Positions 1 through 64,000 of a DNA stretch of 64,000 nucleotides are shown one piece after another (position 1 is the stretch's first letter; each line of letters begins with the position of its first letter). Source of the stretch: Podarcis erhardii (taxonomy: Eukaryota); NCBI GenBank assembly GCA_964252035.1, contig OZ176216.1. One strand, 5' to 3'. A program made the translations under genes and the position numbers. Under the pieces are notes generated by a model. It was not told where the DNA came from, ran no database searches, and was given only the letters and a program-made list of their open reading frames with translations.

Positions 1-1763
1 CTTTGGCTGGGGCAATTCTCATTCCAGCAGCCAACAACCCAGAAAGACCCAATGCACCCTGAAAAAGAGTGGACTATGCAAAACCCTGAAGAATATTACT
101 TGCCTTGCAGAGTGCAATGGCACCAACTTCATGCGTCTCAAATTTCAGCTTTGAGTAGAAAATACATCTCTACCATGTTCTTAAAAGTCTAATTTTATGG
201 ATCATAAATTTTGTTTATATGTGAAATATAACAGAAAAAGTTCACGAGGAAAACTTTTTTTTCCTAATATAGTCATCATGTATCAGACTGCAGACCACGA
301 AGACAAACAGTTCCTGTCAGTTCTCTTTAGTACAACAGTAAAAATCAGCATTGTGTGGCTCTTGGGACTGATTCTCATGTTGCATTTGTTTTCAGCTTGG
401 TATGGGGAAGTGTTTCTATTTGGTAATGTAGAAGCAATCTAGCCAGCACATTTGTTTTGTCACATTTTTGACACTGCTCAAGAAGATCCACGCGTACAAA
501 AATTATACATGGGATCTGACTCCTGTTCACCCACTTCAGCTTGTATATGTGTATAGCAGTTCAGCCCACTAACTTTCCCCCATGCTCCAGATTTACGTCT
601 TCAAACATTAGAAATTACAGGAAAGCCACCCGAAACAACTTGCATTAATACGAAGAGCTTCGGTACAGATCTGACTCCTGTGCTTAGTAAGTAGAAGGCT
701 CAGGGGTTGATTGTGGTTTAGCCTGATGATATCGTTGCTGCCGGGCTACTGAGCCATACATACTGCTGATGAAATGTGCACTTTGTGTAAAGCCCAGCAC
801 TCACGTGGTTCAGGCAATTTTTAACCACTCTCAAATGGAAGAGCCATAACACTTCAGTACCACTGCACCAAGTAACTCTGCGGTTAGACAACCTGTGCTT
901 CTAGATGTGAAACCTCACGTAGCTGGAATAACACATAGGCCTGAAGCAATATCCAATGCTCAAGACACTGTGAGTGAAAACCACCACCGGCAGAACGATT
1001 GTATCACCCTAGGTCTCTTCATACAAAATTTTTCAAGGAGGCAATCATTAATCAGGGTAGAGCAATTTCAATAATTAAGAAAGAGGGTAGATAAATTAAG
1101 CTTCCAACTTTCTAATCCATGTACAACCGCACATACCAACTGAGCACTATAAAAATTAAAATGGACTTTTGAAATGGAATGTGGCTACACTACCTGGGGC
1201 ATAATCTAAAAATTCTAATCAAGTAGCCCACGTGCCTTTTATACTACAGTATTTATATCTGCTTGTGGGATTGTGAGATTAAGGATTTCTGTTTGGCTGT
1301 CTCTATATTTGTTAATGGACTCTCTATGACACTTTGTAACTGTAGTTCTCTGTACATACTCATGCAAAGGGACTGAGCAAGTTTATTTACTTAAAGACTA
1401 AGGTCCCTAAAACTTTGCAGGAGCAAAGGCCAATAGATGCAAGTTAGTACAGTGTTTCTACATGACATAGATAGTATCTGGCTGAAAGTCTAAATTGTCA
1501 TGATACAATTATAAATAGTATTTTATATTATAGTGTTTAACAACAAGAATTGCATATTTCTGTTTCTGGTTGATTCTTTTACAAAGAAAAACTGGTTTGA
1601 CAGAAGATCATGGCTTCAATTTGTATATGCTTTTATTACATCCAAATATCTGAAGATCAAAGTAATGTTTTGTAAATAATAAATAAATTTATTTTTTAAA
1701 AGATCATTGATTTTTACCAACTCAGTAGAACACAATCCCTTTATTATTTGTGTGCTTGCGTGA

Positions 1764-1793
1764 GCGCGCACACACACACACACACACACACAC
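1764..1793. repeat. (GC)3(AC)n microsatellite
   Basis: Read directly. Confidence 0.95.
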
Positions 1794-4166
1794 TAATATG
1801 CTAGCATCTTTTCTCAACAATAATAATAGTATCAGCCCATCCATCTTGCAAGAGGATTTTTTTTAGTATCTCTCTCTACGGAAATAAAAGCCTTGTCAGG
1901 AAAGCCTATTTTATGATAGCACCATAGAGCCCTCAATATAGCTTCCTCTTTCCACACAGATGGACAGAAAAAGGAATAAAATAAAGGGATTCGCTTTATC
2001 ACAAGAGCTCAGTTCCCCTTTGGGCCTTTGATAAATGCACTGGGACCATCAATAGGTGACGTTGGGAGCTCTTGGCTTCCATCAGGCACAAGCAGAAGTA
2101 CTCATTGCTAAAAAAACAAACAAAAAACCACCACATACATCTTCAGGTAGTCCTAATTATGTAAACAAGCGACAACAGTGACAAGCTGAAAGCGCCACGC
2201 TTTCTAAATGGGTAGCAGGCCACCCTGACAGTTGGCTACAAGTTTAAGCGTATCACAGAACCAGAGTGTACATCAAAAGCTCAAATATTAGGGAGCAGGG
2301 ATCTGTAGCCAGCTGGAATCCTGCCCAGAAGCTCTTTGTATTGCTTGGCTATGCCTATGGTAATGGGGAATGTGCCATCAATGCCAGCTCAGAGATGGAT
2401 TAACTGGAGGTGGGGGCAGGAGAAGAGATGAAAAAATCCAAAAATAGCTTTTCCAACCGTGCAGGACAAATTGCTAGAACCAATGTATTATGATTAGGGT
2501 TAACACCATGGGGAATAGAATGTGAATGAGTGAAATATAACTGGAATTGTGCTGCCAAACAGATTCCCTTGCAAATAAATAATAATAATAAATCACATAC
2601 ACAAACCAAAAACAATTCCCCCCATTTCAAAAGTAAAGACAATGAGCAATATGCAGCTCAGATTTTTAAAAGCTGGATGTAGAGCCCTGTTGTGAAGCTT
2701 GATCAAGTGATTAATGAACACGTCAGTGGTGAACACCCCTTGTACTTGTGAAAGCACACAGGTCGACTAAGATCTTCTGCCAACAGCCAGATCATGCAAG
2801 CCACAGCTTTGCCCATTTCTCTTTCAAATGCTTGCTGTATTATGGGATGGCATTAAGCTGAACATCTCAAAGTTCTAGCCATTAAGTTTTAAACCTTGCA
2901 CTTCATAATGCCTGACCTAAAGCTTCTCTTCTTTTCTTGTGCCACACTTCTCAATCTCTCCCTCCAGTTCAAATAATTTTATCTCGGACTCTCATCTTTA
3001 AGCTGTTCCCTATGCCATCTATCATTATGTGCTTAGAAGAGCAGCCCCTCCTGCAGTTTGCCACATGTAATGATCCTCAGCCCACCAAGAAGAACAGTAA
3101 AATGCAACTAGATACCCTCCTGTCATCTAGCAATAAACTTGATGTTTTCTGACTATGTCTAATTTGGACTGGTAGTGGGACTTCAACACCTCAAGTAGAG
3201 TTTCTTTAGCTGGAGATGTTGGGCACAAAACCAGGGACCATTTGCATCCAAATCATATGCTAAACCAATGAGCCATGCCCCACCATCTTAGTTTTCTTTC
3301 CACCACCATTTGTCACCTACCAATCTACCCTCATCCTCACTTGTCAACCCACATCCATTTTACTTCCAATATAAATTAAACCCCCTGGCCTGGCCCTTTA
3401 ACACCTTTATAGCCCCAAGCAGAACACTGCAAACCTGTGTGCATGGAAGGAGACTAGAAGTAAGCCACCTTGCAAGTTTCATTACTGAGGGTTGCACAGA
3501 AATGTGAAGAATTGTTAACACAGAAGTGGCTAAGGTTAGACAACAGTCCACAGAAACGAATGCCCTTGGCCTAGTTTATATTTCAACATTGATTTGCAAG
3601 TGTCTTCATTCCACTATCAAGTTTTTAGGGTTGTTGTTTTTTAAGTTTACTCAGGCTCTGTGACAATTAGAAATGCCTCTCTCTGAATCAAAGTGTTCCT
3701 GCTAGAACTAATTACTATCAAACATGCTAAGCAATGACAGCCCTTTGAAGAAATAGCTGGAAGTCACCTTACAAAGACCTCAGACTCAAACACCTCATTG
3801 TTGTTAGGGAAACCAAGTCTTAGACAAAGGGTGAAACTGCAACTGATAACATCCAAAAAACAACATGATGGTACAAGAATCCATTTGGGATCAATACCAC
3901 CACATTTTTTTCAAAAGCACTTACATATTTAAAGCTTATTGAAAATTGTTAGTATTAGAAAACAAAACAACTTAAACGATTAAAAAATCCATTAACTGAA
4001 GCTGCATTACAAGGAAAGGAAGGCACACATATTTAGTATGTTACAGGATAGGGGAAGGGTGCAGTTTCTTCTGTCTCTCCATTACAATTTCTTTTAGTGG
4101 AATGGAAAGAACGATGAACAACTGAAGCAAAGAAACTGATATATAGATCAACACCAGCTGTTACAA

Positions 4167-4305
4167 CAGGGGTGGGGAACAAGTGGCTCTCCAGAGGTTA
4201 TTGAACTACAACACCTATCATCCCTAGCCACTGCCAATGCTGCCAGGAGCTGATGGAAGTTGGAGTCCCAACAGTATCTAGAGGCCTGCAGGTTCTTTGG
4301 CACTG
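4167..4305. mobile_element. hAT-type MITE (139 bp), older subfamily
   Basis: CAGGGGTGGGGAAC...GTTCTTTGGCACTG; perfect 8 bp TSD TGTTACAA (4159-4166, 4306-4313); internal GAACTACAAC/CATCATCCC arms as in the 16087 family. Confidence 0.8.
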
Positions 4306-5022
4306 TGTTACAAGAAGCACTAACCAGCAGTTGCCTTCCACCTCTTGTTTCCATTGAACTATATGAAAGAAGGGAAACTTGGGAGGAGGGCAAGGGGAAA
4401 AGGCAATGCTTCAGAGACACATTCAGCTGGCATATCTGCCCTCAGCATCTTTCCTGCTGGAGTTCACCTTGACAAAAAGCAGGGGTGCAAAGAACAAAAG
4501 ACAGAAGGACAAAGCACTCAACTCATACCCTTGCAGGTGCCTCACAGAATATTTGCAGCTCTCTACAATTGCCTCATTTCAAGTTTTATCATGTGGGAGA
4601 TGCTAAAAAGGGACAAGCCTGCCAATATTTTATTGTATCATATTCATGCCAGAGCTTCAAAACCTAGAAGAGACACACTCACTAAGAAGAGATTGTGTAT
4701 AGATTGACTTGAAAGGTAATAAAACAGAGATAGCATTGCCTACAGTACATATGTTCATTTGTTTATTTATTTTTGTCCTGCTATGATCTCTGGGCAAACA
4801 GTTCTTATTTTTGTATTTTTAGCAACAGAGCAAACGGTATGCATCATAATACCAACACATATAAATAACATGATCACTAAGGAGAAGGAATTATGAAGAC
4901 TTACAGTACGCACAATGGAGGGGTGAAAGAAGTACGGGGGGAACCTCAAAGATCAGTGTTGGAAACTGTGCTTTTTAACTTGTGCATATATATGAATTAA
5001 GAGTAGAGAGTGAGAAGTGAGG

Positions 5023-5610
5023 TACCCAAGTTCACTGATGACACCAATTTGTTTGGAGTGTTAAGAAAGTCCCAGGGTATAGCCTGAAGGCACCTGAGGC
5101 CACCAACTTGCTGAAACTAAGGAGGTGACCACCTGGGAACAACATATACACTGCCTTTGGTTCAATGGTGAAAGGAAGGTGGGATACAAACAAAAATAAA
5201 AAGGGACTGTGAGGAGTTCCAAAAGGGTATCTCCTAACTGGATGACTGGGCTGTGGTAAAATGGCAAATGTAATTCAGTGTAAGCAAGTGTAAAATGATG
5301 CACAGTGGGGCCAAAAAAAATCCCTTACTTCCCATATGTGCTTAAGGGGTCTGAACTGGCAGTGACTGACCAAGGAAGGAGATCTTAGGATTTGTGGTGG
5401 ATAACTCAATGCATATGTTAACTCTGTGTTTGGCAGCTGTGGAAAAAGCTAATTCCATGTTGAGGATTGTTAAGAATGGATTGAAACTGCCAATGTCATA
5501 ATGCTGTTATACAAAACTATGGTGTGACTGCATTTTGAATACTGTGTTCATTTCTGGAATACAGTGTTCAGTTCTGGTCGCCGCAGCTGAAAAAGGAAAT
5601 TGTAGAGTTG
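5023..5610 (+). mobile_element. CR1 LINE fragment (degenerate RT C-terminal part) with an internal insertion
   Basis: AAGTTCACTGATGACACCAATTTG (K-F-A/T-D-D-T motif), TGGCAAATGTAATTCAGTGTAAGCAAGTGTAAA, GAATACTGTGTTCAGTTCTGG; frameshifts and stops. Confidence 0.8.
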
Positions 5611-5704
5611 GAAGTGTGCATGCACACGAAAGCTCATACCTAGAACTAACTCAGTTGGTCTTTAAGGTGCTACTGGAAGGAATTTTTTTATTTTGTTTTA
5701 ACCA
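5611..5704 (+). mobile_element. Truncated copy of the same Penelope-like repeat (3' half of the hammerhead only)
   Basis: 93/94 nt identical to the reverse complement of 36228-36321; lacks the CUGA core. Confidence 0.85.
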
Positions 5705-8700
5705 AAATTATTGTGAGCTTCTGGATTGACTGGAAATTAGCCACTGATTTGCAAAGGGGCAGGGGGGGAGGACAGCTCCATCCTAGACTTGTTTGTAGTA
5801 TAATGCCACAGTGGGCTGTATCAGTCTTCTTTACTGTGGGTCAATGCTTCTCACAAGTTTCTGAAGTACAACAAAAACCTGTTGGACCTGACATAAGCAA
5901 ACCATGGAGGAAATAATGAACTTGTTTATTATTGTGCGGGGAGTTGTACTGTTTCGCCACCTGCAAGCCCAGGGATGTGTTACACTAGCATATGGCCATT
6001 AACTTACTACTGGACCTATGGTTGCCACTGACCCTTTTTGCTTGGGAGTCCACAGTTTGCTACATTTGATGCATCACATTTTGCTGCCTCTGCTTTTTAA
6101 GCTCCCACAGTAGCTCTGAGCAAGTTCGGTGGAATGGAGTTGGGACAGAAGCATAAAAACACACACAATGGCATTACTTTCAGAATTCAGTGTGTCTAGT
6201 TGCCCAAAGAGTCAAAGCTGGAATAGAAGTAGATTCACTTTTTAAAGCAAATAATTTCCTCTACTCCCTTAAGCATTCCAACGATCAGGACAGCCACCTC
6301 ATGAAACTCTTGACAGCCAAAGAAATAATTAGTGACCTTATCTGGTTGTTTATTTAAATTTATGAAGGCTGCTTTCACTCTGGTCAAGAATCTGAAACCC
6401 ACATAGAACCACCTTCTAAGCTGTAAGATCCTAGCACTATTCCTTTGTACCAGGTTGTGAGTTAATTTCAGTTTACAGTTCCATGTAGTTGGTTTAATCA
6501 GCAGGGGATATGCTTACATTGTCTAATATATACACCTTATTGCAGCTCTTGTTCTCATTGGACTGTGTTGATGATAACACATGTAGCAACACAGAACTAG
6601 CAGTGTTTCAATGTGAACTGTTAAAAGTGAATCCTAATAGTTTCACTTTAGCTACATCACTTGAAGAGTCTTTTAAATACGATGGAAATGCCTGAACAGA
6701 TTAAGGTTTTGATCTCTTACACAAACTAAGATTTAAATAATTAAAACTTGAAAGGGTTTCCCCACCCAACTTGTAAATTGAGGAAACTGGCATTTCCAAT
6801 TTTGTACACTGACATGCTTACAACATATCATTGCTCAACTTCCTTGCTCAAGCTCTTAGTGCATGTGGTTAATAAAAGAAAGCCAAGCTTCATTACACCA
6901 TTGGCACTGCTTTCTTCGTACCATGCCGAAACTAGTTGACAAAGCCAGCTCAATGAAGTGAAAAACAAAAAGGCAGTAAGATGTCAGGGTCTCTGGGAAA
7001 TGTATTACTTCCATCTGGCTGCCTATTTCCCTACACTAAAAAAAAAACATTCTTGCCCAACACCCTATAGGCAAGCATTCGTGACAATACAGGCAATATT
7101 TTATTCAGCTGCCTCAGGCAAACATTTGCCTAGAGTGCAGATGGCCAACTGGCAGCTGCTCATGGACTGCGTTCCCCCTGCAAGATGACTTTATAAAGCC
7201 CTGAGACCTACCTGCAACCACACAGAGATGGCCAGGGTGGAAAAGCAACTGGATCCTATGAGTGAGGACAGATCCCATCTTTTCTGTGATGTACAGGATT
7301 ATAGGAAGCTGCCTTATATTGAATGAAATAAGATGACTGGAAGCATCTCTCCAAGGTTGTAGAGAGCAATCCTACCTGCATTTGCAGGGATCTAATCAGG
7401 GTCCTTTTTGCATGTAAAATGCATGATGTCTGGTGCTCATCCCCTACTAAAACAAAGTCGGTTTACCCTCATCTCTACCCGATCCCTCTGTGGCCTCCCT
7501 TTCCTGAATTTTGGGCTTAGCTCCTTAAGTCAGAGATCTGTCTTCTGTTGCTCTGTAAGGCATCATGCACAATATAGGTCACCAGCCATAGGCCCCAGAA
7601 ACCTTCCCAGACACCCACCAGATCCTGCCCACCTCTTCTTTCCCTGCTGGAATTAAGCTTGCCGGATTACAGCACATGGGGCATTTTCAGAGAGAGGGAG
7701 TGCAGCTGAAGGAAGAAGCTACTCTCTCCCCTCCCCAGCTATTCCACCCCCACCTAAACACACTGAAAACACCTCTCTCACACCATAATTAGGCTTCAAA
7801 GAAGCCTTTTTACCAACTACAATAGCCTTTCTTGAAGCTGAATTACAACAGAGTAGAGCAATTTCAAGGGTTTCCAGCTGTGACCTCCCCACCCCCCAAA
7901 TCCCCCTTCCCTTGTTGCAATTAGGCTTGAGGGGGGAGCCTCCCATATATATAATTAATTAAATGGGTATTTTATAGTACCCGTGACATTTTCTTAAAAT
8001 TCCAAATCTTTCCCCAGGCTCAAAGGGTGGGGGCTAGGCTAGAGGCTGATCTAAAGCAAATCATGCTCCATTGGGTTGAAGCTGGTTGTTCATCATATTT
8101 GTTTCCTCCTCCCAGGCCCCATAAATTAGAAACTCGCCCCAAAACCTTTGATTTTCATCATGAGTTAAGTGCAACAGAACAACACTTCCATCACCTCAAA
8201 CCAAAATCTCAAATGGGAGTCAAGCTAGGATGTGGTTATAAGCAATGATTCATAGTGGAGGAGGGTAAAACACCCCAAAGAACGCCATCTTTTTAGAAAT
8301 ATTTTCCAGTGTCCATTGTGGGAAAGAACATATCTCTGTACAACAGAGTTTGCATTTTCTACTCAGAGGCCCTAGATAAGCTGCACTGGGTAGATCACAG
8401 AGGACTCAGGGAAGGCGATCCTTTCTAACATTCTGTAGGGCCCCAGCCATCTGCCTCTATCTAGAGGTAAAAGCAGCTAACCAACAGCAAAATGAGCAGA
8501 CCTTGCCTTTCTCCAACAAGGGATACCTCAAGCATGCAATGCTGAATCACACTGAGGAACAGGATAACTTCTGTCTGTGCCAAAAGCATTAAGTATAGCA
8601 ATGGGTGGGTTTGCCTATATTATCTAGGACTTGTGCCTTTTTAGCATTCTTCTCTGATGCAGTGTATGTTGCTCGCAAGCACAGATTATCTCGCTTTCAG

Positions 8701-9579
8701 TACACCATAAGGTCACGGCTGGAAAAATCCTTGACACCTAGTCTCTAAGCACCAGCACTGCATCTCTATTTTACCCAGTTTTTATAGGGTTGGTTCCTGC
8801 TTCTTTTGGTGCTGAAGTATTTAGCTGCCAAGAATTCAAATATCTGATTTTGGCTCCTAGGAATTTGAATATATTTTTAGTCCTTTATAAGGGTTACCCA
8901 CTCCCACTTAGAGGGATTTAGCAATTAGGTTTTCAAGGAAATATTAAAAGAGTTATGGCTTTCCACCACTACAATCGGTGTGCCTCAGTAATAAGTTTTA
9001 GGTCTAAATGAAAAGAAAAGTTTCACAAGAGCCTGCTTTGTAGTAAAAGTTTGACCTGCAGCAAATCATTTGATTAGCCCCATTCAAACACCTTCTGGCC
9101 ATTTAACGCAGCCCACCTACCTTCTTGCCTTGCAATGCATACTCTCAAAAGTGATCTGGACAGTTCCAATAGTCAGGAACATCTGGATGCTTCGTCACCT
9201 TGCTTATTTCCACAGTTGTCATCTTATACAACCTTTTCATCTCCTTCCAAGCAAGGCTTATACGAGCAACATGTGTGTTGTTATTATGTATTTTAAGAAG
9301 CAATTTGAGCAATGAGGTTTGCTTCCCCACCCATGCCTTTCCCAGTGTTAAGTCTTAAGAGTAAGAGATAAAAGATGACAGAACCAGTAAAGATAAAACT
9401 AGTAAATTACTATCAGCTATAAATCACCCAAGCCATTTCTGAGTTCCCCTTTATTACTCTAGTAAAGGAAAGACCCTTGCTCTGAAGAGGTATTGGCTTT
9501 AAAAGAGCATGAATGTCAACAAGTCTGGTCAGAATTGGAGCTGTGGCACTCGTATCGTGTGCAGGATTCACTTGTGGTA

Positions 9580-10024
9580 CCGTATTTTTCTGTGTATAAG
9601 ACGCTCCCATGTATAAGATGACTCCTATTTTTGGGGGACTGCAACAATAATTTTTTTTGGGGGGGGGGAATTGACCAAAGTTGTTGCGCTTTTTTTGGGG
9701 GGGGGGTGTCACCACCGCCAATCGCTCTACAGCATGCCCACCACTGCAAATCACACACATCGCCGCAGACACCAATCATCTGCACGCTCGACGCCAAAAG
9801 CCCACCTGACCACTTGACAAATCCACAAACGATTGCACGCATGCCTTGCCGCTGCCATAAATCAATCGCCCAATTGCCGCAGTAAATCGTCGGCAGGCCA
9901 ATCTCCTGCTGGCTGTTGCCACCAATCACCCGTTCCCCCTCTGCTATCCACGTATAAGACAACCCACAATTTTTGCCTATTATTTCTAAGGAAAAAATAT
10001 TGTCTTATACATGGAAAAATATGG
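9580..10024. mobile_element. Non-autonomous Tc1/mariner-superfamily (Tc2/pogo-like) DNA element
   Basis: Terminal inverted repeats CCGTATTTTTCTGTGTATAAGAC / GTCTTATACATGGAAAAATATGG; TA on the left flank; GC- and CpG-rich interior. Confidence 0.75.
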
Positions 10025-11004
10025 TTATTGATTATTGTTACAGTCTCAAGCCACCATTAACCCCCCCCCCCAACTATGTTTTAAAGTATGTGGCACTTTG
10101 TCATCAACCTGGCATTCTTAACAGTTCAAAGATTTGTAAAATCTACCCAGAAATGAAAGCTTTTGGAGGGGGGCACAAATGATATCCAACACTGCTCTGT
10201 CTGTCTACTTTGTGTCTTTTACTCACCCAAATAAGACCTGGCAAAGCCTTTTCCAAACGTTTTGTAGCAATTATCTTTTCATCTGCTCTAATGTTTTAAG
10301 TTAACTCTAAATATAGTAATAGATTAGCCGGATGAGTCTAGGCAGACTGTTGCCATTAAAATCTTTAGCACTGTAAGCTGGTAAACTCCCTAAGAGGAAC
10401 AAAAAACAATTCTTATTTAAATCACTGTCCTTGGCTAGGTGGATACCATCTACATCCTCTTTGAACTGACAAAAGGAATATTAGCAAATTCACTTTCTGA
10501 ACAATGCAAGTATATAAGAAATTGGGGGTGAGGTCCTGAGGAATATATCATTTCTACATGCACAGCATATCCACAAATAATGCAAATACAGAAAAAGTTA
10601 TTGAAGCCAACAAGAAGCAAGGATCATAATTTGTTAATTACATGTCCTCTTGGCCCATATACATTATCTGTTATAAGGCCAAGTTCTTAGACACCTGGGA
10701 GATTTTAATTTGAGTAGCTGAGGATCAAGTCTGAGCATTTAGCCCCTCTACACTGGAAGATCCACAAGCCTTTTTTATTGTACCATTTTGAACCTAAAAC
10801 TTCATATATAAGGCTTGGCGCCAAACTAAATGTGATTACTAAACGAGACCTAATCAAGAATCTCCTGTAGGTTAAAAACCCACACTGATTAGCAGGGGTA
10901 GGTGACAGCTGTGTTAGCATGTAAGCATGTGTGAGTGACAGAATATGAATCTGATCAGTATCTTGGCATCAAAGGTGATGCCACCAAGCAATTTTGTTGC
11001 TTAA

Positions 11005-11005
<1 letters not shown>

Positions 11006-11048
<43 letters not shown>
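11006..11048. repeat. (CA)21 microsatellite
   Basis: Read directly. Confidence 0.95.
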
Positions 11049-11050
<2 letters not shown>

Positions 11051-11911
11051 CAACACCACCAAAGGTGGAAGGAGTGGAAAGATAAACGGTTTATCTTCAG
11101 CTGCTATTGAGTTTTTAGAAGACAGCAAGAGATCCTGATCACAGACTTCTCGTGTCATACGCAGTTGAGGCTTTAAAGGTCAGCAGTGAACAAAAGCCAA
11201 TTCTTGGCAATGATCTTAACCAGAAGCATCTTATGAACCCAAGATAACCTGCTGCCGAAAACATCTAAAATATAGCCAGAGTACCAACAGTACTGGGTCA
11301 CTGCCCAAGTAATGTATCATAGACTGCAAAGCCAGGCAACTACAGAGTTATGCTCTGTTATACAATATGAACTAAAGATCACCCCTTTATTCCATACAGT
11401 ATTGAAAATCAGAATACTCTTTGGTCATAAGCAAGCATTAAAAGGGTTAAAAAAAGAAATCTACACTTTGACCATAACACTTTAAAACCATTGATAATGT
11501 AACTAACTCCACTCTGCATGTGCTTCAAGGCACAGCCACATGTTTCAAAACTATTATGTCAGCAACAATGCAGTACAAAATCATTTATCTGCAGCCATTT
11601 TGGGGGAACTCTCCTACACATTTTCAGTAGATAAGGGGGGAGTGGTGCACTCTAAACCCTTACCGATGGGATTATTCATTCATGTTATCTAAAGATGACC
11701 ACAAATACTTACACTCACACCCGCCTCCCTAACTCCCCCTCTGATCAGCAACCACATGCCATATGGGCTATGACAGCTGGCCTACCTACCACCTTTCCAG
11801 AGGCCAGAAAGCTCAAAGATTAAGAAATTCAAAAGCAGCAGGCATTTTTATAGGCTGGAGTCAAATCAACACCTACCTCATTTAAGACTGTTTATTTAGT
11901 GTTTAGGATAC

Positions 11912-11967
11912 ATTTCTTCAAAGTAGTCAATGTGTGGTGGCTGGAGTATGTCGAGAGCAGAGAGCAC
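11912..11967 (-). CDS. NLK: Nemo-like kinase, third coding exon (56 nt; absent from the ORF track)
   Basis: Read by hand: TTTTGTAG|GTG CTC TCT GCT CTC GAC ATA CTC CAG CCA CCA CAC ATT GAC TAC TTT GAA GAA AT|GTATCC = VLSALDILQPPHIDYFEE(I). In phase with exon 2. Confidence 0.97.
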
Positions 11968-12424
11968 CTACAAAACAAGGGGGAAGCTGATTTGGTTACA
12001 TGTAATACACCAGAAATCCTCACTTTAGAGAAGCAACTGTGAAATCAAAGACAAGGCTTTCTTTTCAACTCACAACTACGCTGCCTCCACCTTTAGTTGA
12101 GGGGAGAGATGCAAAGTTGAGAGGCCTTCACAAAGAAAAAGGGCACTACTGATGTCTGATCAAAGAAAAAATTGCAGAACTGACGTTTCCAGCAAATGAT
12201 GGTCCTTGTACTGCTATGTATGTCATAATCCTTTATGTCTGCTTTATTCAGATTTTCTCAACCCACAGACTATATGCACAATATCTTTGCTCATAACTTC
12301 TTAGGCAAGGTCTTCTCCAAAGTCTGCAACTTTATTACACTTAAGTATTTGCAACTTAAATTCCTCCTCTTTGCAACAAATTTACTTCATTTTATTTTCA
12401 TACCCCACCTTTCCTCCAAATGAG

Positions 12425-12780
12425 AACAAGGTAGCTTCATGGGGACACGGGAAAGGGCCTTCTTGGTGTCTCCTCCAAAATTCTCCCTGCCTAGAAAAGC
12501 TAGATGGGCTCCCTCCTGGTCCTTCTGCTGGAAGGTGAAGATCTTGTTCCCAACAGGATTTTGGGAACTGACTGCTTTTAATAAACACCATGCTGTTTTT
12601 ATTGTAATTATTTGTATGTTTTAACAGATTTTATACATGTACATAGTTTTAATTCTAGTAATGATTTTTTATGATTGGTTTTTCTATGTTTTTAGCGATT
12701 GTTGGTTTTATCTGTTTTTATCTGTAAGCTGCCTTGAGTCCCATCAGAGGAAAAAAGGGTATAAACAACAACAACAAAAA
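12425..12780 (+). mobile_element. L2-type LINE 3' end
   Basis: GGGCCTTCTTGGTG...; T-rich tract, then TGTAAGCTGCCTTGAGTCCCATCAGAGGAAAAAAGGGTATAAA and a (CAA)n tail. Confidence 0.6.
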
Positions 12781-12794
12781 GCAGCAATGTAATG

Positions 12795-13460
12795 AAAAAA
12801 ATATAATATATAATAAAACCATAAATCCATTACAACTCCAATCAGCATCAAAATCATCAGGTTTCAAAGACCTGGATAAATATTTCGACCTGTCATCTAA
12901 ATACCTCTAATGTGGAGGATAGTCATCTCTCAATCAGGAGGAAGTGCCTTAAATTGGGTGCCACCACCAAAAATGCCCCATCTTTTATGACTGTCCTGCC
13001 CACCACACTAGCTGGCGGGGACACAAGCAGGGACTTTCAGACAGATCTTAGGGCTTGGAAAACCAGGTACGATAGTAGGTGTCCTGCCAAGTATTTAGGT
13101 CCCAGGCCATCTAGGATTTTACAGACTGACGTCAACCCCTTGTGTTGGGCCTGGTAGCTTACCAACTGTCAGTGCAGTGCCTTCAGAGATATGACCCTAT
13201 AGGGCTGTACCCACTAACTAGCAGTCAGCAGAATCTTGCAGCAGCTGCTTTTGGGGGAAGTGCCACATGGAATGCACTGTAATATGGGGAATCTATGGAA
13301 AGTTATCAGAGCATAGATGGCTGATACTGGTCTGGGAATGGCTGCAGCTGACGAACAAACTGTAGATGGGTACAGGTGCTCCTCACCATTGTGGTAGCTT
13401 GGCCTCCAGTGGCAGCTTGGACTACAAACCTGCTCTTTCCAGAGAGTGCTATTCCACCTG
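12795..13460 (-). mobile_element. L2-type LINE 3' fragment, opposite orientation
   Basis: GGAGGAAGTGCCTTAAATTGGGTGCCACCACCAAAAATGCCC and GGGCTTGGAAAACCAGG motifs typical of reversed L2 3' ends; degenerate. Confidence 0.5.
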
Positions 13461-14729
13461 AACTGAATACAGCAGGTATTCTAGTGAGTTTTGTTGGTCC
13501 TTATAGTAAGGCATTTGAATACCGTTTGGGGTTACTAGATTATTTCTAGTTATGCTCCCTCCATTTGAAAAGACTACTGTGATGATGCCTACTTTTGGGA
13601 ATGACTGAATGCAAGCATTCTTTGCACAGATTAAAATGTCACAAAGCTAGGAGATTTCAGGAAGAATGCTGAAGGTTTGCAAAGCCCTTGGAGTAAGGAA
13701 TAATGGCCTGCCAGACCTTCACTCCCTATTTCTTCTCCACCATGATTAACCAGTTTGTCAACAAAAAAAATGTTTTCCGTTTAGGTGGTAATCCTAGTCA
13801 GTCTCAGTCATGATTAATGTGGTGACAGCAAGCTCTTGATCTCGGCTAGTGTGTGTGAGGGTGCATGTTGCCAAGGAGTGGCTCCACATTTGTCAACTAT
13901 GATTCACAGAGCACCAGAGCTGCATCTACACCAGCTCTTACATCTGGCACTCTCACTCAACACAAATGAAGCGTGCAAGTTCTCCATGGCAATTGCACAG
14001 ATATAAGAGGCTGCTTTTCACTAATGGGTAGTGCATTTTGTGAAAGCTTGTAGGAGAGAAAACTTCTGTTTGGTTATGCTCTGCATTATTAATGTAAACA
14101 ATCATACTATACCAATCTCCTCCCATCCCTGCCTATAAATGGCGGTTGATGATACAATAAAATTGGAATATGTGCAGAGCTTTACAAGCTAAGGTTTGCA
14201 GGAAATGAAGCTCGCCCCTCCCCACCCCCAAAATAAGGTATCTCCATGTTAATGGTGTTTATATTTCTATAGGTTCCTATGATTTCTATTACACCAAAAG
14301 TCTGGAATGTATTGCTGAAGTCTCTGGTCCCCCTTTTTGTCTCTTGATTTAATATATCTAACCTGTTTTCTGTAGTGACTTTGTTCATGCTTGATTTTGC
14401 ATTTAACAAATAAACAAGGTAAAAAGTTTTACACACAGTCCCTACTGGTTAAAAAGTTAACAAAGATATCTCCACTGGTAACATAATTAGGCACCTTGCT
14501 CAGAAAAGCTTAAAGTAATGATTTCAGAGTCATTACCGAGACACTAATATTGGCTTTATTCCTCTCCTAAAGGTGGGAGAGAAGAGACTGGGTGTAATAT
14601 GCCATTTGCACACTTCGCTGGGGGCATCTGCTACTTGCCATAAATGAGGAAGCCGGTCAAGTCTAATTCAACTGCTTTTAGCCTGATAGCGAAGGCGTGA
14701 CCATAGTCCTTAAAAAAAACCTGCCTCAT

Positions 14730-14942
14730 TGGGGCGGAGGAAGGGGGGTGCGGTGGGTGCGGGTCACCCCAGGTGTCACCACTGTGGGGGGTGACAAAAT
14801 GCCGAGTGACACTCACCGCGGGGCCTGCAGCACGCCCGAGCCACGTGTCTCTCCGGGGAGAGATGCGGTGGCTTGAGTGCACGCAAGCTCCACACTGCCC
14901 AAACAGTCCACCCAGGCGCCCAAGCAGCTTCCTCTGCCGCTG
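14730..14942. mobile_element. GC-rich hAT-type MITE (~213 bp)
   Basis: 8 bp direct repeat TGCCTCAT (14722-14729, 14943-14950); imperfect TIR GGGGCGGAGGAAG / CTTCCTCTGCCGCTG. Confidence 0.7.
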
Positions 14943-15004
14943 TGCCTCATTGCTATTTGAATTTTGTATTGAAGTTCATGCAAAGCAAGCTGCAGGCCAC
15001 TTAC

Positions 15005-15134
15005 ATTGTCATGCTTAAAAAAACACAACATCTTCAATTCACGGAAGACCCTTTTGCAAGAGACCAGATTTTGGAAGACGTTGGGCATCTTTTTGAGTGC
15101 AACTCTCTTTCCATCTCGCGGATCTGTTACTGAC
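15005..15134 (-). CDS. NLK: Nemo-like kinase, second coding exon (130 nt)
   Basis: Pyrimidine tract then TTCAG|G acceptor. Completes Trp (TG+G), then SVTDPRDGKRVALKKMPNVFQNLVSCKRVFRELKMLCFFKHDN, then a GTAAGT donor at 15004. Contains the VALKK catalytic Lys and the alphaC Glu. Confidence 0.98.
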
Positions 15135-16086
15135 CTGAAGAAGAGGAGAAGAAGATTAAGCATATAATCTGACTTTAAACAAACAAGTTCTTTCATTCCA
15201 CCCCAAGAATACCTATGCTAAAAAAAAACCAAACAAGATGAATCTGGATGCTCAAAGCAGAAAATCAAGAGAGGCATGTAGAATTCTTAAACAAGTCTCG
15301 CTGCATTTTATTCTGTATACGAAGTGAATTCAATCCACGCTTCAGGCAACTGCGTGTTATTCAGCAATGAGATTACTATGCATTCAAGTCCTCGCGTCTT
15401 CCATCAGTAAAACTATTCACCTCAGCTGTACACTACTATTTAATGTCTGGTCAATAAATGGCAGTATGTGATTACTTACATTTTCTTCTCTTTAATTACT
15501 CTATTAGTTCTAGGACACCTTTCCCATTACAAGACTTTTCAATATTAAATTGCCACAGTACATTGCTTTTCAACATTGCCTGCTAACAAGATTAATTTTG
15601 TATGGAACTATTGAAAAAAGTTGCTCCCTTGGCATCAAATTAGACCATAGTGCATATCTTCTGGTGGGGTGTTCTACATGCAGTTTCTGGTCTGCATTGT
15701 GAGGGAGGGCCAGGGGAAGACACTGAATCCCTTGTCTTCCTTGATACTTCATGGCAGTTAATGTCCCCCCATGCAAAACATAGTAAAATCCTACCTATCT
15801 GCAATGATTACAAAATATTTCAGGAAGAGGATAGACACTAATATATGGCTTGCTACTTCCAAGAACTATATGAAATGGCCCAAGACAAGAAAGCCACCCA
15901 ACTCCTAATTCAGGCTAGCTATGCTGGAACATAGGAAGCTGCTTTACACCAAGTCCATCTAGCTCAGTCCAGTGTGATACTTTTCTGCAGGAAAAAAAAA
16001 TCTATTTTGTAAGTTCATTATTAACAATGAACATCAACTTCAAATACAGTGTTAGACAAGATCCTAAATTACACCACTCTCTAGGG

Positions 16087-16222
16087 CAGTGTTTCCCAAC
16101 CTTGGGCCTCCAGCTGTTTTTGAACTACAATTCCCATCATCCCTGACCACTGGTGTTGCTAGCTAGGGATGATGGGAGTTGTAGGCCAAAAACATCTGGA
16201 GGCCCAAGGTTGGGAAACACTG
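16087..16222. mobile_element. hAT-type palindromic MITE (136 bp)
   Basis: TIR CAGTGTTTCCCAACCTTGGGCCTCCAG; arms pair almost to the centre; TSD CTCTAGGG (16079-16086, 16223-16230). Confidence 0.9.
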
Positions 16223-16230
16223 CTCTAGGG

Positions 16231-16354
16231 CAGGTTTTCCAAACTTGGGCCTTCAGCTGTTTTTGGACTACAACTCCCATCATCTCTACCTAGGAGAACT
16301 AGTGGGAATTGTAGTCCAAATATAGCTTGAGACCTCAGTTTTTGGGAAAACCTG
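16231..16354. mobile_element. hAT-type palindromic MITE (124 bp), diverged subfamily, adjacent to the previous one
   Basis: CAGGTTTTCCAAAC...TTTGGGAAAACCTG; flanked by CTCTAGGG (16223-16230, 16355-16362). Confidence 0.85.
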
Positions 16355-16509
16355 CTCTAGGGCATCAGAAAATTTTCCGACGAAGGCTGAAAATTTTCCA
16401 AAATGACTACCTTAATTTGCACAGGAAAATTTCCCAGAAAACCCACACCCCTGAGCTTGGGTACTGTCCACAGTGATTGGCAGCAGTTCTCCAGGGTTTC
16501 TGGTAAGAG

Positions 16510-16831
16510 CAGGGGTCAGCAAACTTTTTCAGCAGGAGGCCAGTCCACTGTCCCTCAGACCTTGTGGGGGGCTGGACTATATTGGGGGGGGGGTAATGAA
16601 CGAATTCCTATTCCCCACAAATATCCCAGAGATGCATTTTAATTAAAAGCACACATTCTACTCATGTAAAAACACCAGGCAGGCCCTACAAATAACCCAG
16701 AGATGCATTTTAAATAAAAGGACACATTCTACTCATGTAAAAACACGCTTGATTCCCAGACCGTCCGTGGGCTGGGTTGAGAAGGCGATTGGGCCAGATA
16801 CGGCCTCCGTGCCTTAGTTTGCCTATCCATG
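16510..16831. mobile_element. hAT-type non-autonomous element (322 bp) with an internal ~50 bp direct repeat
   Basis: CAGGGGTCAGCAAAC...GTTTGCCTATCCATG; TSD GGTAAGAG/GGGAAGAG (7/8); internal repeat CCCAGAGATGCATTTTAA...CATGTAAAAACAC at 16625 and 16696. Confidence 0.8.
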
Positions 16832-19123
16832 GGGAAGAGTCTGGAGAAGCAGAGGATAGAAGCTGGGATTTCCTGCCAGCAAAGCATGTGCTTTATAAAT
16901 ATTGAGAAAAACTCATATGTGTACCAAAGATGAGCCACACACAAATGTCAGCAAGTGCCACATTTTATACTCAGGTTCCCCTTGATAACCAAATCCGCAT
17001 GTGAATATATTTGCATATGAAAACTGATTCAGAAGGATGCCTTTTCATCCAAGTATCTAGAAGCTAATGCTTAACACATTTGAAATATTTTTCTCTCCAA
17101 AAATCTGAGGGCTAGCTTCCCCAAAAGTTTTTTGTAATACTTCTCCACCAATGTACATATGTAGATTAGCAATTTGTGTGCAGCAAGCGCCGTACTCAAA
17201 GTTATGAAAAACTCCAAGCTCTACAAAGAATAGTTATATACTGATGAAACAAGACACCTGACTACTTAAACTGGGATAATTTCAACATGTGAGAACTAGT
17301 GTCTGTACTTTCTAAATAGCAGTTCCATGTTTAAACAGTAACTTAACACACTCCCCCCCCCAAAATGGTTTAATGTTGGGGTTATCTTACATAAATGAAG
17401 TTATTTATTTAAAACAAACAAGCACAAGTCCACTCTTCTTTTAAATTTTGAACAGACACAAAACCTGCTCCCCAAATATAGGGCTGTAGTTTGTTAATAT
17501 TGTAAAGTTAACATAAAATCACAAAGCAACATTTCTTTTAATTATTCATTCTAAGACCAACCATGCTTGTAGCTGGAGCAATATAACCTAATGAATGTGA
17601 ATGGCAGTGCAGTAATTTCATGCCATGTTGAGCTTGTTCTCTCTTAACTCGGGGTAGCAGCTGCTTTGGTTCAGCACAAATAGTACCAGAAAACAGATAA
17701 GTGCTGAAGCCTGTTACACAGGAATGCTTTTATTTTCTTTGTTGCTGAAAAGGCTTGCTGTGCTGAGCTCTTCGGCCAGTTATCTCCATCTGTATGAGCT
17801 AATGAGTTATAGGCGGTAAAGATAACAGCCAGTTCTGACAGCACCTTTCACTGCCTCATTTTTGAAAGAGGTCATTCTAACAAGTCTAAACAGGGCAGTT
17901 TCTCTAAAAGTTAAAAAGTTCTACAACATAAATGTGACTATTAGACTGCTAATAATATCAGACTGTGCGTCTTATGGGGGAGGGGGGACAAAGAGAAGAA
18001 AATGACTGACTTTTTAGAGCACAGAAAATTAATTTGAGCAGCACTCAAGGGGCAAAAAAGTAACATGACTCCTGAAAGGCTAATTGGTTTGCAGTGGCAT
18101 GAGCTTTAGTAGGCAACAGGCTGAATCATCAGATGCTCATATATCTGCCATGACACACTGAAGCCTACGGAAGCTCAGGCTACATGACTATTTATACAGC
18201 ATCATCAATTGGCCTTTTACAGAATAACATAAGCAAAAGGTAGGACTCAGGCCCCTGTACAGAAGACTCTACAATATGAATTTCGACAGAGAAGAGGAAA
18301 GATAACAGAAGTAGTGGGACAAAGGCACTGGGGAAGTATACGTACCAATTTCAAACCAAAACATTCCTGGGGAAAGGTGAATTTTGAGGTTTTTAACTAT
18401 ACATTTCAGAATACTAGTCATGACGTTCTGCAGCAGCAAGAAAGCCAAGGGCTGCAACACATTAAGTTAAATCCTGATCACAATCCCACCTTCCACCTGT
18501 TTCAGGCTTCTGAGACGGGTAAAACTGTGGGAAAAATAGGGATGATGAGATTGGAATAACCTGTTTATTTATTTATGAAAAATATTATGAAGAGCAATTT
18601 TTGCAATCATATCACACCTTTCAGCTAATAGCATTCCCTTTGTTCCCTTCAGAGTTCCCTCTGCTCTGCCTCCTACATTTCAACACCATATATATATTAA
18701 ACATTTTAACTACAGTGTTTAACCATACAGACAGTAAAATTAGGACATAGTATCAAAAGATTAATCTTCTTAGTATAAGCTCCTCATCAAGATGTGAATA
18801 TAAAAATGTTACAAAAGAAACCTGCTGCGCCATAAACATGCAGGTGTGAAGAGGAATACAACAAAAAGGAATAGGGAACAGCGTTCACAAAGAGATCACA
18901 CTCACATTGACCTACATAAGAAAGGCTAAAGCAGTGAGAGAGACAGGGAGAATGTTCATCTAGTTGCTGCCAAACACATTAGTTGAAAACTAAAGGAGGA
19001 GGAGTTCACAACAGACCATAAGGCATGCAGATTCTTAGACTTAAGCAATGTGCCTGAGCACCGGCTTCCTATTTAGAGTTCTAGGATGTTTCAAAGCTTG
19101 CTTTACGCAGATGCAGACACATA

Positions 19124-19300
19124 CCATATTTACGCAAATCTAATGCGCTATTGAATCTAATGCACACCTTTATTTTCAAAAAGTTGAAACCAAAAAAGTA
19201 TTTGCTGGCGAATATAAATGCGCCATAAAATCTAATGCACACCCTAATTTTTGTAACGTAATTTGGCCAAAAAGTGTGCATTACATTCAAGTAAATACGG
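19124..19300. mobile_element. Tc1/mariner-superfamily MITE (177 bp)
   Basis: TA-CCATATTTAC...GTAAATACGG-TA; internal repeated AATCTAATGC(G/A)C. Confidence 0.75.
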
Positions 19301-20526
19301 TATGTGTGACTACATGGAAGCCATAAATAACTATTTGTTCATTGTATGCCAAACTGGTTACTGAGCCTATATTTAACTGAACAGAAAGCATGAGAGAGAG
19401 AAATGCAGTGTTTTGATTCCATAGCCCCACAAAAGGAGTGGTGGGACCTTTTTCTCTGCCCATAATTTAGAAACACGAAGTCTAAAAATACTTTTGGAGC
19501 TCCAAATTTTATAAAGTCAGAAAAAGAACCTTATATTAAGGCAAAAGTATGGAAAATAGTTCTTATAAACCACCTTGGCAAAGTTTCTCAAGTATTCTGG
19601 GTTTTACTCTTTTCCAAACAGTAAAATTATAATCTGTAAAAATAATAAGCATTTGGAAAGCTCCAAAATCCATACTCAGAAAACAAGTTTTTTATTTTTG
19701 TTTTTAAAGTTTATTTGGTAGCTACAGTGTCTTGCATATTGATAAGAATTCCAATACTTAGTAAAGTGAGACAGTTTTTGGCTCCAGGGGCCTGCAGGCC
19801 AACTATGACAAGTGGTGGACCCACCTCCAATTCTTTCATCCTGCAACATTGGGGGTTGAAAGGGGAAGCGTGTGAAAGGGCTTTGCAATCCTCCCTGCGT
19901 GGCTCTTTCCACCTCCTATAGAAACTGCTTCCCTTTAACCAAGCCACATTCTCAACACCCATCAACTGAATAACTGGGAACCTACTTTAAGCTCCCAAAT
20001 ATTCCATCGAGGCCCCCCACTTACCCACCCCACACCTGGGGTGTTATGTAGGATGTTAGATAAGGCAGATGGGCATGGCTTCCCCCACCCAAAAGTGCAA
20101 AGGTCTGGTGGGCCATGCTTGTCCTGAAGGCCAGAAGTTTCCCATCCTTGAATTAGATCTACCAAAGTGGATAAGCCATTCCACCAATGCAGACCAGTCA
20201 GTATGCCCATTTATGAAGTATTCAGGCTATTTATCAGCCACTTCTGAGCTGTTGGGAACCAGAGCCACTTTCCTGTGTTCAGTGTTGATAATTCTTGCAG
20301 CTAACAAACTTTTCAGTAACTTCACATAACATCCCAAGTCTTCTTCCACGACATATAAGAGCAAGGTTCATTTAACTGTTACTTGAAAGGTTTCTTCTGT
20401 ATTTATCAATCTCTGAGTACAAGAGCACCACATATAAAGAAAACCTCACATTATCATCGTCACATTTCCTTTGTCTGAAAGTTCAATGAGAGCACAGAAA
20501 GGAAACCAAATATGCCTCCTCTAGAG

Positions 20527-20662
20527 CAGTGTTTCCCAACCTTGCGCCTCCAGCTGTTTTTGGACTACAACTCCCATCATCCCTAGCTAGCAAGACCAGT
20601 GGTCAGGGATGATGGGAATTGTAGTTCAAAAACAGCTGGAGGCCCAAGGTTGGGAAACACCG
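20527..20662. mobile_element. hAT-type palindromic MITE (136 bp), same family as 16087, opposite orientation
   Basis: Same TIR; TSD CTCTAGAG (20519-20526, 20663-20670); central loop reversed relative to the 16087 copy. Confidence 0.9.
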
Positions 20663-22299
20663 CTCTAGAGGACATACAGTACATGATAATATCCTTGTTT
20701 ATTCTGGCTTCATCTTCTCATTTAGATACATACATCACATGCAACCAGTAAGCATGGACTGGAGGAATGAGGAGAAATATTTACCTAATATCATATCAAC
20801 CTTATTTGACCAACAGTAATAACAGTGATTAGTTAGCTGTTAAATCATCTATCAGTGCTAAGCTATCTTGAGGAGGGGTTGCCCATCTAGTATCATTCAA
20901 GAAAAAAATACTACCTCCAACATAAGCAGTAGGCATAAACTATTAATGCATTTCAATATGCATGTAACTACAGTTTTCACTAAGGCATGCAAGGCTGAAG
21001 AGTATCAGCATGGTCTAATTACTGCACAAAGTTCAATTTGTCTTCAGCAGATAAGCAATCACATTTGGGAGTAGCAATTTCTTTTGTCTTGGTAGTTTAA
21101 CAGTCACTGAGTAACGTAAGTAGTGCACTCCCAGGAATAACTACTATGTGCCAAATTTCGCAGTATATGCATACTGAACAGTCACAACAATTTTTCTATT
21201 ATTTCAGCCAGAACCTAGTCGTTAAAAGAAAGAAAAAAGTGCATGTAAAACCTATTTCCTGGAAATGTAAAGTTAGGACCAGTGTGCAATTTAGATGTAC
21301 CCCTGAGACCCCAAATACAATCAGATTCTCTAAGTGTGTTTAGGATCTTGCTCTTAATCAGGTTTAAAAGCGGTAGCACAGATTATCGCGAGTGTGTCTG
21401 CATGCACAGTGCACATGTGTGTATGTATGCAAGAGGGGCCTAGAAGCATGAACTAGGCCTAGGAGAAACGCTGTTAATAAAGCCTGAAAAAACTACCAAT
21501 CCCAACAACAATTCCATATGTTCTGTTCTGCTTGAAGCATTCAGATTTTATCTGTAGTTTTGCAAGCATTAATGTATTTGAGGAAAGTATTTACATGCTG
21601 TCCCCATGCTGCCACACTTGGGAGACAGTTCAAAAGAGTTCCTATTGAGACATTTAATAGCTAATGCATTGCAACAGTACTTTAACAGCTTCAGTTGTGG
21701 ATTTCTAACCCTGAGCACTGAACTGACAGCTTGCCACATGAACACAGCATACAGTGCAAAAAAATAAAAATCCAGCAAAGTATCGTACGTAGGTGAGAGA
21801 GAGAAATGGAGAAAAGCCATTCCTCAATGAAGTCACAAAACACACACAGAGTTGGTTACTGAACCATTTAAAAAGGCTTGGTCAACTGACAAACTAAACA
21901 GTGAATCTTTGACCAGTATTTTTAAACCATTAACTTCATTAGAACAGAAGAGGTACTTTAATCATCAGCCAGCTTGATGCTTGCACTGTTATAAAAACAA
22001 ATATATGCAAACATAGCCAATGAAGTGTACCCTGGCTATATTAAAAAATGACACCAACTAGTGCACCTAGAATTATTCATCAATTTCCACACTCCACAGT
22101 GGATCAGTCAATCAAGTATCAGAAAACAATCATGGGCAGAGTTGACACAAACTCCAGTACAGTATTATGTTTCTTTCGTATTAAATAGAAGTGGTTTCTC
22201 AAAGTAAGTGAGATCTAGTCTCCCTCCACTGCTGTATCCAGGCTAAGTTCTTCTCACAGGTTACACAGGAATCTTTCATATACATTCTAGAACTCAAAA

Positions 22300-22895
22300 A
22301 ATGAAGAACATAAGAACCTGCTGGATCAGGTAAATGGTTCACCTGGTCAAGCATTCTGTTCTCAGTGACCAAACAGATACAACAAAACTGGGGTGTGGCA
22401 TGCCCAGCCCTCCAGGCCAGCTCCCCAAAATAGAGCCCCTCCCCATAGAAGAATGAAGAGGTTCCTCTTTTACACAAAAATATGGGGTGAGGGCTTTTCT
22501 CTACAGCAGGAATGAAGAACATCCTTGGCCTTCTAGATGCTGCAGACTCCAAATCCCATCAATTACAGCCTGCATAGCCAATGGAAAACATTGAAGTCAT
22601 CCTGCAGAATCAGACCAAAGGTCCACAGACTCCTGCTCTCAACAGTAGCCAGAGAGATGCTTCCAGCATGTCCAAAAACAAGAGGGGAAAGCAGCAGCCC
22701 TATGCAGTTTGACCCCACCAACTGCTATTCAGAGGTAACCTGTCTCTAGACATGGAGTTTCAATCTGGTTAATAGCTGCTGTGAACCGCCCTGAGATCTA
22801 TGGATATAGGATAGTATACAAATCTGAATAAGAATAAGAAAGCCTTATCTTGTTCTATGACTTTGTCTAATCACCTTCTAAAACTATCTGGAAGA
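22300..22895 (-). mobile_element. CR1 LINE 3' end, interrupted by other insertions
   Basis: AAGAACATAAGAACCTGCTGGATCAGG tail motif, and later AGCCTTATC...TTTGTCTAATCACCTTCTAAA; an L2-like tail (GTGAACCGCCCTGAG...AATAAG) at ~22780-22840. Confidence 0.55.
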
Positions 22896-24941
22896 TTAAA
22901 AATAGTCCCTCAGTCCTAGAAAGATGTATTTAAATATGCACATATTACATTAGTATCCTTGGGCAGCTGAAGCAGCTGACAAGTCACAGCATTCTAGGAT
23001 ACATACCAGCCGCAAAGGAGTGATAGAGGGGAATGGGTATGTGGCACTGGCAAGAGAGCTGGCAAGAGTCATTGCCAAGTACATACCATTTTTATGTGGT
23101 GAAACAATCAAATGTTAGGCCATAAATTCTGGGCTACAGAACTACGCATCCTTACAGACAATGAAGGGAGGGAGATGGGTCTGCAATTGCTAGCTACAAA
23201 CATCATGTATCATTATTTTGGATAAGGTTGGTAATTTAGAAGCAGAGCAGCACCATTTAATTTTATTTTTTTAAATACACCATTTGGAAAACATTTGTAA
23301 GATGAAACATTAAAAAATTGGGCATGGGTATGCTAAAAACATGTACACAAACACACAAATGATTACTGCATGGAAAAGGTCTGTGTAACATGCAGTCACA
23401 ACAAGCCTACCAGTGCTGAAAATGACCCAGGCATGTGCCTGACTGTATGCACGCACAGTGTAAACGTGTGGATGTGTGCATTTGCACCTTCTGGTGCAAA
23501 AAAGTCCCCCTCCCAAGGGTGCTTTGCAAGGCAGAAGAGTCCATTAAGGCTACATGCAGCTACAGTATAAAGGCCTGTTTACCCCTCCTTCACATGTGCT
23601 CCTGCTGCACACTTTACAAGCATGCCCCCAGACTCTGTAGTGCCAAGCCATGCATGGTCTTGGCTGACCTATGGTCCATGGACAAGGCATGCCACCCACT
23701 ATGGCAAGAGCTAGAAAGGAATGAGCAGAAAGACACATGGAGAGCAGTTCCAAACAAAGCCCCCTACTCTGACGCAGAGCAGTAGCACTTGTGCTGTGCC
23801 TCTGTAAAACTGAAGTATTCACATGCAATGAACCGTGCTATGAACAGGTGAGCAGCCTTTGTCATATTAGAATTAACAGCCTGTGTCCAATAGGATAACA
23901 AGACTTTCCAGAATGTCAAAATAATTTAGGGAGGGGGAATCTCAGGCTTGAATTTCAGTGCACCACCTCCTCCATCTGGCCTTCTGCAATCTCCTTATGG
24001 CTCTGATATATCAGCCTATCCAAAAGCCATGGGAAGCTTCAGCCAAGTTGAAGGTTCAAAAGGTAAGATGAAGCTGATGGACAGAAGGCCAACTTGTAAG
24101 CAAGGATATGTGTATGCCCAGATATGAGAATGAAACCTCTTTTGTGGATAATAGTGCATTTGTATACATGGAAGAGAGTGACAAGTGGCCAATTAAAACT
24201 TTGAAAGAGTGAGTTTTAGTTAGAGGGTATTTATTCTATTTCTCATTTAATAAATTACATGTACATTTATACTACTAAATTTAAGGTGAAAACACGCATG
24301 TTGTAACAGATACAAAAGCAGCTTTAAAATATACGGTACTTCCTGCTCTAAAGCCCAATGGAAAAATCAATAATGTTTCTATATTTGTGGGTTAGACAAA
24401 AAAAAAGCCCAAACAAACCACGCTCATAGCAACTTTCTGCTGATATGAGGGAAGGCCCGGTGACATAAAGGTTTTGAAGATTTGATGTCCAAAATACATT
24501 TCATACTGGGTAGCTTTTTTAAATCACAGCACAGACTAATAATAATAATAAGATCCAGTAACTACAGCACAACCATAGTAATGTATCTGTGCAAGTGGTG
24601 ACTTGATATTTTAATGATCCATAATAAAGGAAGTTAGTAATAATAATTTGACTTCCCTTTTAAGAGAGAAAGTCCCTTAGTCAGTTTTTCAGAGATCTGC
24701 CTTCCTGTTAAACAGTATACAGTAAGTCATAAGGTGACAGTTTTATTGGTAAGCACATAATTTTTTAAGGCTCACACAGTAGACTATCACGGTGATACAA
24801 ATTTCTGTTCATTGTCATTTGAATTTTAAAGTTGTGCTTTAAACATTTGATGTCTGACATCGGGCTTTATGTAATTTGATTGCTGTTAATTCTTAACAAT
24901 TTTATGTTTCAACCTGTGGTCTTAAAACAATATTAGCCACC

Positions 24942-25101
24942 CATGGGTGTAGCCAGGATTTATGTTAGGGGGGCAGGATTACTGGGGAGAGGCAGAACCC
25001 AGCTCTCTGTGACACGGTTTGCCACTTTTTAAAGTATTTTTATTTATTTACTTGATTTAGAAAGGAAAGCTGCCCCCCCACCCCTCTTGCCTACACCCAT
25101 G
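24942..25101. mobile_element. MITE (~160 bp)
   Basis: 11 bp perfect TIR CATGGGTGTAG / CTACACCCATG; TSD not convincing. Confidence 0.6.
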
Positions 25102-25197
25102 CTATCACTAGCGATGTGGGGGAATATGGGATGAAACAGCTGTAAGATGCTCAATGGAAGAGAAGAATCTTTGCCATTTGCTTAAAGACAGAAAGAG

Positions 25198-25250
<53 letters not shown>

Positions 25251-25360
25251 TTATTATTTATACCCCGACCTTCTGTCCAGGCTTCCCCAGCCACCCTGGG
25301 AGGCTTCCAACAAAATATTAAAAGACAGTAATGCATCAAACATTAAAAGCTTCCCGAAGC
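25198..25360 (-). mobile_element. LINE (L2-like) extreme 3' end with an (AAT)n tail of about 17 units
   Basis: (AAT)n 25198-25250, then TTATTATTTATACCCCG...CCCAGCCACCCTGGGAGGCTTCCAACA. Confidence 0.65.
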
Positions 25361-26364
25361 TAAGTGCATCAATTGTGGAAGAAAAATTCAGAAACCAGTT
25401 GCTGCTGTAGAGAAAAGCTCACATTCACCAACTTAACCCCAGACAGAGGTGGGACACAGTTCAGGGCCTCCCATCCCCAAAGATCTTAGTGGTCAGGCAC
25501 TCTCAAAAGGCAGCAAGTGGTCACAGATGCACAGAAGTGGTCATCACACAAACATGGTAAGTGAAACAAAGTGGAGTTAGAATCATCTTTGGAAGTCCAA
25601 AAAACAGAGATGCCCTTATAAGTAACAGGGTAGTTTTTTTAAAAAAAAAATAGTTCTCTGGTTGAAGGAAAATGTTTACCTTTTTATATAGTACATATAT
25701 GGATACCATAAAAAATCAGGTCACAAATACCCAAAAGAAACCTGTGAAAGCATGAAGTCTCCTAGGAGCTAATTGAGAGAGAGTAACTTTACTTACTGTT
25801 GTTCTCAGAAGAGAACATTTCAATTCCCTACCCAGCTTTGTTAGGATGTTGCATGACTCTAGCAACAAAGTGAGCAGCAGGCTGGGAACCCATCCATCAC
25901 TTAGTTCAGACTCAACAAGGGTGCTCTTTTAAGGAACTACAGAAGCCTGCTAAAGGTTTTCACATATGAAGCATAGCTGTAGATGAGTGATAAAAGATTA
26001 AATCATTTAACTTAAAATATTTTTAAAATATTCGAGATCAAGGTATTTGAGGTAAGAATTAAAGGAGCTTCTATAGTCACAGAAAGAATTCATGCAAGAC
26101 CCCACATACAAAGCTCAAGGAAGGTGTAGAATCCAACAAAAGGACACCCACAAATTACAGCATGCATGTATCAGACTTTCAGTGTCCTTCTCAGAAGCTT
26201 TTCTACCAAACACATTTACTGTATAAAACTAGGTACAAGTGACACATGAGTCTCTGGATCAACACCTAAGGCTTTGCAGGGGATTTATTCGAGAAATGTG
26301 AATGTTTTCTGATATTCATGATCTTTAGATTTTTTCCAATATGTCAGAGTGACTACTATTTAAA

Positions 26365-26460
26365 GAATCATATAATTGCAGAGCTGGAAGGAACTCAAGG
26401 GTCATCTAGTCCACCCCCCTGCAACGCAGAAATCTCAACTAAAGCATCAGGGAGGCTACA
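26365..26460 (-). mobile_element. CR1-related 3' tail fragment
   Basis: GAATCATATAATTGCAGAGCTGGAAGGAACTCAAGGGTCATCTAGTCCACCCCC. Confidence 0.55.
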
Positions 26461-28219
26461 GCTTCCTCCTTACATCAATTATTATGTCATCAGGTTGGAC
26501 CCTCCTTTCCTTTTGGGTGATGGCAGGCAAAGTAGGTGTTCAGCAGTTTCATGTTCTCTCTGTTACCCAACAGCATTCCTCTTTTTTCTCCACACAGAGG
26601 ACCTACTTGTTTGTTCTTTCTCTTGCTTTGAACAAAGCCGAATAAACCTTTTTGATTTTTATTATTTATTATTAAATGTGATTTATTACAATATATAGTG
26701 ATCACAGGCTTTCTCCAGAGTTCCTTTGCAGGTTAAGACAGGATAGGGAAGGAAAAGAACAGCTGTAAGACAAAATTTCAAAACTCTAGCTAACACCATT
26801 TACATAGGAATGCAAATGAACCTAGCTGCTTATGGTAAGTAAAAATTGTGCCCAGCAGACCATGCAGCCTTCCTTCTAGAAAGATGGGAGCAAGATCAAG
26901 GAAAGCATAAAGACGAGGCTAGGAAAAGAGAATAGACTGCCTCAAAGCAGATCCTTGAGTACCTATAGGTTTGATGGGAGTTGGTCAATCACAAGCTGGC
27001 CAAGAGCAGCATTAGTTCCCAGTAAAATAATCATATCTAATAATCAGAAGCAGTGTTTGAAACTCCAATTGTTCTAGGCGCATTTTGCGACAGGGAATTT
27101 CATTAGCACGAACAGTTTCTGAGCTCTGGGTGCAGTACTGCACCTAAGATTTCAGATTAAAACTGCTGAGTGGAAGGTAAGAAGGACCTTTTTTCTGCTT
27201 CACCACTTCTAGATACTCTCTGAACACTGGAGAAGAGACCCTCTTAAGAATATTAGGGAGGTGGTCCAGGGAAGGACTAGACCAAGGGGAAAATGAACAT
27301 AATATTTTAACTGCAGTTCATTCATTTTCAACTTTGTATCCTTGTTATAAAGAAGTGTGCCTAGACATTCCGTTGCTACGCCCATAACCTAGGTTTAAGG
27401 TGCTATTTAGCTCCAAGCTTTCATATCTCAGTTTCTAACACTGATCAGAAGAGGGGAGAATCCTTTTCACTTTTGAAATTGCAACTTTGCTTTTGACATA
27501 CACACTCACATATAGAAAAGCAAGACAACTGCAGAAAATAGCACATATTCTTTCCTGGGCACATTCAAAATTTACATAGTTTAGACTTAACAACAAGCTA
27601 TGCTTTTTTTTTTGTAGGAACGAGTCTGCAAAGCCTCAGGCTCACGTACACACATCTTGCTGCACATGTGAGACAGTCAAAAGGTTTCATTCTTTTTGTA
27701 AATTGTTTTGAGTTATTTTTTCTTACAATCAAGTGGTATATAAATTTTATAAAATAAAATAAACAAAAACCCAAGCACCATTCCCTGTTTCATCCAAGCT
27801 TAAAGAACACAAGGATCAGACACTGGTCCTGCTCCTTTGCTGTTACAGCTAAAGTGTAAACGTAAGTATTACCATGTCAACTCTTAAGGGTAGCTACCAC
27901 ACTAAGACAGAACGAATACGAGAGCCATGTGCTTAGTCTAATACAGCAGCAGCAAGACAACTGCCACCGTTTCCCCGCAGCTGTGGGAATCAATTGCATG
28001 GAGCCTGCCCCTGTGCTCAGCATCCCAGCAGCAGGAACAAATTTACTACATCTGCCCTTGGCCTTGACAACTTTAAAATACACTCAAAAAAATCCAATAC
28101 AAAATAAAATTAAAAACAAAACAAAAATTAAAAATAAACCCAATTTAAGCTAAAACTGAATTGAGCACACTCTTAAAACTCTTAGGCATAACTTGCTATA
28201 CTACACTGATCATTTCTGT

Positions 28220-28500
28220 TCAGAGTTTTCTTGCAACTAAAGCACATAGTGCTGTTCTGTATGTTACGTATTGGTAAGCATCTTCTAAGAGAAAACAGGT
28301 AATTTCTTGGTCAGGGTAGGTTCCTGCACCAGACAAAGTATTTCTCAGAAATGTTTCCCTTGGGCCAGCATATAATAGACATTTCAATACATAGTGGATT
28401 ACATTCTCCACCTTTAAATTACAGGTGCAAATCCCTGGCGAAGCTGGTATCTGTCTGAATATGTAATCCAACATGACATAATCTGTAGGCAGAGAAAGCA
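28220..28500 (-). mobile_element. Non-LTR retrotransposon ORF2 C-terminal (CCHC-like) fragment
   Basis: Translation ICTCNLKVENVIHYVLKCLLYAGPR resembles the C-x-C...H...C-x-L-Y...R motif of LINE ORF2 ends. Confidence 0.5.
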
Positions 28501-28619
28501 TCCCATTGTGGGATAGGGTGAACTATACAAAAAATGACGGTGGCCTCCCAAAGCTATCCAAACATACCACAAATTAAATGGCACAATCCTATGAGTCTGC
28601 CATATTTTACAATCCATCT

Positions 28620-29290
28620 ACAGAAAAGCATGGAAGGGTGAAACAGGAGCCAGGGCAACACAGTCTCGGGACCACTGTTTCTAGCACGTGTTCAGATTAC
28701 ATGAACTGGAGGATGTAAACAAAGATGGCAGGATGATTAATATAGGAAGGCAATCTCAGTCTGAAGTTTGTTGGTCCCAGGCTGTGAAGAGGTTTTATAA
28801 GTTAAAAACAATACTTTGAATTGGGTCCAAAAGCACACTGTAGCCAGTTGCAGTTGACAAAACTGCAATTGTTGTTACCTGCTGTAGGACCTTAGGGTGC
28901 AGGGCAGATAATAAATAAAAATCAAAAGTCATTCGTCAGGAGATGGGCTGTAGCACTGTGCACAGCTGAAGCTGTCAAGTCATCTTCAAGGGCACCCCAA
29001 CATTTCAATTCTCAAGCTTATATGTTAAAACAGGGTGGCAAAATCCCTGCTCTTCATGAGGGAACACAGGCTGCACAGCAGATGTAGCTGACAGAAAGCT
29101 GCTTTAGAGACCTCAGAAACCTGCTTATCAAAGAGCAAGACAGGGTCCATCCAGACTGACATGCCTTGTGCCTGCTAAGCAAAGATTAAGAGAGAAAGAG
29201 AGAGACCAATGAGATCTTTTGCTTAAAATAGACAGTTCAGCAGTGCCGACCAGGAGAGATATATAACACCAAAGACTCTCTAATTTTATT
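28620..29290 (-). mobile_element. Degenerate L2-type LINE fragment
   Basis: AATACTTTGAATTGGGTCCAAAAGCACACTGTAGCCAGTTGCAG and CATCTTCAAGGGCACCCC motifs. Confidence 0.45.
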
Positions 29291-30427
29291 TGAAGACTAT
29301 TTAGTGGTCTCTTTCATGATAATCAGCAAAATTATAGCCATGAAATGTACGAACTGCTGCTGGAGGGTGGGCTTGCTTATGGAAACTTGTGTTAGCAGTT
29401 TACTTAACTCTCGCCTCATCTATTGGTTTCCAATGATTAAAGATGACCCCTAAATTCAAGTATGAAAGTTAGAGTCTGGGTTTGGTCAAGAGTTGGAGGG
29501 AGAGGCAGCCCAAAAGTACATACCCCCTGAAATTCAGTCATGTCCAAACAGTTACCGGGTACTTCAGTTTCATAACACCATTGTAAATCCTGGTTTGTTC
29601 TCAGACAGGTAAATTAGAAAGTCTGCATTCCCAAGAACAAATGTAAACAGCACCAGGACATCTTTGGAAAAAGGTTGTCCTTCTGTAGGGACTGGAGAAT
29701 ATTTGCAACTACACAGATACACAAACACACACAACCCTCTATGAGAATGTTCAGTGACATGCTGCTGGTCCAGCTAGTAAAAGGAACATTTGGAGGGGAA
29801 CATATCGTTGCCCTGTTACCTGTTTCCTTTGTGTTCCCTTGCAATAAATTCCAGCCCTCAAGAGCCGGGAATAAGATCACAGTGTGAGCAGCCCCCTGCT
29901 CTGCAAGTCTTTTGCACCCTGTTCCATTTAGCTAAAGCTGGGAGACAGGCTAATGTCCTAGCAGCTGGAATCAATGAGTGGCTGTTGCTCAGTGAAGCCC
30001 ATGGTGCTCTGGGTCTCTTTTCTTCAGGTCCTAGAGGCTGGAACAATGAAAGGAGGGCTGGGCAAAAATATAGTGCAGCCCCCTCAATAGAGCTACTTCT
30101 CTAACTCAGGAGAGCCCATTTGAAACCATCCTTTTATAGAAGAGAACAAAAGAAAACATGGAGTGTTCTCAGCAGAACTGAAGCCCTGCAGTATGGTTGG
30201 TCAAGAGCAGTTGGGTGAGTTTTCCTGTGGAAGAGTCAATTGGCAACTGAACCTAACCTCAAAGAATACTGAATGCCTTCTTGTCTCCATGATACAACTG
30301 AAATTGTTGGCAATTTTTTTTTTTTTTTTTGCCTGATCTGGAATGACTTCAGTGAGAAACAAGAATGAGAAAAGAAAAGTGATTGGATTGATTCCCTGCT
30401 TTTCAAACACACAACACTGAGGAGAGA

Positions 30428-30640
30428 GCCACACTATATATTTAAAGCACATTCAATGCACATTTAAAGCATGTCTTCCCACAAAGAATCCTGAAAACTG
30501 TGGTGTGTCAAGGGTGCTGGGAATTGTAACTCTGTGAGGCGGGGGGGGGGGAACACTGCTATTCCCAGGATTCTTTTGGGGAATGAGGCCCTGTGCATTA
30601 AATGCATGTTGGATATGCTTTAACTGTATAATGTAGGTCT
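30428..30640. mobile_element. Old palindromic MITE-like element
   Basis: Arms CACACTATATATTTAAAGCACATTCAATGCACATTT...AAGAATCCTG and CAGGATTCTT...TGCATTAAATGCATGTTGGATATGCTTTAACTGTATAATGTAG are imperfect reverse complements. Confidence 0.55.
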
Positions 30641-33341
30641 GCCCTGAAAAAAAATTAAACTGTTGATTAATGGCGCTACAACTGTGAATTTATGCATTCT
30701 CTCTCAGTTCTAATGAACATCAATTTATTTTCAGCAATAGAGATAACAGTCCTGGATATGATGCTTACTGAATATTATGTTGTACTAAAAAGGAAGTACA
30801 AATTCTTAGTAGTATGCTACTTAGTAAACCTTCCCTAACTTAAAGTTCACTTTCCAAAACATAGGCACTCTTTTTCCATCTTTACTAAAAGACAAATGAT
30901 TATTCTAGAAGGGCATATCTGGCAAGCTGTAATACATTTACCAGGACTGTTGGGTTAACATATGGCCACATACTCAATCCAATTTAAAGTATGTTCACCT
31001 GGAGGGCAGATGAGGATTTTTTCTTATCAGATCAGCGATTGCTGTCACTCTGGCTGTCTGCATCATAGGTCACAGAAATACTTTAACAAGCCTTCCTAGA
31101 AATGGGCATTCATTGCTCCTTGGCTAAGCATACCCCATCTACCACCTTTTATCAGACTTTCAACATATCTAGCCTGATTCAACATATGCTCCAGTCACTG
31201 ATGGATGTCAACTCCCACTACACCATCCTTTTACTTGCAATGTTTAAACACTGTCAAGACAGTGCTCAAGGGTGCACATGTGCCTATAGAAACCTCCCTG
31301 GTGCCCTCTGGGTAACTCCTCCCCTCCAACGAAATTTGGCTTTAAAGCAGCATTATGTCATAGCCAATATAGTAGGTTGCAGAGCATGGTGCCCATGACA
31401 GTTTATCCAGTTTGATGGATAAACTGGATGGACCTCAAAAAGTTGGCAACCCCTGACTTAAGTTGATCCAGCAGGTGTCCAACTCTGGTTGCCTCTACCT
31501 TCAGAAGATTTCCTGCTTTATTTTATTGCTGATGGTTTTGATGCTGGTTTTACTGTTATTTTATTGGCATAGTTGTATAAATGTTTATATTGTACAAAGT
31601 CTCAAAATATTTAGTAAAACAAATTATGATTAGCCGAAGGCTACCAAGTGAACTTCATAGCTAAGCAGGGATTTGAGTTTGGATCACCTTTGTTCTAAAC
31701 CAACTTTGCATCACTGCAGGATGGGCTAGATTCATCAAATCCCAGATCAGAGCTTCTCAAACTTTATACACCCAAGGCTCACTTGGGATGGCTAAAAATA
31801 TTGAGGCCCACCAGTCACAAAATAGTAGTGCAGTGGCAGGACCAGTCACAGAATAGTGGCAGGTGGCAGTAAGGCTTAGCTAATCAGCTGACAACTAGAC
31901 ATAACTTTCTACTAACATCCAACACCATTTTGGAAATTGCCAAGTTCTTCACCACAAGCAATTTCCTTGTGTCAATGAGTTCCGTAAGTCATTTTTCTTC
32001 CAGCTAAGTATAGACATTGGCTCTGGAAATATTCCACCTCCCCAATTTAGGCAGAATTTCCTGATTCACAGACTCTAAGGGAAGAAATATTTTCAATTAA
32101 TTATTTCCCCTCCCTGCACCATGCATCAAAAAATGTTTTTACCTGTCTCCTGACATTTCTTTCACACTTACCTTGTAAATATTCCCAGCCACCCCAAGCT
32201 GCCAGCTTCTTTGATCTCTCCTTCATGGTCCCTTTTCATTCACTTCTTTTTGGTAACAGCTTTCTTCTCTTATCCCAGTGTTTACCAAACTTGGAAACAC
32301 ACCCTCAAACTTATTTGTTGCCAAACCACCTTTAGTCAGCATGCAAGGAGTTCCTGGTGTTGGCACTGCTGCAAAAAAAAGGCTATGGGGTGACTAGAGG
32401 GTGGGGTGGGCAAGCAAGGAGGCCAGTGAGACTGAAAGTGGTCCAATGACTACATGAGGAACACTGTCCTATACCCAACAATGGTATCATCCAAGGGGCA
32501 GAATGTTGCTAGGAGTTAGTTGCTATTCTAATCAATTTCTCCACAGCGAAGCAAAATAGTTGTGCCTGACAGTGGGGAGGAAACATGACTGTCTAACAAG
32601 GACTGTCCGTTATAACATCTTATTCAAGCTTTCATTGATACTCTCTTTAGAGTTAACACTGCATTGGGGGAGGGACCCTTGGAGTTGAATAAAACAGGGT
32701 CAGTGGGTTAACCCAGACTCCTACTACACTCAGAATTCAGGTTTATATTGAGTAACAACTGGTCTCCCAGGAGGCTTGAGTGACTACCATGTTGAAGAGA
32801 AAATGTCACACCAGTGATTACACCCCGCAGTGCTGTGTCTCTCCTGTTCTCCCTCACCTCCTCACTTTCTAATCCACTTCATTTAGTACTTTAAATTCCT
32901 GACCAATTAGTTAAAAAAACAAGTTTGTGACCACCTCATGACAAGGATAAAACACAAAAAATAAAGAATGTTCTCAAAGAGTGGAGAGAGGGGAAACTTG
33001 ATTGAGTGCCTGCCTCCTTGTGTTTTTATAGGCAACACCTGGTCATTTATACTGAGGAAACAGAGCACAGAAAACATTTTCAAACAAATTGGACTTGATA
33101 AACAACAAAAGCAATTAAACATTTACCTAGCCAAGATTGTTTTAAGATGCTAATTTGATATCAAATACTTTCTCTCTCACCTGCCTGTTCCCCAGGCAAA
33201 TCCTTAAATCAGAACCAGGCAATCAGTATAACCCAGGGTCAGAAATGACCTTCTATTTGATATTTTTCAGAATGGTAAGATAATTATTGTTCAAAGCAGA
33301 GTTCTTGTGCATAGAGAAAACAATAATCTCTTTCCATCATG

Positions 33342-33370
33342 ATAGATAAGATAGATAGATAGATTAGATT
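33342..33370. repeat. Imperfect (AGAT)n/(AGATT)n repeat
   Basis: Read directly. Confidence 0.8.
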
Positions 33371-34205
33371 AAAAACACTACTTTTAGGTCACCATATAGA
33401 TACATTCTAGGTTAAATAATACTTCAATCTTACAGAAACTACTGGAAAATGTACTCTGTGTTGGAGAAGTTAAGAAAACTTTGAGCACATTAAAACAACA
33501 ATTATTTCAATTATTAATTCCCAAGATCCAGAGGTTGCAACCGAAGTATAGTAATATGAAACCAATCTAAGTTTGTGCCATAGATATCCCCCACAACCCT
33601 TTACCAAAAGAGATCGGGTGACTTTATTTTTCTTGATACTAAACCTGCTCCTTTCCCTTTTTAAACCAATACATTTACTAGGCCACAATACTTTTACTAG
33701 GGTAACATCATATACCGGTAGTAATGCTATTTATTTGGAAATAAAAATTTTCACATTTACAGAAGCTTCTATGTCTGGAGAACATGCCACGCAAAAACCA
33801 ATAGATAAAGCTATCTCATTGAGCTACTGACCTTTTTAAAAAACCTATTACACCACCTAAAATTAATCTCTGGTTTTGCTAATCTAACAATTGTTATAGT
33901 TTTCTTTACTGCTGTTCTCTACCTGAAGGATTTTGTGCGTTTCACCTTAGGCCGGAGACAGATCCAGAGAACTGCTGGATTTTATATTTTGAAAAATGGG
34001 TAGTCAGCAATGATATGTTTCTTCTTTCCAGCATCCCCAGGCGTAACCTGAAACCTGCATAACACCTAATCTATGGAGTCAGCTATCTCTTTCCACAATC
34101 CATCTTAAAACCAAGGCTAATGCAGACTTTATGGCTTTTTGCAACAAGCCAGCTCCCCTCTCCCTCCCTCCCTTCCTCTTCCATACCGCCTGCTTTTGTT
34201 AACAC

Positions 34206-34290
34206 CTAGCCTGATGAAGAGTTCTGGAAAACTTGCAAGCTTGCTCCTTATTTTGTGACATTTTGGTTGGCCCAATAAAAGAATCACCCT
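34206..34290 (+). mobile_element. Decayed Penelope-like terminal repeat of a second family, with a degenerate hammerhead
   Basis: AGC-CTGATGA-AGAGTTC-TGGA-AAACTT-GCAA-GC-TT-GCT followed by TTGGTTGGCCCAATAAAAGAATCACC. Hammerhead layout with GAAA changed to GCAA. Confidence 0.6.
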
Positions 34291-34953
34291 GCGATGGAGT
34301 TTGGAATTTTACTTGCCACAGGTACTCAGCCAGAGGCCATTTACAAGGTTTGACTATGCAGATGGCTGGACAGAAGTTTTGGATCAGCCTGGAAACTGCA
34401 CCCTCAAATCCTGAGGGAGTAGGAAACCACAAAGTGATTTTCCTTCTAAGCTGCTTCCATTCCATCTTTCTATCCAAACAGTTTTTTTTATTATTCCCAA
34501 ATCCTGCTGCTTCTTCATTCTTTCCTTCAACCTCACCTGTAATTACCACTATCATGCTCCTGTTGCCGCTTCTAAAGCCTGCTCCACATGATCAAGGCAC
34601 AAAGCTCTATATGCTATCCAAATATACAAATGTGGGCATGTGGGACAGGGAGAGAGAGGATTACAATAAAATTGGGTGAAATACTGGACGTGGGACCTGA
34701 CATCTTTACTGTCATGCATCCTCACTAGTCAAACTAATACCCCATAACACTCCAAATTCCTGATCACAGGTTTTCAAAATCAATCAATCAAGAGCCACAA
34801 TAGTCTCAAACTATTTTCCTTAAGCAAATAAGAAATGCTTGATTAAACAGGATCAATAGTTGATCAGAAATATTGGTAAAAAGAAACCAAATTAACTTCC
34901 CTGGACAAAGAGTTCTACATTCTGGTTGCTATGACAGGAAAAGCCCTCCATAC

Positions 34954-35316
34954 CAGTGTTCAAAATTCACCAGGTGCCAGGCACATTTTGCACCTGGTTA
35001 TTGAACACTTGTGACCAAGGGAAGATGCCCAGGTGCCAGGATGCAATCTGACATCACCATCTGGAGCTGCATGGCTGGGATTCCTTGGATCTTGATTGTT
35101 TTCACACACTAGCAACACATCCTATAGAATTACATCCAGTATATTTTATCTGCACGATCAGAATGAATTTCAGGAACCAAAACATTGTATTGAAAAATAT
35201 GACTTTTTTAGCTGTCTGGCCCCCAAATGGCAACTAGGCATTCTGTTTTGGTGACTGTATCCCTGGTTTAAGGAGCCATTTGGCACCTAGCTTATATATC
35301 TGAGTTTCTAACACTG
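34954..35316. mobile_element. hAT-like non-autonomous element, same family as 49894
   Basis: CAGTGTTCAAAATT...GTTTCTAACACTG; shares subterminal blocks (CCAGGC-ATTTTGC-CCT; ACTAG-CATTCTGTTTTGGT) with 49894-50201; TSD eroded. Confidence 0.6.
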
Positions 35317-35873
35317 CCTTACATATCCCTGCCAACCATACTTCAGAAGGTGGTAGGACGTACAGTGGGGGGAGGGGCATAGACTAGTCTTACCATACAT
35401 ATCAGGGGCATATCAAGATTTTTGGATACAAGTCTCCTGAGTTCATGAAATTATATTCCTATCTTGTTATGGTGGACAGAAGGGGTTGAAAATGTTGCCT
35501 CAAAGGCAAGGAGCAGCCATTTTAAATTTGTCTGTATAGATTTGAAGCAATCCCTTTCATTATGACAGAATTTACTTGCTCCAAGTAAGGAATGACTGTT
35601 TGCTCTGTAAAAGCACTCTAGGCTGGTGTCACTGCCAAATAGATGCTCTTTTCTATGACTAAGTACAGTGCACAAGGTAGTCATAGCCAATTTGTACTCC
35701 CTGATTCCTGCATAGGCTTTTTTCTACAATACTGGGAATGCCATGAGAAAATGCTTCTCAGTTGAATGACAGCAGACAACTTGCCTTGAACAACCTCTCC
35801 TGAATAATATACCTTTTACATTTTGAAGCTCTGGTAGGATATGAACATTAACACATCTGTAAAATGTATATCT

Positions 35874-36009
35874 CAGTGATGGCCAAACTTGGCCCTCCAG
35901 CTGTTTTGGGACTACAATTCCCATCATCCCTGACCACTGGTCCTGCTAGCTAGGGATGATGGGAGTTGTAGTCCCAAAACAGCTGGAGGACCAAGTTTGG
36001 CCATCACTG
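35874..36009. mobile_element. hAT-type palindromic MITE (136 bp), subfamily with CAGTGATGGCCAAAC ends
   Basis: Near-perfect hairpin; TSD GTATATCT/GTATAGTT (6/8). Confidence 0.88.
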
Positions 36010-36198
36010 GTATAGTTCTTTAGAGCTGAAAAGTAGTCTGGGTAAAATGGGCCTTTTCTGCGGTGACACTCACACCCTCTCAGGGGCAGGTGCGCCAACT
36101 CTAGTAGATGGAGGTGCCATCAGCCCCCTCAATATTCTTTGCAAGGGGCTAAGCCCCCCAAATATTGATGTCAGTGGTTTGAAGGAGCTCTTTTCATT

Positions 36199-36334
36199 TA
36201 CAGATAGGTAGCCGTGTTGGTCTGCCATGGTCAAAACAAAATAAAAAAATTCCTTCCAGTAGCACCTTAAAGACCAACTGAGTTAGTTCTAGGTATGAGC
36301 TTTCGTGTGCATGCACACTTCTTCAGATACCAGT
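36199..36334 (-). mobile_element. Penelope-like element terminal-repeat fragment carrying the hammerhead
   Basis: Resembles the reptile PLE terminal repeat as recalled (GAAAGCTCATACC...TTGGTCTTTAAGGTGCTAC...AACACGGCTACC). Flanked by the 10 bp direct repeat TCTTTTCATT (36189-36198, 36335-36344). Confidence 0.75.
36292..36331 (-). ncRNA. Minimal type I hammerhead ribozyme motif
   Basis: Minus strand GGTAT-CTGAAGA-A-GTGTG-CATG-CACAC-GAAA-GC-TC-ATACC: stem I GGUAU/AUACC, core CUGANGA, stem II GUGUG/CACAC, GAAA, palindromic mini stem III, UH cleavage site. Confidence 0.85.
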
Positions 36335-37266
36335 TCTTTTCATTGTAAGGCTTTTATAGGTGAATTGAGCATGTGTTTGGACCCTGGATGAGAACCCAGA
36401 GGCTTTGAGGGAGAATGTGTCATAAGGAAAATAAACTGATATTGATTTATATATATTAGTAACTCTGTATTAATTTAACTGTGCATTTTTGTAATATTTT
36501 GTTTAAGTTGCCTATTGTTGCTTCAGTTTTCTGTACACTGCTTAGAGATATTTTTAATATATTAAGCAATACAGAAGCAATCAAATAAAATGGTCAAAAT
36601 AAAGTTCTAAAACGTAACACTTACACCAATTACATCAATTAAATACAAACCACTGTTACCCCCCCCATCAGTATTTCAGTTCAATTACTTTGCTATTGCA
36701 AAAATATTTTCAGATGTTTAACATTTTGGCACTTTTAAATGTGAGTACAATCCAAAACATACTTAAATTCCATTTTTAAATCAACGGAAATAAGCATTCA
36801 GACACAGAGGCAAGTGTTTACTTTATAGTGATCTTAAATGAGACTGAAGTCAGATTTTGTATCATGCTGAATCCAAGTACCTTAGCCACTTAAAAAAACC
36901 TTAATTTCCACTGCAGCTTTAGACCATACTCCAGCTGAAGGTTGTTCATCAAGAAACTGTCCTTATCCTTTTCTTTCTATATCCTGCCTATAGAGATGGG
37001 ATGAATATATTAACAGACAAAGGAAAAACAAAAGAAAACCCATGTCTTACAATTATAATTAGACATCTGGGACCTGTAAGCTGCAATTTCCCCAGCTAAA
37101 TATTTTTCTTTCTTGCCACTGAGGTGGCAAATCCAAGGATTTTGGATTGATCACTAGCAGTGTGGCCATACAAGCAACTACAGAGAGCCGCTTTTTTTCT
37201 TAAAAGAAAAGCTGTCTACCAAAAGGATGCAGACCTAGTTAACACATTGCATTACAGTTTAAAATA

Positions 37267-37620
37267 AAGGTAAAGGTACCCCTGCCTGTACGGGCCAGTC
37301 TTGACAGACTCTAGGGTTGTGCGCTCATCTCACTCTATAGGCCGGAAGCCAGCGCTGTCCACAGACACTTCCGGGTCACTTGGCCAGCGTGACAAGCTGC
37401 ATCTGGCGAGCCAGCGCAGCACACGGAACGCCGTTTACCTTCCCGTTGGTAAGCGGTCCCTATTTATCTACTTGCACCCGGGGGTGCTTTCGAACTGCTA
37501 GGTTGGCAGGCGCTGGGACCGAACGACGGGAGCGCACCCCGCCGCGGGGATTCGAACCGCCGACCATGCAATCGGCAAGTCCTAAGCGCTGAGGTTTTAC
37601 CCACAGCGCCACCCGCGTCA
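37267..37620 (-). mobile_element. Full-length Sauria-type tRNA-derived SINE
   Basis: A box TGGCGCTGTGG (37611-37601), B box GGTTCGAATCC (37558-37548), (ACCTTT)n tail, 13 bp TSD ACAGTTTAAAATA (37254-37266, 37621-37633). Confidence 0.88.
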
Positions 37621-38199
37621 ACAGTTTAAAATAGTAAATACTAAAGTAGGATTTTAGTCTCTTTAGCAAAAAAATCACCCTCAACAACATGCACACATTT
37701 GACAAGCGCTCACACTTTCAAAACTTGGAATTAGTTTTAATACAACCTGTTCACACCATTTGATTCATGGACTTAGGATCTGCTGGGACTGACAGAGCTG
37801 AAAGATGTCTAATGCATGTGAATATGTTGTTACAAAAGTTGGGTGCCTGCCCCTCTTCCTGCCAAGCGGTGGCAGGAGCCCATGGGGTCCCAGGCACCCA
37901 TACAAGGTCTGTGTTCCTTTGAAGGATGGAAGACCCTGAGGAGACTGTTGGGACTTTAAGAAATATGGTTTATTCACCTATTTACACTTTCAGTCTGCAT
38001 GGAGGGAGTCCATATCTTATGGCATAGTCATTTCAAGAGCCAGCAGCGCAGGCAGCCTTCAGCCTGTCTGTCCAAGATGAATCTCAGCCTTTCTTCCTCC
38101 TCTTTCCTTCCAGCAACCCTTGCCCCAGCCCAGCAGTTACCCTGGCAACCGTCCAAATCCCCAGTCTCTGTTCACACCTGGGACAAGGGGGAAGAAGTG

Positions 38200-38480
38200 A
38201 GTTTGTTTGTTTATTGACCGACTGACTTTACATACCACCCTATACCCACAGGTTTCAGGGCAGTTCAAAGAATAAAATCAAAATATAAAACCACAAAATA
38301 CACAATTAACATCATGTAGATGTTAAACAACATAGGGGATAGGATTGAGCCCTGCGGAACCCAACATTGAAGGTTCCACCAGGCTGAAAAGCATTCTCCA
38401 AGCAACACCCTCTGGGAACGACCATCCAAGTAAGACTGGAACCACCACAAAGTGGTGCCACTCACCCCTAGTTCAGACAG
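38200..38480 (-). mobile_element. L2/CR1-clade LINE relic: RT segment joined directly to a 3' tail
   Basis: 38306-38480 translates LSELGVSGTTLWWFQSYLDGRSQRVLLGECFSAWWNLQCWVPQGSILSPMLFNIYM (RT PQGS motif); 38200-38305 resembles a LINE 3' terminus. Confidence 0.8.
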
Positions 38481-38487
38481 CTGCTCC

Positions 38488-38567
38488 GGAAGGAAGAAGA
38501 AGAAGAAGAAGAAGAAGAAGAAGAAGAAGAAGAAGAAGAAGAGGAGGAGGAGGAGGAGGAGGAGGAG
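38488..38567. repeat. Compound microsatellite, about (GAA)16(GAG)9
   Basis: Read directly; it is the tail of the adjacent SINE. Confidence 0.95.
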
Positions 38568-38670
38568 TTTGGATTTGATATCCCGCTTTATCACTACCCT
38601 AAGGTTAACAATCTCCTTTCCCTTCCTCCGCCGCAACACTCTGTGAGGTGCGCGAGGCTGAGAGACTTCA
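38568..38670 (-). mobile_element. 5'-truncated squamate SINE 3' part
   Basis: TTTGGATTTGATATCCCGCTTTATCACTACCC...CACTCTGTGAGGTG...GGCTGAGAGACTTCAGAG. Confidence 0.7.
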
Positions 38671-41600
38671 GAGGATACCATGTTCGATGGTACCGAAAGC
38701 CACTGAGAGGTCAAGAAGAATTAACAGGGTCATGTTTCCCTTCTCTCTCCCTAGAGTCTGGACAGGGCAACCAAAGCAGTTTCTGTGCCAAAATCGGGCC
38801 TATCCTCTCGCCCCCCATTGAAATGGATGCAGAAAATCAGTTTCTTCCAAGGCTCCTGGATCTGGTCTCCTGTACTGTTAATGTCCCACAATTGCTCTTT
38901 TGATAGTCGCAGCACTGCCAGGTTGTTTTGCATTAGCTTAGCCTAGGAATTCCTTTGCAGCTTTCATTCTCCCTTCATATCACAAGTAACAGAAATCCTA
39001 GCATTTAGTAATTTCTAGGGTGTAGGGGGATCCCTCCCCCAATCTATAAAACCATTGAAAAAATCCCCTACCATGAGTCTGTGTTAACAGGAAACACAAA
39101 ATAAATGGGTTAAGCAACTTGCACTGCACACTATACTTCAAAGGTAATCTTCATTCACATCTCACTCAGCTGCCAACTGCAGCCATCTCCAGAGCTTCTT
39201 TTCAACTGAAGATAGCATTAAAAGGCCCTTTAGAATGCATTCTAATCAACTCTGCAAGCTTATGCACCATTACCAGTTATTCTTTTTTTAATTAAAAAAA
39301 AACAATGCTAAAAGCAAAAATGATTATTAACTCTAGGAAGGAAAGGAAATTAAAGTGATATTCTCACAGCCAACATCTTCTAAAAATGTTTCATTTGCTC
39401 TTGTTCTAGGAAGCTTCAAAGCAGAAAGACTTTTCTAAATCAAGATTTTATTTATTCTTTCAAAAGCTCTTTTCATTCTTAGCTTTCTAATTCGCTTTAT
39501 GAATCACAACACACTGAGTACTATATCTTTTTAAAAGCAAAAACTCTTAAGAGAGCAAGTTACTGTGAATAGATACAGATACAATTTTTATGTATGTTAT
39601 TTCACTGGACTTTTACTTTTTTCCTTGATTTTTTTTTTCTCTGAAAGTCAAATAATGGACTTACCAATCATTAATGGCACACACCTAGAGAGACTCAGTA
39701 GGTAAATAAGGAATTGTTCAGAATGGGTGTACCAGCTCCTGCAGCAGCACATCAAAATATACTGCACAATTTGGATGTGGGCACACTTTCGGGATTTGCC
39801 ATCTGATATGCAAGCAGTGTGCAGGCCCTCCAATGCAAATTAAAGCAGTAAACTGAGAAGAAGCCACTCAAAATTTTAAGAGTGCTGCATGATGGCTGTT
39901 TGAATTGGTACTATCCACAACCCACAGAGTTGAAACTATATTTCAAATTCCTACGGTCCAACACCTGACCTTTAGGGTGGTATCCCCCACCAGATTTGGG
40001 GGAGAAGAGAAAGAACTTTCCAGGAAGTTTTGAGCCTCCTTTGCTAACTTCATATTTTAACAAAACTTTAGAGAGCCAGGAGACCACAAACCTAAGGTTT
40101 TGTTTCCAGCTCATCCCATGTACAAAAGAATAAGTGTTGGGCAATGCAGTATCTCACAGAGATTAGTCAAAGGCTCCTGCCCATTATGTCACAACCCAGC
40201 TGAAGGGAAAAGCCTAGTCTCAGGATGTTCAAATGTCCATTTCCAGCCATATCTCCACTAAAAGCAGCTTTTTGCTTATTTTGGGCATTGGCCCTCCATG
40301 CAAAAGAGCCCAGGTTTACATAAAAAGAGTATAAGGAAGACAATGGCAACAAGAGTAGATGATACTGGGAGATGTCATCCAAAATGAAGGTACCTTATTC
40401 CAAGTCAGACTGTTGGTCTATTTAGGCCAGTATAATTCATTCTCATTGACAGAGGCTGCTCCATATTCTATTTACATCATTATGCCAGGGATTGAACCTA
40501 GAACCTTATGCCCCAGAGGACCCTCATAGGGAAGAAATGACATAAAAAAGAGGGGGGAAAGGTAGTGTATCTGCCCAGACTTCATCTGAACTTGGGTGGC
40601 AGAAGGGAAACAGAAGTTCTTTCCAGGTTACCAAACACAGTATGGTTGGATGCTTCTGGATCTCATTTCTAGGCAGGGCAGAGTATAGGTTGAAACTTGT
40701 AAGCAAAGTGGTTTGGAAAGTAGCATCACAGGTTAAAGCAACTTCAAAATGGATATGAGACACCCCACAATACAGTACAGATACAACATGATGTCACTTG
40801 CTTTAGACTACGCTTGATCTGCACAATATGTTCTGACCAAAGCATTTGTTTACTTGAATCCCTAAACGATAAGTAGTTTGGAGGTGAAACGATGACATTA
40901 ATCTTGTTCCAAACATAGGCTGCCATCCTCATGCTATTTAATTGTTTGAAGTCCTGTTGAAATGTATGCTTTAACAGAAAAGTTTTAAAAATCCAATAAT
41001 CCTTATTTGCAGATCTCAATACCTTTACCATTCCCTCCATCCAATAATTTGCAGATTGGCATTTTTTTATGCCAGCTGCAAATTCAAGACAACTGACTTA
41101 TTTAATCCAATACAGTAGCTTAAATGAACACTCCCCAACCATCTTCTTCCCCTCCACAGTTGAAAACTAATTCTAACCCATATTTATCTTTGTATGAGAC
41201 ACCAAGGCAATTTGACTTAAAAACAAAAGAAAAAACTGCATACACTGTCAGCTATTTCCTCCGCCATTCAAACCCTACTCCCCTGCAAAAACCAGAAACC
41301 TAGCAGACGTTTTCCTAATGCTACCTGGATCTGGCAGCTTCAGTCAAAGGATGCTCTGGCATGAGAGCATGAGATATTGAAGTTATCTGAGATACCACAT
41401 GATTTGTACTTGTACAAATTGGAGCTATCTGGGTGACCAGAGTCAGCAGTTACCTGGTGTGGTTGCTAGGATAAAGAAACATGAGCTCTAGACAAGCATA
41501 TAGTAGCTAGGAGCCAGCTGTTCAGCAGATGCATTAATCTTCAGCAAACAGATTTCATTCCTTATTCATCTCTTTATTAGAGGCCTCAAAGAATATTTCC

Positions 41601-43180
41601 AAGGAAGCATACTGTGTTTAGGATGAGGCTTCTAAACACTGCACAGTACTAATAGGTACTGATAGCTAAGGTACATTACAGCCTATGAATTACTTGCAAA
41701 AAAATGAAATGCAAAGACAATGTTTGGAACGTGATGCTATCATTTTCCATCTTCATAAAGGGATAGTCTGGAAAGGAGACCACACAATTTCTCACTGTGC
41801 ATCACAGATAAACCAATTCCAAGGTAAGGAGCTACAGTACGTCTATTTTTTAAAAATCTTCAAGGTCTTCAAAAGGTACATTTGGCTGAGTGGCCAATAA
41901 ATTAAGTAGACCACAGTTGAGAGATGAGGATCAGGATATGTGATCACAAACTTACACCTGCAGCTTCTCTTGCACATAGATTCCTTCTGTACTCCTCTTG
42001 CCAACCCTAAGTATGTTTAGCTGTTATGCCTGTACGAGCATTAATCCTATTTAGGTACAGCAGGGGAGAAGGGGGAATTCAGGCACGAGAGAGAAGGGGA
42101 ACATGCAATAATATGTATATAATGCTTTCAAGTGTTTAGAATGCTTCAATCAAATCAGCATAAACATCCAACCTAGACCAAAATTACTGTTTAGTTTTAT
42201 GCGAACAAGCTGCTCAGTTAGAAGCATCTGTTTCTGCGTTAGTTCAACAAGGTCAAATTGTAGTTCATTTATAATGTAAATGATGCTTCATTTAAGCAAA
42301 TCAAGATCAAACCATGGTTTCTGATCCTGAATTGTTCCCGAAAACCAGAGTTTAAGCCAACGGTTCTCAAAGGGTGTGGGGCACAGGTGTGGCAAGAGAG
42401 GGTGGCAAGTGTGGCAGGAGAGGATGGTAAATGTGGTGAGAAGATTCAAGATGAAGCAAAGAAACATTTAAACACTTCAGCGTAGTATACTATAGCATAG
42501 TATCAAAAAATTATCACATTATTAATTTTGCTTATTTGCAGAATATGGAAAAATATGTTTTCAAAATGAGAACAAGAGCATCAAGTGATACTGAGGACAA
42601 TCCTAGTTGCGATCCAGAATCGCCATTCAAACAGAGTGCTGGAGAACAGCACTGGCTATTCTTCTACAGGGATTTTCAACTCTGACAAATATGAAATATC
42701 AGAAAACAGAAAGGAGAAATCCCAGAGTTACTATTGCACCATGGCTAGAACAATTTCCAAGTTGGATTCATTAAATGGCTTATTTTATACTGTCCACAAG
42801 ATGGATTGTTCCAGTAAGCTCCCATTTTACAACATATCAAATCCAATGGTTAAAAACTGCCAATTTAGCTGCAAAACAACAATTTTACTACATGTAATTC
42901 AATTTAAAAGTAGTGAATAAATTCTACTGCCTCACTAACAAAGCTGATCTTATTAACAATAACTCTTTTTTTAATGTAACGAATTCTGAACAACAAAGCT
43001 CTAATCACGGAGTTTAAAATCTAATGTTACTTGGAACTGGACTTTGAGACTTGCTGACATAGGATTTTCGGGCACATTATTAAATTACAAAACCAGTTGC
43101 TTAACATTTTAGCATGACAGTCATCATCCAAAACAAGGGATTTAATCCAACTGCAATATCCAAGGGATTAAAGCATAGTA

Positions 43181-43410
43181 CAGTGGACGCTCGGGTTGCG
43201 AACGTGATCCGTGCGGGAGGCACGTTCACAACCAGCAGCGCCTGCAACCCACAGCACCGCTTCTGTGCACACGCAGGTTGCGATTCGGCGCTTCTGCGCA
43301 TGTGCGAGCACCAAAACCTGGAAGTAACCCGTTCCGGTATTTCTGGATTTTGGCACGTCCGTAACCCGAAAACGTGCAACCTGAAGCGTCTGTAACCTGA
43401 GGTATGACTG
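43181..43410 (+). mobile_element. Tigger/pogo-like MITE, copy A (230 bp)
   Basis: TA-CAGTGGACGCTCGGGTT...AACCTGAGGTATGACTG-TA. Confidence 0.82.
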
Positions 43411-43648
43411 TACCTCGGGTTACAGACGCTTCAGGTTACACATTTTCAGGTTGCGCACCGTGCCAAACCCGGAAGTACCGGAATGGGTTACTTCCGGGTT
43501 TCGGCACTCACACATGCGCAGAAGCGCTAAATCACTCTTTGCACATGCACAGAAGTGCCGAATCACGACCCGCACGTGCGCAGACGCGGCACTGCAGTTG
43601 CTAACGTGCCTCCCACACAGATCACATTCGCAACCCAAGGTTCCACTG
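43411..43648 (-). mobile_element. Tigger/pogo-like MITE, copy B, inverted and abutting copy A
   Basis: Reverse complement aligns with copy A along its length; right end TTCCACTG-TA; about 6 nt of the inner TIR missing. Confidence 0.8.
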
Positions 43649-46600
43649 TACACACAAGATGGCAAAGTGAAGGCAAAACAGAAACATGTTGCTATCCTCA
43701 CCTGATAAAATAGCCTCCAGGAGACAGTTGGGGTTTCACTGAATTAAAAGTCAACAATTACATATCCAGGAATTTAATAGCCCAAACCTGAAGTTCAGAC
43801 CCTACTGCTTTCCCGGAAGCAGTGGAAGAGTTACAATTTGTATTAGAACTCCAAGCAACTCGCTGTTCAAATCCTTCAGAGATACCAAGTCTACAAAATG
43901 GATTTGAGAGATGCCAAGACCTACTGCTTGACATTTCAAATGTAAGTCGTAGTACTTTTAACAAGTGAGAGCCCTTTTAGCTGCAATGCTAAAATAAAGG
44001 ATATATGAGCATTTATGCCTTAAATATAATGACAGATTCCAGCAGGTGATTTGAATAGTTGAAATAATGAGGACAGTTGATTATACAAATTGATTATACA
44101 ATAAGACTTTCTGGTTTTTCATCATATGTCAGGGCTGTGTTTTTGCCATACACATGGAGAAAGTTTGGAAGAACACCAGCTTTCATATAAATAAATAAAA
44201 GAGCAAGTTTCTAGGTCTTATGGTTGGACAGATCAACTTGGAAGTATGGCCAACGCCAGATTAAAAAAAACTAGAGCTGAGACATGAGAAAATTTGATCT
44301 CTCTCTCATTACCCTACAAAAATAAGGACACTGCAGAATTTCTGTTACCATTCACCACCCAAAAATGCCCAGAATGCCCAGGATGCTGTGGAGATTGCAG
44401 AATGGTGGCCAGCAGAATTGCCAACACAGCTTCTGCCACTTGGGGTGGGGAGTGAAGAAGAAGCTGTGTTCTTGCCACTGCTAATAGGGAGCTCCACTCC
44501 TGAGAATTTTTTGAAGAATTGATCTTCTCCTAACAGAGAGTAAACATCACCATGTTTGGAAGGGCAACCCCAACAGCCAATTCACCTAATTAAAGTTTTC
44601 CACTCACTGGTACACACTTGTAAGTGATTCCCATATTAAAATGTAACACATTAACATGATCTGCTTTCTCTACAAGTCACGCACTATGAATTTCTGGAGC
44701 CATTTGTAATTTAAATGGTAGTCCTTCGAAGTGTCTTTCATACAGGCAATTTGGAAAGCAGGCAATTTTCAAGTTCTTAAACTGGAACATCTGTTTCCAA
44801 GAGTCATTTCTGTCAGAAAGAAATGTGGCATGTAGGCTGTCCTCATGGGGCCACTACCTCTCTCTATACTGGGGGGGGGGGGGGGAGATGGTGGTACTGT
44901 ACTTCAAAAACCATAAAGTGTTAACATGCCAAATTTGGCAATGTGAGGTAACACATACCACTGGGCTAAGAATTGACTATGTTTTCACTATTAAGCAATC
45001 AGAGATGGTAAAGCACAAGTTACTGACTTAAGAATTGTGTTTAGTTGCTTCACCACTGAGAGTACCAATTACAATTTATTTTTTACACAGTATTGGGAAA
45101 CAGCTCAAAAAACAAGTAAGGAGCAGGTACATATAACGCCAAGCAGGAGATTCATGCCATCTCCAGCACCTATGTTTACATTTGTGCAATAGTATTTAAA
45201 CTGGATTTAAATACATGTGGTATATCTCTTTCACACACCCTTTTAGTCCTATCAAAGGTTATACACAGACGAGCAGACAGTAGTAGTTTTAACTCCTGTT
45301 GCACATGGGACAACATTCCCATGATCCAAAGGTATTTAATACTACCACTCGTGATAATAACATAGCTGTCAACGTTTCCCCTTTTTTAAGGGAAATTCCC
45401 TTATTCTGAATAGGATTCCTCACAAGAAAAGGGAAAAGTTGACAGCTATGGATAATAAACTTAAAGAACAATAGCACCATATGTACACCCATTCGCCATC
45501 AGCACCTCGGTTTTCACTCCTTAACAAGATATGTCTGTAGCCAGTTTTCCAAGTTATCACCATCGGTATAACATACATTTCAGCATTATCACTGCGCATT
45601 TGGGGAGTTCCTGCCTCCATTCTTCTGAAATATATATATGACTTACACGTTATTCCCTGAGCAGTGACAATATTTGGCTGTTTAGATATTTGACCTTAGT
45701 TGCACAGTGGCTGCATTTCATTTGAAGATCCTCTAAAATCAGTAACCATGGAGACCAAGTTGAGACAAGTTCCACGTACAAACCTCCCCCCACCCCTTTT
45801 GTCAGTCAAGAAAGATTCCCAGAGCATGTTATACAATGATTATAATGCATCACAAGATAGACAGGTGTCCTTTAGGGGGAAAATAGGCTTTGGCAAGCAG
45901 CAAGGAAGGTGTCTAAGGTCCCTGGGGTGTCTATAGATGCCATTCTGTGGGCCTCAAACATAAGATATTAGCAATTCATGTGTGCGTGCATGGCATGGAC
46001 TCTGGTGCTTAGCTTGTCCTTCCCCAAAAAGGGGCCAAAATGAGCTGTAGGTAGACTCAGGGGCGCACCAATCATAAAAATTTCACCACAGACATAGTTT
46101 AGCCCTTGTAATGATTAGATAAGGGACTTAAACCAGTTCGCTGTTATTTAGACCTCTAAAGTAAAACAAAGCATGAACCTGTCTTCCAAGGATGAGATGG
46201 CAAAGCGATGTTACTTTTATAGCGATTAGTATCCAGATTCTTAAAGTATAAAAGTGCAATTCCTCTGTCATCTCAATAGATGGTTTTGGGCCATGGACTT
46301 TTATACCACAATAAATCTTTCAGTTTCATGGTACCTTAATGACTCTGTTGCATTTACAAATAAGATTCCCAGAGAACAGTAGCAAAAAACCTAAGCAAGG
46401 TATTCATTTGCTAGTGATTAATTAAGGGGCATCAGTACAACAAGCCCTAGGGGAAGAATTCCAAACAACTAGAAGCCTTCAGCCAAAGTACTGGCTTGTT
46501 AGTTCAAATCAATATAGGAAATTCAGCATCATCCACAGTTTTCTGAGGGTCTTTTGGTCCTTGCTGTTCCCTTAGGGTTGTCAGGGTCACAATGCTGCAG

Positions 46601-48928
46601 TATCAACAGAAGTCACTTCTGGCAGAATACTCCAGGCCCAGGGGATCTAAACTCTAGAAACCCTATGCCCCCTTGGTGCAGTTCTCCAAATGCCCCCTTG
46701 CCCATCTGCTTTCTTTCTGAATATAGCCTCTTTGGTCTCTAACTTCTTTCAACTTCATGCCTCCTCTACCCATTATTTTCTCAGTTTTTGGTTGCTAAAA
46801 GCAAAGGTCTACTTGGTCTCACTTTAACTCCTTTTCTCTTGATCAGCCTACTTAGCACACCCTCCTCCAGATTTTTAAAATGTTGCCCTGCTGCAAACCT
46901 CTCCATTTGACTCAGTTCTCTGTTCCCTCAGGCCCCTTCCTCCCACCAAATTATATTGTGTACTGAACTTTCTCCCACATTTCCCTCCCTTCATTTCCTA
47001 CTGTGTACTTAGCCCACTTACCTCTATCCTGTCCAGCTTTCTGATCTCCTGGAACTTCTTCCCAGTCCTCTGTGAGGGTTTTCATCTTAGGGAAACCCAA
47101 CACAAAGTGGTTGCTGTTAGCAGACACACATATTTCTCCTGGGACACCTAAACTTGCTCTTGATAAAATTTTGATTTCATTCTCCTTTTTAAAAGCACAG
47201 TTTGCAAAATTCAGCCATTATAAGCCCAATACCACATTGGAAAGCAGTGGGTAGTCATCTCCATTACTCAGTCGCTTTTACAACCTTTTCCTTGTAATTT
47301 ATTCTTGCTGCTTGCTAGAGCTTAAGTTATATATTTTTATGAATGTTAGCCACAGACATCTACTCTTTGTGTGAATTCACCCTGCTTGACATAAATAGCT
47401 TGTGTTTATAGTGCAAGTACCTCAGCTCAGGGGACCTACTTCACAAAATTGAATCTAATTGCCACTTCAGCCCACAAGAAAGGCGAACAACCCGTCCAAA
47501 GCAGCAAGCTACAACCTTTTTACAAGAGGAGACCTCAAAGAACTGAACAATCAGAACAGTAAATTCACATTCACAACACAAGGACAAGATGGGGTGCAAT
47601 AGCAGATAAAATTAAGCGGTGCAAGGCCTACCCAATGAATAGGGAAGTCTACAGCCATTAATATGCTATTTTAGGCACCATTCTTTACTGACAAGACATA
47701 AAATTGTTATATATATGGTAAACTCTAACATGTCCTTGCCTCTAGTCTAGCAGAGAAATGCCCAGCTCAGCCATGAAGACCCAATAAGTTAGCTTGGGTA
47801 AGGCAGCCCCCCTCAGTGTCCTTCCAAGAAGGCACTTGATGCTGCACTTGAATTAACACCACTCCATACTACTTTGGATATTACAAGAGGTGTCAACAAC
47901 TCAGTAATGTGGAGAGGAATGTTTTCCAAAATGGAAAATTATCCATTCTTTTATTTTTCCACAGAAAATTTTCCATTTCTTAAGTCCATCAGTTAATGAT
48001 GAGCAGGTGTCAACTGAAAATACAATGGCAGTTTCCACATTTTTAGCATTGTTTACTAAATACATGTCAAATAAATATTCCAAATTAGATCACTCTCTAG
48101 TGTGAACTGTTCCTATGCAAATTAGCCTAATTCAAAACAAATCTAGAAAAACTACATCACTTCAGGAACAAATTTACAGGGTTTCTAATAACTTTCCCTA
48201 CACTTTCAGCATACGAGTCCCGTATAACTTGAGACCAAGCAAGTCAAATGAAGCACAAGAGCCATGTATGGTGGTCTACCAGAGGCTCAGTCAAAGTCTA
48301 GCTTTTGCTGCCAGGGACTATAAAATCAATAAGATTTGTCAAGTACCTGCGAGGTCACAGTACATAGCTTACAGACTAAGTAAGTGAGGAGCTACATTTA
48401 ATCATGTTCCTCGCAAGCAACTGAACACTTTTCCAGTAAATTTCAGAAGAAATGTTAACATCATAAGGCCAGCCTTAATCATAATTTGAAAACTGAATGT
48501 GTAGCCTAATAAGTACTTTTAAACAATCCAAAATAATGTGGCATTCATATCTCTGGATGAGACATTGTCTTCAGTAATAAATATTCAAGTGTGGATTATG
48601 CTTACACAATGGTGTATTTATGGAAAATGAGCTTAACAATGGAATTACTGAGTACAAGAACTAGATGATACATACACACACCACTAGCTTAAAGTGACTT
48701 ACTCATGTCACAGCCTGATATTTACTATATTTGTTCTTCCATGTACTATGGAGTTTTAAATTAGAATCCAGAGTTCTTCCAATTGATTTTCTTGCCTTAT
48801 GTGTACCCAGAATAATCCTTTAAGCAAACTCTTCCTCACAATTTCAGCCTCAGGTAGGTTAGACAGGGAAAGTAAAATCTACCAGGGTGCTGCAAAACTG
48901 CACCCCCCCAATACACAACCTTCACTGA

Positions 48929-49055
48929 CAGAATCATAGAATTGTAGAGTTGAAAGGGACACTAAGAGTCATCAAGTCCAACCCCCTAGGTGGGCTTGAA
49001 CCAACAACCTTCTGGTTAACAGTCAGAAACACTGACCCATTATGCTGCAGGAGGG
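48929..49055 (-). mobile_element. tRNA-derived SINE with a CR1-type tail
   Basis: AGAATCATAGAATTGTAGAGTTGAAAGGGAC tail; GGGCTTGAACC reversed B-box-like motif. Confidence 0.65.
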
Positions 49056-49893
49056 CTCAGTTAATCATTTCTAATTCTAAAGTTGCCCATTAGTTTAATA
49101 TGAACATTTCATTTTATAAGGTCATTGTGCAATAAAATGCCACAAAATAAAGTGACTAAGGGTTGCAATCCTGACATCACTTACCTGGAAGTAAGCCCCA
49201 TTGAATTTAAAAGAACTTACTTCTTAAAAGACATGAGTAGGACTGCGTTGTGAATTATTGTTGGCAAAGCATTCATTTAAGGTAGCCCAGACCAAGAATG
49301 AAACATTTAAGAAAGGGTTTAATATTATTAAACAGGAGTAATCCACATTAAGAAAAAATCAGTGCAAATGTCTTGGGTCCCCATCTCCCCCACCCCCAGC
49401 AAGGTAAGTTACTGTCACAGACTTCCTTTCTTGTTCCAAGCCAGAGAGCCAGGCAAAAATGGCATAGAATAGAAGCATGGCCTGGAGAAGGGGAATGGCC
49501 TAGGAAGGGTCCCAAGGGCCGCATGTGGTTCGCAGGCCTAAAGTTCCCTGCCCCTGTTCAAAGTAAAGCTAGGGGATCACTGATTTTATTTGAAAACAGA
49601 AGAGATGCTGAGTAACTACTACAGATGTGTAGTAAATACAGAGACCCTCTAACAAGACTCCATGTTGATACTCAGTGGAAGCCTCTGCAAGTTATCGTTG
49701 TCTTTTGAGATTCAGGACTAGGCCATGATACTGGAACTGAACACGGTTCAACCTTGGGCAGTGGAAAGGACATTTAAAGAAACTGTAACTGTCCAAATTC
49801 TTTTTGTATTCCTCACACCCATACTTGAGAGCTAAGACATTCTGGCTGGGCTGCTTAGTGCATTTGTGATACAGCTATAAAGCAAGATGATCC

Positions 49894-50201
49894 CAGGGTT
49901 CGAAATTAGCAGAGCACCAGGCGTATTTTGCGCCTAAAATTTCTCCATTTGCGAGCACCTCAAAATGTCTGGGTGCCATTTTTTGCACCTGACTGACACT
50001 CAAGGATTACTCAAATGTATGTGATTTGAAGCCTCAAAGTATATGTTAGGGATAGACAATACGTTAAGGAGTTTAACAATAAAGAATAAAGTGTTGCCGA
50101 CCCGCCTCCCCAGTGGTGACTAGACATTCTGTTTTGGTCCCACAACCCAGGTCCCAGAAGTCATTTGGGTCCTAGCTTTTCTACCCCCGTTTCTAACCCT
50201 G
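49894..50201. mobile_element. hAT-like non-autonomous element (308 bp)
   Basis: TIR CAGGGTTCGAAA / TTTCTAACCCTG; 8 bp flanks GATGATCC/GATCACCC (6/8). Confidence 0.72.
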
Positions 50202-52214
50202 GATCACCCCAATCCCAACATATAAAAACCAACATTGTGGGAGTTGTCCACAGTCATGCAGCACCTGCTGCCCACAGCACTCTGCTTGAAACTATATTAG
50301 TCACTGGGTCATGAAAAAAGGGATCAGCAAGTGTTAGTTGCTAACTCAGAGATCTGTGTAGCAAATTTAGTGCTAGTGGCAATGGGAGCTACTTTGAGGT
50401 ATGGCGCAGTGCATGCAGACCCACTGTCTTTTTTCCCTCCTCAAAGAAACCACCTAAAGTCCCTTGTTGACCAGGGACTCTATAAAACTTTATCTATAGC
50501 CATACAGTTTATCCAAACGTTTTCACAAGGAGGGAATGGGGCACATTTAAATACTTCAATCAGTATACGTGTTGTGGGGAGGGGGACAGAATGCACAAGA
50601 ATGAACTCAAAAGGGAGGGGGAAATCACATTTGAAATATAAATACCTCATGAAAAACTAATTTTGGTTCCCAATATAGTTACAAGCTGTTCAGCTATAAC
50701 ATTTGCAGAAGAACTGAAACAAATATTGGATTCTGTCAAATATTGGATTCTGTGTGTACTGCCAACATACAATTACCCAGACACAAACAATATAAGACCT
50801 GAAAACGATGTACTAGAACAAAACAATCAGGTTAGTCATAAGACTGACCTGGACATTTTTTTCCGAACACTGACTCATCAAAAGAGACTGGTCTACAACC
50901 CCTGGAAAGAATTTTTGGGGGTGGGGGTGGGAGAAATGAAGAAACAAATGAGGCCTTCCATGTTTCTTCATTCTTAAAGTTTGCAACTAGAATAACATGC
51001 TTGCAGTTTAACAGATCAACACTTCATTGTATGACCTGACAGTAGGCAGCAAGGGCTTGTAACACAAAGTAACTTAAATTAATATACTAGTCTTTGTTCA
51101 TAAAAACCCAAATATTTCAGCATTTGTCTTCTGAATGTTTAGGCCAGTTTGCTATTAATCAGGGCAGCAGAAGTACAGTGTGTTGTATTCATTGTAAACC
51201 CTACTCAGAGCAGACCCACTGAAATTAATAGGTATGGCTGAGTTCATTAATTTCTTTTAAGTCTACTCTGAGTACGATGAAACTAAGCATCTGCTATGAG
51301 AGACTCTAGAAATCAGGCTGCTCCTTATTCAGCCTTTTGCATGAATGTTGTTTGAAACTGGTTCGTGACTCAAACAACTGATGCCATTGTCTAAGAAGCT
51401 GCAGTGTCCCCAACCCAGAAATGATTCTTTCTAGGATTAAGGCATGCAATGAATACCTTTCCAGTTTGCATTCGTATACTTAAAGGCATTATATACCTGA
51501 TTTATTCAGCAAGGCTGGTGGGGGACACTGAATTTCTGTACCTGAAACAGGCTCCCCCCAATGTTCATTAAGTAAAAACTTGCAAACAGGCAAACACAGC
51601 TTTTCAATTAGGTTACATTTATGTTAAATGGGATTCTGATCTATCCTTGTAGGATGATGATGGAAGTCACAGCCCCCAAGGAATTTAGATAGGGCATTCC
51701 TTGAATACCAGGACAGCCTCATAAGAATGTGGCATGAATAATTCTTAAATAGCACAGCCATCAGAATTAGGTTCAATATATACACTGCTTTATCATGTGC
51801 TCATTGAGGCGCTGCACCCTTTGCCTCAGGCACTCCTATGGTTTCCCTCCAAGCAACAGAGGATCAAGCTGACAGACTCAGTTAGTCAGGAAATCCCTGT
51901 TCATCTGCACTAGATGTGCCAGACAAAAGTACTCGCTACACCATCATACAGACAGACAGAAATTCAACACAGCGATTTAGTTTTAAAGTAGTACTCCATG
52001 GGTTTGTCTGCAGGCATTTAAATAGTTGCTACTTGTGCTAACCTCAAATTTAGTAGCATCTATGCTAAACACAGGAATTCATGAAGACATCACAGCAAGA
52101 TCTGTCTTCAACTTTGAAGTATCGAAGTACCTGGTAGGGCTGTCAGATGAAATATTGCTTCAGAAAATCTGTACTGCTTTTTAATGCAAAACTGTATCAA
52201 ATAGCTATGGCTTT

Positions 52215-52660
52215 TTTTCTTACCTGCCCTTCACCAGAGGCAGGTTACAACAATATAATGTACAACTATAAAAACAAATAAAACCATTCCAATATAAAAC
52301 AAGGAAAACCATTCTAAATGGATCAGAACAGTATAAATTCAACAAATAACTGAACCCCACAAAACAAAACACCTTACCTGTCAAAACCAGAAAAAAAGAT
52401 GTGCATCTTCAGCATGTAGTAAAATTGTACTATACAATGAGGATGCTAGACACACCTGTGTGTGGAAGAAATTCCACAAGCAAAGTCTGCCACAGGGAAA
52501 GCTCTCTCCCAGGACACCAACCCCAGAACTTCTGGAGGGTGGAGGAACTATCAGCAGAAACCCCTCTGAAGATCTCAACTTCAGAGAAGGTGAATAGGGA
52601 TGCAGACAGTTTTTCAGACAGGCTTTAAACACTAATATAAGCACCTTTAACTGGGCTCAG
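52215..52660 (-). mobile_element. L2-type LINE 3' fragment
   Basis: TTACCTGCCCTTCACCAGAGGCAGGTTACAA terminus; minus-strand translation ILVFKACLKNCLHPYSPSLKLRSSEGFLLIVPP resembles an L2 ORF2 end. Confidence 0.65.
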
Positions 52661-55505
52661 ATATAATTTGGCATCCAGTGCAGCTGTTTTATAACACAAG
52701 GTTTGACTTGATATTCTGATTTCTTGCCCAATTTGCTTACAAAAATGTACACCCAAATATCTTTTCCTTGCTCACTTTTGCTTCCCTTTTTATCTTCTTC
52801 CAGGTCATTCGTTATCTTTCTACTTATCTGACTGAAAACAGAAGGCTGGATTTTCCATAATACCACAGAAACGCAAGACTGTAACAGGAGCATAATTTAT
52901 TTATTAGAAGTCCCGTTACATTCTGATAGCTATATCATTCCTTTGGGTGCTATAAAACTTTTTTTTTCAAATTTTCTGCTTTGCTCTAATTTTAAATTTC
53001 TTCATTCTGACAACATTCCTATATTATCTGTAATGATAAAAAAGAAAAATCTTAAACTATTGGTATAGAACACAAACACCCAGGCTTCTACCCATTATTT
53101 AAAATTTACAGTTAACAACTGGAAGAATGGAGAAAGAATTGGGGGGGGGGGGGGAGAGAATACAAAATCGTCTCAGATGCCAAATCGCTGCCAATAGCAC
53201 AGAATTGATCTTTTCCCAACACAGAATTCACACAACACTATCAAATCATTGTTTTCCACAGCAAGAAGAAACTATAAATTAAGAGCTTGTTCACTGCTCT
53301 ATTTCAAAACTGCTTTGAATAAAACTGTCACCAATGAGCAAACTAGTAACTGTGCTCTACCTTTAGTGACAGTTTTGTCATTCCCTTCTTACCATGTTAG
53401 AAAATAGATCTAAAAATCAGGTAATCTGTAACAGGGAGAACATTTTCCAAACATCCAATATGAAATTGCATGTTACAACCTCAAGAAATGCACCAAGGAG
53501 AAATAACCAATTTGAGCATATATGCAATATTTTTGGTCATCTGAAACAAAATAGTAGCACAAGCTGAACCTGAACAAAAACCAGTCTGAGAGCCTGCTTG
53601 CAAATCAAGAATTATTAATGTAGCCTTTTTGGATTTGACTTCTTTGCTTTTTAAATAGTTACTGTAGTCTTCGTGAGAAGCTTTGAAACTGATCATTTTG
53701 TTGCTCAGTTCCCAGTTGTAGTAGCCCGCCTTATCCTCACTAAGAAATCAAAGGGACATGTTTATAGTTAAGTTCTTCCCCAACACCGCACCTCCTTGCT
53801 GCCTACACTCTTGCTGCCACAAACACCCTATCTTCCCCAAGTCTATTTCTTCCTAGTACCGCATGCTAAGTGTAAAACTACTTTGTATAAAATAGATCAA
53901 TTTTATGGGGGTGATTGGGAATTGCATGCCTGGCAAACCTACTGTTAAAGCTTTAAACAAGGCAGCCCTCTAATCATTGAACTATAGAGCTTCTATACTT
54001 TAATAAGCTAGCACTGGGATTTTATAGCTAGAATTAATATTACTACAATGGAACAAACTGCATAATTCTAGTTCCCAGCAAGTGGGGCAAACTTTGTAAC
54101 TCGCAGACATTCCAGTTCAATGGGTTTTTCTGTATCTTTCTGCAAGGCCTCTGACAGCTGAGAGAAAAGAAGGCAAGATCAACAAGCTGCCGTTTCACTC
54201 AAAGCCTACTGGGTTCAAGAGACAGAAAACCGCGGCTTAAGCTACGGACAGCAGTTCTCAAACTCCCACCCTACATAACCCAAACCTGAATGTTTCTAGG
54301 AGCCTCAGAGACCCCCTTAATACGGGTGTCCTTTTCGTTTTTTACATTCTACAAATAAAAACACGTACATAACTCATGTTATCAACTTTCTTCCCTGCAG
54401 TGTAGGCACTGTCATCAAAGCCACCCCCATATTATTAAAATCAAAGGCTCTAGGCCAGAGGCTTGTTATGCCGTTAAATAATCTGGCTGTGGTCAAAATC
54501 AAGAGCAGGGTCAAGTGTAGTTAATCTTAGCTGTTCAACAACCTTGCTCTGGACCACATAAATGAGTTGTGGCCAAGTAAGTTTTACTCAGAGTAAAACA
54601 AATGGACCCAAATTAGTCACTGCCATTATTCATAATGGGTCTACGCCGAGTATGACTAATACTTGATACAGCTCTCTGTGCACCCACAAAGAACAATGGC
54701 CATTTTCACTCCACATGTAGATTTTGCACCCTAGAAGGAACCAACATATTCTCTCAACATGTGCATGCTGTCCATTAGGAAGCACTGCTTCAACAGTAGT
54801 AGCAAAAGAAAGACCAAGCCCTCCCAGGAAAAACTCCTCTGGACTAAACTGAGGGCAGAAAATGTTCAGGTCTGAGAATCAATGCTGCTTCAGGCACAGC
54901 TCTTCCCACAGACAGCTAGCTGACTTGATAACACTTAGAAGGAATACCATGCTGGGAATGTTCTCACCCACTGTTCAGTTGCCTTTCCCCATCATCCTGA
55001 GGGGTCTTCTACCCATAGAAAGGATGAGTTCTCAAAAGTTCCATAGGAGGTATTTGGTTCCAGTAAAGGTAGAAAAAAGATATGCTGAGAAAAGAAAAAG
55101 AACTCTGGGCTAGCTACATTTTCCTTTGCTGCAACTGGCTCTTCTGTAAAACTAAAGCAATTATAATCTGAAAGTGGAGGCTATGTATGTATTTCTGTAA
55201 ACCAAGAAAACCTTTAATAAAAACAATTAAAAAACCTAAATCAAGCTAGGATATTATTATTATTTGTAATCCAAGTCCATGTAATAATAATATTTAAAAA
55301 GGTGTGTAATGCTGAGCAACTTTTCTGCAAGCACCCAAAGCTGCTTAAATTAATTCAAAAAATATGTTTAGCAGATGCTTGCAAGGCAAGGGGAACTACT
55401 GTTCACCAATCTACCTCTGAAAGACTATTTACATATTGACTAACACCCATGAAATCTGATGATCTCCCTTACTCAAGCATATTTCTGCAAACAATATTAG
55501 GGAGG

Positions 55506-55697
55506 AGAACGTAGCTAAGTAGTAGAGCTTTGCATGAGAAAGATCTCAAATTCGATACCTAGCATGTCAAGTTAAAAGGATCAGGTAGCAAGTAACAGAA
55601 AAGACCTGCCTGCGATCCTAGAAAGTCACTACTAGTCAGAGAAGACAAAATTCAGCTAGATGGACATAGCCTGGCCTAATATAAGGCAGTTTGCTAG
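55506..55697 (+). mobile_element. Degenerate tRNA-derived SINE (Squam3-like). Related reversed fragments at ~3150-3280, ~7277-7430, ~15925-15985 and ~40385-40515
   Basis: GTAGCTAAGTAGTAGAGC (A-box-like), AAATTCGATACC (B-box-like), and an end CTAGATGGAC...TATAAGGCAGTTT. Confidence 0.6.
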
Positions 55698-57297
55698 GTC
55701 CTTAAATTAAATCAAACTTTAGCTAGTTTTTAAATTCCTGATCTACCGTGGAATCTTCCCATACTGCAATATGGCCACCATGCTTTCATTGTGCAACTTA
55801 ATCAATTAGAAGTTTACCCAGAATCCTGAACTGATGTGTCTTGGCTAGAAATGTCATTATTCAGCATTTTTGACCAGACTGACTTTTAAAGTGCCAGATC
55901 AGAGGGCAATTCTCTACAGGGAGCTCTGTACTGAAAGGAACTTTATGTGCTACAGAGCTTCTACTTCATGGTTTGACTAAGGATATGTTACTATTACTCT
56001 CCACAGAATACTGGGCGCTATCCAACTAACTTGTACTTGGAGAAAAGCATTGAAACTAATAAGTATTAGGCGTGTCCAATAATTTCAGTGGGTCCACACT
56101 TAGGACTAACTTTGAGTACAGCCCATTGTGTCATGCACAATGCTTAAAACCTGTTTTCTGTTCCCAACAGAGAACAACTCACCTTCTGAAACAACAAGAC
56201 TCCCTAAAACAAACACTGGTTCTTCATCAGCCCACCAGTGACATAACTAAAGCAGGTCTGTGGGAGAGTTTCACAAGAACCATTAGCATTTCCCCCCTAC
56301 CAAACTCTGGAGGATTCCTCTTTTAAATGGGAATACTTTGGAGAATATGTTTTTCAAAAGCTCTCCACAGTCTAGCTATCAACACTAGACTGCTTTGGTT
56401 AAGAGTCAGGATTTACAGTAACATGGCATTCAGGGAAAGCTACCAATAACACTTTTAAAAGACACAAGCATGAACTCTCTCCCTCACTTTCAGCAAGCAA
56501 CTGAGATTGAGAATTCTGAGCCAATTAAACAATGGAGTGGAGACCTTAGTTACAGCACTGTTAAATTCTTGCTGTTACATTATTAAAGTTCCCCACTTTT
56601 CACCAAGCTTTTATAAAATCAGTGGCTAGTAAATAAACCCAACACATGCTTACTTGTTGTCAGTTTATTCTGAACCACACAAAATGTAAGAGACTAGTTT
56701 ATAATGCTGTTAAATCCACTGGGATTCTCTTACTGCCTAAGCAACTGAATTACCATTGCCTCAAAATCCACATGTAGCCAAAAGGGAGGTGATATCTGTC
56801 AATGATAGCCAACTTATCCTGCAAAGCCAAGCAAAAAGAGCAAGAGAACACAATGGGGCACATGAACAATCAACAGTAACAGCAGACTATGTATGAAAGT
56901 CTGCCAAGACATCATGCTTTAACAGCTTATGGCTGATGAACTATATCAGTGAACTGGAAAAACAGAAGTCAGCCTGCATCAAAGAGGCTATGAACACCAG
57001 CCATTTCAACTACAACCTAAAAGGCTACAATGGGGATACCAGCACTCAGACCACATTCTAAATAATTGGGTTCAACATTATCCTAAAATCGCTCAATGGG
57101 GAAGAACATTCCCTCAAGCCTCTCATTTAATTTTCCACATTCCCACTTCCCCCAATTGGTAGCAAAATGGAAGAAGCAGAGAAAAAAGACAATTTGCATC
57201 ATATTGTGCATTCCAAAACTCCTTAATAAGACAGTAAGCATTCAGCATGGACCAAGTATCTGCATAAATTGGCACCCCTTCATTTGGCTTAGAATTA

Positions 57298-57523
57298 CAG
57301 TGGTACCTCGGGTTAAGTACTTAATTCGTTCCAGAGGTCCGTACTTAACCTGAAACTGTTCTTAACCTGAAGCACCACTTTAGTAAATGGGGCCTCCTCC
57401 TGCTGCCGCACCGCTGGAGCACAATTTCTGTTCTCATCCTGAAGCAAAGTACTTAACCTGAAGCACTATTTCTGGGTTAGCGGAGTCTGTAACCTGAAGC
57501 GTATGTAACCCGAGATACCACTG
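57298..57523. mobile_element. Tigger/pogo-like MITE (226 bp)
   Basis: TA-CAGTGGTACCTCGGGTTA...TAACCCGAGATACCACTG-TA; repeated internal (T)AACCTGAA motifs shared with the 43181 family. Confidence 0.85.
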
Positions 57524-60209
57524 TACCACAATTCTACACTGAAAAAATAACATTCTGCAACAGACAGATTCACCAGTTATATCCTTTTAAACATCATTCT
57601 ACATGGGTGGGCTACACTGGATCAGAAATTTCCAGCATCAAAAATTGTTTGCTTACATGAACAAGCCAACTTTACACTACTCTCAAACACATTTGCAGCT
57701 GAACTTTCAGTGTTCAGCTCTAATTTAAATGACAGACCTCAACAGAGTTCAGAATTATCACTTACACAGCATTTCAGTTACAAGTTTCTAGCCACATACA
57801 CTACAAAATTTAGCATGTGTTGTGCCTCTGAAAAGATGTGAAGTAAGATAATGAGGGCCTTTTATAACTTATTTGAAAAACTGGTGGTGTTAACTTTGCA
57901 TTTAAGAAAACTCACTGTATTTTTTAAAAAGCAACCAGAACATCTTTTATGGGCTTCCACTCCTCCATCAATTACTTTACCTTAACCAAGTGCTGATGGA
58001 AAGTGTAACTAAGGCTGCAACCTAAATAGATATAAAGTCCCATTCAACTAAGTACTTCTTTCTTAGAATTATACTATGAATGAGCTGCTGTAATTTTTAT
58101 ATCATTCTCTTATAAGAAAAGCTACTCAATTTGAAAATGTTTTATTTCTGTTCCTGTCAACCTGAACACACTCCTTGCCAATTATTCTAGATTTTGATCC
58201 TGCCCAAAGCATCTACACTAAAAATAATGCAATCATATTTTTCAATAAATAGCATATAACTAGAACTGCAAAAATGCAATTCACAGGTAGTAAGTCTTAC
58301 TAAATTCAATGAGAGCTACTTCCAACTAGACATCCCTAGGATTCACTGTTAAGATTCTCATTCACAGCATTTATTAAATAGTCTGCAGTAAAGTATAATC
58401 CAAGAAGAGGATAGACAGCTATAAATCTTAATTTTTAATTCCAGAAGTGGTATAAGAAACACAGAATATACACTTGACAGAAATCAAATCATTAACTTGG
58501 AAGCATTCACTAATTACAAAAAGATTCATCTTAGGCCCTTAGCCGTTCCCTGCTTAAGTAACACTTCTATGCTGAAACCTGTTTAAGCAATACATTTGTA
58601 TGATACTATCAGTTACCAGTCTAAATCCAACTGTGCCTTAGCTGTCAAAACCACTCTACTCCACAGCACTCTATTACAGCACATATTAATCCAGTGAATC
58701 ATAGCATTAATACATGCAATGATTTTAGTTCAGCTAAGTGAAAACTACAGCATGACAGCTGAGGCAAGCAAAGCATTCCTTAAAGTACAAAAGAGGATTT
58801 TTTGCTGATTCAAGAATTGTTATCCTGGTGGTAAGAATACAATACAAACAGGGGGTAGCTTTTTATTGGATCAATTTCCTGCACAAATGAAAACCTCTCC
58901 CCTTATACATTTTGTGCCTCTTACATTCAATGGGCCACATGACTGTTTAGCTCAATGCAAGAAAAGTTACAAATACAATCCAAATCCATTTTATAAATGT
59001 CTACATAGATTTTTGGTTAACACTCTGCTTTGATACCAAGACAGGGATAATTTCCCTCTTTTAAAGCCATTCTTAAACAAGGCCAAGGAGAGAGTCATTA
59101 AAACATTTTGTTTCCTACACAAGGCTCCCAGGGTTTTGTAGCTATGACGGCCCATGCCAAAGCAAAGCAAGATGAAAAAAAAAAATCTGAATGAAGTGCA
59201 AAGTCCTAAGATAACTTTTAGGAAATACATTGTGTGATACTGCAGGGGAAATGCAGACTCTAGTCACCTGCCAAAACCAAGAGTCCAAAAGAAATTGCTT
59301 CCAACTCCAGTCACTGGATTGAGAAACCAACTTTTCTCCATTTGCATTTAAGACACACATGAATGAAATTCTATTACTATAAAAAATGGCATTCTGATGC
59401 AACCCAAGCTACTGACCTCTAAAACACATAATAAATGCTTCGGCAGTAGCAGCAGAATGTTTTGGAAAACCTAAGCAGCTTGTATTTGTCTCAAGACAAT
59501 GATGTCGGACATAATCCAAGCCAATTTAGGTTGCAATTTTACACTCACTCACCTGGGGCTGCAAATAAGTCCCACTGAATGCAATGGGACTAACTTGCAT
59601 AGGATTGCACTGTTGAGCTGCAGCTATAGAAGAAGCAAGAGCAAACCACCTACTGCACAGGAGTAGGCAAGGACCTGCAAGTACCAAGAATGCCAGCTTC
59701 CACATTTTTAAATAAAGTTTTTTTGCCCTCCAATAGGAGAGAAGGCGAGGGGAATAAAGTTTGGAAATGTAGACAAGGCCCTAAATGGTAAAAATCCAAG
59801 AAATCCAAATGAATTAAAGTTATGAAATACAGATGTGCAAATTCACCTTACTATTTCTCCAGGAACTGATCCATTTTTTCTAGGTACACAAGTGACAACC
59901 TGATGACAATCATTACAGCAAAAAGGTAGCAACATTTTGTTTTGATACCTGCCACAATAACAGAAACACTTCATTCGTGTTAACTATGTGCCACTAAACA
60001 CACATACAAGTTGAAGCTCCCCAGCTCATACATTTCTAATGCACTTTCTAATCTCCCTTTTTCTGCTGGGGGTGGACACCATCTGCTACAGACTTGAACA
60101 GGCACCTGTTGAAAAGTAGCGTGTTGGCATTCAAGTTCAAATGGCAACAGGAATATGCTGTGGCTTGGAAGCCACCAGAGTGCAAGAGCTGTTTGCTCCT
60201 CATACTCAC

Positions 60210-60664
60210 CAAACTACACCAAAGGCTCCATATCCAATAGGCCTGTCTGGTTCAATATCCAGTTGCTGTTGTGGATGATGCGAGTGCTGATGATGGTGCG
60301 CTTTGACTGCAGCAGCTGCTGCAGCTTGTACCTGAGCTGGGGCTGCTGCTGCTGGTCCAGGGGCTTGACCTGGTGCCGGTGATGGAAAATATGGCTGCTG
60401 CTGCCCTGGGTTTAACATGGCTGCAGCGGCCGCAGCTGCGGCTGCAGCAGCAGCCGAAGAAGCATGTTGCTGTACGGGATGTACTGCAGCCGCAGAGCCT
60501 GGGTGCAAGTGGTGCTGAGAGTGGTGGTGGTGATGGAGATGAGGAGGGGGGAGATGAGGAAGGTGGTGGTGGTGGTGGTGGTGGTGACCTGCTGCTGCTG
60601 CAGATGTACCGCCATTGTAAGCCGCCATCATTTTTGCGCTGGCTGTGGCACTACAAAGAGACAT
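60210..60664 (-). CDS. NLK: Nemo-like kinase, first coding exon (455 nt; His/Ala-rich N-terminus and kinase Gly-rich loop)
   Basis: Translates MSLCSATASAKMMAAYNGGTSAAAAGHHHHHHHHLPH...LDIEPDRPIGYGAFGVVW, matching vertebrate NLK as recalled. Ends TG|GTGAGT (donor at 60209, phase 2). Confidence 0.98.
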
Positions 60665-62327
60665 TCAAGGTGATGCCCTCTCGTTGGATAACAACTGGGT
60701 CAAGCTGTCATTTGGCCACAAAAAAAGGAAGTTTGCTACACTACCACAAGCAAGTTGCCCACCTTCAAAAACATGGAGCTCAACAGGCCATTATGTCTTC
60801 ATCAAGTCAAGAAAAATGGAGTGCGCATGTGAGCATGCAATAAACCCCCTACCCCCCAAGATGGCCAGTGTAGTTGGTACTAGAACGCCATCCTTCTTAT
60901 GTTTCCTCTGTGCCAGTCTTGAAATTTGTCAGTCCCCTTCCCCCCCAGAAAAAGGATGAAACTTCACCCCCCTAGAAAATGTTAGGAGTACTGACAAGCC
61001 CACCCCTTCCATTCCCACATCCTTTTCATTTATCTCTTCAAAATGTGTAGGAAGGTCTTCAAGGCCTTCTACAAATCTACTCTCTGTTCTGTGTATATAT
61101 CCATCCACCTTTAATATTAAACGTGGATATGAGCAACTTCCACTATAAGGGGAAGGAAAGTGGCTATATAAAACAAGGAAGGCTGTATAAATGGGAAATG
61201 AAAATAAATCCAAAAATTGAAAAGGGGATGAAAAAGATGGGATGGAAGTGGGAGGAAGAGTCAGTGAACGATATTCAAAATGAGGCAGGGAGGGGGAGTG
61301 AATAAAGAACAAATGAAGCTCACAGAAGAGACTTAAAAATCATGTGCAGAAAGCAAAAAAGTCAGGTAACAGAAGTTATCAAGGACAAGGAATAAAAGGT
61401 TTCAAGAACTTTTGGAAGGGGAAAAAAACAAAAATGAAAGAAGAATGAAAGAAGATAACCAAGAGAAGAATGGGGTAGGAAAAAGTAGTTTAAAGGAGAA
61501 AAAATCCGGGAAGGCTAAAAAAAATGCAGTTAAGGGAGAATAATATGGAAATTAGGAAAAAGAACATGGAGAAAGAATGAAAACAGGGCTGGAGCAAATG
61601 ATGCTTCAATATGGGGGAAAGAATAAAAGTGTGATCAAGCCACAAACAAGAGATGAGAGAATCCAAACACGTCGCAATAAATGAAAGAAATGGATGCTTT
61701 TCCTGTAAGGATGGGAGATGGAAAATACAAGGAAGAGGATGCAAAAACAAGCAAGAAAAAGTACAAGGGGGACAAGGAAATGTTAGGGAGAGGAAAGCAT
61801 TAAAATGTGAATGAGGATAAAATAATATAAACTGGCTATTTATAGAGAGAAACAAAAACAGACACTAGGAAGCAAACATATAAATGCGGAGAGAGCCCTT
61901 TAAAAAGTGGGGAAAGCGCTTAGGGATGTGAATATTTTTATTTTTAAAAAAGGAAAGCACTGTAGGTAGATCAATAAAAAGTTAAGAAATAATAAAGAAG
62001 CAAAATAAAGAATGAATGTGTCAAAGTGAAGGGTTCCCCCCCTTAAATTAAAAAGATTATGGAAGCTGAGATGAAGGATAATGAGAGAAACAGGGAGAGA
62101 GACAGAGCAACTAATGTACAAGAAAATACGAGTTTCTTGAAGAGAGAAAAATGTCAATGGGTGTTGACAGGAAAAGCTAAAGGAGGAACTGAAATGAAAG
62201 GTGTGGGGGGTGAAACTTATTTATCAAACAGATAATTAAAAGATGCAGGAGTAAGGACTGCAAAAGCTGGGAGATAGGGAGAAAGAGAACGTGGTAGAGA
62301 GCGAGAAGAGAGAATAAGGGAGGCCGA

Positions 62328-62353
62328 ATGGAGAGAGAGAGAGAGAGAGAGAG
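62328..62353. repeat. (GA)n microsatellite
   Basis: Read directly. Confidence 0.9.
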
Positions 62354-62479
62354 AATGTGGCAGGTGCCAAGAAAGGAGAGAGAGGCTATGGAAGGTGATA
62401 GAAAAGAGATAAAAGAAGGGAACGCGGAAGGTGGCGGTGAAGGGGGACAGCAGGCAGCAACGCTAGCGAGCCAAGTCAG

Positions 62480-64000
62480 CCAGCTTCAGTTCGCTTCCCA
62501 CCCACTCCTCAACCCCCACTGCCTCCCTGGGTGGGTCTGAGGTGGGCGCCCTTGCCTTGACAGCCTGACCCAGAGCGGGCGGGGGCTGAGGAGAGAGACA
62601 GATAGTAAGGGAGGACGGGGGAAAAGGCGAGGCAAGCTGGGGGACCGGGGCGGGGTAGGGGGGGGACGGGCACACGGTTGGGGGCGACGGCGGCAGCTAC
62701 AGGCCCCCCCGCCCCGCTGTGTGGAGAAGCCACAGGCGGGATGGAGATGAGGAGGGATGGGGGGCGGGCGCGGGCCGGGGGAGGGGGTCGCGTGTGGGGC
62801 GCCTCGGCGGGGTCTCTTCCGATGGGGGGCGGGAGGGATGAGGGGAGAGGTCGGGTGGGGGGGTCACTCAGGCCCCACAGCGCCGCTCCACGTCGACGAC
62901 GACGACGACGGCGCCCCCCCACTCCTCTTCCTCCTCCTCCTCCTCCGGCAGCCGTGGCCGCCTCCTCGTCTTCCTCCGTCGTCCCCTCAGGCCGCCGGAC
63001 CGGCCGCGACTCCTCGCCGCCGCCGCCGCCGCCACCTCCTCCGCCTTCTCCTCACGGGAGCCCCAGAGCGGAGCGCAGAGCGAAAGAGCGGCGGCGACGG
63101 AGGCGCGCATGCGCGCACACCCGACCTGCTTTCGCTTTACTCTTTTTTCCTCACCCGCCTTCCCATAGCCCGGCGGCGGCGTGTGTGTGAGTGCGCGCGC
63201 GCGCGCGCCTCCCTCTCTCTCTCTCTTTTTCTCTCGCACACTCTCATACACAGAAACACGCTCGCGCTCATCCTCTCCGTCCCGTCGCCTCTTCCTCCCC
63301 AACCAATGGGACCCATCCCCTCGAAGGCCGCGGCGGCCAATAGCAGAGCAGCACCCAGCCCACAAGCGGGACTTGGGATTCGACTCCTCTCTCGCTCCTC
63401 TGAAGAGATCAAAGAGGGTGGGTTGGTGGGTGGGGTAATAGGCACCGCCCACCGTCCAATCAAACGCTACTCCAGGTTGTCGCCCCGCCCCTAGTCCCGC
63501 TTTTTTTTTTTTGCCGATGAGACCCCGCGAGACTCTCTCACCTCACGCAACCTTCACCTATATATTCAGCCCGTGGAAAAAGGGCGGGTGGCGATCGATT
63601 TGATTGGCTGGCACCGCCGCGATTTAAAAGGCACTAGCCAATTAGGTAGCGCGGCTCTTGTAGGGCTCGAAATCCTGTTTCGTTTTTGTTTTTAATTTTA
63701 AACACGCACAAAGAAGGAACACGCTTCGAACGTGTCGCTCTCTCGTCTCCGAGTTAATGAGTGAAGAATTTTTAAAAGGTGCTCGAAGACTTTAGAAAGC
63801 GTTATACCGGCAAAGTGAGGCAATTGGTCACTAAGTGAAGATAGACAGCCAAGTTGACGAATCAGAAGGTCAATCTCTGACAGTAAAGGCGGCGCCATCG
63901 AGAAACTGTCCTCCACAGGGACCAGAGTTCCCATAATAGACTAATTAGAGGGCGGGACTATGACCTGATGAACAGAGAAGGAAGCCAATAAAAGTGATGG
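62480..64000. promoter_or_regulatory. CpG island / NLK promoter region
   Basis: Abrupt rise in GC and CpG. CCAAT boxes at 63303, 63337, 63456, 63603(-), 63638, 63823(-), 63985. GC boxes at 63483, 63581, 63950. NRF1-type GCGCATGCGC at 63105-63114. TATATA at 63559-63564. Lies ~2 kb upstream of the NLK ATG. Confidence 0.88.

What the first reader, a model, noticed from the sequence alone, without database searches (positions are those of the whole stretch)
36292..36331. Intact minimal hammerhead ribozyme on the NLK sense strand in intron 1
Seen: the minus strand reads GGUAU CUGAAGA A GUGUG-CAUG-CACAC GAAA GC UC|AUACC. All core nucleotides are present, stem I has 5 bp and stem II has 5 bp. The predicted cut lies between 36297 and 36296. 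Established: Penelope-like retroelements carry minimal type I hammerheads whose palindromic stem III (here A-GC-U) generally needs dimerisation for efficient cleavage. Inference: every NLK pre-mRNA transcribes this motif, so it could be a weak or dimer-dependent co-transcriptional cleavage site in a 45 kb intron. The motif class is known; this insertion is probably unannotated.
Basis: partly seen in the sequence, partly recalled or inferred. Interest (0 to 1): 0.75.

Follow-up and report, generated by a model that had tools for sequence, protein, structure and literature searches.

The report
Penelope retrotransposon hammerhead in NLK intron
The hammerhead-ribozyme motif is real, but it is the head of a very young, roughly 135-base copy of a hugely abundant lizard Penelope-like retrotransposon that related lizards lack at this site, so it is an ordinary mobile-element relic and probably not a working cut site in the NLK gene.

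Summary
Observation confirmed. The minus strand at 36331..36292 reads exactly as reported, and NLK is on the minus strand, so the motif is sense in its ~45 kb intron 1. A strict descriptor finds this one site in the window and none in 300 shuffles.

It is a textbook Penelope-like-element (PLE) minimal hammerhead. It has an extra base between A9 and helix II, a G10.1-C11.1 pair, a palindromic 15.2-16.2 and a 5-bp open helix I. It heads a 133-136 nt insertion (36334..36199) flanked by a 10-bp target-site duplication.

Contigs from three related taxa join 36188 directly to 36335. The insertion is therefore lineage-specific and not conserved. Summed contig depth over the element is about 10^4-fold above the unique flanks. 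A 99%-identical truncated copy lies at 5611-5704(+). This scan already holds 153 hammerhead/Penelope notes on other DNA of this genome.

Cleavage of NLK pre-mRNA is unsupported:
- The copy is single and helix III cannot form in a monomer.
- The modelled double hammerhead (-20.1 kcal/mol) is less stable than two monomers (-23.2) or a dimer through palindromic helix II (-40.2).
- Published PLE minimal hammerheads show no monomer cleavage.
- The Anolis one cleaves only with PLE protein and leaves no RNA-seq ends.

No raw-read run was listed (only contigs), and no run holding the stretch is on record as RNA. Known class, ordinary member, low interest.

The parts
36292..36331 (-). Minimal type I hammerhead motif. 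Helix I 36331-36327/36296-36292; core CUGAAGA 36326-36320; bulged A 36319; helix II 36318-36314/36309-36305 with loop CAUG 36313-36310; GAA 36304-36302; A15.1-G-C-U16.1 36301-36298; C17 36297. Predicted cut between 36297 and 36296.
   Evidence: Sequence read. The strict descriptor gives a unique hit and 0 hits in 300 shuffles. The monomer minimum-free-energy fold forms helices I and II.
36199..36334 (-). Whole Penelope-like mini-insertion of 133-136 nt, running from the hammerhead to the 3' 'tail'. The 5' limit is ambiguous by 3 nt (36334 or 36331).
   Evidence: Contigs of organisms B, C and E join 36188 directly to 36335 (table 8, records 20, 27, 5). Flanking direct repeats spaced 146 nt apart. 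Summed contig depth is about 4-5 million over 36214-36314 against about 50-200 in the unique flanks (table 2).
36335..36344 (-). Upstream copy of the target-site duplication AATGAAAAGA. It extends to 13 nt with one mismatch if 36332-36334 are counted.
36189..36198 (-). Downstream copy of the target-site duplication AATGAAAAGA, at an AT-rich target.
   Evidence: Only one copy is present in the empty-site contigs.
36199..36227 (-). Optional 29-nt 'tail' carrying the AC-rich block (CAGACCAACACGG). It is present in this copy and absent from the copy at 5611-5704.
   Evidence: Alignment and blastn. This matches the two internal reverse-transcription start sites and the 30-40 bp optional tail described for PLEs in PMC11167929. 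The match is an inference.
5611..5704 (+). Second copy of the same family, 98.9% identical over 94 nt. It is 5'-truncated inside the hammerhead (no helix I 5' strand, no CUGA) and ends at the shorter 3' site. It is antisense to NLK and lies downstream of exon 2, i.e. beyond intron 1.
60206..60664 (-). NLK exon 1 coding part: His/Ala-rich N-terminus ending in the glycine loop GYGAFGVVW.
   Evidence: ORF list. Identification as NLK rests on my own knowledge of the protein; there was no Pfam hit on this piece.
15005..15133 (-). NLK exon 2 (SVTDPRDGKRVALKK...FFKHDNV), which sets the 3' end of intron 1.
   Evidence: Six-frame search. Weak Pkinase match at profile positions 20-59, E=0.061.

Best explanation
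This is a solo, recently retrotransposed mini-copy (133-136 nt) of a very abundant lizard Penelope-like element. The copied RNA ran from about the start of the element's minimal hammerhead to the distal of two internal reverse-transcription start sites in an AC-rich segment. It was inserted by target-primed reverse transcription into an AT-rich site in NLK intron 1, creating a 10-bp duplication. The hammerhead belongs to the retrotransposon's own RNA biology. In NLK pre-mRNA it is a passenger. As a single copy it cannot build helix III, so it is expected to cleave not at all or negligibly, and the intron is removed normally. Shown here: the motif, the element limits, the duplication, absence at the orthologous site in three related taxa, high copy number, and sense orientation. 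Inferred: the PLE mobilisation mechanism and the lack of cleavage.
For: Motif and coordinates. Not chance: (1 hit against 0 in 300 shuffles). [quoted passage not shown] The Anolis Poseidon_Ac consensus has the same layout across its tandem junction: CTGAGGA, a bulged T, a G...C helix II, GAAA, CG, TC. Direct repeats spaced 146 nt apart. Empty sites in organisms B, C and E, each on a contig with 129-216 letters on both sides: table 8. Summed depth about 10^4-fold over the unique flanks: table 2. A second, 99%-identical copy is truncated at the 5' end and ends 29 nt earlier at the 3' end, as expected from 5' truncation and the two RT start sites (PMC11167929). Modelled energies are -20.1 kcal/mol for the double hammerhead, -23.2 for two monomers and -40.2 for a dimer through the 14-nt palindromic helix II. 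Helix I probability drops from above 0.84 to 0.06 when the context is widened from +-100 to +-200 nt. Literature: the single motif showed no detectable cleavage and dimers only low cleavage (PMC4209133); the Anolis PLE hammerhead was inactive without PLE protein, and no RNA-seq reads began or ended at its cut site (PMC11167929).
Against: No cleavage assay or RNA-end data exist for this copy or this family. All listed runs were assembled contigs and none holding the stretch is on record as RNA, so in vivo cleavage is not excluded. Nearest-neighbour energies ignore the tertiary contacts of the hammerhead core. Association of this family with an RT/GIY-YIG ORF was not seen in this window and rests on motif architecture, literature and unchecked earlier scan notes. 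All core bases are intact and the copy is young, so nothing in the sequence itself disables catalysis.
Confidence: 0.85

Rival explanations
1. One reading: the motif acts as a weak, dimer-dependent co-transcriptional cleavage site in NLK pre-mRNA. It would pair in trans with another RNA carrying the same AGCU helix III, such as other pre-mRNAs or PLE transcripts, and so lower NLK output.
For: The core is intact and on the sense strand. The family is extremely abundant, so partner RNAs could exist. Dimeric PLE minimal hammerheads show some cleavage in vitro (PMC4209133).
Against: There is no second sense copy in the window. The only other copy is antisense and lacks the 5' half of the motif. 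The double hammerhead is modelled as less stable than two monomers and much less stable than a non-catalytic dimer through helix II. Published dimer activity was low and mostly seen at non-physiological Mg2+. The insertion is absent in three related taxa, so there is no conserved role.
Confidence: 0.06
2. Protein-assisted cleavage: in cells that express the active PLE protein, the protein binds the copy's RT-initiation segment and folds the hammerhead into an active form. NLK pre-mRNA would then be cut only in those cells, for example in the germ line.
For: The Anolis Poseidon hammerhead cleaved only when PLE protein was present, and C3G/G8C compensation showed the RNA itself is the catalyst (PMC11167929). 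This mini-copy carries both the hammerhead and the AC-rich tail. The family looks recently active: copies are 99% identical and this insertion is lineage-specific.
Against: In that study the minimal RNA extended to +172, past the RT start sites at 111-118. Genomic copies end at those start sites, so by analogy this copy probably lacks part of the required RNA. The same study found no RNA-seq ends at the hammerhead site in vivo. This family differs from Poseidon_Ac: the hammerhead-to-tail segment has stops in all three frames and shows no obvious sequence similarity by eye to the consensus.
Confidence: 0.08
3. A chance match to the hammerhead consensus with no relation to any ribozyme.
For: No Rfam hammerhead model scores it. 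The loose consensus pattern is as frequent as chance. The fold z-score is only -1.6.
Against: The strict descriptor gives 0 hits in 300 shuffles. The motif sits at the head of a multi-copy mobile element with a target-site duplication. It carries features not required by the core, namely the bulged base, G10.1-C11.1 and palindromic 15.2-16.2, which are typical of PLE hammerheads.
Confidence: 0.01

Closest known systems
Minimal hammerheads (min-HHR) of metazoan Penelope-like elements (Cervera & de la Pena 2014, PMC4209133)
   Same: Type I layout with an open helix I of 5 bp. One unpaired nucleotide between A9 and 10.1. A G10.1-C11.1 closing pair. No loop 3 and a palindromic 15.2-16.2 (GC). Present as dispersed single copies of a high-copy family. 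Reported in reptiles.
   Different: Helix II has 5 bp plus a tetraloop, against 6-8 bp in the described Schistosoma and Drosophila families. Helix II with its loop is a perfect 14-nt palindrome, which favours a non-catalytic dimer in the model. No activity data exist for this family.
Poseidon_Ac (PAc) of Anolis carolinensis, the only PLE reconstituted in vitro (Frangieh et al. 2024, PMC11167929)
   Same: A lizard PLE with the same hammerhead architecture, as read from the consensus. Genomic copies end at internal RT start sites in an AC-rich segment roughly 90-125 nt past the ribozyme core. An optional tail of about 30 nt. An AT-rich target.
   Different: A different family with no obvious sequence similarity by eye to the PAc consensus. 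In PAc the ORF starts at helix II, whereas here the hammerhead-to-tail segment has stops in all three frames. Cleavage was shown for PAc only, and only with PLE protein.
Conserved intronic hammerheads of amniotes (Rfam HH9/HH10; de la Pena & Garcia-Robles 2010, cited in PMC4209133)
   Same: A type I hammerhead on the sense strand of an intron of a protein-coding gene.
   Different: Those have helix III and loop-loop tertiary contacts, are active as monomers and are conserved across orders. This one has no loops and no Rfam hit, and it is missing from the orthologous site in three related taxa.
Animal non-LTR retrozymes (Cervera & de la Pena 2020, PMC7229834; Li et al. 2026 preprint, 10.64898/2026.07.22.740005)
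   Same: Short, non-coding, hammerhead-bearing units related to PLE pLTRs. Monomer derivatives are scattered through genomes, including introns.
   Different: Retrozymes are tandem repeats that can form double hammerheads and circular RNAs. This locus is a single unit with a target-site duplication.

Membership tests
Hammerhead ribozyme (catalytic core) | Conserved core C3 U4 G5 A6 N7 G8 A9 / G12 A13 A14 / A15.1-U16.1 and H17 | tested here: met
   CUGAAGA at 36326-36320, GAA at 36304-36302, A15.1 at 36301, U16.1 at 36298, C17 at 36297.
Hammerhead ribozyme (catalytic core) | Three helices around the core within one molecule | tested here: not met
   Helices I and II (5 bp each) form. Helix III would be A-G-C-U with no loop, so it cannot close within a monomer.
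Hammerhead ribozyme (catalytic core) | Match to curated Rfam hammerhead covariance models | tested here: not met
   No hammerhead family appears at E<=10 on 5 kb or on 131 nt, nor at gathering score on the whole window.
Hammerhead ribozyme (catalytic core) | Site-specific self-cleavage | not testable with these tools
   Only assembled contigs were available and no raw RNA reads. A bench assay is needed.
PLE minimal hammerhead (min-HHR) | [quoted passage not shown] | tested here: met
   A at 36319. The criterion comes from PMC4209133.
PLE minimal hammerhead (min-HHR) | G10.1-C11.1 pair and palindromic 15.2-16.2 | tested here: met
   G36318 pairs with C36305. G36300 and C36299 are self-complementary.
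PLE minimal hammerhead (min-HHR) | Belongs to a multi-copy consensus family in the genome | tested here: met
   A second copy at 99% identity. Summed contig depth about 10^4-fold above the flanks in four runs.
Penelope-like element insertion | Retrotransposed copy with a target-site duplication and a precise empty site | tested here: met
   10-bp duplication. Empty-site contigs in organisms B, C and E.
Penelope-like element insertion | 3' ends at alternative internal RT start sites (optional ~30-40 bp tail) in an AC-rich segment | tested here: inconclusive
   Two copies end 29 nt apart and the longer one carries CAGACCAACACGG. Two copies are too few to define family termini.
Penelope-like element insertion | Family linked to an ORF with RT and GIY-YIG endonuclease domains | not testable with these tools
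   I did not search the window for a PLE ORF. The one metagenome scan returned only an unrelated contig that looks bacterial, a chance match. Other parts of this genome cannot be read here.
Conserved intronic hammerhead (HH9/HH10 type) | Orthologous conservation across species | tested here: not met
   The insertion is absent from contigs of three related taxa that cover both flanks.
Non-LTR retrozyme | Tandem head-to-tail units giving two hammerheads in one transcript | tested here: not met
   A single unit at this locus. No other full motif occurs in 64 kb.

The most novel reading that the evidence does not exclude
The intact mini-copy (hammerhead plus RT-initiation tail) could be a conditional cut site. 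In cells where the active Penelope-like element expresses its protein or abundant hammerhead-bearing RNA, NLK pre-mRNA would be cleaved at 36297/36296 by protein-assisted or trans-dimer catalysis. With thousands of similar sense-strand intronic copies, transposon activity would then be coupled to host-gene attenuation.
Probability: 0.05. Interest if true: 0.55.

Novelty: new member of a known kind. Interest (0 to 1): 0.12.

Why it matters
This locus matters little on its own. It is one of a very large number of copies of a known motif class, and related lizards do without it. Its use is as a clean example: it has exact limits, a target-site duplication, an empty site in sister taxa and an intact core. 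That makes it a convenient natural construct for two open questions. One is whether vertebrate PLE minimal hammerheads cleave at all in vivo. The other is whether sense-strand intronic copies carry any cost. A genome-wide orientation bias of such copies in introns would answer the second question better than this locus can.

Tried and rejected
- **Rfam scans.** Scans at E<=10 on 5 kb and on 131 nt, and at gathering score on the whole window, gave no hammerhead hit. I do not read this as evidence against the motif, because the curated models expect a helix III and loops that PLE minimal hammerheads lack.
- **Loose pattern.** The loose consensus pattern is uninformative: 6 matches against 5.4 expected.
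- **Metagenome scan.** A scan with a 19-nt block of the element, meant to fetch a full-length PLE or further copies, returned one high-GC contig that looks bacterial and has a chance match (L001). It was discarded. The RT/GIY-YIG link and covariation across copies therefore could not be tested.
- **Sequencing runs.** No run holding the stretch is on record as RNA and none is kept as raw reads. RNA starts, ends and levels could not be examined. The 'RNA?' run X15 covers the repeats heavily and the unique intron hardly at all, which says nothing about NLK.
- **Chance origin.** Rejected.
- **Retrozyme or tandem arrangement at this locus.** Rejected.
- **ARAGORN.** It found no tRNA gene in the window.

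Full report
**1. Is the motif there?**

Yes. One search gives the minus strand 36331..36292 as GGTAT CTGAAGA A GTGTG CATG CACAC GAAA GC TC ATACC. In hammerhead numbering:
- Helix I is 36331-36327 paired with 36296-36292 (5 bp).
- C3-A9 is 36326-36320.
- One extra A sits at 36319.
- Helix II is 36318-36314 paired with 36309-36305 (5 bp, G10.1-C11.1), with loop CAUG.
- G12 A13 A14 is 36304-36302.
- A15.1 G15.2 C16.2 U16.1 is 36301-36298, and C17 is 36297.

A loose consensus pattern is no rarer than chance, with 6 matches against 5.4 expected. I therefore wrote a strict descriptor: core, optional bulge, helix I and helix II of at least 4 bp each, and a self-complementary helix III. It finds only this site on either strand of the 64 kb. 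It finds nothing in 300 dinucleotide-preserving shuffles.

No Rfam hammerhead model reports the site, even at E<=10 on a 131-nt slice. This fits a motif that lacks helix III and both loops.

**2. Strand and gene**

The ORF 60664..60206(-) encodes the His/Ala-rich N-terminus ending in GYGAFGVVW. I recognise this as NLK exon 1 from my own knowledge. The next coding piece (SVTDPRDGKRVALKK...FFKHDNV) lies at about 15133..15005(-). It gives a weak protein-kinase match at profile positions 20-59.

NLK is therefore on the minus strand and intron 1 is about 45 kb. The motif is sense, about 24 kb into the intron. The exons were searched separately by reference, and the joined sequence was not built.

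**3. What carries the motif**

The motif is the head of a short insertion. Direct repeats AATGAAAAGA lie at 36344-36335 and 36198-36189 on the minus strand. They extend to 13 nt with one mismatch, so the 5' limit is 36334 or 36331 and the element is 133-136 nt long.

Laying contigs of four public runs on 34800-37800 gave three results.

- **Empty sites.** In organisms B, C and E, one contig per run covers both flanks and joins 36188 directly to 36335. These are records 20, 27 and 5, with 129-216 letters on each side and few differences on these pieces (0-7 other letters per piece). This is the empty site carrying a single copy of the duplicated decamer. The insertion is thus specific to the lineage of the window's source and is evolutionarily very young.
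- **Abundance.** Summed contig depth over 36214-36314 is about 4-5 million in the large runs, against roughly 50-200 in the unique flanks. This is not a copy number, but it shows a hugely repeated family.
- **Shared 5' boundary.** Many contigs of other copies part from the window at 36330. Some go on into a TATA-containing block or into a further unit (tables 5c and 7). The head of the hammerhead is therefore a common 5' boundary of the family.

Within the window a second copy lies at 5611-5704(+), 98.9% identical over 94 nt. It starts inside the hammerhead, so it lacks the helix I 5' strand and CUGA. It ends 29 nt before the end of the first copy.

**4. Which known kind**

Cervera and de la Pena (PMC4209133) defined the minimal hammerheads of metazoan Penelope-like elements (PLEs). 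Beyond the core boxes they listed four features:
- an unpaired nucleotide between 9 and 10.1;
- a conserved G10.1-C11.1 pair;
- palindromic 15.2-16.2 with little or no loop 3;
- a short helix I of 4-5 bp.

They also reported dispersed single copies in large families, including in reptiles. Every sequence feature is met here.

The Anolis Poseidon_Ac consensus printed in the supplement of Frangieh et al. (PMC11167929) shows the same layout across its tandem junction: CTGAGGA, a bulged T, a G...C helix II, GAAA, CG, TC. The sequence family, however, is different.

That paper also shows that PLE reverse transcription starts at two internal sites in an AC-rich stem-loop about 111-118 nt past the ORF start. 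This start is close to the hammerhead. The paper explains the optional 30-40 bp 'tail' of genomic copies this way. The two copies here end 93 and 122 nt past A9, which is 29 nt apart. The longer one carries CAGACCAACACGG. I read this as the same tail dimorphism, but two copies cannot prove it.

No RT/GIY-YIG ORF of this family could be examined. I did not search the window for one.

Earlier notes of this scan describe the same ~132-nt hammerhead-headed units and a TATA block in front of the ribozyme elsewhere in this genome. I treated them as leads. My one search agrees with them on the shared 5' boundary and on the TATA-containing upstream block.

**5. Does it cut NLK pre-mRNA?**

Nothing supports this, and several things speak against it.

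- **Helix III.** It is A-G-C-U with no loop and cannot close in a monomer.
- **No cis partner.** The only other copy in the window is antisense and lacks half of the motif, so a cis dimer is impossible.
- **Dimer energetics.** For two 47-nt copies, the double hammerhead with an intermolecular AGCU helix III scores -20.1 kcal/mol. Two separate monomers score -23.2. A dimer through the perfectly palindromic 14-nt helix II scores -40.2 and has no helix III. The model ignores tertiary contacts, so this is only indicative.
- **Sensitivity to context.** Helices I and II form with probability above 0.84 in a +-100 nt context. Helix I falls to 0.06 in a +-200 nt context.
- **Published assays.** A single PLE minimal hammerhead gave no detectable cleavage. 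Dimers gave low cleavage, mostly at non-physiological Mg2+. The Anolis PLE hammerhead was inactive unless PLE protein was added, and no RNA-seq reads began or ended at its site.
- **No conservation.** Three related taxa lack the insertion.

From my own knowledge, only fast-cleaving ribozymes placed in introns have been reported to disturb co-transcriptional processing.

No raw RNA reads were available. In vivo cleavage is therefore unlikely but not excluded.

**6. Verdict**

The classification as a PLE minimal hammerhead on the NLK sense strand is supported. The proposed role as a co-transcriptional cleavage site is unsupported.

The best explanation is an inert, very young PLE mini-insertion (confidence 0.85). 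The remaining probability goes to three rivals: protein-assisted cleavage in cells expressing the PLE (0.08), trans-dimer cleavage (0.06) and chance (0.01).

The class is well described, and this scan already holds 153 hammerhead/Penelope notes on other DNA of this genome. Interest is therefore low.

Noticed in passing
window 5611-5704 (+) with 36228-36321 (-): In NLK pre-mRNA the downstream copy is read antisense. It could pair with the intron 1 copy over 94 nt (modelled duplex -168.8 kcal/mol), covering helix II, GAAA, the cut site and the 3' strand of helix I. The two copies lie about 30.6 kb apart and in different introns, so the pairing may never occur. If it did, it would be a long dsRNA and a possible editing substrate.
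   Followed up: partly
window 35849-36033: A near-perfect ~185-nt palindromic hairpin. It scores below threshold against several miRNA-precursor models, including mir-5408 and mir-3160, on both strands. It has the highest summed contig depth in the stretch, about 10^7. It is most likely a very abundant MITE-like repeat and not a miRNA gene.
   Followed up: partly
window 37265-37620: A GC-rich element of about 350 nt with very high depth in all four runs. On the minus strand it carries a tRNA-like box (GGTTCGAATCCCCGC), which suggests a squamate tRNA-derived SINE.
   Followed up: no
window 48981-49054 (-): Rfam tRNA hit above gathering score (41.8 bits) that ARAGORN does not call. It is probably the tRNA-like head of a SINE and not a tRNA gene.
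   Followed up: partly
window 38265-38714 (-): An ORF containing a reverse-transcriptase-like stretch (…QGSILSPMLFNIYM…) next to a long simple repeat. It looks like a fragment of a LINE, unrelated to the Penelope copy.
   Followed up: no
table 5c, joints at 36330 to 36198: Contigs of other copies join a unit's 3' end to the next unit's hammerhead through a spacer of about 25 nt. Read on the element's strand, the spacer contains TTTTATATAA about 15 nt before the hammerhead. Other joints show inverted head-to-head arrangements.
   Followed up: partly
window 36227-36199 (-): The tail begins just after an ATG in good context (GACCATGGC at 36231-36223). The frame from that ATG stays open to the end of the copy, whereas the hammerhead-to-ATG segment has stops in all frames. 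In this family the ORF may start here and not at helix II as in Poseidon_Ac. This could not be tested without a full-length copy.
   Followed up: no
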